Shown here: positions 1 to 64,000 of the stretch, piece after piece
Layout: each line of letters begins with the position of its first letter
How positions within the stretch are numbered: position 1 is the first letter of the stretch
Translations under genes and position numbers: made by a program
Origin: Syncephalis fuscata S228
Lineage: Eukaryota > Fungi > Zoopagomycota
DNA length: 64,000 nucleotides
NCBI GenBank assembly: GCA_025786725.1
Contig: JAHLTZ010000022.1
Span: 408,435 to 472,434, forward strand
Reading direction: 5' to 3'
Notes under the pieces: model-generated
Told to the model about the DNA's origin: nothing
The model's database searches: none
The model's input: the letters and a program-made list of their open reading frames with translations, nothing else

Positions 1-303
1 TATCACACAAGCAAGCTTGCGGACTGTATAGGATAGGCCACCATTTGCGGACTCCACAAAACATGTCACTTCATTGGCACAGTTATAGCTGTCTGAAAAT
101 CCCTTGCAATCAATATTGCACATAAAATATTGTACTACAAACATTCCTGGATTAAATATTTGTTTGTGTTTTAATAAATAATTAGTACCATTTAGTTATT
201 ATTAATAATTACTGGTACGCATTTAAAACGTATCATTAATGGAAACAATGTTTAGTGTGTAACTGTCATATCGTATTTTTTATTAATAAAAAAACAGCCA
301 TCA

Positions 304-1734
304 TTATTTTGATACGCGTTCAGCGATATTAAGTCCAATGTCGTTAGCGATATTGACCATTGCACCAAGTGCCCAGCTTAACGTGCCAGTGGGTAGTGAG
401 TCGGAGAACTCAACAGTTCGGTCGAGGGGAATACGATAGCTATCGTGTAGCAATGCAATTGATAAAGCGGCATTAAAACAAATATTGTTCAAGAACGGAG
501 TATTTTTAAATGCCTGTTTGGCAGCAGTATTTGATAGGTGACTGCATTTGTCTTCTGCCGCACGGAGTAAACAACCTACTGTTGATGTTCCATCACATCC
601 GAACAACTTGGCCGTATAATAATAACTGCCTGTAGCGTAAATAGGCATTTTTTCCGGAATATCAGGCTGATGGACTCCATTAATAGCACACGGATCGGTG
701 GCGCAGAAGTTGCCACGGCCCAAAAGAGCCTGGCTAAGAATGGCGCGGCATCGGCCAAACTCGCCCTTACCTACCAGTGTTACAGTGCGATTATTGACAT
801 CAAACGAGGTAGTTGTGCCCAAGAATAGGCAAGGATCGCTAATAAGTCGCTGGCTCTTTGAATCCATCAATGATGCCACCATTCGTTTGCGCGCCTCATC
901 AGAACCAAGCATCAAGTAGGAATGTGTGTAGAGATCATGTGTAGTGCCGTTAACACGGCTAGCATAGGCACCTTCTAAAGGAGCGACTGTAGGTTCGAAA
1001 GTGATTTGCGTGGAGGCACCACCAAGATCAAGAGTAGCCACTGTTTGCTCATTCTTTGATAACAGTCGGCCCAGCAGGCTGTTGGCAGCCAGCCAGCCAA
1101 ACAATCCTTCGTGCTCGCCAGGAATAACTTGGGCACCCACTTTTGTATCAAATTTGAAAGGCACTTCTGTCTTATTGCTCATAAAAGCGGCAACTGCATC
1201 GATAAGTGCCTGGCGTTGCTGGCGAGGAACAAGGCGCATACCGGCCGTAGCCTTTAAATAAATGTAAGTGTTGGCATGGTGGCTTTGGGGAATAAACTGG
1301 GTAGCATTCTGGATTAGTGGTCGAAGATATTCAGCAACATTTTGAGGCTGCTGCGCTGATAAGCCAGGCGTAACTTTTGCTTCTAACTGTTTTTTGCCCT
1401 CTTTATCAAGTAATGGATAAACGGCAACTTGTGTCTGGTTGAGTCGAATACTGCTCCAGTAGAATGGATAGATTCGACTACCACTGCTACCTGCATCAAT
1501 AAGTAGACCATAACTAATATCATCAGTTATTGTTGATGGATTTGCAGTAGTAGCAGTAGCAGCACTATCAGCAGTAGCACTATCAGCAGTAGCGAATTTA
1601 ATAGGACCTTCAAGAAATGGCAATGTTGCACCAATACTTGATGATACTAGACTAGTCGCAAAAAGCGTAATAGTTATGGTAACGTGTACCAAGCGAGCCA
1701 ATCGATTCATGATGAAAAAGTGGATAAATATCAA
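304..1734 (-). CDS. Secreted GDA1/CD39-family nucleoside phosphatase (apyrase/NTPDase), intronless
   Basis: All five apyrase conserved regions are present: IDAGSSGSR, KATAGMR, GEHEGLFGW, LDLGGASTQ, SWALGAM. Hydrophobic N-terminal signal, no C-terminal TM. The true start may be the second Met (MNRLARL). Confidence 0.93.
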   Translation of the reverse strand: MIFIHFFIMNRLARLVHVTITITLFATSLVSSSIGATLPFLEGPIKFATADSATADSAATATTANPSTITDDISYGLLIDAGSSGSRIYPFYWSSIRLNQTQVAVYPLLDKEGKKQLEAKVTPGLSAQQPQNVAEYLRPLIQNATQFIPQSHHANTYIYLKATAGMRLVPRQQRQALIDAVAAFMSNKTEVPFKFDTKVGAQVIPGEHEGLFGWLAANSLLGRLLSKNEQTVATLDLGGASTQITFEPTVAPLEGAYASRVNGTTHDLYTHSYLMLGSDEARKRMVASLMDSKSQRLISDPCLFLGTTTSFDVNNRTVTLVGKGEFGRCRAILSQALLGRGNFCATDPCAINGVHQPDIPEKMPIYATGSYYYTAKLFGCDGTSTVGCLLRAAEDKCSHLSNTAAKQAFKNTPFLNNICFNAALSIALLHDSYRIPLDRTVEFSDSLPTGTLSWALGAMVNIANDIGLNIAERVSK

Positions 1735-2856
1735 CTATCGTATTGAATTGGTAATAAAGATCAAAAGATGGATCTAATAAATAGAGAATAGGTTGTGTAC
1801 TCGTTACGAAACGGAAGGAATCAGACTGGGAACTGCAAATAATAAGGAGTTGAACAAACAAGTCGATCATTCATTATGTTAAATACTTCTATTTCTACTG
1901 TCCGTTTTTCTTTTCTAGCTTGTGCTTAGATTGCTAAATCTAGAATATTGAAACGGCGGTCAATATCCACATGGCTGTTTCCCCCTTTAGCCACGATATA
2001 TGACATCTCCTAAATTCAACTTTATCGTTTCTTTCTTATTGATACTACTCTCATGTAGCAACAATCATAGACGCAAGGCTAGCCTTAGATTCACCTTGTA
2101 CCTGCACCAATTCACATGGAACACAAACAGTTGGATGAAATCCAGGTTCATTGACTACATGCCGGCCCACAAGAATTGTTTATTACATTTACTAAATCAA
2201 GTAATTCTTTTTATATACATTAACCTATTGTGGTGATAATTAGTGATGCTGGCCATGAGCACGAGTATCTAATCGTCAATACAAATAAAATAAATAAATA
2301 AAGATTTTATAGCTATAGGCCTATATCTACATATGGCTTAGTTTTAGTTGCAGAGTTTCCAAGTCCAATGACTTGTTAAAGTGTAACATTGTTGTATGAA
2401 TATTTATAACGGGTATTGTACTGATCCAACATCACGATTAACGTTTTCCAAGCATCTGGACAATTAGTCTATTTTACGACATTTATTATCCGACAATTAA
2501 TTGTTGTTATACAAATGGAGCGTTTTACAATGGCACATGACGCGTGACCGCCATCAGCACTAAAAGGCAAACTCGTGTCAGTGATGACCACACTGGCCCA
2601 GTATTGTTTTGCATTCCTTTAATCTATGCATTCCTGCACTATTTCCTATCATTGCTGCTCCTCGTATACTGAATAGCAGAACGACAGTAATATTGGTTCT
2701 AGCAGTCCCGCCCCTTATCTCCTTTTGCCTGGGAAAAGAAAATTTGGCGAATAGTTACTGAGTCTAGGCACTGACTGACATACCCATGTAGATATTGCTA
2801 TTCATTCGCCGGCAATCACTACAATCGCAACTCTATTGTCCTTGGCCGTGTTTAAC

Positions 2857-4860
2857 ATGACGTTCAGCTATAACGATTCGAACAACTCTAGCCTTTTGGC
2901 TCCTCGACCTCATGATACAAATGCACATCAGCAGCGTCAATCGCGACGTATTAGTCGGAATCGTGAATCTTATGGCTCTATAGAGCCTTCCAGAAGAATT
3001 AGCACAGCAACACATTCCAGTCTAGCTACGGAGACGAGTACACAGAACTGGTATGAGCGTACACGACGGTCACGACCAGCACTGATGTTCCTTGTATCAC
3101 TTGTATTATTCAAGTAAGTTAATAAAAATAGTAATATGAATAATGACAATATTTATTAATCGTCCAACGTTTAGCGATATGCTTATTTATGGCGTAGTGG
3201 TACGTGTATAATTAGTCAGTAGCTAATGTCAAAAAGATTAATTGAAATTAACAGGTGCCAGTATTGCCATTAATTGTCCGAGAACGGCTGGGCGGCGATG
3301 CTAAAAGTGTTGGATTTCTTTTTGGCAGTGTTGGTAAGTATTTAATTTAATATTGGTTATGTAATGCGCTTACATTAATGAATAAATTATGGTGTACATA
3401 TAGCTATCGGTATTCTTATTGCCACACCAGTCTTTGGTATTCTTAGTGATAAATACAATACACGGCGACGGCCTATGATGGTGGCATTGCTGTGCTGTGC
3501 TGTAGCCACATTTAGTTTTGCATTTGCCACTACTTTCTGGCAACTATTAGTGGCGCGTATTATGCAAGGTGTAGCCGGTGGTGCTTCATGGACCATTAGT
3601 TTAAGTATGATTGCCGATGCATTCCCCCCTAATAAATTAGGCGTAGCTATGGGCTCAGTCTTGGTGTGGAATAGTTTTGGCTTTTTGGCTGGGCCAGCTA
3701 TTGGCGGATTTCTATTTGAATATGGCGGCTACAAAATGCCGTTTATCTTTTGTGCGGTCGGTGCACTTATTACGTTATTGGTGCATCTGTTGTTATCCCT
3801 CCAGTATTGGCCAATGAAGTCACGCTACTTGAACATGATGAAGGATTTACTCCGTCGGCGGGGTCGGTCTTTTACGAATCGGAGAATCCACGACCTCTTT
3901 CACGCACATCTGATACGTATGTGACGCCGCTAACCGATCCTGAAGATGATGATGGATTGGCGCGCGGCTACTGGGAAGCCGAGTCGGAGTTTGCTCTCTC
4001 GCGTATATCGCTTAATTCGCATGGTCATTCCCCGCTTACCTTTTTTACTCTAATTTGCGACAAGCCTATTATTGTCAATTGTATTACTATTATGGTGGCA
4101 TCCAGTGTATTTTCAGGTAAGCAATAACAAAAGTTATCATATTAAGCAATTAACCAATTAAATGTTTAATAAATAGGCATTGAGCCCACACTGCCACTTC
4201 ACCTTATTGATCGGTTCGAGTTGGATCCATCATTAATCGGCCTCTCATTTATGGCTATTGTTCTACCACATATGATTGCCACACCGATGATCGGCTGGCT
4301 TTGTGACCGAGTCAGCTGCAAATCAGTGGCTGCCATTGGTCTGCTGCTCTTTGCTCTTGCCACACCACCTATTGCACTGCCTAGTCAGTTGGATACAGAA
4401 ATATTATGTTTAGCAGCATTTGGATTCACGGCAGCTATTGTAAGTAATCTAGCAATTAATTAATTAATTAATTAATCAGTAATGTAACTAATGAATAATT
4501 CTATAGGCTATGACGCCTGTTTTGCCTGACATGGCAAATCATGTTACAGTACGTGGTGGTGGTGCCTATGCTCAAGTATTTGCTCTTTGGAATATGGCTT
4601 ATAGTCTAGGTAATTTATTATAAATTGTGCCAATCATTAATGACTTATATAAGTATAAATACATATGGTAAATAGGCATGTTAGTGGGACCTGTAATTTC
4701 CGGCTTAGTGATGGAGCAATATGGCTTTTTGTACAATATGGTTATTTTCGCTGTAATGCTTTTATCTACTGCCCCCTTAATTGCCCAAACTGAGGCAAAG
4801 ACACGCCAACGCATTGAAGATGAGAGAAGAATGAGCTATGGCGAGATTGTTGATGTATGA
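2857..4860 (+). CDS. MFS transporter (SLC18/vesicular amine transporter-like), multi-exon
   Basis: GT-AG exon chain joining ORFs 2836-3117, 3475-3924, 3750-4127, 4221-4463 and 4678-4860. Motifs GILSDKYNTRRRPM, ARIMQGVAGG, GPAIGGFLFEYGG, GWLCDRV. One apparent frameshift near 3790. Confidence 0.85.
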
Positions 4861-5140
4861 CATGTAGCCAATAACACAAACAAATTATATATATCTCTCT
4901 TAGCGTTGTACTGTTTATCATGACAACAATAAATTTACTTAGCAATTGACTGTGCACACGTGATTTGTCACTTGAAATCTAATGCGCATGACCGCAGTCC
5001 ACACTCCTGAACTTCGTAAGCGCATGTTCATTTCTATATTATTCGTTCAAACTATTATTCAGCCGTCCAGTATTCGTATTTCTGACCTATATTTGTGAAA
5101 ACTAAGGCTGTATCTTTATACTGTACTATTCTTTTAAGCA

Positions 5141-7142
5141 ATGGCCGACAAAGAAGAGCAATTGCAGCCAAGTGAGACATCACCAATACTGAATACACCA
5201 CCACCACCAACGGATCCTGGCGCAATTGAACCAGAAGAAGAGGCGGCCTTTAATATACAAGGCGGTCGTCATCACGACCGTAGACCACATTCAAGAGCAA
5301 CTTCACCTCGAGGCAATCAACGTAGTTCAACTCATCATGGCGGTCGCGGCAATCGAAATAGCCGTCACTCGTCTCACGTAAAGACAGAGCAAGACCCGTT
5401 GCTTAATCACGATAACAACAGCGACATAAATGATATAGATGATATACAAGCAGCCGTAGTAAGTATATTTACTATATATATACAATCTCAATTGACTAAT
5501 AGGCTGTAGTTGAGAAGACAGAGACGCCAGCGTGTTTATCATATATCAACGATAGCTTTTATCGCAATATTGATTATTGGCACTTCAATATTTGCCTTGG
5601 TAGTTGGTCCTATCTACTGGGGCCCTATACCTCTATACTCTAACGGTACTGACTGGTTTGCTAAAACAGTTGTTATGATATCGGTCGATGGAATGCGTGC
5701 CGACTATCTTGATCATGGACAAACCTCAATATTGACACGAATGGCTCGTGAAGGTGTAAGGGCCGAGTACATGCAGCCATCTTTTCCAGTAAGTAAATAA
5801 ACAAAATAATATATCAATAAGCTAACAATGCAATATTACTCTAATGCATCAGTCGACTACATTTGCCAATCATTATACGCTTGTAACTGGACTGTATCCA
5901 GAATCACATGGCATTATCAGTAATACCTTTTACGACCCAGAAACTAATGATACATTTTGGTACACGGATCCAGCACGTAGCCATGATAGTAAATGGTGGG
6001 GCGGTGAGCCGGTAAGCGGACACAGAAGCATTGTCAAAACCGCCCTTAACTTATCAGTTTCAATGTCATTCATAGATTTGGGTGACAGCTGTGAAACAAA
6101 AACAACGATCGGCCATACACATGTGGCCAGGAAGCTCGTCGGAAATAGCTGGCCATCGCCCAACCTACTGGGATCCGTTCAACAAGGATACAACACCGGC
6201 CCAAAAGGCCAATCGGATACTAGACTGGCTTGATATGCCTATGGGCGACAGGCCACAGCTTATCGGTGCCTATATTCCAGCAGTGGATACGGCCGGCCAT
6301 GACTTTGGCCCTGATTCATCAGAGGTAAACAATTAAAGCGATAAATAGCGTAGTATAGGCCGACTTATTTATTGATTTATTTCATTCATTTGTTTAATGC
6401 GTTAGGTCGATTTTGCACTACGACAAGTCGATGATATGATGTCGCGTCTATTCAATGGATTAGAACAAAGAAATTTGACAGACATTGTTAATGTGATCGT
6501 AGTAAGCGATCATGGTATGACTCGTGTGAATGAACACCAAGTAATTCATCTTGACAATATTATTGATATGACAAAGGTGGCATCTAATCACGGCTTTCCA
6601 TTGGCACTTTTAACGCCTCATTCGGATAAAGGTAAGCGTGTAACGATCAGTAAGTAGCTATTATTGATTGTAGTACTTGTCTATGACAGATATACATTCA
6701 CTATATCAAGCATTGTCTAAGGCTAGTCAAACGTCAAAATTCCAAGTTTACCTTAAAGAATCCGTGCCAAAACACTATCACTTTTCGGCTAATGAGCGTA
6801 TTCCACCGATTGTCTGCATTCCTGACTTGGTAAGGCTAAAAGATCGATGTAAATATGTATTTATGACTAATAATTTAAATAATAAATTAGGGATGGAATT
6901 TTGTGACGGGCAATGAAACAATAAGAAGTAAGGGAATGCACGGGTACGATAATCGGTCTAGAGATATGCGAGCATCATTTCTGGCTCGTGGACCAGCTAT
7001 AAAGACAAGTAATAACGTTCACGCATCAGGATTCCCCAACGTAAATGTCTATAATCTAGTAGCACGTATTCTTGATCTATCGCCATCAATTAATAACGGC
7101 TCTGACTTTTGGGTAGGATCCAGCGGCATCCTACGGGATTGA
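5141..7142 (+). CDS. NPP1: Ectonucleotide pyrophosphatase/phosphodiesterase (type I phosphodiesterase), type II membrane protein, multi-exon
   Basis: SVDGMRADYL, PSFP|STTFANHYTLVTGLYPESHGIISN (catalytic Thr), VSDHGM, GMHGYDN. Single TM segment near 5545-5605. Confidence 0.92.
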
Positions 7143-8240
7143 TCAATTGAATAAGTCATATTACTATTACTATTAAGCTATTATTAAATAAACTGCAATT
7201 TATTTATTTGTTATTTCTATTATTATAATATTTATTGATTTGATTAATGTTATTTTAATATAAATTAATGTTTGATTAGTGTATTTTAATTAATAAATGT
7301 ATAATATCTGATGTTTAAAATATTGACTTGTTGCAGGATCAATAAACAAAGGCATATCAGCTTATTAAAATCAAAAATAATAATAGATGCATCATCATAA
7401 ATCGAATAAAGCACAGAAATAGCTGGTTTGTATTACTAAATGTTACAGAAAGCATAGGTGTTTTGTGTAGCACAGAACTAGTTGAGCGACGATTCCAATG
7501 ACTTGGATGTATACATTATATAAAACAAACTGTACCCTCATTAACGCATGGAATTACGCCTTATCTTCATATTTTCTCCGCTTATTTGTTATAGCAACAC
7601 AATTCGGTTAAATACTACCTGATTACCACCAATCAATCGCTGATATTGATAGTAAAATATTGAATAGTTGGTTAGTTATGCTGTTAAGAGCATTGAAAAA
7701 TAAAAATGAATGGACACAAATAGTTCTTTTCGATGTTTCAAATTGATAAGTGCCTAGTGATTTGCATAAAACGTAGTTTGCAGTATTTATTAAATAAATA
7801 GTAATGGATGAAACAGTTTGTAAGTATGCGCTTTAGTATTAATTGTTTATACATTTATTGGCTAACGATGACCATAACATATGTATAGTCATTTGACTTT
7901 TATGGTATACAGCTGCTAAATAAATGTACTTTAGCCGGTCGTCCAGGCTGATAAACAATACAACCCACCCAAACAAAGTGGAACTGGTTAATTCTAATCA
8001 AAACAGGTTTACAAGGCCAGTCAATCGGCATATGGAAGAGCATTTGGCCTTTGACATACTGCTTTACATGTGACCTCCTCATGGCTGTCAGGCTTCTGCA
8101 TCGCAAACTATTCGTGAATAGTTCACTATAAAAGCTCCCGTAATGTTCGACTGTTTTATCGCGCGTATAATCTTGCTTAATTTCTTTATTTAATTAAATA
8201 TTTCTCCATATTATTGTCATTTATCTATAGCTAGTCTACC

Positions 8241-9586
8241 ATGATTCCATTGACTGGTATCATTAAAGCTGTAGCGATTGCTACTCTCTTTTTCTCAACT
8301 AGCGATTTAATTAGCGTAGTATCAGCTACCCCTTTGGATAATAATGGTAATAATGGTACACCACAAACTACTGAACCAATTTCCTACGGCCTTATGATTG
8401 ATGCAGGCAGCAGTGGAAGTAGAATTTTGCCGTTCTATTGGAGAACGGTCCAGCCAGGCGAGCTGAATGTTGCTGTTAATCCTTTGTTGAAAAATAATAA
8501 AGATAAACAGCTAAAGGCGAAGATAAAGCCTGGGTTGTCGCTACAAACACCAGAAGGTGTGGCTGAATATTTTCGGCCGCTTATAGAAGAGGGCAAGAAA
8601 TTTATTCCTGCAGAGAAGCACGGTGACACAATAATCTTTCTAAAGGCTACTGCAGGAATGCGGTTGGTGCCATTAGCGCAAAGACAGAAGATTATTGAAG
8701 CAGTTATAGCCTATTTCAATGACAAGAACAGGTACCATTCAAGTTTGATCCCGCGGTAAACGTTCAAGTTATTTCGGGAGAGGATGAAGGCGTATTTGGA
8801 TGGCTTACCATCAACTCCCTGTTAAATAGATTGAGCAGCGCAACAACTCCTGGAACAGTGGCAATTTTAGATCTTGGTGGTGCATCTACTGAAATCACTT
8901 TTAAGCCAAATTTAGTTCCGCTGGAAGGCACCTATAGAACACGAATCAATGGTACCAATTACAATTTATACACACATTCCTATTTACGTCTTGGCGTAAA
9001 TGAGGCTCGCGATCGAGTTATTGCTGCGCTTGCTGCTAATAGCAAGGATAATACCGTACACGACCCATGCATGCTTAAAGGGCAAACCCAGGCCTATAAG
9101 CTGGGTAGTGTTGTTGTTAATTTGGTTGGCCAGGGTCAATTTGAAGAATGCCATAGACTAACAAAAAGCGTACTGCTTGGGCGTAAAACATTCTGCGCCA
9201 CCGAACCATGCGCAATTAATGGTGTTCATCAGCCAGACATCCCGGATAATATGCCTATCTATGCCATAAGCAACTTTAACGATGTTGCAGATGTATTTGG
9301 CTGCCATGGCAAATCAACTCCCGGCTGTATTTATACCTCAGCGCAAGACAAATGCAATCGGCTTACTGCAGAAGAATTTAAAGCTCCATTTTCGGACAAT
9401 GTTTCAGTTGAATCGGCATGTTTTGCTGCGTCACTTTCTTTGGCATTAACTTTTGATAGCTACCGAATTCCTAATAACCGTGAGGTTTATTATGTCGACA
9501 GGCTACCTATTGGCCAACTAGGCTGGGCACTGGGCGCCATGATTGATGCAGTCAATAACATAAAACTTGACATTCAAGATAAATAA
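8241..9586 (+). CDS. Secreted GDA1/CD39-family apyrase, paralog of 304-1734; one frameshift near 8730
   Basis: Signal peptide, IDAGSSGSR and KATAGMR, then in the shifted frame VPFKFDP..SGEDEGVFGW, LDLGGASTE, GWALGAM. Collinear with the first apyrase. Confidence 0.9.
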
Positions 9587-11124
9587 TAAAAACAATTTAA
9601 TGTTACTAATAAATCTTTTATTTAGCCTAATTAATATGGAATAACAATATATAATATTTGGCTAGAATTTTTTGGCGTGTCTAGCGTAGTGTCTGTACAT
9701 TGTGTTGTATAAAAATATCAGTTTAATGCATCAAACTTGCTGTTGCATTAGTGTTGTACACTAGCTGGTATGTATTTAAGTATTGAGAATTCAATTGATG
9801 AAAGTAATGGCAAAGGTATTGTTATTGCTAACTAAATTGCATAATTCAACAAAGTTCAGTTTAAGCTTTATTCTACTATAATTAAGGTTTTCCCATCAGG
9901 GTTCATTGCATTTACGCGCCATTTAATTGCCGACAGTATTATAAATACTTAACACTGTCGGCCAAACATGGAATAAATAGCTTTTCCTACTTTCAATTAT
10001 TTTTTAGCATATTTTCAGATTTATACAGTGGAGATTTTTGTATAAAGTACTGAATAAATCTATTTATTGGTAATAAAGGTCATTAAGATACTAAATTTAT
10101 AGTCTTTGTTAATCTAAGTAGCTAATATCTTAGTAAGCCACCTTTATTCCTTCTACTCTATTTGGTTGCTTAGCAAACCTTGCAATATCATATAGTTGGT
10201 TTTTTAACAACATTATTATAGCTTTTATAAATCCAACACTATTTACACTATATAATTGAATCGTGTAACAAAAATACAGATTAATATGTACATTTCTACT
10301 GCATACATACTGTTTATTAAAATAGTCGTGCTATCTGTCTAAATGTCGAACTGATTAAAGCAAAGAACTAAGCTGCATATTAGTATGTCCTTGATATATT
10401 GGTGTATACGTGCTTTAAGCTATCATACGAATATGTTTTATTGTTCTATATTGCACATCAATGCTACAGCTCATACAGTAGATACTTCAGACATCTCAGT
10501 ATAACCATAAACGTAAATAGCTCACAAAATACATACAGCTAATTGTGATGTCATTATCACACTCACTTTCCGCTAAATACTCACTACTATTTGTTTATAT
10601 TAACACAGTTTATTGTCTACTTTGGTTGGCTTAACAAATCAATATCGTCACAAGGCCTCCTATTGCCGTCGTCTGCGCCATCATATTGCTAGCAAATCTG
10701 CATCTAACTGTTTCTACTCAGCTGTGTAAAGTTACAGCAATAAACGTATGGTTTCATTTTAACTAAATTTTATTAATTTATTATACTTATTTTTATATAA
10801 TCTGCATTTAACAATTAACAAACAAAAATGAGCGAGTAAAAATACTAATATTAAATTTATACGGATATGCTATATTAGCTACAAATACGAATTAGCGTAA
10901 TTATAACAAGATTATTATTTGAATAACAATTTAATACATAAACACTGTAGCATTACACGTCAGTAATGCAATTAAATAAATTTATTTGCAAGTACACCAT
11001 CACTCTCGTTGTAGTTGTTTTATTCAATAAAGCTTAGTGTATCATTATCAGCAAACATTAGATACTAGTTATGCATGTTTAAACAAAAACATTTCAATAA
11101 AAGACAAATTATTTGCATTACAAA

Positions 11125-13183
11125 TTATAGCTCTAGTGTCTCAACAGTAGGACAATAATCAACAGCCAGCCGCGAAAGACTATAGTTATTAAGTAAAATA
11201 ATATCATCGCCAACAAGCATCATATTGTTATTGACGCTGCAAGGCACTTGAAAGAGAATCTCGTTATTTTCCAAATCCAATCCAAACATGTGCCCTTGTC
11301 GAGTTTCACCAAACATTAACGATCCTAGTGGCTGTATTTGTGACGCTCCATCGATAAGACTTTTAAATTTCTCAATCAGTGTACCTTGAACTCGACATTG
11401 TGCTTGATCAGCTTTGGTTTTGTCGAATGTTTCCCGTAACTCTGTTGCATAACTATGATGGGCGTGATGGGGTGGGATATTTAGCATACCATCTAACGGG
11501 TACGCTTGAAGGCCACGTGTATTTACTATTAGAGTTGGGCTGTTCTCGTTATTGTCGTCTGTATTATCCGTTGAGTCAGAGTCTTCCAAAGGTGGCACCT
11601 TTGTGGTAAAACCATGTTGTGATGAGTTACAAGATAGACTATAGATGAAAATACCGTTACTTAGGCTATCTTCATGAACAATCGGTACAGTAGTAACAAT
11701 TAGTCGCGATAAAATCCCACTATACGTAGCATCGTACAATGTACCGGTTAATCGGACTATATCAGCACCATTACCAGGTGGTAAACTAATACGCGCTATG
11801 GGTGTTCCATCTTGCGCTGACCATATACAAAAGATACCGTTTACATGTGTAGTTACTACGTAGTTGGGATAGCGTGGATCAAAGTGAATGTAATAGGTGA
11901 TTTCGTTGCTCAACATTATAATCTTTAGTCGATTATCGGCCGGTTTTTGGTAATTGTAATAGAATATAAAGGGCCGAAATAGCTGATTACCCGCTTCAAT
12001 ACCGACTATGACTACTTGGAGGGAATCTTGCCATCGAATAGGCATAGCACCTTGAGTGCGCTCGAGTGATGTCGGTAAGGCACAAACCACCCAGGCGGAG
12101 AATCGAAAACCAGGCATTTCAAAAGTATCGATTTGATGCATTGATGTTCCAGTAAGCCCATAGATACAAATCTTTGTCCATCTGTCGCTTTCAATTTCAT
12201 CCTCTTTAACGGCCGTTACTAAAATGCGTGCTGTCCAGCTTAATTCCAACAGCTCTTCGCGTGAATTAGACACCAATGTTTGATTAAAAGGAATTCGAGC
12301 GGCCATTTGCCAACTTGGAAACGACCATACTAAAACCTCATAATTTGTCGCTGACGAAGTATAACCGCCACATGCTACAATGCCACTTTTTTCAGTTTCA
12401 TAATCAAATACAAGAAAATCAGTCAATCTTGGCTGAAATTCGATACTATCTGATGGTAAATCCCGAATATAACAAAGATACTGACGAATCGGATCTTGCT
12501 GTGGGTCATTAAACTCCAATGAGCATTGTATATCTGATTCCGAGTCTGTGTCATCTATATCGTCTTCCACTTCCATATCCTCCATGCTAAATGGTTCATC
12601 CTGAGCACCAATAGTATCTGAAATCACCTCTGGTTCAGTGAGTATAGCTATTGCCGCTTCATCTGCACCCGCGTTGGGTACTAATGCTTCAGTGATGACT
12701 GGATTTTGTTGAATACGGGCTGCTAAAATCCTATTTAATCGATCTTTCCTAGCCTTACGGTACACTTCTAGCTGTGTATTGATGCGTCGACCAAATTCTT
12801 TCCACCGGCCACGTGTTGTCAGTTCTTGTCGTAGCTGATCTCGCCAGGAAAACTTTGGTAGCGCACCATACCATAAACCATTACTCCAACGTGAAAAACG
12901 ATTTTGATATGCATGGAACCATAGTTTCTGTTCAGCGCATATTCTAATATTTATGTTGTCAGCTCTGTGCCATTGGTGTGCCAGCAATGTATGTCTGTAT
13001 TCAGCTTACCGATGAAACCGTTGGCAAGTACGGTCGAGTGCTAGTAACGTACTGGCATCTGGCTAGCAAATCGAAACACGCGCAATAGCACCTCATCTGG
13101 TGCTTTATGGTAAAAGAAGCGAGAATGCCCGTGGAAGTTAATTCCGATACTACTGTATTTACAGAAGATATCGATGTCATCAT
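11125..13183 (-). CDS. F-box protein with probable beta-propeller-like C-terminus
   Basis: The F-box can be read across apparent frameshifts and one intron (about 13010-12945): APDEVLLRVFRFA..DASTLLALDRTCQRFHR|ICAEQKLW. It is followed by the 620-aa ORF. Start approximate. Confidence 0.7.
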
Positions 13184-13477
13184 TGCTGGTATTAAAAAAA
13201 GGTATGTATATAATTACGCACATATCAATCTATGACTCGTCATTGAATAGAACACAGTCACGTGATGTGAATTAAACAATTGTACCGTGCTGTATTGGCG
13301 CTAAAGCAATTATGTATAACCAATCAATTAGCAATAATTGCTATTAAGCATTGTTATAATTGATATAAAACGGTGTTTTTTAAATATGTAATATTAATAC
13401 AACGGAAATACAATTGTTCGTTAAATTGCATCATAGTTTATTTATTTTATTTACGATATCTTAATAAATCATTGGCA

Positions 13478-14771
13478 TTACCAATCATTGACCTGACATG
13501 CATTAACTGTTTTACTGTGTTTAGCACTGCGTCCACCTTGGTTTAAAGCAAAGTACCAATTATGTTTAGTGCAAATCAGCTCCTCGCCCATAACCGCTCC
13601 CTAACATACAAGATCAGCTATTGTTAATTAAGAACTTATGACTATCTATCTTACCCTAGTAGCCATATCTACACGTTTATGTGGACAGAATCGATCTGCT
13701 TCGTATATTTGACCAGAAGAGGTGCAAACACGAATACGCTGTCCATTAATTGCCTTTATTGTTGGAAATATTGGTTTTGTTGTCTGTACATCATAGCTAA
13801 CTTGTAGCTCTTTACTATTTCTTTCTTCTTTTTCATTCTCTGAAGAGGAAGATGATGATGACGATGATGATGAAGAAGAGGAAGAGGACGAAGAAGATTT
13901 ATCGGACTTCTTTTTCTCTTTTTCATCTTTTTAGATGCATTATATTCCATTACGATATCGGTTTCATTATTTACTTCTTTATCATTGAGTAAATCCATAG
14001 CCGATGTTGCTTCTTTAGCAGCTATTGCTTTCATTTGCTTTGATATTAAACTACGTTCTATTACCGTGATTAATATTTATATTTTTATTATTAATAATTC
14101 TACCTTTTTTTATCTTTTTCAATTGCTTCTTAATCTTTTTTGCATACTTTTTCATATTCATCTCATTCGATTGCCCTTGATAAATAGCAGCCATGGAACG
14201 TACTTTTTCCAAATCTACATCTGGTGTTTTCCCAACATTAATTGCTACTTTAAGTAAATCCTTAACAAGTGGCAGTAATGGGATTGCCTTTATACACATA
14301 AATGTTAATAAATGTATCAACAATAACAACAGCTTACATTCCAGCCATCCGATGATAGAGTGCGTAACTCGCCAATTGTATACAGTCGATTCTGCTCAAT
14401 AGTTGCAAGATCACTAGATATTTGTTCATTTGTCCAATAGTGTTCTTTGCCAATTTGTTCCAATAGCGTAGTAACCCGCTAATAAATTAAAACGTTAATT
14501 TTGGTTATTAATGTCACAATAATTACTACTGTATAATTTACCATTGTATCGGGCAGTGGCACTACATCGTCTAAGGGCCAAGAATAAATAGCTATTATTA
14601 GTAATGCAATAATATAGCTTACGTCGCCTCATTACCTGTAATATTGGCCGTGTTCGCCATTGGTGATGCCATAAAAGTACTACCGCTCGTATCGCGTACA
14701 TTAAGGTAGGTATCGAGTAAGGAAGCGGCACTAGCACCACCGCCATAGTATTTCTTTTTATGTTTCCCCAT
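13478..14771 (-). CDS. Multi-exon protein with C-terminal Rieske [2Fe-2S] domain and Lys/Ser-rich linker
   Basis: Starts MGKHKKKYY. Rieske ligands DRFCPHKRVDM and LICTKHNWYF. Ends NACQVNDW*. GT-AG introns throughout. Confidence 0.75.
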
Positions 14772-15043
14772 AACTATATACTATGGTAAACTATACAGTA
14801 TGGAACAAGAAAATAAAGTAAGGGAATAAAATGAGAAAATGGGGCAAAATGATGGATATGTTATATTCAAATCGCCACTATCTCTTTATAATCCGATATT
14901 ATTATACAAATCAAATGAACACAACACTCGTTAGTTTTCTTTTCCTTAGGAAGAAAAATGTTAATAATAATTATTAGCATTAAAAAGTAAAAGTTATTGA
15001 TTGTTTAGTTTCTGTGTCTAGTTAAATCCATCTAAATGCAATA

Positions 15044-16522
15044 GTCATGGCATAAATCTGGCCGGAATTGCCGCTGGGAAACTGATTATTTTATGGAGTT
15101 GCTCCTGAGGCAACACTTGGCTCTTATCGCGTATTTGGTTGCAAAGGTCCAACTTCAACTTCGTTGGTGTTGCAAGCCTTAACAACTGCAGTACAATATG
15201 ATAAAATGGAAATTATTGTATTACCGGAAATTGCCATCGTAGATAAATACAGCATTGAACTGAGAGAAACAATAGAAGTTGCTGCGAGACAGGGTGTAAT
15301 TATGATTGTTGCAGCAACAACTAATAATTTCATGAATCAGCAATATTTTTCATACCAAGGTCTTTCTGTATTAAGCGTTGGTGGCGCCAGACAAGATTAT
15401 CGTCCAATGCATTGGTTTGAAGAAAAACAACCCGACGTCGTATTGAGTTTATGTCTTCATGTTCAGGCATGAGCTACAACTTTGGTAAGAAATGGACATT
15501 ATTCCTAGTAGTCATAAAGCACTTTGAATGAACGTTTTAACGGATTTAAAAAAGAAAGCATTGCACTTGTTTGGTATGATAGATCAAAAATGCCTGATTT
15601 GTTCGAGCGCGCTAAAGCAATAGGAATGACTGCGCTTATCATTGTAAACGATGCTACTAGAATGAGACAAAAATGTGATATACCTCTATTCGGTATCAGT
15701 GAAAGAGATGCTTTATTTATAATAGAAGGCTACAAGAATAAGCTTAAATACAAGTATATTTTTGCAGAAAAATATGGCTACATCGAGAATGGCAATGTTA
15801 CTGTCGATACGGCTGGACCGCAAAACAAACCATTCATACCACCTTTCTATCCTGACATATTGGCACCAAGCCATGAAATCTATACAGCTACTATTACGCA
15901 AAAACAAAACAAGCCTCATTTCAGCGATATATCTGCCGCTGTTGCCTATGTTGCCGGTGCAGCTGCACTGATAGCCGAAGCCAATCAATATAGTTCCATT
16001 GATATTGAATATATCAAGACTGCATTGCAAAACAACGCAGTTCCACTCAAAGACACCAGTACAGATTATTATGCTTCCGCCTTATATCAAGGTGCCGGCA
16101 TGCTTAATCTTAACAAACTAATAGACACTGAAGCCATCTACGTTTCTCCATCTTCGATTGATGTGGGAGTTACACATGCCAGTGTAGTGAATGTCCCAAT
16201 CCAGATTTCACCTTTATCTGCTACATTGTTATCGTATAAACTTTCACATATTCCAACTGCTGCAGTTTTAATGTCGAAACCTATTGGTAATATGTTCTCA
16301 AGGCCACCTGTAGCTGCAGTTGTTTCTTATCCACAATATATTAATTTACAACCAAATCAGATAGATGAGTTCACTATAACAATCAGTATGCCGATGAATA
16401 TATTAAAGGATGAAATATGGTTATATTCCGGATATATTGTCATCGATCCCAATCCGAGAATTAATGGATTACCATCGAACCGTGCTGTTTTTGTTCCGTA
16501 TTATGGAACAGTCTATGGCTAA
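15044..16522 (+). pseudogene. Degenerate, 5'-truncated subtilisin-like (S8) peptidase with PA/Fn3-like C-terminal part
   Basis: HGINLAGIAAG, GVAPEATLGSYRVFGC, PDILAP, YVAGAAAL, QGAGMLN. The GTSMA motif is altered to DISAA. No Asp-motif exon or signal peptide found upstream. At least two frameshifts. Confidence 0.65.
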
Positions 16523-17566
16523 ACAACTTAGATACAGATCATGTTCAATGTTATTTTATTATTCTATTGGCAGTATTTTTTATAATAAACTAACTAGCAG
16601 ATCATATTAAAGTTGTCCATGGTTCTAGTTAGCTAGATTATTTAACATAGTGTATTTTCTGTCTAATAGATCCAATTTTAAATCGAAGAATCTTGAACCT
16701 CTGTTAGAAGCTAAATAAATGTAACAATCGCATAAAATGTTGTGCTATTTAACATTATTATACATCTTGTTTTTATTAGCAAATTTATTAACCATTCAAT
16801 ATGATTTGGAAGAAAATAATTACATTCAATAATATCCAATCTATTGAACATGATGATGGATAGTGAATGACATCAATCATCAAAATACTCATTATCGTAG
16901 ATTTATTATCCAATATGCATATATTCAGTATACATATATGTCATTTACATAGCCTATTCATACCATTATATTTGGATCACATTCTATTTATTACACTATA
17001 CTTTTATTGCCAATGTTTATGCATTTTTTAAATATTCATTCTTATTATATTATTTTATTAATTTATAATTGTATTTCAGTATCAATAGTAAAGTAAAGCC
17101 AACGATGCATCAAATCAAGAATGCAATTTACATAAACCAATTTCCAGTAATCATCGCATGACAGAGTAATGATTACAATACCAGCATCTGTTGCTTGAGA
17201 AAAGTTTACTATGTTCTATATTTAAGGCAGCATTACAAATATCCAATTTACTAAACTGGAAATGATAGACAATTATGCACAATACAAAACTATATACATA
17301 TACAATTTACGTATTGCCTTCGTAGTGCAATTTTCGTATATAAATAAATACTGATTAAATACACTGATACAAACTGCTGCACCGTCCCAACACATATCCA
17401 GTATTGTCGACCCCTCACAGTGTGCTCAGATACGTGTCACTTGTCTCCTTGTTCATGTTCGGAACTGTACTTATATTATAAACAGGCTTTTCTTATTTGA
17501 ATCCAAATATTGCTATTACTATTTGTTTTGTTTTTATCACTGCTGCTTTACTGTCTATTCTTTAGC

Positions 17567-18294
17567 ATGTCAGGTAAGTAAAGTATCTCATCTAGTTAGT
17601 TAAATAACAATGATTGTAAGCATCTTGTGCGCAAACAAGCGGGCTATCATTCTGTAATCGAGTGAACTACCGCGTACCAGTACCGAGTGGCGGCAATACC
17701 ACTAATGCGGCACAAGCCTATGATGACCGTGCTCGCAAGTACTATGACAATTTTACACAGTTACTTGATCAATTTGACTGCGATAATCGCTATTCATTTG
17801 AACGTAATTGCGATAATTGCCGAGATGCATACAAAGATTGGCTATGTGCTATGACTGTGCCGCAATGTCATCAAGGGGACAGTGCCGGTGATAGCTACGA
17901 CCCGAAAGATCCTAATCTGCTTGCAAGGCCGAAAGATAATGGACGTGCCTTGCCATCAACAGGTACTTGGACCGAAGTACTGCCATGTGTTGGGCTTTGC
18001 TACCGCGTTGTTCAAAGTTGTCCCGCCTATTTCCAGTTTGCATGTCCAAGTATTAGCCACAACAAAGCAAATAGCTATGGTGTGGATTTAAAGCAGTTAA
18101 CGCAGCCTGAAAGCAAACTATTGAATAATAATGCCGTTCAGTGCAATAACATTGGTATTGGCGAAGCATTAATGAAAAATAGCGGTGCTTGTTCGCATCG
18201 TATGGATACACGTACCACTTCAATGTCAACAGTGTTATTGTTATTATATTTTATTATGGGTACAATAGTACTGCCACTGTTTCCTTTATTCTAA
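17567..18294 (+). CDS. MID1: Mid1/FAM155-like Cys-rich calcium-channel accessory protein (short form)
   Basis: LSFCNRVNYRVP, FDCDNRYSFERNCDNCRDAYKDWLCAMTVPQC, EVLPCVGLCYRVVQSCP..FQFACP. Hydrophobic GPI-like C-tail. Start uncertain. Confidence 0.8.
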
Positions 18295-18410
18295 GCTGTA
18301 ATTTTGCATTATTATAAACTATTAATTTTTAAATATTTATTATACTTAATGTTGAATATATTTATAATTATAAACTGATTGCAATAAACTAATTGCCGTA
18401 TACACAGAGA

Positions 18411-21400
18411 CTAGGCAAGAATATGCGCTAGCTCTCTATCATCAATTTCTTGCTGGCGTTTGTGTATGAGTTCACACAAGTGCTCGTAGACCAGCCAGGG
18501 AAACGAGAGACGATCGCCGTATTCACCAGCCAATGCACGTTCCGATGGCTCATACGTCACGTAATACCAAGCCGACGCCTTACTACGAATTGCTTCTTGA
18601 ATATGTTCGGGAAAGGGAGCCTTTTTTGATACAGATGATGAAGTAGCAGCAGCAGTAGTAGCCGTGTTAATAGATGATCGGGCCATCAAGTCTTCAAGTC
18701 GTACATTAACAGCACCACCATTATTAGCTGGTTTCGCATCAATAATTGCACTTTCTAGTGGATCAGCCTCTGTAGCAACGGCTTCTTTAAATTCTTCCAT
18801 AAAGTTTCGTTTAAATCGAGCTTCAATACCACTAACAAGCTCCATGACTTGCTGACGCAAATGATAATCACGGCGTTGGAACGCATCTTGGAATTGAATG
18901 ACCCAGCCGCTAATCGCTTCCCATTCAGTAGCAATGCCAAACTGCTTCATCACCCCATCAATTGCTTGATCGTAGTCATGTTTTAGTATGCGTGCTTCTT
19001 TAAGAAATATTTCATAGCCATTAGCTAGCATTCGTTCATCGATTTGTGCATTGTCGTCCGGTTTAAACTCTTCAAGAGTAATTGCATCATAAATCTTGCC
19101 TAGTACTGTCTCAGAATGATACATTGGCTTATCAGACTTTTCCATAAAATGTGGATAACTACGTGGTCTTAATGCACGTTCAAACTCGGCTGGAACACCT
19201 GTTTTTGGGAAATCTACGGCAATTGAATGTAGCTGTGCAAGTCGAATACATGTGCCATGTCGTGCACCATTTGTTAATTGATCAGCCTGTGCAAGATGGG
19301 CATGGGCAATCATACCAAGATTGTCGTATAAAATATAATTGACAAAGAACTAATAATAAAATGAAATGATCAGTGTTAATAACGTTAATAGCCAATTTAT
19401 TCATTTTTACCCTTTTAATATCTCTAATATCAATATTCTCTTTGGTTGGTGAGGTTGGCGGTGTATTGTCCATGGGTTTAAAATCAGCTTCTGGTAATAA
19501 CTTTGGGTCCCAAATACATCTATTACATCAATAATCATAATAATAATAATTGTTAATACCATCTATTATATCTATTAAATATTTTAACTTACGTAAATTC
19601 ATCGCCATCTAAATCACCACCACTACATTGACTTGGTACATCGCGGTCACCCTTTTGACTAAATACAATAACGTTTTTTAAATGTCTTAATTCTGGCTTA
19701 TCAACTGCTGTTAGCAAACGAATATCGCCAGGATGGAAACATGGATTTCTTGTAACGGCACATGGACCAGTAGGTACGTAAGGCTTTTCATAAGCTGGAT
19801 GATCGTATTGAAGAAATATTTCGTGTGGTTCTAGGATATTAAATTCATCCATTACACCAAGTAGCATAACACTTTGTTCAATGGGTATTTTTGCCTTGCG
19901 TTTCAGTTCACGCAATTGGCAGGCCCGGAATACACGTAGTAGATTGGCTAGATACGTTTCATGTTTATCAAGTAGACCAGCCCGTAACATGGCCACCATA
20001 CGATTGACCGTTTCGTATTCATCGCCTGATTGTTGCAATAAACGAATGGCCGTCTCACGCTCGTTCATGGCCCGATTAATACGATCCATCATTTCCGTCA
20101 TACGATTAAGTATAACATTACCATCCACACCTAAACATGTAAGTAAAACAATAATCTGTCGATTAAGTGCACCAGCAGTGTAGTTTGCTACTCGAATGAC
20201 TTCAAGAGCCCGATGATCTGATTTAAATTTACACTGACTGTCACGATATTCAATACGTCGTAGTGTCGATGATAGTGGCGGATGTAGACTCAGTACACCT
20301 TTGCAGCCACCAAGTCTAAACTGGACTGCACTTGGTAGCTCTTTAAGGCCCATCTTTTCTTCAACGGCCCTAGCAATTGCTAATGACATACGACCAACAC
20401 CATCCGAGAATGTATAAGCGCCATCAGTAGTAATAATATCGGGAATACGCTTTAGCTCTTTAGGTTCTAGTTCAATAGTCATTCTTGTACTAGAGAAACA
20501 CTGGCCCATACGTGCGGCTAGCTTGCCAATAATCTTATAGTCTGAAAAGTCACCCATCCATTCACGGATTTGATCGGCAGTAATGCCATTATCGCCTTGT
20601 TTAGATGCAATAAACCAGCAGCCATATTCTCTTAGCTGAGAGGATGAAAAGGCCAGAAACTCATAGTGTCGTCCACCTACAAGTATGCCACGTACTAAAA
20701 TACTGAATAAACGTCGAAATAGCATATCATGGGTTTTTTCTGCGCCACGAATACCGAATAGTGACTCATCCAAAAATTGGATACGTAATAGTCGATCAGC
20801 ATGTTGAGCAAATGACCTGACTACGCGATTTGACGTCTCCACCATCGGTTCAAGTACGTACATTTTTGTTGGTGTGACAACAACTTTAGGAATGGCCACA
20901 CAATAATCCGGTAATGCTGTACGGTTTGTATGTTCACTAATAATACGACCGGCACCTTCAATCCACGTATCTGTTGGCGTATCAGCTTCATATTCGTCGT
21001 CATCTGCATTATAAGGATCCTCATCTGATTTCAATCGACTAATTTCACGTTCAAGCAGCTCATTTATATTATCGGTATCGCGCATTCTATGGACAAGATT
21101 ACGTAAAGCATGTTCAGCAACGCCGTTATCAACATTATTAGCCAATAAGTTTAAAAACTCTTCATCAATAGCATGTTCCGATAAACGTCGTTGTGTAATA
21201 TACTGTTGAAGCCGATACTGTACGGGAAATGACTTGGCACCTAGTGTAGCCAACTTGGACTGGCTAATCTTCTTCCATGGATATTCAAATGGATCATAGG
21301 TGACGTTTAGATCGAGTTGCGTATAAAACGATAATGTTTCCTCAGCTCTAGTACCATTTCTTGACATTGCTGTATCAGTTGTTGTTTTGTCGTTATTTTT

Positions 21401-23454
21401 AACAGTGGCTGGAATGCCTTGTAAAGGATTCATACGCGCATCTTCATTATCAGCCAAATGACGAAGTCCAAATATCTGCGCATTCTTTAGCGTATTAAGA
21501 AATGTTTGACCATCTGATCGTCGATTTGATCCAAAATTAAACTGAAGCCGATAATCTAACCAGAACCAAACAGCACCAATCCTCTGTCTTCATCATGCGG
21601 CAATACTTCAAATGGCTCAGTTTTTGAAGATTGAGGCACTGGCTGCATTCTAATATGCACTACACGTTGCCAGGCATTGTCGCGATTGTAGGTGCCTTCT
21701 TTGTTCGTGCTTGTACTTTCAACACGCTTCTCCAGCCGTTCGACCAATGGTGGCCGTGTTAATTTTAGTAACAACGTAACACTTTGTGGTGGATCTGCAT
21801 CATCGCGCATATTACGTATAGTCTGATCGTTACGTTGAATACGGAACCAACAAGGTGCATCTTTACACCGTAGTTCCATTCTAAAGTCTATGCCATCAAA
21901 TGTAAACTCCAGCTGTACTCGGCCTTTGTTTGGATCAATGGCCATTCGAACACTGCCATCCGGCTCCCAACACGATAGATAGACACCACGACGCGGCTCA
22001 GATCCCAGTTCTAACGAGTCAGCTGTAAATCGCTGCCATCCTATGCCGCTACCTTCTTGTCGTTGATTGTTCGGCAATTGCTCTTGTGGTGGCTGAGTAA
22101 GAAAGCGTGGCAGCAATACTTCTCTCGAAGCACATTCTTCGTCAATCCTACGATGCTCGTCAATTTCTTGATCGCTCATCGCATTGACCCATACTGAACT
22201 GTTGCAAATACTTATACTTAGTGCTTCTGTTCGCTCAATCAATTTTCGAATTATAGTATGAGGGTTTGGACTTATAGGCATATAACAAATGGCACCTCGA
22301 CCCGTATGTCTACTAGCACTTGTATGACCGCCGGTATTTGTCTTAAGATCAAGACGAGCACTATAGAGATTACCAAATTCGCTAAATACTTTGACTATGT
22401 CTTGTAAATTGGCTTGTTCTGGAACACCTCGCAGTGAAATAAGTAAACAGCGCGGCATTCTTACAGTTGTTCTTGTAGATGGAGGCGAATAAGCTGATTG
22501 TTCTGGTCGAGAAGAATAGGAATTACGGCCATTTCTTCTATCGGTGTTATGTTCTGAGCGTCTTGAAAAACGTCTTTCTTCTTCCTGGTTAAGCTGTTGT
22601 CGATATCTATCTATCATATCGCTAAATAATTGATCATTTTATTACATTTAATTAGCACTATTAACGAAAATAATAAACACACCAACTTACAAGCTTATTT
22701 CTGGCGGCTGATTGTCAATTTGTTTGCCATGTTCATCGCTATCATTTATCTGTCTCTCTTGGTGCATTTGACGGAATACAGTTGAAACGCGCGCAATTCG
22801 CCTTGTTTGATTATTGGGTGCAGGTGGACTGCGAACATTATTGCGAATTGTTGCCTCATTGTTGGATTGTTGATTATCGTCTTCGTCTTGAGAAGATGAT
22901 CCATACTGATTTGATCGAATTATTGGTGATCGAGGCTGATCTCTTCTAACAAAACTAATATCCTGTTGGGCATTATAAATATTATTATTGTATATTGGCG
23001 CGCGATTCTCGCCATTCAATCGATCTAGTCTCTCGTCGTATTGAGTGTCATTATGTGAATTATGGCGTTCTCTGTTATACTCTGCTGGCTCGTCATATAG
23101 TCGAGACTGATAATCGTAACTGGCGTTGTTGTTCGAATTAGCTTGCGTAGAATTGAAGCCATTTCGTGGTCTAGTAGCTTGTATTTGTCGAGGGTCAGTC
23201 TGCCGTACAGGCATACCGTCGACCCATATAGTTGTAGAGCCATAGCCAGACGTTGGCCTTGGGTTGCTGCTAGATTCGGCGTGCCGACCATTTACATTGA
23301 AAGATGCTGGTGGCGATGAAGGTTGCGCACGACGCGCTGTTCCGTCACGGCGACAGCTAGGCAGCTGGTCGACAGTTTTACCAAGCTGCGCTGCGAGCAT
23401 TTCACGAAGATCATCGTCGTCTGATGAGCTATCAAAAATATCTGGTAAATCCAT
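18411..23454 (-). CDS. Cellular RNA-dependent RNA polymerase (RNAi; QDE-1/SAD-1/RDR family), multi-exon
   Basis: FSSSQLR, AARMGQCFSST, FSDGVG, QFRLGGCKG, RNPCFHPGD, catalytic SGGDLDGDEF, AVDFPKTG. RRM-like segment in the 21556-22617 exon. Frameshift near 21565. Confidence 0.95.
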
Positions 23455-25393
23455 ATTGATAGTGGTTAAAAAGAACAAAGAGGTATAAACAGTGGATATG
23501 ACGTAAACGTCAAAGGATGCTATTGTGAGCAAGCCAGAACATCAGTTAAGTAATCGTTTACGTTATTTGGTACACGTTGTGCCACTTACGGACTGTATTA
23601 AATGTGAATGTAATTAAATAATATTTACCAACTATCATTAATTTGTATAGTAAAAGATGTACCAATAAAAACTCAACACAATATTGCAATAGCCATGAAT
23701 ATAGCTTTGTACAAATAATTGCAATACTTGATTATTTATTAAAACACTGCTATAAGGCTATTATAGTTTATTTCAAAATTATTTTTGAAGTTCAATGATT
23801 GCATTTCCAAATAGTTTTATCTGTCAATTAACCTGCTGTTTAGTTAATCTAGCGTCAATGATAGTTCGTGTAAAACAATAATAGCATCAGGAGAGCTATT
23901 GAATGTTCGTTGTTTAGATGTTATTTGTTTGATACACATGGCACTATTGTCAAAAATAATACAAGAAACCAAAGTGTATTTTATTAAACATGGTATCTAT
24001 AGATACAAGCTAGCATGTGGATCATCATTTAGTATTATGTGCAACAATCAGAATATTGCTTATAATAATTTTAATATATCAAGTAAGTCACATGTATTAA
24101 TTATGCAGATAGCTATAAAGTAACACTGGATATCAGTCTATATAATTACATTTACGCTCTACAGAACAGCAGCAAATAAATAGCAATATACGCTTTTAAG
24201 TTTATAAAACATTCAAAACTAATAAACAACAATTTTACAGCATATTTTATATTACTGTAATGATACTGTAGTATATTTTATGCTGTTAGAAATCTGTTTA
24301 ATTTTTAAAAGACTACAACCATAAAGATCGAGATTAGCAAGTATTGACAAAAATATGCTAAGTTTACATTAACGTAGATTAGCTATTGCACACAAGAAAA
24401 ATCTAGATTGGATATTCAATTAGATTTAAGCGGTAATAGATTGAAATGCTGATTTTTATTTGCGCTGATATTGACCGAATATATCAACACAATAACCATA
24501 GTTTTCTAAACATACTATATAAAGCTTGTGGTTTAAAAAAAGCGTAGTATTATAATAAAGCAGGTAAAAGGCTTAGAGCATATGGCCGTTGCTATATAAT
24601 TTATGATTTATAATCTGCTAGACTATAACTGCGGACATGGCAATGCATTAATAATGCTATAGTTGATACAATCACTCGTAAAATAGCTATGCAAAAATAT
24701 TACATTAGTAAATAGTACCTTGCTGTAAACATTATCTTAGTCGTGAATATGTTCAATATGCGCCGAGAGCCATCACAATCTACATACAACGGCAATGAAG
24801 GCTATATCTAAATGAAGCTGTAAGCAATAGTTGTTCAAAACATACGTACATAATTGTGGTATTTCTATAACCATTGAACATGGGATCCCACAATAACTAT
24901 CATTGTTTTGAATGCTTGTTTTCTATTTTTAAACCGGAATGAATGTTTCTAAAAGCTATATGCAAATCGCTTGACAATCAAACCATGTGGAGTTGAAACC
25001 TATATTTACTTGTAGTAGTTCCAAGTCTGGTACACCCATACATAATCGTACACAAATTTACCTTTTTGGTCTACGATTGATGTGCTAGCAGTCTCAGCTC
25101 ATTTATTTTTCCTATCATTATGTAGATTGCCTTTTTGAGCTGCAGTCGATGTTGCAGCCGTTTTGAATTCAGCTATTTTTACATGTGGCACATCCGCATT
25201 ATCTTCTATGCTGGATAATTAATCAGCTACAGTTTTTCAAATTTGCTATAAAATGTCCATAGTTTGACCATCTGTTGCCGTGTATTTCCTATACACACTT
25301 CGCTTATACTGCTATCTCTAGAGGCATTTTACAAATTCCACTTTTACATAAAATATATAACTTGCTATCCTTGTCAAACGATTAAAAATTGCC

Positions 25394-26549
25394 ATGATAA
25401 TTTCCAATCCCAAGCCTCTCATTGCTCTCGTGGTTGCTGCATCGACACTAGTATCCGCCATAAATGCTACCCCACCACCTGCTTCAGCATCTGTTGCATC
25501 ATCTGCCGTAGTACCTCAAGAGATTCAGGATTAATAAACAAGCGCAAGGAACATTTAGGACAGAAAGAATCAACCATCCGAAGGTTTGACGGTATGATAC
25601 AATATCAAGTCGGCTATGCCGTCAAATCAATTTCAATGAGATTGAAAGACAATACTAAACTTGTATTCTAACCTAAATCTGTATTTTTATTTTAAAATTT
25701 CAAAATCACATTAGTTAATGAAATATTTAAAGGAAAACTAAGAGTATACGATGCATTCGGCATATCAGGTCTTTTTATTGAAAAAGCATCCTATCACGAA
25801 AGTGGTTATATTGTAACTAGATCAAGACTAGGCAACAGCAAAGTTCAATTTATTTGCGGAGATGACGAAGTAAAAGCACCAAGTTTCCGATTCTTTAAGG
25901 TATGTTCACATTTAATATTGGACTATTGCTAACGTGCTTGAATAACAACAGGATGCTTATGAGCTTTCACAAACGCATCCAGGGCTTTATGAAGGTACTG
26001 AATATGTATCTGGACCTAAACAGCGAGTATTTGAGCCCAAGTTCAAGCTTGAATGCTTTTTGGGCACCCAAAGCGATGGCGGCACAGCCTTAGAAGATAT
26101 CTTTGCAGGAGGAAACATATCAGTTGAAGTTGCAACGAAATATGTTGAACGAATTTCAAAAGGTAAACAGGCACACAAATAGTATAAGCATTATAACATA
26201 GTATCAATTAGGTCTGCAATACATGCGCACAATAGGCTGGATGCCTAGCAAAATGGATCACAGTAAGTTTGATTGAACTTTAGTCTGCATTACAATGGCA
26301 CTGATATTTGATTTAGACTTTGTTGGAGATAAAAATGGATATCTATTCTACAGGTCTCATGCTGACAGTGTTGATTTGAACTCCAAAGATTTGAGTTTAG
26401 GTGTGAAAAAAGCACTAATCAATGACTATAACGAGACCCTTTGGGGAGTACTTGGAAAATTGTACAAGATAATTCTTAAAACCAAAGACTACGAATTATC
26501 AAAAGAAGAGGTCAAGAAGAGATACATACAATACAAAATAGTATTTTAG
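25394..26549 (+). CDS. Secreted protein with degenerate kinase-like fold, multi-exon
   Basis: Signal peptide MIISNPKPLIALVVAASTLVSAINA. Exon chain with GT-AG introns including KYVERISK|GLQYMRTIGWMP (helix E/catalytic-loop-like). Apparent frameshift near 25515. Confidence 0.6.
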
Positions 26550-27072
26550 CAATAAAACCGAGTTTACAGATAATATTTTCGGCATATAAACATAACTATC
26601 GTATACCCAATTCACTTCCCGTTGTTTATGAGTATAATACTTAGTTATATTACCAGCCATAGTATCTTAAATTGCAAAACTAAATGTCATAAGCAATAAA
26701 TTCGAATTTATTCTAAATCATTATTGTTCAAGTATTATTTTATTAATGCTTTTAATAGTCAATAAGCGTCAATTTAAACGAACTGTCCATTAATTTAATT
26801 ATCATAGAAATGCTAATAAGTTTATTCATATGACAGTAGCTAGTAATAGTATATAGTATCATCTGCGCACAATTCATTGTAAAATAGACAAAATGGAATT
26901 AGCAATGGGCTAAGCATGAATAAGAAGATAAAGTATATGACGAAGGAGTAAAATTACTATATATTGGGAAATAAAAGACACTAGCGCATAGTGTAGCAAA
27001 GTAAACGATACATAAACAGTGGACTATCAGTGTATACAAATGTACACATCTGTTACTTATCGCTTGCTTGTT

Positions 27073-29541
27073 TTAAAAGCTCATTTGCGACAGCGTGGCC
27101 CAACTTCGTCGTGCACCAGCCATGGCATCGACCATTGAAGAACGCCAAACATTTCGTTGATTGTTTGGGCCATTCTCAGCCAGTTCTGGATTACGGCCAC
27201 CACCCACAAGTTTTGTAGGACTTGTTCGTGGTGAAGATGGCAACGAAGTAGTACTAGAATTATCGATGGTAGTGATACCATTTTCTGTAGTTGTCGCTAA
27301 TACATTGCGTGAAAGATCAGGCGCCGATTTACGCTTTGAACAGCCGTCGATGATAGAACCAGCAAGACTGCTATGTCCAGCAGAGGTGTTATTAGCACCG
27401 ACAGGCTGTGCTACAGTATGTGCACCATGTACTGGTAAAGTGGCAGCACCTTGCACACCAACACGTGCCAAAAACATACGCATTCGGTGTCGTAAAATAT
27501 CGTGATAGATTTGTTCAGGTTTAGCACGGATAAGACCACGACGCATAAGGCGCACGTAAGCCCAGAATTCACACGCAGACACAAGACGAAGTCGGCAATC
27601 GGCACAGATTAATCGTTGTGACTGCGATGTTGTGTCATTTTGACGTGTTGTAGCATCACGTTCGCCTTCTAAAAAAAGACGATGACTGGACTCAGGTGGG
27701 CATGGACATTCGCAAAGCGTACATGGCGGTTGAAATGTTGAGCCTGGCGAAGTAAGCATTGTTTGATAGGCAAACAATTGTCTAGCATCCGACAAAGCAA
27801 CTGGTTCAAGAATTAGAGTGCCTGACTGAACACCTGTGTGGATTTTACGCTGTAAAAAGTAACCAGCACGATCAAATCGTACACATGGCTCGACATCGTC
27901 GTTTTGGCAACGACGTAAGAATTTTGAATTGCCTGTCGTTACCGGCTCAACTGCCAGGGATGCTGTTTCCACTAACGTCTTATTAGGTATACCATTTGAA
28001 TAGCCAATGTTAAGTACATTTGCTTCTCGTAAGCACAAACGATAAAATTCTTCAAAGTCCGTGTAACGACGACCTTTCAACTCAAAAGCAAGTAGAGCCG
28101 CAACTGGATCGATAAACGAGGTTACAGTTGGTGAGTTAATATCCGAACCATAGGCACTATCAGTACTTGGCAATGAGCCTAAAGAAGCAATGGATCCATG
28201 GGCGGCATGTCGGGCTACCGTTAATGATGGCTTCTGTGTTGCTACATCAGTAGTACCACTATTGCTGTCAGTTGTTGATGCAATAGCTGTATTATTCTGA
28301 TCGCCATTTGATTGTTGCTGTTGCTGCTGCTCTGTTGCACTAACTGTAGACATAGCCTTTTCCATCATTCGTTTCAAGTCGTTTAATTGAGCCTTTAACA
28401 TTTGCTCAACATCTTGTAGTTCTTGTACACGAGCAAAGTATGAATCACGTTTGCGTTCAGCTTCAGCGCGTGCACGGCGTTCATCGACCACCATCTTTTG
28501 GGCCTCTTCAAACACAGTACGCGACAAATCTTCTAGTTGAGCCTCAATGCTTGCCTTTGCATTTTCAAGTTCACCACGACGACGTGTTTCGACCACAAGC
28601 TTTTCAGAGGTTCGTTGCAGTTCAGATCGTAACTGTTCAATAAGAGTTTGTGATGTTTGTGGCTCATCTGGCTGTGTAAAAGCACCAAGTGTATTTGGCA
28701 TGCCAGTAGATGTAAAAGTTGTCAAATCATTCAGCGTGTGTTGATTACCAAACTCTTGACGGTGCTGCGGTGCTGGTTTAGAAATAGTCGAGTTAAGACG
28801 AGCATCATACGATGTAGTATGTGCGATGCCCGTGTTATTTAATGAATAGTTGGTGGTGTAATCCGACTGATGATGCTGGTCATCATGTTCGTCTTCATCA
28901 TCTGTCACATCGTCAGTAGCAAATTCCTTCTCTGCCTGCTCTTCCATCGATGATAGTTGCGCACAACGAATGGGTGATAAAGGCATTGAGTCTTGATCTA
29001 TACCAATAGGTGTGACAGGACGTAAAAGAGCAAGGCGCATTTCAGCCTCACGTAATTCTTGCTCAATACGAATACGCTCTTCTCGTAGCGTATCCACTTC
29101 TTGTCGCCAACGATCATTTTCTCGTTGCATTGATTGTTGTATCCACTCAAGTTCATCACATCGAGCGGCCAATTGCGCCGTATGTGCAGCTAAAGGACTA
29201 TCGTGTCCATCAATTAAATGATGGGCTTGAGCTATGGCTGATGATGGTGCAAAATTCAATGTACCTGCTATTACGGGTACTGAAGCAATTGAAGAAGACC
29301 TTGAACGAGATGATGGATAGTTTGAATTGTCGGCGTCGGACAACGCGCTTATGCTAGTCGATCGATGAACTGGCAATGGCGTGGGTGGCAATAAACCAGT
29401 ACTGCTACTCAATTGCATTGTTGAACCACGTTGCCAACAAGTAGAAGATGAGTGTGGCAATGGAATAGTAGCTGCTGCTGTTGTAGCTGCTGCTGTAGTA
29501 GTAGTCGTAGCCATTGTTATCGCTATTGTGGGTTCATCCAT
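27073..29541 (-). CDS. SEC2: Rab GDP/GTP exchange factor Sec2
   Basis: Coiled-coil Sec2 signature IEAQLEDLSRTVFEEAQKMV. C-terminal CQNDDVEPCVRF, CTLC and CADCRLRLVSACEFWAYVR. Confidence 0.88.
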   Translation of the reverse strand: MDEPTIAITMATTTTTAAATTAAATIPLPHSSSTCWQRGSTMQLSSSTGLLPPTPLPVHRSTSISALSDADNSNYPSSRSRSSSIASVPVIAGTLNFAPSSAIAQAHHLIDGHDSPLAAHTAQLAARCDELEWIQQSMQRENDRWRQEVDTLREERIRIEQELREAEMRLALLRPVTPIGIDQDSMPLSPIRCAQLSSMEEQAEKEFATDDVTDDEDEHDDQHHQSDYTTNYSLNNTGIAHTTSYDARLNSTISKPAPQHRQEFGNQHTLNDLTTFTSTGMPNTLGAFTQPDEPQTSQTLIEQLRSELQRTSEKLVVETRRRGELENAKASIEAQLEDLSRTVFEEAQKMVVDERRARAEAERKRDSYFARVQELQDVEQMLKAQLNDLKRMMEKAMSTVSATEQQQQQQSNGDQNNTAIASTTDSNSGTTDVATQKPSLTVARHAAHGSIASLGSLPSTDSAYGSDINSPTVTSFIDPVAALLAFELKGRRYTDFEEFYRLCLREANVLNIGYSNGIPNKTLVETASLAVEPVTTGNSKFLRRCQNDDVEPCVRFDRAGYFLQRKIHTGVQSGTLILEPVALSDARQLFAYQTMLTSPGSTFQPPCTLCECPCPPESSHRLFLEGERDATTRQNDTTSQSQRLICADCRLRLVSACEFWAYVRLMRRGLIRAKPEQIYHDILRHRMRMFLARVGVQGAATLPVHGAHTVAQPVGANNTSAGHSSLAGSIIDGCSKRKSAPDLSRNVLATTTENGITTIDNSSTTSLPSSPRTSPTKLVGGGRNPELAENGPNNQRNVWRSSMVDAMAGARRSWATLSQMSF

Positions 29542-31825
29542 AGAGTGTTGTTGTTGTGTTGTTGTTGATGGTTATGCATTCTGTGCTAATAGTTCGATTA
29601 CCGTAGAATTGATCGATATTCGTAAATGCTAAATGGAAAGGTTATAGTGGCGAGAGTGAAGAGCAATAACGCTAATCGACAGTTATGCTAAATGAAAGGA
29701 ATAAATACAGCAGGTTAGTAACAATCGATATAGCAGTTATTTGCTTGTTTGTCAAGTGAATGATAGCTTGTTTTGCAAAAAGAATAGCAAGTTGGTAAAG
29801 GAAGAGGTAGAGGTAGAGTGAAAGAGCGAAAAAGAGTTATAAAAGAAAAATAAGGATCGTCCAACTAAAAAACCAAGTATTGCCTATTTGAATAAATTTA
29901 TATCTTATTTAGGTGGGTGTGAAAATGTCATCCACTTGCCGAAAAGAACTATTAGTGTGATGGTCACCTAGTCTATTGACTAACATCAGCTGATGGACAC
30001 ATGTAAGATATCCACTACCACCACACATACAACATGCCACTAAGATCGTTTTACTAGATCTATTCTTATATCTAATCAAGCTGGATCAATAGTGGTCATA
30101 AAGATATACAATGATGTATATTTGTATCAATTTATACATTTATCCATTACTCCCTTTTGGTCTATTTGAAACAAGTAGAAAGATAGACCAAAAGGGAGTA
30201 ATGGATAGCTGTATAATCGATACAAATATACCAAAAAAGCAAGTGAATGATGTGTATATTGTAGAATAAATGGCTAGAGTATAGAACAAGCATATGCAAA
30301 GAAAGAGTGGTGCACGAGGTGTGTGCGTACGTGCATATCACTAGGGTGCGTGTATATACAAGTACAAAGACACCCAATGCACTATTGCCACCGTTGCTAT
30401 TGCTACTTGATAGTTACACGAAATAGCAATTGACTGACTTAAGCGGCTGATAGATAGCCGCAATAATAATAACGTTACTGTTATTATTGTTATTGTTGTT
30501 GTAATGAAAAGGGGAAAGGCCAGGTAGACCGTGGTGTGTATATATAACACGCGGAGCAGCATAGAAAGGAGAAGCGCTGAGTGATAAAGGACTGCTTTAC
30601 AGATTACTTACCGGTCAATCACTTTATATAAACGTCGCCGACTATAGGTAGGTACTTGTGTGTATGGCACTACACTGTATAAGCACTAGTATGAATGAAG
30701 ACAAGAACGATAAAACACGATGTTTAGTAGAATAAAAAGTAGAGACGCAAAGTAGAAGAATGAAGAACAAGTGAATGAAAGAATGAAAAGAAGCAACACT
30801 GTAAAACTGCAATGCAGCCTCCTTAACCGTAATAAACTGATTGTGTGCAAGAATAGCGAGTGAGTAAGCGAGTGAGTGAGTGAGTATGAGTACTAGTCAA
30901 GGACAGTATGCATATTAATTGCAGCGTTTTCTACATTTATAAAATGCCAAGCATTCAAAGGGGAAATGGAAATATTACTCGGACATAATTGACCGAGGCT
31001 GGTTGATAAGTAGTCACATTAAGACATATTACTAAATATATTATGTTTTAGTAATTAAGCTTGTAATCCGCCATTTTACTTTCCTGGTGAATGATACTAA
31101 TGACTAGATTATTACATCATAGTGTGACTTGGGAGTCGAATGACCACATTTAATAATATTCGCGTAATTAAACTAGATATTCTTTCTATTAAACATAGAA
31201 TTACGTGGTAAGTGATATTAAATATCAAATACTCATTATCGTAGATTTATTATTTGGTATGCATATATATATATACACTCTATTCACCTATATCATTCCC
31301 ATTCTATTCTACACTAACATATATCACTCTATGATGTACTAGACACACTCTATTGTTTATATCTTCCAATACACTTTATTCACTCCACTCATTATGTTAT
31401 ACACATTATAACTTTGACATTATTTTATGTACTTTTTCACCGTACACTTATCATTTTATACATCCTTCTATACTCACTTAGCCTTCCTCTATTTAAAACT
31501 ATTTTTATTTCTGTTCTAGCTTTATTATTAACAAATGTCGACTCATTTCGTTCATTGTGCTTATTAGACTATATATATGAAACTCGTAACAAATAGGATG
31601 TATTCAATATGGCATAGAATGATATATAGTGGTGCAGAACAGAGCAGAAATGCTATATATTTATTAAAAACCTTTATTATTATTACTTATCATGGCAATA
31701 TTGTTTGTTCTCTGACATATAAATACTTAAACAAATTGCTTTTATTATTCTTTTGTAAAATAAACAATCTATATTGATTATTTATAATTTACAAATGTTA
31801 TTTATGGTGCTATCGCCGTAGCTGC

Positions 31826-34490
31826 TTAACCGCTGCACATCATACAAGCATCCTTGTTGTCAAGTGAGCACTGGAGTCGCATAGCATCGGTAATATCGTC
31901 GGCATTGCTACCATCGATGCTTGCATCTCCTTTCTCTTCGCCATTTGTGTTGCTTGACATTGCTTTGAGTGACTGTTGATCAACGGTGAATTTGATGGCA
32001 TCGACAGCGGGACGTGAACGCAAATAGTACATGCCTGTCTTGAGTCCCTTCTTCCAGCCGTAAAAGTGCATTGAAGTTAGCTTTGCATAGGAAGGCTCGG
32101 CAATATGGATGTTAAGCGATTGAGACTGATCGATAAAGGCACCACGATCGGCTGCCATATCAAGCACGGCCTTTTGCGATATTTCCCATACAGTACGATA
32201 AAGCTGGCGGATTTCATCAGGTATACCAGGTGCACGTTGTACCGATCCATTATCGGCAATAATACGGTTCTTCATCTGATCGTTCCATAGACCCATTTCA
32301 ACAAGATCTTTAAGTAGCCATGGATTGACAACTTGGAATTCACCGGCCAAAACACGCCGTGTATAGATGTTGGATGTGTATGGCTCGAAGCATTCGTTAA
32401 ATCCAAGGATCTGTGAGGTTGATGCAGTAGGCATTGGTGCAACGAGCAATGAGTTGCGGACACCATGTTTTTGGATACGTTCGCGCAATGGCTCCCAGTT
32501 CCATTGATCGGTAGGCGTGACATTCCACATATCGTGTTGTAGAATGCCTTGTGAGACTGGGAGTCGGCGTAAGTCTCATAGGTGCCGTAAAGTTCGGCCA
32601 ATTCGCTCGATGACTCGAGTGCAGCGTGGTAAATCGTTTCAAAGATGCGCTTATTAAGTTCGCGGGCCTTTGGTGATTCAAATGGCATGCGCATCTTAAT
32701 AAATGTATCGGCCAATCCTTGAACACCAAGACCAATAGGACGATGGCGCATATTCGACTTGTGTGCTTCAGGTACTGGGTAGTAGTTGACATCGATAATC
32801 TTGTTCAAATTACGCGTAACGACCTTTGTAACCGAGTGGAGTTTCTCAAAATCATATGTATCGCGATCGATGACAAATGACGGCAAGGCAATACTTGCCA
32901 AGTTACAGACGGCAACTTCATCGGGTGATGAGTACTGGACAATTTCCGTACAAAGATTGCTGCATTTAATCGTACCAAGGTTCTTTTGATTCGACTTTTG
33001 ATTACAGCTATCTTTATACAGCATATACGGCATTCCTGTCTCTGTCTGGGCATCAATAATGGCCGACCATAGCTTTTGGGCCTTTATTGTCTTGCGAGCT
33101 TTGCCTTCCTTTTCGTACGATTCGTATAGACGCTATGTATCGTATTATTAGCATAACTTAATAAAAAACTGTTTACAATACTATTTAGCTTATTCATAAT
33201 ATACTTACGACAAATTCATCGCCATAGCAGTCTTGTAGGCCGGGACATTCATGTGGACACATAAGCGACCAGTCACCGTTTTGTTCAACACGTTGCATGA
33301 AAAGGTCGGGTATCCACATAGCGTAGAAAAGATCACGAGCTCTTGCCTCTTCTGAGCCGTGGTTTTTACGCATGTCGAGTATTTGGAATACATCTGCGTG
33401 CCATGGTTCAAGATAGATGGCAAATGCGCCAGGTCGCTTATTGCCACCTTGATCGACGTAGCGTGCCGTGTTATTGTAGACACGTAGCATTGGTACAAGT
33501 CCATTTGAATAGCCATAAGTACCGGCAATATATGAGCCAGATGCACGAATGTTATGCACGTTAAGGCCAATGCCGCCGGCTGTCTTGGAGATCATAGCAC
33601 ACTGCTTTAGCGTGTCGTAAATGCCTTCAATCGAGTCATCGGCCATGGTCAACAAGAAGCAGGACGATAGCTGTGGGCGTGGTGTACCGGCGTTAAAGAG
33701 TGTCGGCGATGCATGGGTAAAGTAACGTTCAGACAATAAATGGTACGTTTCAATAGCGGCATCAATATCCTTGCCATGAATGCCGACAGCAACACGCATA
33801 AGCATATGTTGTGGTCTTTCAACGGTGCGGCCATTCAGCTTCAATAGATAGGACCGTTCGAGTGTTTTAAAGCCAAAAAAGTTGTAGCTAAAGTCACGGT
33901 CGTAAATAATAGCCGAATTTAAACGTTCAGCATTCTCTTTTACAACTTGATACGTCAATTCCGAAATCATTGGAGCTGGTAGGCCGGTTTTGGGGTTGAT
34001 ATAAGTGTATAGATCTTCAACGACCTGTGAAAATTGCTTCTTGCTTTCTTTATGCAAGTTTGAAATAGCAATACGGGCAGCAAGAATGGCATAGTCCGGA
34101 TGCTTGGTCGTCATATAGGCGGCAGTCTCTGCGGCAAGATTGTCGAGTTCAACGGTCGTTACGCCTTGGTAGACACCAGAAATAACCTAGTACAGGCCAG
34201 ATATAGTCAGTGATAAAATTTTATTACTAAGCAATCAATACTGCCAATAACTTATCGCACTTTGACACTTTACATACCTTTTGAGCAATTGCTGCTGGGT
34301 CGACATAGTTTGTATCGAGTCCATAGCAAAGCTTAACAATACGAGCCGTGATTTTATCAAAGGCCACCTTCTCGGTATGTCCACCTAACAAACAATCAGC
34401 GAGCCAATCAATATTCATATTAGTTTATTACTATAAAACAAATAGGTTTATATTTAGCTGTAACTACTTACCTCGTTTAACGACAAACAT
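31826..34490 (-). CDS. RNR1: Ribonucleoside-diphosphate reductase large subunit (3 introns, one apparent frameshift near 32560)
   Basis: MFVVKR start, ATP cone, [37 protein letters not shown]-terminal CMMCSG. Confidence 0.97.
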
Positions 34491-34627
34491 ACTGTTAGCT
34501 AGCTATATACGTTGTTAAGTAATAGATAGATATAGATAGATAGATAGCTACAAGTATGTGTAGAAATGTGTACCCAAGAACTGGGATAAAAGCGAAAACA
34601 ACAAAAAGAAAGAGGGAACGTGTCAAA

Positions 34628-34664
34628 GCCGCGTTTTTTCTATAAGTCGCGCCTACATCGCGTC
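34628..34664. promoter_or_regulatory. Cluster of three CGCG cores (MCB/E2F-like G1/S elements) upstream of RNR1
   Basis: CCGCGTTTT, GTCGCGCC and ATCGCGTCA lie within about 35 bp of AT-rich DNA, 140-175 bp upstream of the RNR1 ATG. Confidence 0.5.
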
Positions 34665-35174
34665 AATAACAAACTGATAGTTTTCAGTTTAATAGTTTAC
34701 TGCTTATTCAATACGAATAGTTAATTAACTAATTAAATAGTTATCATCACGTATTATCATGATCATTATCGTCATTATTATTTACATCATCGTCATCATC
34801 ACCACTATCACCAATTTCAATAAAAGACTGTGATGTGGGTCAGTTGGTTGATCAGATGACAGATATACAACATGTGAGTTCGTTACATCCTTGTCCAGAA
34901 TGGCTATCCATTTGTATGAGTGTAGTCTAGTGTATAGAGTGTATAGCTGCTTATAGTTTTATAACTATATGCCTATGGCCATCGTCATCATCACTGTCAA
35001 CAGCATCACCATCACTATAACACACATTTGAATATTGGCAATAACTCCACAACTCATCACAGTTAACCGATTTCCTTCTTTCTACTGCCATTTCATACTC
35101 ACTTATCACACACGTCATCGCAGTGCATTGTTATTGCCTTTATCAGTATCTTTTCTTGTTCATCTATCGTCTCC

Positions 35175-37375
<2,201 letters not shown>

Positions 37376-37626
37376 GCGATTGTTTAGTTGTTGGTTAATA
37401 CTAACAGCAGTAATAGCGGAAACAATCATAGGAACAACATTTACATAAGCTGATGCTTACATTGACACATTTATGTTAATGTTGATGTTTGTGTGCAGGA
37501 TATTGTCAATATATTATCCTATTATACCATTTATTATTAATGTTATCAGTGTTATCAATGTTATTTACTGTCTTATCACCAATTTGTTCTTTAAATACTA
37601 TTCATTTATTACAATACTATTGAACA

Positions 37627-39524
37627 ATGACTACACGGTTGGAGCGATATTTGACGTTTGTCAATACACAGATTGCTCGTAATAGTGGCGATAAATTAAG
37701 TGAGCGTCTTCGTTTAAGTGATTTACATACTGAACGACTTGAAGATGAAGTACGTCTTGTAAGTAATATGAGTAGATAACAAGTTATTAAATAACTATCC
37801 TATATACACTAGGTAACAACTAATCTATTTGACTTTTGTATTGAATAGAATACAGAGTATTGTGCTCGTATTTGTCGCAGTAAGCTTAAAGACCCGTGGA
37901 ATGAGCTTGTAGAACAGCATATTCAAGCGGGAATTGCTCATGCACGCCAAGATTGGCAAGGCGCGTTTAACTACCAGTTATCAATGACCAAGTAAGTTGA
38001 ATGCGGCTATACTAAAGCAGGGCCTTATATAAACATTAATAACTAATGAAATGGTATATTTAATGTTAAAGAACTTTATTACGTCTACTATCTACGTGTA
38101 ATCGGTGGATATTACCTGTGCTTTATACTGTTCTACGTGATTTACGTTATATTGCGTATAAAGTAAGTAGTTACAATAACTAATGAGTACTTTATAATCA
38201 CAGGCTATATGAACGACTATTTTAAACTAATTAACTATTAATGCTATAGGCTGATAAATCAGATAACCAAACAAACAAATCGCCACGACTTGAAGAGGCA
38301 GCCCGTACTATTAATCAGGCATTTTCACTTTGTGTTATGGATCGGTAAGTTGAATAAGCAAGTTTTAAATTAACTATAATAATAACAACAACAACAATAA
38401 TAATAATAATAATAATAATCACCATTATAAACCATCTATCTAGTTCGTCGACTATGAATATGTCACGGAAATGGGGCACATACTTTGTTATTAATCTATT
38501 GTTTGGTATTTATTTTAAAGTAATACAATTTGCTATGTTAGCTATCGTCATTCAGCTAATTATGATTTATTGAATTATCTGTCATGAATATTATAGCTTG
38601 GATCACAGAATTTATGTAAAAATATTCTACGAGCTATGACGGCTTCAGCATCTGATTTGCCTGCACTCCACCAATACCCTAAATCACACCAAGCTGGCTA
38701 CAAATACTACTTGGGGCTATTGGCCTTTCGAGAAGAGAAGTATTTAAAGGTACGTGTAGATATGAAGTTATTTAATCCAGATAATACTAATCTACTAACT
38801 AATTAAAAAATAGGCAGAAACCGATTTAGCTGAAGCATTTCGTATTTGTCAAAAAAATGCCATTCAACAGAAAGAGCAAGTAAACAATAGCTATTTAATT
38901 GCATAATTATTGACTTATTGTACAACAAATTATAGGCGTATATTAAAATTCCTCATTCCAATTCGACTGTTGCGTGGTATATTGCCGAGTCGAGACTTAT
39001 TGAAGCGCTATTCACGCATTTCCCTCGCCTACACGCCGTTCATCGAGGCCATTCGTACAGGAGACGTAAAAAGTTATGACAAGATGCTATTTGACCGCGA
39101 ACAACTACTTGCACGTATGGGTACATATCTTACCGTGGAACGGGCACGATACATTGCGGTGCGCACGCTATTTCGCAAAGTGTAAGTTACAACTGCTATT
39201 AATAATACATTGCCATTACTATTTGCTAACAAGTAATATCTCAATTTCTATAGATTTGTCATTAATGGCAAAGATACAAAGATACCAATGGAAAAGTTTC
39301 GTATTGCCCTTCGATTGGTTAATATTCCACATGATATGGATGAAATAGAATGTCTATTGGCCAATATGATTTATAAGGTAAGAGAGAGACACTTATCTGA
39401 CTATTCATCTAATATAACCTATTAATTATAGGGATATCTACGCGGCTATCTATCACATGAACGAGGCTATCTTGTGCTAAGTAATAAGGATCCATTTCCT
39501 GCACTCACTACTCTTTCATCGTAA
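37627..39524 (+). CDS. CSN12: PCI-domain protein Csn12/PCID2 (Thp1-like), multi-exon
   Basis: SRKWGTYFVINLLF, NLCKNILRA, ECLLANMIYK|GYLRGYLSHERGYLVLSNKDPFP. Includes a GC-AG intron near 38877. Confidence 0.85.
38376..38420. repeat. (AAT)n/(AAC)n microsatellite in a CSN12 intron
   Basis: Direct reading of the sequence. Confidence 0.8.
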
Positions 39525-39647
39525 TAATGCACATATCAACATAATACACACACACACACACACAGACATACATAAATGGATACGCACATCCTATTTATTC
39601 TGCATTGAATAAAAAGCCATAAAGCAATACTGTTGTTTTAACAATTA

Positions 39648-42612
39648 TTAGCCGTAATTAATCTCCAGATCTCCTTCTCCAGGTGCATCAAGATCCACGT
39701 ATGATGTTACCTCACGATTCTGTCGAGGATCAAGTGCAAGTCTAATGATGAAAGCAATTAGTGTGTGTATGTGTGAACAAAAGTATATAGGCCCACAACT
39801 ATAAATAAATCCATTTCAATCTATTTGATTGGCATAATTACTTACTGGGGTGTCACAACTTGTGGTAAACCCGCCGCGGTCAAAGAACCAATACCTGCCA
39901 TGGCACCGCCTAATGCAGCCATTGACATGGCAGACGGCGTACGAAGAGCGCTTGTGGCCGGTAGTGATAGTGCGGGTGATGCAGTAGGTGGCTCAAATCC
40001 AATACGTGGAATCTGGTCCATGGGTGTGCCTACTGGGGCTGCAGCAATCTGTGGTATAAACGCGTTGGTCTCCCAGCCAATGGCTATTTTCATTGCGATT
40101 AGTTGTAGTAAAAGACTATGATTAATACATTAGCTGTGCTTACCATAAGGCTGATAACCAACTGAAGGAGCACCGCCAGGAGCGTCATTGATAAGAGCGG
40201 GAGAATTATTATTGTTACCATTGTTGTTATTAGTATTAGAAGTACTGCTATTGTTCAATGCAGATGCATTGATGCCTGGGACAGATCCCATCATGGCGGG
40301 GGGTTGTACATTGGGCATCAAACGATTTGGATCTCTAATGTAATTATTGTAGAATTGTTTCTGATAGCCACAATGATTAATAGAGTCGTTATTAGGTGCC
40401 ACTTCAATCAACTTACCTCTACCAAGTCTTCTACATTAATTGTATGTTTGTTGCCTAAATGTTTAATAACGAATTCTGGACCAAGAAATTGCTTATTACA
40501 CATGGTGCATGCATATCTTTGATCAGCTATTTTGGCCATGTAATCCCAGCTAATTATTATATTAATACAGCATCTATTAGAATATCTATATAATTACTAT
40601 TAATTCAATAAAACTTACACATCATCTGCTGCTTTACCACCCAATGCTTCTACATCAATTTTGTGAGCTGGTCTATCCTTAAAATCGAGTCGACCATCAA
40701 GTGCTCTTGTCCATTTATCCGCTTAGTCATTGTCAGCACATTTGTTTAATAATTGTCATTATTATTAAATTTACCATATGAATCGGGAATATCGCCCCTT
40801 TTACGAAAATGATGAACTGGACAGCGACGTTCCAAATCCATTGGACTATCGGCACCAATACCGCAATAGTAGCAGAACATATGGACACGACGTAGATATT
40901 CGATAAATAAATCTAATTGTTTTTTGACCTATTATATTAATTAGTTAATATGTAAATAAAATCGATTACAATAAGAAAATATCAATATCAATAGCTTACC
41001 TTCCATAAATCAATCGACTCCATTGTTCCATTGGTTTCTTCTTCCATCTTTGCCGTACTGATACGCTCAAATAATGCGCCTACTACCTCAATACCATTGA
41101 GTTCACCGCGTACTTCGTCATCTAGCACAGTTACAATATCAGAGATACGAGAAAGATCCTTGCGTAAACGTGCTGGATGACTAGCAACTTCGGGTGCGTA
41201 GCGTGGCTTAGTATTCGAAGCAAGCTTATGGAATCCTAAATGAAATTCAAATTCTTCAATCTAGCCAACAATCATTATTAGTCTTTATTCAATAATATAA
41301 ATAGATCAAAATAATTATTTATCAATACCTTTTGATTATTAAGCTTTTCAAACGACTCTTTTATATCTGCGCCATCTTTTAATACAATCCATCCAATACG
41401 ATGGAATCGTTTAAGTGCATTTGGATCGGATACGGCCAAATAACGGAAATTATCCACAGATTGACACATCTACGTAGTGAATCATTAGTCTAAACCGCTC
41501 CAGGTTATTTGTCGTGTAATAATCATCACTTACCTCTACGACTTTATCCCGACCAATAGCTGGTGTAATACTTTTAACAAATAGAATTGTTTCAGATTCT
41601 GCCTCAGAATCTATATCCATAACTGCCGATTCAACTATAATGACATAATATTAGCCAATGAACATATTCCCCGTTTATGTTGATTATCACTTACTTGGAC
41701 CGCCTTCATCAAGTGAAATATAATCCAAATTACCCGCTTCCACGTCCTCTTTAAACTGTTTATAGTTCTCAATTTTTAGTGTACGCACTTCATCAACCCA
41801 GCGCTTTCTTTCCATAGGATGATATTTTTCCCTAAACCATGCCATTTCTTTATGGGCTTCAAAAAACTTTTTACATTGTCGCTTAGTACAATCACGCTTG
41901 TAGGCGGCATATTGCTCGCTGAGATCACGATCATCATAGCGACGGCCACGTGTTCGACTATTAACATAATCGGCAAATTGACGGAAAGATACCATGTAAT
42001 CTAGCTTGTAAGGATCAAATCTAATTTGCCAAATATTAGTTATGTCTTCAACTGTTCCCTAATTTATACTTACTTGTCACTGTAGATTATAAAATAATTA
42101 TTTCGTAATAATGAATATATATATATTAATAACAATTATATAGCTTATTAGTATTACTAGTATTGTTATTGCTTACTCTCGATCGCGTGCATCATCATCT
42201 ATATGAATATTAGTATATAATAGTATATCTATATGGTAGTAAACAGTGTCGCTCGCGTATAAACATACCTCCGTAGCGCGAAGTTGGCCGATAGCCTTCG
42301 CGACTATAGTCTGGCATATAATGGTCGCCATTATCACCGTGTGGAAATGACCGACGTCTTGGTGAAGGAGAACGATATCGGCGCCGTCCAACTAGTTTAG
42401 ACAGCATTAATTACTGACAATATATCGATATATACATTTGATTAGTTATAATACTTGCATCGTTCAGGACTTCGGCTTCTGCTAGAGCGTGTTCGTCTAA
42501 TACGATCATCTGACGTTTCGGGAGAAAACTCTCTTATGGGACTTCGTCGCCGATCACGTCCAAACTGATCGCGCGATTCGCGACCAAATTCATCGTCGTT
42601 GTAATCTGCCAT
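39648..42612 (-). CDS. SERRATE/Ars2 RNA effector protein, multi-exon
   Basis: RS-rich N-terminus, FFEAHKEMAWFREKYHP, YLRRVHMFCYYCG, C2H2-like CTMCNKQFLGPEFVIKHLGNKH, C-terminal DPR..YVDLDAP. Confidence 0.9.
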
Positions 42613-44018
42613 TGTAATAAGCTATCGCTTGCCGTCACCGGTTATTCGACGATTTTAACTGCGTGCGTGCGTGTTTGCGTGTACACTGGCAATTTCCCAG
42701 TAAAAAAAGAAAACTAGAACCAGTGCTTATCGCTGCTATATCGCAAGTTAACCGATGCACTGCACCAGGCGTAGCCAATCGATCACTCTTATGCCCAAAA
42801 GCAAAGCAGAGTGTATACACGACACTGTTATTAGAATCTACCAGATAAAGCCACGTAAAAACCCAACCGGATTAGCATATAGTCCACAGGGTCAGTCAGT
42901 AAGTAAATAAGTAAATAAGTAAGTAAGATTGAAATATAATAAAAAAGAGAGAGAGAGGAATCATAACAAAAGAGATCGCGCAACAAAATAGTCATCGCGT
43001 AGCATATATATACTAGTCGCATACAATAGTAATTGCCATAGCAAATAACAACATCAGCATGCCCGTTATCGTGTATACAACTATTTACCAATATCTCTAT
43101 TAGTAAACCAGGCTGCATCCGCCGACCTGGCAACAACAAACTAATAGTGTATGTGCGATTGTGGGTGTGAGACCTACCAGAAAACAGAGAGGCGACAAAT
43201 GCTTGTGTGAACAAGAAGTCAGTCTCACAGCATTGAAGGCGTATTTTCCACTTCTCCACTTGCGCGGGACAAGAAGTAGCTGAGCTATCTATGGCATCAA
43301 TGAAGATTTAAAACTATGATAGTTTAAAACTGGCAAAGTTGATTTAGTGCTTTATGATTTGCAATTTAGATAACTAAACAACACGTTATCCTGGTGTTAT
43401 ATTATAACGTTAGTTTCCGATGCTTATTATCGCTTACCTTAACACTCGAAATACAATGTGTTAGTTGATTATATTATTTGATAATAAACTTACTCCTTAT
43501 TGGTTAATAATTACCACAGTTTTAGTTATAGTAAATTAAGTAGCTTGTATAACACCGTGGAAATAAAATGAAACTAGAGGTTAATAATATTTTATTGATA
43601 TTAGTAGTTATGGTTATATAAAAAACATAAATAAATAGAATATAAATACTTTGTACTATTTAATTACTAAAGCAACGTATTAGCCTGTATAGCTGCTTAT
43701 AGGTTTATAGCTAATAAGTAATTACTAGGCGTATTATTGCTAATAGTTATCGTTGATGATGTTTTATATACATACTATTTCTGTGACCGATCGTGTGCGA
43801 CTTTGATTATTCAATCACATGGTATATTCTAAACCACACTTTCACAGGACCCTGTCCAAAATATCAGGATAGTAACAATATCAATGGTGCGAGTCATTAT
43901 TGTTGTTGCCGCTTTTTGCCTATCAACTATTTATTAATAGTATTGGTAACCAATCTAGGCTCTTTTCTGTCGATCGAATATAGATTTTTGGAAATATTGA
44001 CCTTTTCAACCAAACGCC

Positions 44019-45595
44019 ATGTCCATCTCAACTACGCCATCAGCTGAGCGAGCCGCCCTAACTGATCTTGTCTCACTAAAGCATCGTCTTATGCTATTAA
44101 GACGAACTACAGACTCTATTAGCACACCAGCCATAAATCAGATTTATAGCGAAGTAAATGAGAAAGTTAAAGAGTTACTAAGCGAACGGGATAAAGAAGA
44201 TAAAGCGGCTGAAGCTTCTAAAAGTGCAATTCTAAGCAATGGGGAATCGGCCAATGAAGATGCCAGCCCGTATTCCATACGCAGTCGTGTCAATGATGTA
44301 ATCAATACTATATATCAAATAATTTCTTTATTCTGGATGGCATTGGGTAAAAATCGCGAGCCACCTGCTACCTATATCCAACTTGTTACGTTAAAGGTAA
44401 GCGTACTAGCTATGGCTTGTATTAGAGTGATTAATTAGCTTTATTAGCGTTCGTTGACGGTATTGGATGAATCGGGAGTTTACACTACGAGTAGGCGATA
44501 CAATTCGTAATAATCTAATTAGCAATACTAATAACTTATTAGATGATATAAAGCCTTATGAGACGAGACTTAACGAGCTAATGGAAATTATAAAGCAGAC
44601 TCCGGCTGGAAATATGCCTAGTGGTTTAGAATTACTAATTCAATCGGTATCCAAGTTATGTGGTAAGTAACTGCCTCATTGCTTTATTAATTTATATTAA
44701 TGTAGCTATTAGAGAATTTGGTAGAAAACTAAAACAAACAGCCGAAGAAGTTAATCCAATACTTTTACCAATTCAAACAAAATTGGTCAATTTGCGTAAT
44801 AGACTTTCTTGTTTGGTTGCAGATGAAGCAGAAATTTGCAATGAAGAAGTCATTCAACAGTTACAGCGTGAATTACGTGAAATCGATTCACAGCGTAAAG
44901 ATGGAAAATTTGTTGCGCCGGATGGTTCGATCCTAAAGGACAGGCTCAACTAGTTGGAATGTTAGAAGACTGCTATGACGATATCCACGACCTATTGGCA
45001 CTCGACAGAAAGTTATGTCGGATGAGATTCAACCGTTTTATGACAAACTAACTGAACTGCGGCGTCATCTCCAGTATTTATTGTCAACACATCGGTGGAC
45101 GTGTCGTGAGACGGATCTATGGCAGTATCAATTGCAGCTTCAAGAAATATCAAGTCTTCGTCGCCAAAATGGCCAGTTTGTCAATTCGGATGGAGAAATT
45201 ATTGCCGGCCAATCAGTATTGCATTATTTACTTCAGCGTTGCTATAGATTACTTAATATGCTTTATTCGGCAAGCGAACCCATTGCCAACTCATTAGTTC
45301 CTATTCATAATCAACTGTTGACGGTACGCAGATTTCTGATTGAAATTCACAAACTAGAAGGTGCACCATCAGGTAAATAGTGCTATAAATTGAAAATGTA
45401 TAATTAATTGCCTTAATAGAATCCGAGCTATTTCCATTGCAAATGAAACTAGCGCAAATAGATAATATTCGCGTTAACGGCAAGTTTGTTGAAGAAGACG
45501 GTACTATTCCAGAAGGACAGGCAATTGTTATGTCATTGTTGAATGAGTGTTATGATCGTTTATTTGAACTTCGTGCAGAAATACCATCGCAGTAA
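44019..45595 (+). CDS. UPF0662/DUF2408 protein (yeast YPL260W-like), multi-exon, apparent frameshifts near 44935 and 45012
   Basis: IISLFWMALGKNREPPATY, IDSQRKDGKFVAPDG, THRWTCRETDLWQYQLQL, IDNIRVNGKFVEEDGTIPEGQ. Confidence 0.85.
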
Positions 45596-45864
45596 AAATT
45601 TATGTTTGTTGTTGATTTAATAAAGCAAAAAGTAATAATGTTGCTACAAAAATGACTAATAATTGTTCCCTGTCATTACGTATTATGTATTATTTGAAAA
45701 CGCAGTTTATTTTTATTATTATTATTATTATTTACTAAGATTAAGTCAAAATAGTCAGGTTGTATCATAATGGCTATTTATTGAGCCGTATTGTGACAAC
45801 TCTTTTAAATATACCATAATAATTCTTTTTAGCTACATTATACTAGTTAATTTTTAGTTGATTA

Positions 45865-46957
45865 TTAAATAGGCTGTGGAATAAGCAGCTCTTTAATAGT
45901 CTTGCAAATGGCGCGTTTAATTTCTAAAAGTGGCTGATCGATTCCATCACGAATACATGAAGAAAGTGATTTCCCATCCGCTGGGACAAAAACTGATTGC
46001 ATAATTCCTGTAATATGTTCATTCGCTTCCTTAACCTCGTTGTATGTACCCTTTGATCTCTTTTCGACAGAGCTTACAGTATAGGCTTTTTCGAATTGTA
46101 CAAATGATATAGCATTTCCATTATCATTAATACAGACATCTAAACACTATGTTAAAGCCATTCAAATACTACTATACATAATACTTACCGCCCAGGTCAC
46201 GATTAACATGCCATCCAAGTCTTCGAATTGCCAATAAAACTAATACAATGCTTGTTTAATAGAGCTTTAATAGAATAGTTCAAACACTTACCATCTTTGA
46301 TGTTTTCGACTACTTTTAATCCAAATGTATCAATTTTCTTTGTTCGGCTTCATCTATCTTTGGCCAGCGATAAAATCCTTTTCCAAAATCGTGCCAATGT
46401 TCTGACACCATATCATATTTTTTAAATAAGCCTCTACCGTAATCGACAAGTTTTTGGTCACATCGATAATCTGTAACGTAGCAAGTCGATGCTTTCATAG
46501 CAACCGGAAAAGCATGAATAGGGCCATGGCTTATTTTTTTACCTGATTCGTTATTGATAACCTTATGGAGCAGTTTCTAATAAAATGACAGGAATTAGTT
46601 AATGGCAGCAAATTGCTATATATAGCGTACATCATGTAATTGTTTGGCCGGTTTATTTTCAGGAATACATGTCACCATAATCTTGTTGTTTTTGAACATT
46701 CCTATAGCTGAACTACTACTTGATCCAGATATTTCAGTAATTTCGACATTATTCTGAGCAAACGGATCGGTTCCATCCAAAAATAACCATAAAAGTATTT
46801 TACTATTGTAAGATTAAGTACATACATAGGAAAAACTGATAAGCTACAAACCTTTTGAAAATGGCCCTGGAACAGCATCAACATTAGACAATACTGAGGC
46901 TATTGTCAAAGTAATAGCAACAAAAGTAAGCTTAAATTTGGTATTCAGTATCATCAT
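45865..46957 (-). CDS. Secreted protein with degenerate kinase-like fold, multi-exon; probably the same family as 25394-26549
   Basis: Signal peptide MMILNTKFKLTFVAITLTIASVLSNVDA. Exons encode CYVTDYRC, a LLAIRRLGWHVNRDLG exon and DVCINDNG. Apparent frameshifts. Confidence 0.6.
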
Positions 46958-47522
46958 GATATGATACTAAGTGTTCCGTCAATATAAAATTCGTATTGAA
47001 TATGAGGCATACTTGCGAAAAAGGAGGTAATGATAGGCAAAAGGCTTAACAAAAATACTTCTGGTTTATATGTTGCATACTGAGTTAATTTATTGATACT
47101 CCATAAAGAAATGGTACGCGTGGGCGCCAGGATATAATTGTACAATCACGTTTGTTTCAACCAGTAGAAATAGGCGAATGACTTTCTATATTTACCAAAT
47201 TCTGGATTGGATACCATTTTGAACTATGACCCAGTTCATTTAGATAGCACTGTGTCTTGTATTTACAACACGTAAATAACAAACTGTCATTAAACTGAGT
47301 TTTTAGTACAAATTAAATCTATTTGGACGTAATAAATAGTAATTGTGAACTTGTCAAAGCTATACATATATATTGCTTAAATAACTAATTATTTAAATAT
47401 TCAATGCTTTAATATATATAAATATTTTTTATTATTTAAGTGCGTAAATATACTAATAAAAATAGCGTTTGACACTGCGTTATAAATATATAAAATAATA
47501 ATAATAAACGTATGATAAATCA

Positions 47523-49102
47523 TTAATTCTTTGGTCGCCATCGTGCACCATATAAATAAACTAATGCTGGCAATATACTACTAACTGAAAAGACCAGTGC
47601 TATGATTGTAAATGTCCAACCATTACCAAGTGAATCAACCATTTGAACAGCAAAAAGCGGTGTGATAGAAGCGAGCACTGCGCGTACAAAATTAGCCAGA
47701 CTAACTACAGATGCTGATCTTGACGTAAACGCATCAATTAAATAAACATTGACTACAGTATTGCTAATCATTAAGCCAATAGACACTATAATAATAGTGT
47801 TGTTAGCACTAAGCTATATCATTTAAACAATTCCACTTACTAATGAATGTTCCAATCAATGGTGTAAACCAATGAAAATTGGCATTTAAAAACCAGCCAT
47901 ACCTGTTGGAAACAGTTAGTTACTATTATGGTGTTGCTTAATAAACTTACAATAGAAATCCAAGTGGTGTTAAAATTGCCGAGGGCCATAATGCAATTAA
48001 ACGTACTTCAGCAGGTGGTTTCTCTTGTCTTTTGGCCTGCTCCTTGGCAAGAATGTAGTCGGCGTATTTCCCGCTAATTATTGTTCCAGTAATATTCCTA
48101 AGCCACTGGCTAAAAACGTTAAGCCAACCTGAGTCGTTGTAAATCCATACTGATTGATGAATGTGCGAGGCAATATAGTGATAAGCAAATACATAAAGCC
48201 AAATGCTATTCCAGGATATAGCATAGAAAATGTGACTGCTGGGAAGCGGAAGAAAATCAGCGGTCGAATTGGATTGAAACGACCTGACTTTTGGCGCATT
48301 TCTTTGTATAAAGTCTCGGGCATGGATAATACGTTAACAATGAGTGCCAAGCCACCTAATCCAGTCAGTAACCAAAAGATACTGTGCCATCCATGATATT
48401 GATTTAGCACACCACCAATTATTGGGCCTAGAATAAAGGTGTTAGTTAATATATACTATATTCTAATAGACTACATACCAATAACTGGGCCAATAAGAGG
48501 TCCAAGTAAAAAATAGCCCATTTTACTGCCTCGTTCGTGAATGTGGAAAACATCTGCAACACTTCCTGCACCAACGGCTGTGGCAGCCGACGAGCTACTT
48601 GCTTGGAGTATCCGCATAACGAGCAAAAGGCCTATACTGTTTGAAAGAGCGCATCCCACTGAAGTAAGAACGTACAATGCCAAAGAGACAATGTAAATTG
48701 GACGGCGGCCAAGTCGTTCCGAGAGTGGTGCCCAGACCATGGGTGCTATACCATAGAATAAAATGAAAAGTGAAACTGTAAGATTTACCATGGTGGTGGT
48801 GGTGTTTAAGTTTGTGGTAATATCCAGCAGTGCTGGTACATAGATGGTACTTGAAAGCGGGCCAAAAAAACCTGCTAACCCAGCTTGAAATAGAATCCAG
48901 TTCTTTTTTCGTTGGCTGAAAGCATTCACCGGAAGGTGTTCATCGTTGCCAGCTACGATATCTGATGCCAATGCAGGATTGGCATGCTTGGTGTCAATAC
49001 TAGGAACGGCAATAGCTACAGATGATTCAACTAGCAACAGAATTAGTAACCTGGTCGTTAATAAATGATTTCCTATTTACCTGTTTCTGTGTTAGCCGCC
49101 AT
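47523..49102 (-). CDS. MFS DHA1-type multidrug/polyamine transporter, multi-exon
   Basis: SSTIYVPAL, WAPLSERLGRRPIY, GAGSVADVF..ERG, GPLIGPVIG, YLIDAF...ASVVSLANFVR. Confidence 0.9.
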
Positions 49103-51320
49103 ATTAGCTATGCTAGTTTCGTTAAAATGCTACAATAGGTAGCGAAGACTTAGGGATAATGCAATGGATAATAAAGGGTATCCATTAGACTTGAGAACAA
49201 AGAATTTATACAGTTCCTCCACATCAATTCAATTTCATCTGATATTTCTGGATTTCCTTTTTTGGATGTGATGAATAAGCATTTAGCCGGATAAAGCACT
49301 GAGCACAATGTATCACTATGACTCGGCTCCGTTTAGAATCACGAGTTGCATCGGCATTCCCGCTTATAAGTTTATCCCACGCTATTCTATTTCTGTAACA
49401 GGTTGAAGGGGATAAAAAAACAAATCAACTCGGATATTCACGGAACTTGAAATTAACAGGACTGGTTTGTTTCGTTTTTTTGGTACATCTGCACGACTGC
49501 AATAAATTAATATTGGTTTACTCGAGTTTTTTTGCTATTCAAAGCGAAAGCCATTGAAATCATATCGTGACAATACTTTATTGATGGCATAATTGTAGTA
49601 TTTTTGTTCGAAAACCGTACTGCTTAAGTCCTTACTGCCTTTAGCACAAAAATAAAGCATGAAACAGCTACAATCGAAAAATAAGGTGGATTAGGACATA
49701 TTTCCACAGATTCAAAATTGTAACGTAGGATATAGATAAAAACATAATGCTTACAGCAATCTAACTAAATAAAGATTAAAAAAGGCAAGCTCTTTAGCTA
49801 TAAATAAACACTTTATAGTATATCAATGCTTGTAACACTTATAGTGGACCTATTGCACTAAAATTGTATTTTCGCTTGAATGGTAAATATAATTGAACCG
49901 ATGTTAATGTTTAGTATGGTAGCGAGCATTTGTACTACTACAATTGTCTCAAAAAATACACACTAAATTGTGTAAGCATCAATTTCTCGTTCATTGTCAC
50001 TTTATCCACTTACCAATGGTATATGTTATATAGTTTTGCATGGCAGTGACAGCAATGGAAGTGCATATTGATTGAATAAAATTTACATAGTGATAAAGCG
50101 CAATTAATGCCCCAAAGCCAATAATGTAAAAACCAATGCCGCCCATAGACTGGGCTGTAGTCAGCGTTTATGTAAATGCATGTGTCAGTATAATGAATGT
50201 ATATACATGTAAAGTTTGATATTTTTTAAGACCTACTGTTGCAAATCATCAGGCTAATACCTTGTTTTTTATAAAAAATTACAATTATTGACGCACCTAC
50301 CGTAAAGCCCACTATTACAAGTACAACCAGTGATTTTTTAAGCTTGGAAATACGTAAAACTTTTGAACTTAAAGTTGGAATAGTGAGCAATTGGAAAAAT
50401 TCAACCTTATTGTTTAATAATACACCAGATAGTCATCATAATATTAGACCAGTGAATATTTATATGAATTATATTTAAACTTATATCTTATATCACGTAT
50501 GCTTAAATTTTAGACTAAATAATAAATTATGGTTGTATTAACTTTTTAAAATTCATAGTAATTACAGCAATGTTTTATGATTAATAATAGTAACAATGTA
50601 ATTCCTCATACCGGCCACAAATGTAATAATATGGAATTAAATTATTTTATTTATATTGTTACTGTTCTGATATTCCAGACAGGGTCTTGTGCAAGTGTGA
50701 CCAAGAGATATACCATGCGATCGATTACAAGAATAATATATTTATCGAATATTAGTACCGATTACTAGTAACAAATGCCTATTACGACAATATGACGAGT
50801 AGCTACTTGTTAGTTGTAGGCATGTGAGCAGTTACCTGAACTAATATGCTGCACTAATGATGAAATACTACAAGGCATTCCAGTTTTATTATTAGTTATG
50901 TTTACTATATAATGATAGCTTTATTCAATATCAATAAAGAATAATCAAGTTTCTAGTCCAATATTATTTCTACTTAGTGTCATACAAGTTATTCAGTTTA
51001 TTATAGTTAAACTGTGGTAATTAATGACCAATAAGGAATAATTTTATTATAAAAGCAATACAGCCAAACAACACATTGTATTCTGAGCGTTAAGGTAAGC
51101 GTTAATAAGCATCAGAAATTAGCGTTACAGAATAGCAACAGGATAAGATGTTGTTTGGTCATCTAAGTTGCGATTTCTAAAATTAGAAGCGTAATAACAT
51201 TAATAAATAATAACAAAGTTTAAGAAAGTAAATGTTTTCAAGTACTAGCCTATAAACAAATACTTAGTATTATTTGTAAATGAAATTAGCTAATATGATC
51301 TAAACGCAAAATATTTATAA

Positions 51321-51820
51321 TATATTTTTGAATAAACAGTTAATTTTGTTGTCAATATATATAATTACAATATCTGCATTTAACGTTGATATATTCATAC
51401 TATCTTATGCTTATAACTAATACAATATAATTGCAAATGTCTTTAGTTAGTTTGACTAATAATTAATAATTATTGGATGCAAATAGAACATGAGTATAGA
51501 TATAACAATTCGATTGTATATAGCTAAAATGAACCACAAGTTTATTACTATAAGCTTGCACAGTTGAATAGAAACAACTAAATGCAAGCCTGTTGATAAA
51601 ATAATATCCCATTGATTAAAGACTGGATAAACCGGAGCATTGGCCAAAACTTGATATATAGATGACTGAATGGCGTAGTTGTCAAATAGTCTTGCATTTC
51701 ACCGAATATATACCTAAAGTGTGTTAAAATAGTGGTTTGATTGCACTACCAATGCTGATGTCTTGAAAGCACCTATTGTCCTGTGTTTACGAATAAAAAT
51801 ATTACATGTCCTATAATTAA
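51321..51820. repeat. ~500-bp near-identical duplicate (copy 1), the 3' end/UTR of micro-exon gene A
   Basis: Matches 58569-59070 almost base for base. Confidence 0.95.
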
Positions 51821-54800
51821 TTTTATAGGTTAACAATATATAATACTACTTACATTCTATTAATATTAAACAATTAATAAGTACATTTCATGGTATAAAA
51901 TTAGCACATAATCAGTTAATACAAAATACAACTTACTTTCTATTATATTAAGTTGTTGATATACAGAATACATAGTATATAATTAGTCTATGCTCTATTG
52001 ATATACAATGCTACTTACCGCCTATTAGTATTAAGTTGTTAATACACATGGTGTATAGCATGTGGTTAGTGCATATTCAGTTAATATACATTACCACTTA
52101 CAATCTATTGATAATAAGTCATTAGTACAATCAACAAATAGTAGGCGATTAGTTTATAGTTAATTAATATACAATACAACTCACAAGCTATTAAGATTAA
52201 GTTATTGGTACGCACAGCACATGGTACATAATTAGCGCATAATCATGTAGTATACAATACGACTTACTTTCTATTATATTAGGTTATTGATACACACAGT
52301 ACATGAATATAATCAGCGAGTAATTAGTTAATATACAATATAACTTACTGCCTATTGGTATTAGATTATTGGTACACATGGTGTATAACACGTGGTTAGT
52401 GCGTAATCAATTAATACACAATACAACTTACACTCTATTATATTAATTAATTGGCACAATTAGTAAATAGCATCTGATTAATGTATAGCCAATTAATATA
52501 TAATGCCACTTACTTTCTATTATATCGAGTCATTGGTACATACAGTACACGGCACATAGTTAATGTATAATCAATTAATATACAACGTTACTTGCCCACT
52601 ATATATTAAATCATTGATACACACAGTGCACGACACATAATTAATGAATAATCAGTTAAATACACAATACAACTTACTGCCTATTATGTTAAATTGTTAA
52701 TGTACGCAGTGCATAATATATGGTTAGTGTATAGTCAGTTAAAATACAATACAACTTACATTCTAATAATATCAAGTTGTTGGTACACAGATTACATAGA
52801 TATAATTAATGATTAATTATTTAATATATAGTATTACTTACCGCCTATTATATTAAGTCATTGATACACACAATGTACAATATAAAATTAAGATATAGTC
52901 AGTCAATATACAGTAAAACTTACTATCTATTAATATTAAGTTGTTCATACACACAGTACATGAGATATGATTAGCGTATAGTCAATTGATATACAGCACA
53001 ACTTACATGCTATTAATATTAATATATCGATACACAAAGTACGTGGCATATAGTTAATAAAAAGTTAGTTAATGTACAATACAACTTACTGCCTAGTATA
53101 TTAATTATTATATACACAGTACATGGTATATAATTAGTCTATGTTCTATTGATATACAATGCTACTTACAATCTATTATATTAAATTGTTAATATACACA
53201 GTACGTGGCATATAATTAGTGCATAGTAAGTTGATATAACATACAAATTACCAGCTATTAACATTAAATCATTGATACGCACAGTGCATGATATATAATT
53301 AGCACATAGTCAGTTAATATACAATATAACTTACTGCCTATTAGCATTAAGTCATTGGTGCACACAATACATGACATATACTTAGTGCATATTTAGTTAA
53401 TATACAATACCACTTACAAACTATTAATAAGTTATTGGTACAATCATTAAATAGTATGTGATTAATGTATAGTTAATTAATATACAATACCACTTACTTT
53501 CTATTGTGTTAAGTTGTTGGTGCATATAATACATAATGTATAATTAGTTTATAAGCCAGTAATATACGATGTTACTTACGGTCTATTATTATTATTAAGT
53601 TGTTAATGCATACAGTACATGGCATATAATTAGCGCAGTCAGTTAATATACAATACAACTTACGACCTATTAGTATTGTCATTGGTGCACACAATATATG
53701 ACATATAATTAGTACATATTTAGTTAATATACAATACCACTTACCATCTATTATATTAAGTCATTGGTACACAAAGTACATGACACATAAGTAGTACATA
53801 TTTAGTTAATATACAATATAACTTACTATCTATTAATAATTCATTAGTACAATCAACAAATAGTATGTGATTAGTGCATAGTTAGTTAATATACAACACA
53901 TCTTACCGCCTATTATATTGCGTCATTTATACACATAGTGCATGGCATATAATTAGTGCATAGTCAGTTAATATGCAATACCACTTGCCCCCTATTAATA
54001 TTGATTCATTGATACACATAGTACACGACATATAATTAGTGCATAGTCAGTTAATATACAATACCACTTGCCCCCTATTATATTAAGTTTTTGGTGCATA
54101 TAATATATAATGTATAATTAGTTTATAAGCCAGTAATATATGATGCTACTTACGGCCTATTATTATTAAGTTGTTAATGCACATAGTATATGGCACATAA
54201 TTAGCGCACATTCAGCTAACATACAATACCACTTACTAGCTATAATATTAAATTGTTGATGCGCACAACACATGGCATGTAATTAGCGCAGTCAGTTAAT
54301 ATGCAATACAACTTACGATCTATTATATTAAGCCATTGGTACGCGCAGTACATGGCGCATAATTAGTACATATTTAGTTAATATACAATATAACTTACTA
54401 TCTATAAAATTAAATTGTTCATACACATAGTACATGGCACATATTAGGACATATTTAGTTAATGTACAATACAACTTACTGCCTATTATATTAAATTATT
54501 AATATACACAGTACATGGTATATAATTAGTCTATGTTCTATTGATATACAATAGGACTTACAAGCTATTAATATTAGGTTGTTAATGCACACAGTACGTG
54601 ACATATAATTAGTGCATAGTAAGTTGATATAACATACAAATTACCAACTATTGATATTAAGTGTTAATGTACACAGTACATAGTATATAATTAGTTTATG
54701 TCCTATTGATATACAATAGAACTTACGACCTATTAGTATTAAGTCATTGGTGCACACAATACATGACATATAATTAACACATATTGAGTTAATGTACAAT

Positions 54801-55956
54801 ACCACTTACCACCTATTATATTAATTTTAATATACACAGTACATGGTATATAATTAGTCTATGTTCTATTGATATACAATAGGACTTACAAGCTATTAAT
54901 ATTAAGTTGTTAATGCACACGGTACATAACACATGATTAGTGTGTGGTCAGTTAATACAAAATTCCACATACAAACTATTGATATTAAGTGTTAATGTAC
55001 ACAGTACATGGTATATAATTAGTCTATGTCCTATTGATATACAATAGGACTTACAAGCTATTAGTATTAAGGTGTTAATACACATGGTGTATAGCATGTG
55101 ATTAGTGCATATTCAGTCAATATACAATATCGCTTACGGTCTATTATATTAAGTTGTTAATATACACAGTACATGGCATATAATTAGTGCATAGTCAGGT
55201 AATATACAATTTTACTTGCCCACTAATATATTATATTGTTGATACACACAACACAATATATAATTAGCGCATATTCAGTTAATATACAATACCACTTACT
55301 ATCTATGGAATTAAGTTGTTTATACACACAGTATATAGCATATAATTAGTATATAGCCGGTTGATATACAATACAACTTACTGCCTATTACATTAAATTG
55401 TTGCATACAGTACATGGTATATAATTAGTCTATGTTTTATTGATATACAATAAAACTTACAAACTATTAATATTAAATAATTGGTACAATCAATCAATAA
55501 CATCATCAATGTATGGCCAGTTAATATACAATACAACTTACAGCCTATTAATATTAAATAATTGATACAATTAGCAAATAGCATCGTTAATGTATAACCA
55601 ATTAATATGCGAATAACTTACGATCTATTAGTATTAAGTAATCGATACACACAGCACACGGCATATAATTAGTGTATAGTCGGTTGATATGCAATATAAC
55701 TTACAGCCTATTAATATTATTTATTAATGAATATAATATATAGTATATAATTAGCGAGTAATTAGTTGATACATAATATAACTTACGCTCTATTATAATC
55801 ATTAGTTAGCAATATTATTGGTAAGCAAATTCTATGGCATATTTATTGTTATTACAACATACCACGACGAACTAAGGCTGGCTTAGCATCCACCATGGCT
55901 GTACTGGCCACAAGCGCCACGACGATAGTGCAAATGACGGCAATAGAAAGCTTCAT
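51809..55956 (-). CDS. Micro-exon gene A: secreted Cys-rich peptide precursor (about 80 aa) built from a 94-nt leader exon, 49 three-nucleotide exons and a terminal exon
   Basis: Exon 1 (55956-55863) encodes MKLSIAVICTIVVALVASTAMVDAKPALVRR+G and is followed by gtatgt. Then 49 units of tag|NNN|gtaagt-like. The joined product is ERYRFCNMDPFSCGLACNNPSRGGDNGHQICTDCTYSECMEKCKTYCEK, then T+GA stop if the acceptor at 51811 or 51781 is used. Confidence 0.85.
51811..55862 (-). repeat. Tandem array of ~82-bp units (one ~79-nt intron plus one 3-nt exon), 49 micro-exons
   Basis: Plus-strand consensus ...TTAATATACAATACAACTTAC-NNN-CTATTATATTAAGTTGTT..ACACAGTACATGG.ATATAATTAG... recurs every 79-84 bp with no gap. 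Confidence 0.95.
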
Positions 55957-56084
55957 GGTGATATTGATTTGTTGAGACAAACAAATAAAAAAGATAGTAG
56001 AGTGTGGTTGGTATAGAGTGGGGAGTAGTGTGTGTTTAGAAAGAAGTAGAGTGTGATGATGATATCGCAGTTGGTTGTGTATAT

Positions 56085-56102
56085 TTTGTGAGCTATTTAT
56101 AC
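56085..56102 (-). promoter_or_regulatory. Putative TATA block of micro-exon gene A
   Basis: TATAAATAGCTCACAAAAT on the minus strand, about 140 bp upstream of the ATG. The block is conserved at the same position in paralog B (about 60626-60643, TTTAAATAGCTCACAAAAT). Confidence 0.45.
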
Positions 56103-56282
56103 TTATGATTATGCTGAGATGCTAGTATACTGTAGTATACGAAATATACTATTACTGTGTAGTATGAACCAATAAAACAATCCAAATAATGGTTTGAGGT
56201 GCACATGTACCAATAGATTCATGGTGTGACATCATGGTTTCCAGCCTTGAGTTTAACATACTTGGTCTTGATTTTAACCTGA

Positions 56283-56750
56283 CCGGTCTTTACTTCAAGC
56301 TGCTCGGCATTTACACAGATGACACAGCAATTTCAATGAGCAGCATGTATGCAATAGAAACATGTACGTCATTCTGTATTTTTTTGTTACACAGTTTAAC
56401 TATTTGATAAAAGCAAGATATTATTTGACTTTGTAAAAACGACAAAGGCGCCTTTGCTGTTGCTTCCACGAATAACTCGGCCCTCAATATCCGCATGCAT
56501 AAAAAATAACGCATAACCTACCCGGTCTTTATTCCAATCTACTAATCATTTGTACGAATGGCACAATAATGATAATAACTCAGTACATATGCGATAAAAA
56601 TAGACATATGAGTTTGTATTTTTGTTACACGGTCTAACTATTTGGTGAAAACAAGTATACTGTTTGGTTGTGTAAAAACGACAAAGACGCCTTTGCTGTT
56701 GCTTCCATTAAATAGCTCAGTCTTCAATATTTGCATGCGTACAAAATAGC
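56283..56750. repeat. Diverged tandem duplication of a ~240-bp unit upstream of gene A
   Basis: CCGGTCTTT at 56283 and 56522. GTAAAAACGACAAAG.CGCCTTTGCTGTTGCTTCCA at about 56433 and 56672. One homologous copy upstream of gene B (about 60800-61000). Confidence 0.8.
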
Positions 56751-58568
56751 ACACAGCGCTGACGCAAAAACAAGCTTAACATATCAAATTGGTATTTTAT
56801 ACAGCTTTTTACTACCCTAAAGCCAGTTATAATTTTAGATTATAAAGTGTGTTGATTGATGCATGTATACATTTCATTCGACACTATGCCCATTGTTATG
56901 GGGGTAATCATTGCTTTGAGTTCACAAATGTATCACATCCAAGCATATCATTCCACATATTGTGCAACTACCATCATTCAAATGGCGGCTAATCCAAATT
57001 ACCTGGAATCAACTATACAATAAGTACTGATTGTAGGGTGATGCATCACAGCATTTTGAGCAATGGAACATTCCAACAAGTCATTTTCGTCATCAGTTTT
57101 CAGTTGTAAACTAGATTGGATCGGCTAAACCACAAGCAATACAGTATGCAGACACTAGACTAGACACAAAAAAGTACTAACCAAGTACCAGCAATTTCAG
57201 GTGCATAATGACGGCGGGTTGCATATTAACTGGTAATCATCCAAGGCCTAAGTTCTATCCACCTTTCTGAAACCAATCCTGACAAGTTAAGCAAGATAGA
57301 ATGTAGAAAAACAAGCCAAAGCAGAAACCAATGGAAAAGCAATTAGCAGCTCAAAGGCTTACTGGTTTAGCTTATAGCAAGTCATTATCGCCATACCATG
57401 TTAGACTGAGTTTATTAACGATCCAACTATTGATGATGCAGCTAGAACAATAGCGCTAAACGAAAGTAACGCATGAAAACAAAGCATTGTACATAGCATT
57501 TAACAAAACTGCAAACTAAACACATGCTGTTATGCTTTGCATTGTATAAGGCGAGTACTTGAGGAGAGGGTGAACGAACGAAAAGAAATTAGACAATAGC
57601 AAATGATATTGTCAACAAATGTCTATTCATGAGGGCATTGACCAGTTAAAATTAGGATTGATATAGTTACATATCATAAGCAATGATTTCATGTTGTTTT
57701 AAGTTATTAAACAGGAAAAAAGGAAAAATTCATTTATTAGATCGAAATGTGTACTCAGAATCATTTATATTAGCCGTTTGTTACATAAAAGCATGTACAG
57801 CTAAAGCCAATAGTAAAGTAGTATTGACACCATTTTTATTATAAAATATATAGTTTATACTATGTGTAAATGCGTAGTAATCCAATATCAGATATTGTAC
57901 TAATCAAATATCAGTTTAATTCACTTGACAATAAAAATAACAGGATGTTGTTACGGTACCAGATTACGGTATTATGGTCACATAATTATCTACTATGCGA
58001 TTGATTCATGATATTCACCATGTAATCGAACAACATGCCAATGATAACATGTGAAAATTTACGAGTATACTAAACACTATTATTAACAATCATAAACAAA
58101 CAGCCATCCAAGGACATAACCAGTAAACACTTGTTATTTACTAACATATGAGCAATCATATGAACAAGGCTCAAATTCCATTAGCAATGGTGTTTACTAT
58201 AAAATACTAGCTTTATTGGAATTATAATAAACACATCAGCATATTTGGTTCTATATTATTTTCTCTACTTTAATTGAAAATGCTATTCGGCTATTAAAAG
58301 CTTAACTGTGGTAACCAATAATTAAAAGGAAAATTATCTTTGTTTATTTTATAATAGCATCAGGTTCATGTTATATTAATTCAAACAATTAATTAGTAGT
58401 CGTTGACGCTTAGGTGATAGAAGTAATTGTAAACAAGACGGTAGCCATTAAGTTGCTAGTTGTTACAATGTAATGCTAAGTTGTTAACAATCAACAATTA
58501 TTCTTATACCAACACCAGTACAGTATTATTTCATCATATGATAGTGATAGATTTGTTACTATCCATGG

Positions 58569-59070
58569 TATATTTTTGAATAAACACAGTCAACTTTATT
58601 GTCAATAGATAATTACAATATCTGCATTTAACGTTGATATATTCATATCATCCTATGCTTATAACTAATACAATATAATTGCAAATGTCTTTAGTTAGTT
58701 TGACTAATAATTAATAATTAATGGATGCAAATAGAACATGAGTATAGATATAACAATTCGATTGTATATAGCTAAAATGGAACCACAAGTTTATTACTAT
58801 AAGCTTGCACAGTTGAATAGAAACAACTAAATGCAAGCCTGTTGATAAAATAATAATCCCATTGATTAAAGACTGGATAAACCGGAGCATTGGCCAAAAC
58901 TTGATATATAGATGACTGAATGGCGTAGTTGTCAAATAGTCTTGCATTTCACCGAATATATACCTAAAGTGTGTTAAAATAGTGGTTTGATTGCACTACC
59001 AATGCTGATGTCTTGAAAGCAGCTATTGTCCTGTATTTACAAATAAAAATATTACATGTCCTATAATTAA
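58569..59070. repeat. ~500-bp near-identical duplicate (copy 2), the 3' end/UTR of micro-exon gene B
   Basis: Matches 51321-51820. Confidence 0.95.
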
Positions 59071-60498
59071 CGTATAAGCCATTAATATACAATAAAACTT
59101 ACTGCCTATTAATATTAATTTGCTTATACATAAATTCAATAGCAAGCGCTTAGTAAATGGTCAATGAATATAATGTGGCACTTACAGCCTATTAATATTA
59201 AAATGTTGATACATATTAAATAACATGTAATTAATGCATAATCAAGTCATATAAAATATCACTTACGAACTATTATATCAAGTTGTTGATACACACAGTG
59301 AATAACATGTAATCAGTGCATAGTCGGTTAGTATACAATGCTACTTACCCACTAATATATAAAGTTATTGATACACACAGTACATAGTATGTAATTAGTA
59401 AATGGCTAATTGGTGTATAATCCCACTTACTGACTATTATGTTAAATTATTGATACACATAGTATGCCACACATTTACTAAATAATCAGTTAATATACAA
59501 TACTACTTACGACCTATTGATGGTGAGTTATTGATACACAGTAAATAGTACGTAATTAGTACATAGCCAATTATTATGTAACCTCACTTACCGCCTATTA
59601 CATTAAGTTGTTGATGCACACAGTAAATAGCAAGCGATTAGCGGATTATTAATTAGTATGTAATATTACTTACCACCTAATATATTAAGTTGAAAATATT
59701 ACAGTAAACATCACACAATTAATAAGTTATTACTTTATACACAATATAGCTTACAACCTATTAATATTAAGTTATTAATGAATACAGTAAATAACATGCA
59801 GTTAGTGTATAGTCAATTATTATGCAATGCTATTTACCAGCTATTGATATTAAATCATTGATAGGCACAGTATACCGTATTCGATTAGTACATAGTTAGT
59901 GTGTGTGTAATATCACTTACGGGCTTTTTATATTAAATTATTGGTATACACAAGATATAGCATGTGATTAGGGAATAGTCAATCAATATACAACACCGCT
60001 TACGCTCTATTGATACAGAATTGCCGATACACGCAGTACATAGTATATAATTAGTATATAGTTAAGTACTATAGAATATCACCTACCAGCTATTAAATTA
60101 AGGCATTGATACACATAGTATATAGCATTTAATTAATAAGCACTTGCTTAATATATAATATCGCTTACTGGCTATTATATTAAATTATTGGTATACACAA
60201 TAAATAGTATATAATTAGTGAATATTCAATTAATATACAATACTACTTACGACCTATTAAGCCAAATTGTCGATACACGCAGTACATAGCATGTAATTAG
60301 TATATAGCAGGCTATTATAAAATGCTACTTGCCGTCTAACACCATAATCAGTTAAGCATAATATTAGTAAATATGATGTTATATTTATTGTAATTACAAC
60401 ATACCACGACGGGCTAGAATTGGATTAGCATCCACCATGGATATAGTGGATATAAAAGCCACAATAATGGTACAAACGACGGTAATAAAAAGCTTCAT
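59023..60498 (-). CDS. Micro-exon gene B: secreted peptide precursor from a 94-nt leader exon, 16 three-nucleotide exons and a terminal exon
   Basis: Exon 1 (60498-60405) encodes MKLFITVVCTIIVAFISTISMVDANPILARR+G and is followed by gtatgt. The 16 micro-exons give DGPTEPPGCGGLMVRC, then RQ* (acceptor 59031) or RHVIFLFVNTGQ* (acceptor 59061). Confidence 0.8.
59061..60404 (-). repeat. Tandem array of ~82-bp intron+3-nt-exon units, 16 micro-exons
   Basis: Same CTTAC-NNN-CTA periodicity (80-83 bp) as array A, with more diverged units. Confidence 0.93.
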
Positions 60499-61801
60499 GG
60501 CGATATTGATTTGTTAAAACAAACAAATAAAATAGGCAATAGAATGTAATTGGGATAGAGTAAATAGTAGTGGGGGTTTGGCAGAAAGTAGAGTATAATG
60601 ATAATACCACTGGTTAGTTGTGTGTATTTTGTGAGCTATTTAAATATGTGTTTACATTGAAGCATCAATATATATATATATGTTATGCCATTGACATGCA
60701 ATATGGACCAATAACAATGCATCTAAATAGTGACTTGAAATACAAGTATGCTAACACATTGATAGCATGCTGATATGCATTCGTTTTTGTTTCAATTTGC
60801 CCGCATCTACATAGTTAGCGTAGCAATATCAATAATTCAGTACACATGTGATAAAATCATGCACGTCAACCTGTATTTTCTTGTTATACAGTTGTCTATT
60901 TGGTGGAAATTAATGTGATGTTTTATAAAAACAACAATAACGCCTTTGCTATTGCTTTCACCGACTCAGTATTCAATATCTACACACATAACAGGCAGCA
61001 TGCAACACCAACATAACAACTAGTTTAATACATTAAACTGGTATTTTTATACAAGTATTTACTGCTATACATAAACTAATCGTAACCTGAATTATAAAAT
61101 ATACTTGTTGGTTTATATATGCATTCAATTTGGTATAACAGCTGCTTTTACAGAAATAGCCAATATACTGGACTGACAATGCACTATATTCAGGCGTATC
61201 ATGTCACCTGTGCGATTATCTTCATTCCAAATAACAGATCATCTAAATAATCTGAAAATAGACTGTATAATGAGTACTATTATACTATAATGCAGCATGG
61301 TATTTCCAACAATAGACCATTCCAACAAGTCTCGGCTGTTATCAATTTCTTGGCTGTAAAGTAGATTGCATCGGGTATACTACATGTAATACAATATACA
61401 AACACTAGACTAAATACACTAGATGATTCTAGTCAAATATCATCAACGTCGAGTGCATAATGGCAATGAATTGCACATCAGGCAGTAATTATCCAGTACC
61501 TAGTTAATGCCCAGCACTTTTGAAAAATGACTCTGACAACAAATCAATTTGTCTTTGGAAGAACAGAGTATAAACCAATGAAAAAACAGTTGACAGTACA
61601 AACTGATTGCTTTGGCTTTATAGCAAAGTTTATAAAAAAAGCAAGTCACTGTGACCATACTAAGTTAGATTGTATCTATTTGATATTTAACGGCTACTGA
61701 TGCAATTAAAAGACTGTTGTTTTATTTCATCTATACCTGCAAATGAACAATAAACTAATACTAAAGCTTTACAGCCAAAGTATCAACGCCAAAAGACATA
61801 A

Positions 61802-64000
61802 TTATAGCTTGGCACGATTCACGTTCGACTCGGTCCAGCTACCAATCTCACCCTTAATTAATGGACGAATATAATCATGATAGCCTCGAATAACACCATC
61901 TTTCATCTCGCTGTTGTTTAGTGGCTCGCGTTTAAGACACTCGACCATACGTTCGTAGGCCCGTCCATCGCTCGATCCAAGTGCCGAATTAAGCAAAAAG
62001 TCAGGCCAGCCATAACTTTCAGCCAAACCGACAGCATCTGGCCGAATAGCCCGCAGCAAAACACGAACTTCATTGCGAATGAGGTTCGCTTGATTCAACG
62101 ATACAAATCCATCTTCGACGAAATCGCCCATATCCTGTTCTATAGTATAGAGATGATAAAGATTCATTAGGCGAATAATGGCCGTTTGTGTTGCATTAGA
62201 TAAAGCGGCAAATTTATCACTTTCTAAATAAGCAGCAATACAGTGTGCCACCAAATATTGGCAATAGGCACGTGATGCGCGTAATGATTCAACTTGTAAG
62301 TCTTCCCATGCAATGCCGCTGTGTTTCGCCCGCGCCAACTCGGATACAACACGAGCTGCACGATGGGCATAAGCACAAAGAATCAACTCGTGATTTGTAA
62401 GATCTTGAGCTGATTGCACTGACCAACGTTGTTGCAAAAACAACGAAGGTTCCACCAATTGACGAAGGAAACTTGTGGTCGATGATAATGCATCTAGCTG
62501 TCCCTGGTGCACAAATTCAACTTGTTTCAACAAATACTTGGCCGATTGTTGCTATAAATAGCCATGAGTAATATTAAACTTGACCCTTCCATTAGCTTAC
62601 CGTAAGTAAATAGTTTTCACCCTCATAAGTATTACTAGGCAAGGATGTATTGTAGTAATCAGGAATACCCGAAAACATGGAGTATCTATAACAAATCAAT
62701 ATAAACAATAAGCAACCATGATTAATACTATTATTAATAATACAGCTATATAGCTTACCCGTGACCGCCCATACACTTGCGAAGGTCCTCAACACCTTCT
62801 ATCGCTACAGTGGTTGTGTAGCTCTTTAGGCCCGAGCTGTAGGCATGCACATCAGCCAACATACCCACATCATTATTTGCAAGCTGGGCCATTAATTTCT
62901 CGTACATCTCCAACATCCACATGCCAGTAAACCGTAAAGCATAGGTTTGAGCAACACGTGGGAAGACACGATACTGCACCATAAGATGATCAAGTGTTTG
63001 TGGCTCAAGTTGGCCGGGAGCTTTAACGGGACCTTGACGACGTACAGCAAGATAGCGTGTAGCTATAGTACAAGCACGCGAAAGAGTGACTGCAGAATTC
63101 TCGACCAATTCGACACGAACATAAGTCTATAGCCATAAATAAAATTAATATTTATCTGGTGGTCCATCTCTGTTACCTACCATAGCACCATAAGCCAATT
63201 TATTATGAATTGGTTTGTGTAGACACCATCACGTGATACTTTAGAGTAACGCATAAGCATATTCTCTCGTGGTACACGGTAATGATTAAACATCATAAAA
63301 CCATTATCCATATGTTAGCACCCACTTTTGGTCCAATATCATGAATAGTCAATCCAGGGAATGTTTTATGGTTGTCAAGCGATCGGATAGGCACAAATAG
63401 TGGATGTGCACCATAATCACGTCCATCGATAATAAGTTTGGCCACCACAATGGCGTGGGTCGCCGTCTTGCCAAGAGCACCAATCCAGAACTTTGCTGAC
63501 TATCATGTATTTACAAGTATTAGCCGTGACTATTGACTAGATAGATAGACTCACCGATAAATGAGGCGAGTGAATAACCCATTCATCTGTCGCTTTATCT
63601 AATGTAGCTGTGGTCTCTAGACCAGATAGGTTACTACCATGGCCTAATTCAGTCTGAGCATAGCTATTATTACAAAATAGTTAATTAAACGCTGAGAATA
63701 TGCCAGAATAGAATAATACTTGCCATCCAAGAATACGAAGCTGTTTTGCTAGTCCAAGCCATTTCGCTTGTTGTTCATCGCTCGCTTGCCCTTCAAGTGT
63801 TGGTATAAACATATCAGTGTGCAAATAGATCTATTATTATAACAATTATAATATTTAGTACCAATATGTATATATCTATAAAATATAAATAATAACAATG
63901 ACTACTCAAACTTACTGGCACATATTCATCACTGGCCAATCGAAGTGTATTTACATCAGTACTGGTCAAATTATGTTCATTTCTTAGTTCCATCATACGA
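61802..64000 (-). CDS. POX1: Peroxisomal acyl-CoA oxidase, 5' end outside the window
   Basis: [71 protein letters not shown]-terminal PTS1 AKL. Confidence 0.93.

Follow-up and report, generated by a model that had tools for sequence, protein, structure and literature searches.

Gene structure at the locus

The window, that is, the whole stretch of 64,000 nt of Syncephalis fuscata DNA that was analysed, carries on its minus strand a gene (gene A) in which the coding region for the mature peptide is divided into 49 consecutive exons of three nucleotides. Its features are the following.

56078..56099, minus strand: TATA-like promoter motif conserved in the family, 143 nt before the ATG
55863..55956, minus strand: coding part of exon 1, 94 nt
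55790..55862, minus strand: intron 1, 73 nt, GTATGT donor
51854..55789, minus strand: array of 49 phase-1 exons of 3 nt and 48 homologous introns
51781..51853, minus strand: last intron, 73 nt, with a CAG acceptor conserved in the family
51570..51780, minus strand: terminal exon, its lower end approximate and taken from paralog RNA depth

Exon 1 codes for 31 residues, ends with the dibasic pair RR and exits in phase 1; judged by composition only, it comprises a signal-peptide-like stretch of about 24 amino acids ending V-D-A, followed by a short pro-region. The array is built of units of the form AG-NNN-GT (or GC) about 82 nt apart (spacing 79-84 nt), the first micro-exon standing at 55789-55787 and the last one at 51856-51854, and its internal introns are 76-81 nt long and on average 69% identical to each other. 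Each codon of the array is split 1+2 by an intron. Joined in phase 1, the exons give 80 codons without a stop, the last 49 of which form the mature part and include 8 Cys, and a TGA is made at the last junction, where the first two bases of the terminal exon complete it and the remainder of that exon is 3' UTR. Altogether 50 introns interrupt a coding sequence of 243 nt, with splice sites 3 nt apart. The splice columns are invariant (TAG in 49/49, donor G in 49/49, as GT or GC), and the unit varies most at its three exon bases (commonest base 31-45%). Tandem Repeats Finder reports the array as an 82-bp repeat, and the window holds 50 copies of the signature WYAG-NNN-GTAAGT where 0.47 would be expected.

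All the 49 triplets listed in the initial annotation were found, in the order given there, and its 94-nt upstream exon leaving in phase 1 (55956-55863, 31 residues with RR at the end) and its stop-free joined reading with 8 Cys and a TGA at the last junction were likewise borne out. The 49-micro-exon architecture is thus confirmed as a real observation. The start of the gene's span had been set at 51809, which implies the AG at 51810 as terminal acceptor, and this had to be corrected: both this acceptor and that at 51781/51780 create a TGA at the junction, but the position of the latter is kept in all complete paralogs and is seen in paralog RNA, whereas the AG at 51810 is without conservation in paralogs and was rejected.

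A second gene of like build (gene B, 59030-60498, minus strand, 16 micro-exons), overlooked earlier, is also present in the window.

60621-60642, minus strand: TATA-like motif of gene B
60405..60498, minus strand: exon 1 of gene B, 94 nt, phase 1
59103..60335, minus strand: array of gene B, 16 three-nt exons
58603..59102, minus strand: last intron, terminal exon and 3' flank of gene B

Its mature peptide, read from the array and a terminal exon starting at 59030, has 18 residues and 2 Cys. Positions 58603..59102 are 95% identical to 51354-51853 of gene A, whereas the leader exons share just 76%; the likeness of the 3' parts may reflect a recent conversion or a chimeric duplication.

As a separate observation on the surroundings, one protein encoded in the window is 67-68% identical to proteins of Syncephalis plumigaleata and S. 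pseudoplumigaleata, and the gene order of the region is common to S. plumigaleata. The S. plumigaleata stretch that was compared ends short of the micro-exon locus. Syncephalis species are parasites of other fungi (mycoparasites).

Members of the family in the Syncephalis fuscata genome

The pattern of the leader end was matched 187 times in the genome (34 in the control) and the exact promoter motif pattern 129 times (0 in the control), from which a family of about 130-170 members can be estimated. The splice signature around a 3-nt exon was met 4386 times genome-wide against 311 in the control, while the same signature gave 410 vs 411 with a 4-nt exon and 574 vs 360 with a 6-nt exon; more than 4,000 such 3-nt exons are therefore predicted in the S. 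fuscata genome. About 30 distinct paralogs, not the whole family, were parsed and curated. Among their 773 exons 741 had 3 nt (96%), with a maximum of 49 per gene, 22 had 6 nt, always near the array start, and 10 were of other sizes. M1, K2, C9, A24, P26, R30 and R31 were invariant among 19 aligned paralog leaders, the dibasic RR being kept in 19/19, and one subfamily has a second dibasic site, partly encoded by a 15-nt exon. The complete paralogs share a recurrent CX2CX3C near the start and CX3-4CX3C near the end around a variable middle, and their Cys counts are mostly even. Three paralogs (L021, L032 and L013) are broken and contain 2-nt exons. Searching protein databases with the leader profile retrieved 20 proteins, 19 from S. 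fuscata and one metagenome fragment, and nothing else.

Reading frame and splice signals

The frame statistics over the family comprised 42 uninterrupted runs with 513 junction-spanning codons, the phase being set by exon 1. No stop was found among the 513 codons, compared with 28±3.9 when the exon order was shuffled (minimum 15 in 5000 shuffles), and Cys was enriched about twofold (83 vs 41±4.6). For gene A alone the shuffled probability of having no stop and 8 Cys jointly was 0.0036. The runs of paralogs share ancestry and are not fully independent, so the p-values overstate independence; the effect is nonetheless large. The exon chains also keep their frame across insertions of 380-nt elements in the introns.

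The two other frames could be set aside. The third frame of gene A contains 5 stops. The frame in which each exon equals a codon is open in gene A, yet it yields a hydrophobic string without Cys, and the phase-1 end of exon 1 excludes it, as do the paralogs, which in this frame have 4 stops and a single Cys among 555 codons.

The introns of gene A have the sequence marks of U2-type spliceosomal introns, with a GT/GC donor consensus, a YAG acceptor and a branch-like motif; the last, YTRAY at 9-10 nt before the acceptor end, was seen in 37 of the 48 introns, without subtraction of the AT-rich background. Among 640 donors 545 were GTAAGT, and the acceptors were YAG. An exonic G precedes the GC donor in 12/15 cases and the GT donor in 143/625 (p=6.5e-6), so that the exonic G makes up for weak donors, as expected if U1 pairing is under selection.

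Intronless sisters

Several of the proteins retrieved by the leader profile come from genes without an array. In P0014, P0021 and P0018 an uninterrupted stretch of the genome codes for the mature part, and the open frames of P0014 (74 codons) and P0021 (82 codons) equal the protein length plus five, which indicates that intron 1 is missing as well. These paralogs agree with the array genes in leader, promoter motif and CX2CX3C...CX3-5CX3C spacing, the Cys spacing of P0014 and P0025 being as in the exon-chain readings, and P0018 matches the exon chain of L025 at 9/13 residues (z 9.8 in a local comparison with 21 proteins). The public gene models of the genome cover the intronless sisters, but array genes seem to be misjoined in them (for example P0015 vs L025).

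At two P0014 loci the promoter motif precedes the mature start by exactly 236 nt. The RNA depth is 22,642 at 56022 but only about 160 at 56091-56108, and most transcripts must therefore start downstream of the TATA-like motif. As the motif was kept although most RNA starts downstream of it, the intronless genes are not plain retrocopies, and simple retroposition was rejected as their source. At least two subfamilies contain intronless copies, and the introns of their array-bearing relatives are homologous between genes (64% mean identity), so it is more economical to assume repeated losses through cDNA than repeated gains. An element of 325-397 nt lies antisense in paralog introns and occupies the same register in several of them; its head is tRNA-like, its tail is A-rich and it has a target duplication of about 14 nt, features that point to a reverse transcriptase in this genome. 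The insert was not called by ARAGORN or Rfam.

RNA evidence

The RNA data were Logan contigs of one run (X1), which is only guessed to be RNA and samples one condition. Few sequences in this run are covered as deeply as the family: depth was 365,411 on exon 1 and 91,369 on the terminal exon, with 0-263 inside the array. Paralog RNA contigs stop or join at 55863, the boundary of intron 1, and many contigs link 55863 to about 51768 with unplaced letters in between; in one of them 33 letters stand between exon 1 and a terminal-exon start. Such full-length contigs could derive from intronless paralogs, the discovery of which weakened the deep contigs as proof of micro-exon splicing.

Other contigs bear on the arrays themselves, their letters being compared with the exon chains by eye. 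A loose end after exon 1 matches the first ten exons of L030 at 27/32 letters. Four contigs contain pieces of 6, 9, 9 and 15 nt bounded exactly by an acceptor AG and a donor GT, one of the 9-nt pieces being equal to exons 16-18 of L026 (chance 2.3% per 9-nt string), and a further contig has exon 1 followed by 9 letters and then intron. Since no internal 9-nt exon exists among the 773 parsed, partly spliced RNA is the best reading of these pieces, which suggest that splicing can begin inside the array, apparently not strictly in the 5'-to-3' direction.

The 3' alleles proper to gene A (51726-51727) had approximately zero depth in X1, hence an mRNA of gene A was not shown. Intron removal at the predicted ends is thus supported for the family by the AG/GT-bounded pieces and the joins at 55863, and it is not shown for gene A.

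Predicted product

The signal peptide recognised by composition and the invariant RR make a Kex2-type cut likely, although it is untested. Database and fold searches were made with the proteins of the intronless sisters, not with gene A. Neither the Pfam, PDB sequence and Atlas searches nor a Foldseek search with the model of an intronless sister gave a useful match; an SVWC domain was found in one distant member, P0027. The model is a small all-helical peptide (pLDDT 70), and its structural matches to Jug r 2 VBP, Luffin P1, VBP-10 and nigellin (Z 3.0-3.6) are at background level. With the alpha-hairpinins and vicilin-buried peptides of plants the family would have in common CX3C pairs on two helices, the sister model being all-helical, but the S. 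fuscata peptides usually have 6 Cys and a CX2CX3C start and are without sequence homology to plant hairpinins; as far as a model can tell, the likeness is one of shared arrangement, not of membership. A secreted peptide that acts on the host or on competing fungi seems to us the most likely product, and a fairly probable one, with both secretion and target untested.

Discussion

We propose that gene A is a genuine spliceosomal gene, one of about 130-170, in which the leader is spliced through a run of 3-nt exons to the terminal exon (probability about 0.9). The earlier claim of a genuine, intron-riddled, Cys-rich gene is supported in this by the frame statistics, the compensation at the splice sites, the RNA of the family and the intronless paralogs. 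The basis of the proposal is divided: the sequence establishes how the gene is built, that its frame is open and that it belongs to a family, whereas intron removal has RNA support for the family only.

According to the mechanism that we infer, each 79-nt intron would be recognised by intron definition, in which case exon size hardly matters, and the leader exon with its signal peptide, pro-region and RR would be spliced through the 3-nt exons to the terminal exon. The peptide would be secreted and cut after RR by a Kex2-type protease, neither secretion nor cleavage having been tested; the mature product might fold as a small, disulfide-stapled helical peptide and might act on the host or on competing fungi. 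The repeat unit would consist of an intron and one codon's worth of exon, so that unequal crossover or gene conversion could add, delete or swap residues in frame. Occasional recombination of cDNA back into the locus would leave an intronless paralog in its native setting.

The comparison of introns within and between genes is in line with such exchanges. Duplicated blocks of units are recognisable in gene A (introns 10/14 are 96% identical, 12/16 93%, 18/25 91% and 21/28 92%), and paralogs differ by whole units, L007 for example having eight more exons than L028. In 81 between-gene pairs with both flanking introns at least 90% identical the introns differ by 4% and the exon bases by 23-27%, the excess being present at all three exon positions. 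Swapping of triplets by conversion or crossover in the intron repeats, together with selection, may fit these values better than point mutation alone, an inference that was drawn from non-independent pairs.

The arrays could also be real exons with combinatorial alternative splicing as their main role, each gene providing a peptide library. All exons are of phase 1-1 and multiples of three, therefore any skip preserves the frame, of 471 single skips just 22 would introduce a stop, and such skipping is reported for the nank genes of Tuber and for schistosome MEGs. The conserved Cys spacing and the mostly even Cys counts nevertheless favour the full chain as the selected product, almost every exon has near-consensus splice sites, and no skipped isoform could be assigned from the X1 contigs. 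We hold it unlikely that skipping is the main role, but it is compatible with our proposal and the two can coexist.

It is still more doubtful that gene A is silent or decaying, or a mere reservoir of single-codon cassettes, with the peptides made mainly by intronless or other paralogs. The nearly absent depth at the gene's own 3' alleles, the existence of intronless paralogs and the frameshifts in some array genes speak for this possibility, but a single run stands for a single condition, all the introns (50/50) have intact sites, the low shuffled probability of the open frame with 8 Cys has been given above, and a copy 98% identical to gene A retains the first 7 exons. Gene A is very likely functional. 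Finally, the reading of the array as a non-coding minisatellite that merely contains AG-NNN-GTAAGT, for which one could invoke the 82-bp repeat call and some metagenome arrays of a single repeated triplet that may be plain satellites, can hardly be maintained: satellite or chance origin is rejected by the shuffles and the signature count in the window, the junction-codon statistics (stop avoidance, Cys enrichment) and donor compensation largely refute it, the array always lies between a conserved leader and a terminal exon, RNA pieces are bounded exactly by AG and GT, and intronless homologues exist.

Among known systems, the NACHT-ankyrin (NLR) genes of Tuber melanosporum are reported to have tens of codon-sized exons (PMC3689799, PMC4986451, PMC10197012, PMC13449251, citing Iotti et al. 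2012, doi 10.1016/j.funbio.2011.11.009), so the idea of such arrays is not new. The original claim of no precedent was too strong for arrays of codon-sized exons, and the layout seems to have been described before only for these truffle immune receptors. Our literature search found no report of an entire secreted mature peptide from 3-nt exons, and nothing on micro-exons in Syncephalis or Zoopagomycota. Both systems are fungal, expanded families tied to biotic interaction, with tens of consecutive 3-bp exons (in S. fuscata 49 in gene A and 16 in gene B, and 741/773 of all parsed exons). In Tuber alternative splicing of the exons reportedly varies one part of a large intracellular receptor, whereas in S. 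fuscata essentially the entire mature portion of a small secreted peptide is built from them, in phase 1 with every codon split, in more than 4,000 predicted exons, with intronless sisters, and in a mycoparasite of the Zoopagomycota. The S. fuscata family is also without the NACHT or ankyrin domains of those receptors: a product of 80 aa leaves no room for them, and no Pfam hit to either was obtained in the family proteins.

The micro-exon genes (MEGs) of Schistosoma mansoni contain 10-20 exons, which range from 3 to 81 bp and are mostly 15 bp long, and introns of 0.1-5 kb (bioRxiv 10.1101/2023.06.21.545858). They resemble our family in being rapidly diverging multigene families of secreted parasite proteins with a signal-peptide exon followed by symmetric micro-exons; in S. 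fuscata too a signal-peptide exon (by composition) and symmetric micro-exons make up most of the coding sequence. The differences lie in the 3-nt exons, the short, mutually homologous repeat introns of 73-81 nt and the host of the genes, a fungus and not a schistosome; no sequence relationship between MEGs and the family was found, and none was expected. In Coprinopsis cinerea 27 exons of 3 nt were described in 26 genes, so fungal spliceosomes cope with exons of at most 3 nt, but there is about one such exon per gene there and up to 49 consecutive ones in S. fuscata (PMC12230235). What is new here is the building of an entire secreted peptide from such exons, the split codons, the repeat-derived introns, the genome scale and the intronless derivatives.

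Arrays of related design can be detected elsewhere. A generic three-unit array pattern matched at least 120 metagenome stretches. Twelve AT-rich arrays among them had 0 stops in phase 1 vs 7.4±2.1, and several AT-rich arrays lie before a kinase, which we take to be of the type recognised from arbuscular mycorrhizal fungi; 38 mid-GC arrays had 4 stops out of 820 in phase 0, and some come after NACHT or GTPase-like exons. The metagenome array introns look unrelated to those of S. fuscata, hence the design seems to have arisen several times. A wider hypothesis, which we put forward tentatively and on which the balance of evidence tips slightly the other way, is that the intron repeats serve as a heritable generator of single-residue diversity, the homologous 79-nt introns acting as arms for recombination by which one-codon cassettes are shuffled inside and among about 150 genes for secreted peptides, with skipping adding somatic variety and the winners becoming fixed as intronless copies via cDNA, and that several fungal lineages came to this design independently (NLRs, GTPase-like genes, AMF-type kinases) as a general and almost wholly unannotated strategy at organism-to-organism interfaces.

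With 50 introns in a 243-nt coding sequence the gene offers a natural extreme test of splicing, in which intron definition, order and fidelity are directly measurable. Tandem duplication of an intron together with 3 nt provides a concrete route to mass intron gain, and the same family offers a route to total intron loss in one step. The metagenome scan suggests that annotation pipelines overlook such arrays in many fungi. In S. fuscata itself, the family exposes a hidden secretome, whose array genes the public gene models seem to misjoin, and supplies candidate antifungal or effector peptides from a mycoparasite whose weapons are unknown, in a layout that could allow the exchange of single amino acids.

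Genes of the window

A second member of the family, gene B, is located in the window together with gene A, the gene of 49 three-nucleotide exons. The two genes share 95% identity across the 500 nt of the last intron and 3' flank, whereas the identity of exon 1 is merely 76%. The other genes are ordinary neighbours, and the order RNR-Sec2-RdRP is common to the window and S. plumigaleata.

59030-60498 (-), gene B, 16 three-nucleotide exons
304-1734, GDA1/CD39 nucleoside phosphatase
18411-21457, RNA-dependent RNA polymerase (RdRP), RNAi type
27073-29541, Sec2
33194-34114, ribonucleotide reductase (RNR)
48471-49037, MFS transporter
61802-62533, acyl-CoA oxidase

Variation among the paralogs

Exon 1 is 97 nt long in the paralogs L018:1639 and L020:1645, where 3 additional bases precede the intron-1-type donor. 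The third exon measures 15 nt in a subfamily (L022, L023, L031, L032, L038, L039) and forms a second dibasic site in some of its members; the product of L031, the introns of which are highly homogenised, is a Ser/Gly-rich peptide without Cys. An exon of 2 nt shifts the frame in L013, L021 and L032, which are probably pseudogenes or assembly errors. In one unit each of L029 (second intron) and L034 (third intron) the acceptor is mutated to AA and AAG thus abuts the donor; either the exon is skipped, or the site is a zero-length (recursive) one.

The array introns of L011, L012, L014, L021, L027, L030, L033 and L035 harbour a SINE-like insert of 325-397 nt (two in L030) with tRNA-like A and B boxes, an A-rich tail and a target duplication of about 14 nt. 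It is antisense in every case and keeps to one register, about 19 nt from the intron start.

Comparable arrays in metagenome contigs

Stop-free phase-1 arrays of three-nucleotide exons, spaced by about 95 nt, were detected in twelve AT-rich metagenome contigs (L044, L089, L141 and nine others). In several of these the array is followed by a protein kinase exon of arbuscular-mycorrhizal type; no published description of such arrays with an adjoining kinase exon was found. Fungal contigs of intermediate GC content contain phase-0 arrays of up to 59 three-nucleotide exons, with a spacing of about 70 nt, which lie downstream of NACHT (L053, L072) or GTPase-like exons (L058, L104, L118, L156); L055, L116, L125 and L136 belong to the same group. 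This arrangement resembles the codon-sized exon arrays of the Tuber melanosporum NACHT-ankyrin genes, and extends that pattern to other fungi. In L045, L079 and L131 all 33-50 units carry one identical triplet; such arrays may be simple satellite DNA or may code for a homopolymer.

Contiguous paralogs and the use of the leader

Uninterrupted genomic sequence encodes the mature peptide in a number of S. fuscata paralogs (C240:2662, C308:180381, C345:42488, C212:183174, C157:436190, C24:718198 and others of assembly G000), at least some of which lack any intron and nonetheless have kept the TATA-like promoter motif. In the protein P0027 the family leader precedes one single-domain von Willebrand factor C module (SVWC; E 4.7e-7) to which it is fused, so the leader exon is used with folded domains too.

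Follow-up and report, generated by a model that had tools for sequence, protein, structure and literature searches.

The region from 53090 to 54650 of the analysed window, a stretch of 64,000 nucleotides from Syncephalis fuscata, is the middle of a transcribed and spliced gene, designated Gene A. The array of this gene is best read as a series of spliced single-codon exons that has been reshaped by the copying of units and of blocks of units, with homogenisation of the introns proceeding alongside. We assign this reading a probability of roughly 0.7.

Layout, transcripts and reading frame of Gene A

The features of Gene A and of its neighbour are listed in Table 1, and the microexons of Gene A are numbered A1 to A49 in 5'-3' direction on the minus strand. 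Exon 1 was defined by reading of the sequence; it ends with a phase 1 donor, followed by GTATGT, and its leader resembles a signal peptide, as judged by eye. In the genome of S. fuscata, 40 homologues of this exon were scored, and the candidates number 311. The array was reported by TRF as a tandem repeat with a period of 82 and 47 copies, and a 165-bp period was also found. AG-NNN-GY splice sites are present in 49 of 49 units at a spacing of 79-84 nt. The introns are of the GT-AG type, with four GC-AG introns, and the last intron has a length of 43 nt. Taken together, Gene A consists of a conventional first exon with a signal-peptide-like leader and a mature part encoded in symmetric micro-exons, with lengths that are multiples of three. 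The 3' UTR runs on toward lower coordinates, and the terminal exon recurs in gene B at 59060.

Table 1. Coordinates and contents of Gene A, Gene B and the repeated blocks in the window.
Feature	Coordinates	Strand	Content
Gene A exon 1	55863..55956	-	ATG, signal peptide, propeptide with R-R end, first letter of the next codon (sequence reading)
Gene A array	51854..55789	-	49 units of one 3-nt exon and one 77-81-nt intron (TRF and splice-site scan)
Gene A terminal exon, first two letters	51809..51810	-	TGA stop, completed with the last letter of A49
Gene B	59058..60497	-	Tandem paralogue: similar leader exon, 16 microexon units, terminal exon of Gene A
Block A13-A17	54402..54812	-	Exons GTG GTC TTG CTT GCA; peptide C-G-L-A-C; holds 54480-54650
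Block A30-A34	53010..53420	-	Exons TTT GCA CTG ATT GCA; peptide I-C-T-D-C; holds 53090-53260
Block A18-A21	54075..54401	-	Exons ATA ATC CTA GCC; offset 7 to A25-A28; holds 54090-54180
Block A25-A28	53501..53829	-	Exons ATA ATG GTC ACC; partner of A18-A21
Zone A10-A16	54483..55057	-	Intron type 'X' after alternate exons A10, A12, A14 and A16

Transcript data were taken from X1, the single public run found to contain the stretch, which is RNA-like and kept as assembled contigs. The summed contig depth was about 350,000 on exon 1 and about 99,000 on 51622-51782 in the 3' exon, compared with 0-110 on the introns, which do not accumulate in X1. In one record, the intron at 55708-55786 was removed exactly, with 0 mismatches. 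Another record joined A41-A45, and 10 of 11 letters between the aligned flanks matched the prediction. The X1 contigs comprise intermediates of incomplete splicing as well as joints of unknown content that are family-wide, and such material is unable to reveal exon skipping; a full-length mature Gene A mRNA was not seen among them.

The phase 1 frame of Gene A is open and contains 8 Cys. For 46 non-redundant array segments, the same frame had a single stop over 624 codons, with 105 Cys, and the other shifted frame contained 56 stops; these family-wide statistics are based on 40 genome intervals with 203 kb and 694 units. In the mature, secreted 8-Cys peptide of Gene A, every codon is split by an intron about 79 nt long, and these introns are homologous. 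Because the codons straddle the exon junctions, a moved triplet alters two neighbouring codons, and its meaning is set by its left neighbour. As the mRNA receives exactly 3 nt from each unit, every gain, loss or overwriting of a unit stays in frame. Phase 0, in which the triplet itself is the codon, was rejected because exon 1 ends in phase 1 and because TGA and TAG triplets occur in other arrays; the low number of stop codons in this phase is probably due to the constraint exerted by the splice signals. The entropy of array units is 1.9 bits at the three exon letters and approximately 0 at the splice sites, and each exon is surrounded by an invariant zone of about 14 nt upstream and 6 nt downstream. 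The Gene A product is probably an effector or toxin of the mycoparasite. S. fuscata is a fungus that parasitises other fungi.

Copied blocks and unit-number differences

The initial annotation had described 53090-53260 as nearly identical to 54480-54650, and the two segments indeed align at 90% over 174 columns. The corresponding unit pairs A32-A33 and A15-A16 have an identity of 0.915, the highest value among the 1,035 comparisons of two-unit blocks in the array, which have a mean of 0.719 and an sd of 0.038; the pair stands about 5 sd above this mean. The window contains exactly two copies of the rare variant string noticed in both blocks, at 53226 and 54619 of the plus strand, and on the coding strand it represents an intron with a GTAATT donor. 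The exons are CTG/ATT/GCA in A32-A34 and TTG/CTT/GCA in A15-A17, as had been proposed, and in the phase set by exon 1 they yield T-D-C versus L-A-C. The pair is part of a five-unit relationship between A13-A17 and A30-A34, for which the intron identities along the offset-17 diagonal are 91, 74, 92, 92 and 80%. The exons of these two blocks mismatch at 6 of 15 letters, compared with 0.72 per site in random pairs (P=0.01).

The other similarities that had been noticed in the array were reproduced as well. The segments 53515-53610 and 54090-54180, with the exons ACC versus GCC, are 91% identical, and the introns following A28 (ACC) and A21 (GCC) share 92% identity. These exons close the blocks A25-A28 and A18-A21, the introns of which are 91, 74, 84 and 92% identical. 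The repeat unit at 54562, 54890 and 55055 contains a 19-mer that starts at 54551, 54879 and 55044 and brackets the CTT exons A16, A12 and A10 (exon letters 54562-64, 54890-92 and 55055-57). Intron type 'X' is also found after A33 and, in a weaker form, after A5 and A47, with identities of 89-97%.

The background identity of introns was 0.70 +/- 0.07 for 65 units. At an identity of at least 0.90, 18 of the 49 Gene A units fell into 7 sister clusters, and at a threshold of at least 0.85 the number of units rose to 25. Off-diagonal runs of blocks were found at offsets 4, 7 and 17. Gene A therefore shows the head-to-tail units of near-constant length and the internal higher-order blocks that are typical of minisatellites. 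The blocks are mosaics, with A14/A31 and A19/A26 unmatched inside otherwise similar blocks, and thus simple duplication is not the whole history. At least two multi-unit copies are visible in Gene A (A13-A17/A30-A34 and A18-A21/A25-A28), together with the spread of one intron type to A10, A12, A14, A16 and A33.

Differences in unit number, again as in minisatellites, were found between very recent gene copies and amounted to one unit in one pair and about three units in another. The copies L018 and L010 are separated by an 81-bp gap that corresponds to one unit, with AAA versus GAA GAA and K-K versus K-R-R, in frame. Between L055 and L056 the gap measures about 235 bp, and five units (CCA ATT CCA CTG ATT) stand against two (GGG GCT), also in frame. 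The extra block of L055 is an offset-5 copy of the neighbouring units, with introns that are 96-100% identical. The divergence of the copies in these two pairs is 2.6-3.7% (intron mismatch), measured in different ways. Some of the differences in unit number between contigs could stem from long-read assembly errors in repeats, and contig C283 is an indel-ridden duplicate of C177.

Gene A has a twin on C177, which is 3.4% diverged and has the same structure of 'X' introns after alternate exons. Orthologous units of the two genes still pair best with one another, indicating that no conversion has occurred there since the split. The arrays on C13, C223 and C339 contain introns with 85-100% identity around different exons, and the similarity tracts between units are mosaic, which is the pattern of concerted evolution. 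Runs of identical triplets are present in other arrays (ACA x4, GCG x3 and CAA-ACC repeats), and the exons of other arrays have 3 nt, with a few 6-nt exons.

A stringent unit pattern matched the 29-Mb genome 2,198 times, compared with 0 matches for a reversed control. At least 2,200 homologous introns are thus present, and extrapolation yields about 3,000. Among the matches listed, which cover the first 100 of the 2,198 places, all those inspected are in tandem arrays with a spacing of about 80 bp, often behind a conserved leader exon. In at least 2,198 units the exon size of 3 nt and the phase are constant, which speaks for a multiplication of the introns by tandem duplication, and the massive intron gain proposed at the outset is supported on this ground. 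A blastn comparison of the array, the leader and the 3' end of Gene A with 120 metagenome loci yielded no match.

Exon and intron divergence and alternative explanations

The initial annotation had also implied that exons diverge faster than introns. This was the case within the Gene A array, where the exon letters of sister units differ at 43% and the introns at 7.3% (odds ratio 9.5). Where Gene A introns are at least 90% identical, mismatches affect 31% of the letters of the upstream exon and 55% of those of the downstream exon. The middle exon letter, which is the wobble position, differs in 1 of 14 upstream-exon pairs (manual count), and a half-intron test yielded exon mismatches of 0.50, 0.08 and 0.33 at positions 1, 2 and 3 (n=12), the wobble result being based on few, non-independent pairs with one dominant intron type. 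Conservation of the wobble letter fits real co-duplication that was followed by amino acid change. However, the excess was absent between near-identical gene copies, in which orthologous units differ at 8 of 372 exon letters (2.2%) versus 174 of 9424 letters of the intron flanks (1.85%). A general hypermutation of exons was therefore rejected.

When the whole genome was considered, half-introns with an identity of at least 94% were associated with exon mismatches of 0.62, 0.51 and 0.65 at positions 1, 2 and 3, compared with 0.72, 0.72 and 0.77 in random pairs. Near-identical half-introns thus flank near-random exons, including the wobble letter, indicating that homogenisation of introns acts alongside duplication. 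Much of the pattern of 'same intron, different exon' accordingly reflects introns homogenised around old exons and not the rewriting of fresh duplicates. It follows that similar introns are not always a mark of duplicated codons.

Could homogenisation of introns explain the array on its own? The array would then be old and its codons stable, short conversion tracts would have created the apparent sister blocks, the exons would be under purifying selection, and no codon would have been added, deleted or swapped by events in 53090-54650. The nearly random exons beside half-introns of at least 94% identity, the mosaic structure of the blocks and the missing acceleration of exon letters between near-identical copies are in line with this explanation. 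The similarity tracts are also short and, at informative positions, end mid-intron about as often as at exons (139 versus 124), and the invariant zone around each exon would hide tract ends. Because the ends are not concentrated at exons, the intron as the unit of transfer was dropped. Nevertheless, we regard homogenisation alone as unlikely. The exons of the Gene A blocks are more similar than random, with a conserved wobble letter. When similarity runs continuously through an exon, the exon is identical in 22 of 81 cases and different in 59, compared with roughly 3% identical exons (112 of 3,581) among pairs with dissimilar flanking introns. In addition, whole-unit indels and runs of identical triplets exist, and the strict size of 3 nt together with the single phase requires unit duplication at the origin.

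Serial insertion of mobile, introner-like introns into an intronless peptide gene, the peptide of which never changed, would account for thousands of homologous introns in one genome and for near-identical introns beside unrelated exons, and the few 6-nt exons could be codon pairs that were left unsplit. However, random insertion predicts exons of 1, 2, 4 and 5 nt as well, whereas all introns are in phase 1 and the exons have 3 nt, rarely 6. The inspected arrays and matches are organised in tandem behind one conserved leader exon, with none scattered through other genes, and inspection by eye showed no terminal repeats or target duplications of the introns. The whole-unit indels carry their own exon, and we regard this origin as very improbable. 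A non-coding satellite with chance splice-like motifs, or a set of misassembled blocks, has a nearly negligible probability. The plain 82-bp tandem repeat reported by TRF, several metagenome matches to the unit motif that are true satellites with identical triplets, and the poor-quality duplicate contigs of the assembly would be compatible with it. Yet RNA-like contigs are spliced exactly at the predicted sites, the depth on flanking exons is thousands-fold above that on introns, and the frame statistics and the Cys content fit a coding sequence, and the entropy is high at the exon letters and close to nil at the splice sites. Furthermore, the block copies differ by 8-10% and are thus neither collapsed nor duplicated reads.

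Under the preferred explanation, copying of units and blocks with concomitant homogenisation of introns, the central claim of the initial annotation is retained in part. It had proposed that recombination between introns adds, deletes or swaps single codons while the frame is kept. Blocks within the array were copied and their residues differ, and near-identical gene copies differ by whole units in frame, but much of the pattern is attributed to introns homogenised around old exons.

Possible mechanism and comparison with known systems

At the DNA level, the behaviour of the array would be that of an 82-bp minisatellite. Single units and blocks of units would be copied, deleted or overwritten when look-alike introns engage in out-of-register homologous recombination, replication slippage or gene conversion. 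The co-copied exons of Gene A changed afterwards mainly at amino-acid-changing letters. In a second process, the same recombination would homogenise introns around exons without recent kinship. We infer the recombination mechanism, the choice between unequal crossover and conversion, the rate of events, selection on the peptide and an adaptive role as an 'engine'.

Full-text literature searches yielded no description of arrays of 3-nt exons, or of such arrays in Syncephalis. That coding sequence can be rearranged by recombination between introns is a long-standing proposal, and the classical models include intronic recombination that shuffles exons or duplicates them in tandem, as well as intron gain by duplication of segments bounded by AG...GT. 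The Syncephalis arrays resemble these models in that homologous introns are the substrate and symmetric exons preserve the frame. However, classical exon shuffling acts on domains, whereas the step in these arrays would be a single codon, with up to 49 successive introns per small gene. Duplication of an AGGT segment does not alter the mRNA; in the Syncephalis arrays, the mRNA grows by a 3-nt exon with every additional unit, as in the K-K versus K-R-R example.

The micro-exon genes (MEGs) of schistosomes and tapeworms encode secreted products, have a normal first exon that holds the signal peptide, carry the bulk of their coding sequence in very short exons with multiples of 3 nt, and form fast-evolving families of parasites; variation of the MEG proteins arises by alternative splicing or skipping of micro-exons. 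Gene A shares with them the signal peptide in an ordinary exon 1 and micro-exons with a multiple of 3 nt, the gain, loss or skipping of which would keep the frame. However, MEG exons measure about 6-36 nt and lie between introns that do not form a series of tandem copies, whereas the Syncephalis arrays have exons of 3 nt, rarely 6, and introns that make up an 82-bp tandem repeat family with at least 2,200 units. The codons of Gene A, unlike those of MEGs, straddle exon junctions, and the host is a fungus. Common descent with the MEGs of platyhelminths is unlikely for a gene of a zoopagomycete.

Coding minisatellites, for example the PRDM9 zinc-finger array with its 84-bp units and the repeats of yeast adhesins, evolve by unequal recombination or conversion. 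Like the Syncephalis arrays, they have head-to-tail units of constant length, the number and order of which vary between close copies, and homogenisation of the units spares only a few hypervariable letters, those for the functional residues. However, their whole unit is coding and a multiple of three, whereas no more than 3 nt of the 79-84 bp in a Gene A unit belong to an exon. As only 3 of about 82 nt survive splicing, recombination would take place in non-coding DNA and act one codon at a time. The SNORD115/116 clusters in SNHG14 comprise dozens of tandem homologous introns and short exons in one transcript, an arrangement shared by Gene A. In snoRNA host genes, however, the product lies in the introns and the exons do not code for protein, whereas Gene A has an open, Cys-rich exon frame. 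Its introns as RNA products were rejected: no Rfam match was found at E<=0.1 over 51000-61000, and the introns did not fold better than shuffled sequences (z-scores from -1.9 to +0.75).

The arrays would take exon shuffling to its limit, because recombination between introns would act on one codon at a time, in a real gene family with very high expression. They offer a natural example of introns multiplied in large numbers by tandem duplication, and with 3-nt exons and up to 50 introns in succession they make extreme demands on the spliceosome. Such genes will probably escape gene finders, and therefore part of the secreted-peptide repertoire of this mycoparasite is probably unannotated; the same probably applies to the secreted peptides of the organisms behind the metagenome arrays. 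The combination of invariant splice sites, near-maximally variable triplets and homogenised introns makes selection measurable against a built-in neutral reference.

A further idea, which we consider distinctly improbable, is that the arrays serve targeted diversification. In this view, the 5' part that is conserved in every intron, and in which a retroelement inserts, would be a preferred break site, and repair from neighbouring units would shuffle, add or delete codon cassettes far above the rate of point mutation, possibly with differences between the nuclei of one coenocytic mycelium. If this were true, the mycoparasite would gain a rapidly changing repertoire of secreted Cys-rich peptides, and similar arrays in soil and gut metagenomes, the introns of which are unrelated, would point to a widespread, undescribed way of gene building. 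The retroelement itself is young, has a length of 400 bp and has inserted repeatedly into this part of the intron. ARAGORN and Rfam detected no tRNA in the element, the far end of which looks tRNA-like by eye.

Structure, frame and expression of the microexon genes

An 82-bp tandem repeat at 51835-55719 of the window comprises about 47 copies (71% matches, secondary period 165 bp). On the minus strand, each unit consists of an acceptor AG, three variable letters and the donor GTAAGT, and 49 such units (A1 to A49, numbered 5' to 3') form the microexon gene A in unbroken succession, with a spacing of 79-84 nt. Four units have the donor GCAAGT, each behind a triplet that ends in G. In every intron between 51854 and 55789 the motif ACTAAT, the yeast-like branch-site consensus, is conserved about 40 nt upstream of the acceptor, an unusually long distance from the 3' splice site, and the acceptor is TAG, usually within AATAG. 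Judged from these motifs, GTAAGT, ACTAAT and the TAG acceptor together equip each 79-nt intron with a complete and strong set of splicing signals.

Gene A exon 1 stops one letter into the next codon, directly before a GTATGT donor. In this phase 1, each codon is composed of the last letter of one microexon and the first two of the next, and the 49 triplets of gene A encode, without interruption, a peptide of 49 residues, 8 of them Cys, ended by a TGA built across the last junction. Because the codons straddle junctions, the meaning of a triplet depends on its context. Across 46 non-redundant segments of arrays, reading in phase 1 met one stop in 624 codons and yielded 105 Cys, and the other shifted frame contained 56 stops. 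Phase 0, in which the microexons themselves are codons, was excluded by 6 stop triplets among 670 microexon triplets (all arrays, 694 units). Stop triplets are nevertheless scarce in this phase, in which the array is not translated. The scarcity appears to reflect a constraint from splicing, because a TAA, TGA or TAG right behind the acceptor AG would introduce rival donor or acceptor sites. Over the 694 units, the three exon letters had an entropy of 1.89-1.96 bits, and that of AG and GTAAGT was close to 0.

Coordinates of genes, block copies and related loci (window positions, gene A units or contig positions)
Feature	Position	Strand	Description
Gene A exon 1	55863-55956	minus	signal-peptide-like leader by eye; ends R-R
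Gene A terminal exon	starts 51810	minus	downstream of last unit
Gene B	59058-60497	minus	tandem paralogue; similar leader, 16 units, same terminal exon
Offset-17 block	A13-17 / A30-34		intron identity 91, 74, 92, 92, 80%; exons GTG GTC TTG CTT GCA vs TTT GCA CTG ATT GCA
Offset-7 block	A18-21 / A25-28		intron identity 91, 74, 84, 92%; exons ATA ATC CTA GCC vs ATA ATG GTC ACC
Offset-4 pairs	A10/A14 and A12/A16		intron identity 96 and 97%; intervening units only 78-79%
Second copy of gene A	C339:1-2251, C177:10110-12853, C283:202-2536		divided over contig ends
Inverted gene pair	C1:473791-476941, C1:532780-535933		whole microexon genes, ~59 kb apart
Direct gene pair	C2:226707-228510, C2:245940-247996		whole microexon genes, 19.4 kb apart
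6-nt exons	C24:653630-656780, C2:597608-601106, C61:2961-6459		CTAAAT, CGGGAT in some units
Apparent 1- or 2-nt exons	C135:37100-42923, C318:35466-40633		two units; C135 array also carries the 400-bp element
400-bp element	L033:678-1077, L033:15-416		copies on contig C177

Syncephalis fuscata is a zoopagomycete mycoparasite. Its assembly (29.4 Mb, 371 contigs) contains 40 scored homologues of the leader exon (311 candidates; 89-100% identity) and at least 233 matches to array DNA. A stringent unit pattern, which recovers 68% of the parsed units, matched 2,198 times, versus zero times with a reversed control; rough extrapolation from this recovery gives a total of about 3,000 units.

Expression was analyzed with the contigs of X1, the single public sequencing run matching this stretch, which carries its RNA label by a guess and behaves like RNA. 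The summed contig depths, which include paralogues at least 90% alike, were about 350,000 on exon 1 (55808-56100), about 99,000 on the 3' exon (51622-51782), and 0-110 on the introns. Few transcripts in this sample are more abundant than those of the microexon family. In one record with no mismatches the 79-nt intron between A1 and A2 (55708-55786) was exactly absent, while neighbouring introns were retained. A second record, about 2% diverged and probably derived from the twin copy of gene A, joined A41-A45, with 10 of 11 letters between the aligned flanks as predicted. In many further records, leader exon and 3' exon were joined through intervening letters that did not align. The units are true exon-intron units, with splice joins seen for one intron and for A41-A45 rather than across a full-length gene A mRNA. 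Rfam yielded no family match, and the array introns fold no better than shuffled sequence.

Block copies and the gain and loss of units

The initial annotation had described block copies within gene A, and these were recovered: 53090-53260 aligns to 54480-54650 at 90% and 53515-53610 to 54090-54180 at 91%. Among 1,035 comparisons of two-unit blocks, which averaged 0.719 (sd 0.038), A15-A16 and A32-A33 were the most alike, with an identity of 0.915. The rare string linking the first two blocks is indeed confined to 53226 and 54619 of the window, the exons and residues (T-D-C versus L-A-C) are as had been given, with the Cys from ..T|GC.. retained in both copies, and the recurring unit corresponds to a 19-mer that brackets the CTT exons A16, A12 and A10. 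The unit-by-unit matrix revealed structure beyond these cases. A single intron type stands behind every second exon of A10-A16 and again at A33, 18 of the 49 units fall into 7 clusters at an identity of at least 0.90, and the nucleotide alignment is a mosaic in which nearly identical stretches alternate with stretches at background level.

The introns of the second copy are 0.5-3.4% diverged from gene A, and its exons differ by GTG/GCG, GCG/GTG and ATA/ATG. Orthologous introns remain the best pairs between gene A and this 3.4%-diverged twin, and the A10-A16 structure is common to both; therefore, the blocks are older than the split. One piece, C283, is a duplicate of C177 riddled with indels. 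Array lengths should be treated with care, because the assembly breaks inside these arrays.

Whole units also differ between near-identical gene copies elsewhere in the genome. L018 contains one 81-bp unit more than L010 (GAA GAA versus AAA; K-R-R versus K-K), and L055 has five units (CCA ATT CCA CTG ATT) in place of two in L056 (GGG GCT). The extra block of L055 was copied from its neighbours at an offset of 5; the introns of the two agree at 96-100%, and the exons pair as CCA/CTA, ATT/AAC, CCA/CCA and CTG/CTG. Other arrays contain runs of identical triplets (ACA four times, GCG three times, CAA-ACC repeats). In the direct gene pair on C2, matching units drift out of register along the arrays, with offset changes of about 80 and about 160 bp, which suggests that units were gained or lost since the gene duplication. 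Taken together, the unit indels, triplet runs and offset shifts make unit gain and loss a regular, frame-preserving change in this family. The 6-nt exons are as expected from precise loss of one intron, or from the state before a split; the apparent 1- or 2-nt exons could stem from assembly errors in homopolymers or from dead copies.

These results demonstrate tandem homologous units, block copies and whole-unit indels with in-frame consequences. The proposal of a codon-swapping engine driven by recombination between introns is supported as far as block copies and in-frame indels are concerned; its causal part, in which out-of-register recombination, slippage or conversion between introns would generate the changes, is inferred.

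Divergence of exon letters and introns

Faster divergence of exons than of introns had been named as a check of that proposal, and it was found within gene A, but not between near-identical copies. In the 14 gene A intron pairs with at least 90% identity, 36 of 84 adjacent exon letters differed (43%), compared with 7.3% of intron letters (odds ratio 9.5, P=5e-17). The link was tighter for the upstream exon (31% of letters differ) than for the downstream exon (55%), and the middle letter, the phase-1 wobble position, differed in 1 of 14 upstream-exon pairs (manual count). A half-intron test in gene A gave mismatches of 0.50/0.08/0.33 at exon positions 1/2/3 (n=12). The offset-17 exons differed at 6 of 15 letters, versus 0.72 per letter in random exon pairs (P=0.01), and therefore were copied along with the introns and changed later. 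The gene A pattern matches the prediction for duplicated exons under later selection for amino-acid change, albeit in a small set of pairs that are not mutually independent.

By contrast, in eleven pairs of near-identical copies, orthologous units differed at 8 of 372 exon letters (2.2%) and at 174 of 9,424 letters of the intron flanks (1.85%), so that a general acceleration or hypermutation of exon letters was rejected. Genome-wide, exons flanking half-introns at least 94% identical within an array mismatched at 0.62/0.51/0.65 per letter, near the random level (0.72/0.72/0.77) even at the wobble letter. When both 38-nt flanks were at least 94% identical, the exons differed by 0/1/2/3 letters in 11/6/14/6 cases, a bimodal rather than graded distribution. 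The similarity tracts are short, they end about equally often mid-intron and at exons (124 versus 139), and in 59 of 81 cases the exon differs despite a tract running through. Most simply, these results can be read as the joint action of two processes: units are truly duplicated or deleted, and introns undergo concerted homogenisation around exons that selection either holds or diversifies. Such selection may act on the residues between the cysteines, and the peptide is probably a secreted effector or toxin of the mycoparasite. In the PRDM9 zinc-finger minisatellite, contact codons are hypervariable and the rest is homogenised, the same pattern of variable codons amid homogenised units.

Related systems, metagenome arrays and an inserted element

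The nearest systems are platyhelminth micro-exon genes, coding minisatellites, classical exon shuffling with tandem exon duplication, and snoRNA-host tandem introns; each has some features in common with the microexon arrays, but fails at least one defining feature. A full-text literature search, which covered subscription journals in part, found no description of 3-nt exon arrays or of this family. The evolutionary mechanism is a novel form within known kinds, whereas the gene architecture that hosts it is, as far as can be told, without precedent.

A generic pattern of three ATAG-NNN-GTAAGT sites spaced 75-93 nt matched at least 120 metagenome contigs (for example L072, L080, L121, L151, L159 and L178), with almost none expected by chance. 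Some matches are plain satellites; among the matches listed, the triplets vary and their flanks are conserved in 57 chains. For an AT-rich group (GC 14-19%), the stop counts by frame were 5/264, 38/242 and 3/242, which is the pattern also seen in the Syncephalis arrays; other chains use other phases. In L072, a signal-peptide-like exon lies directly upstream of the array. At the 120 loci, the introns have no detectable similarity to the gene A array. The architecture probably extends beyond Syncephalis.

Some array introns carry a 400-bp non-autonomous element, always at the same spot about 20 nt into the intron and antisense to the gene, with a target duplication of roughly 14 nt. ARAGORN and Rfam called no tRNA in the element; its far end is tRNA-like by eye, and its gene-sense end is T-rich. 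It also occurs in L034 and in arrays on C135, C168, C238, C164, C35 and C13. At least 42 copies exist in the genome, many of them identical at 99-100%, and known arrays contain about half of the copies or more.
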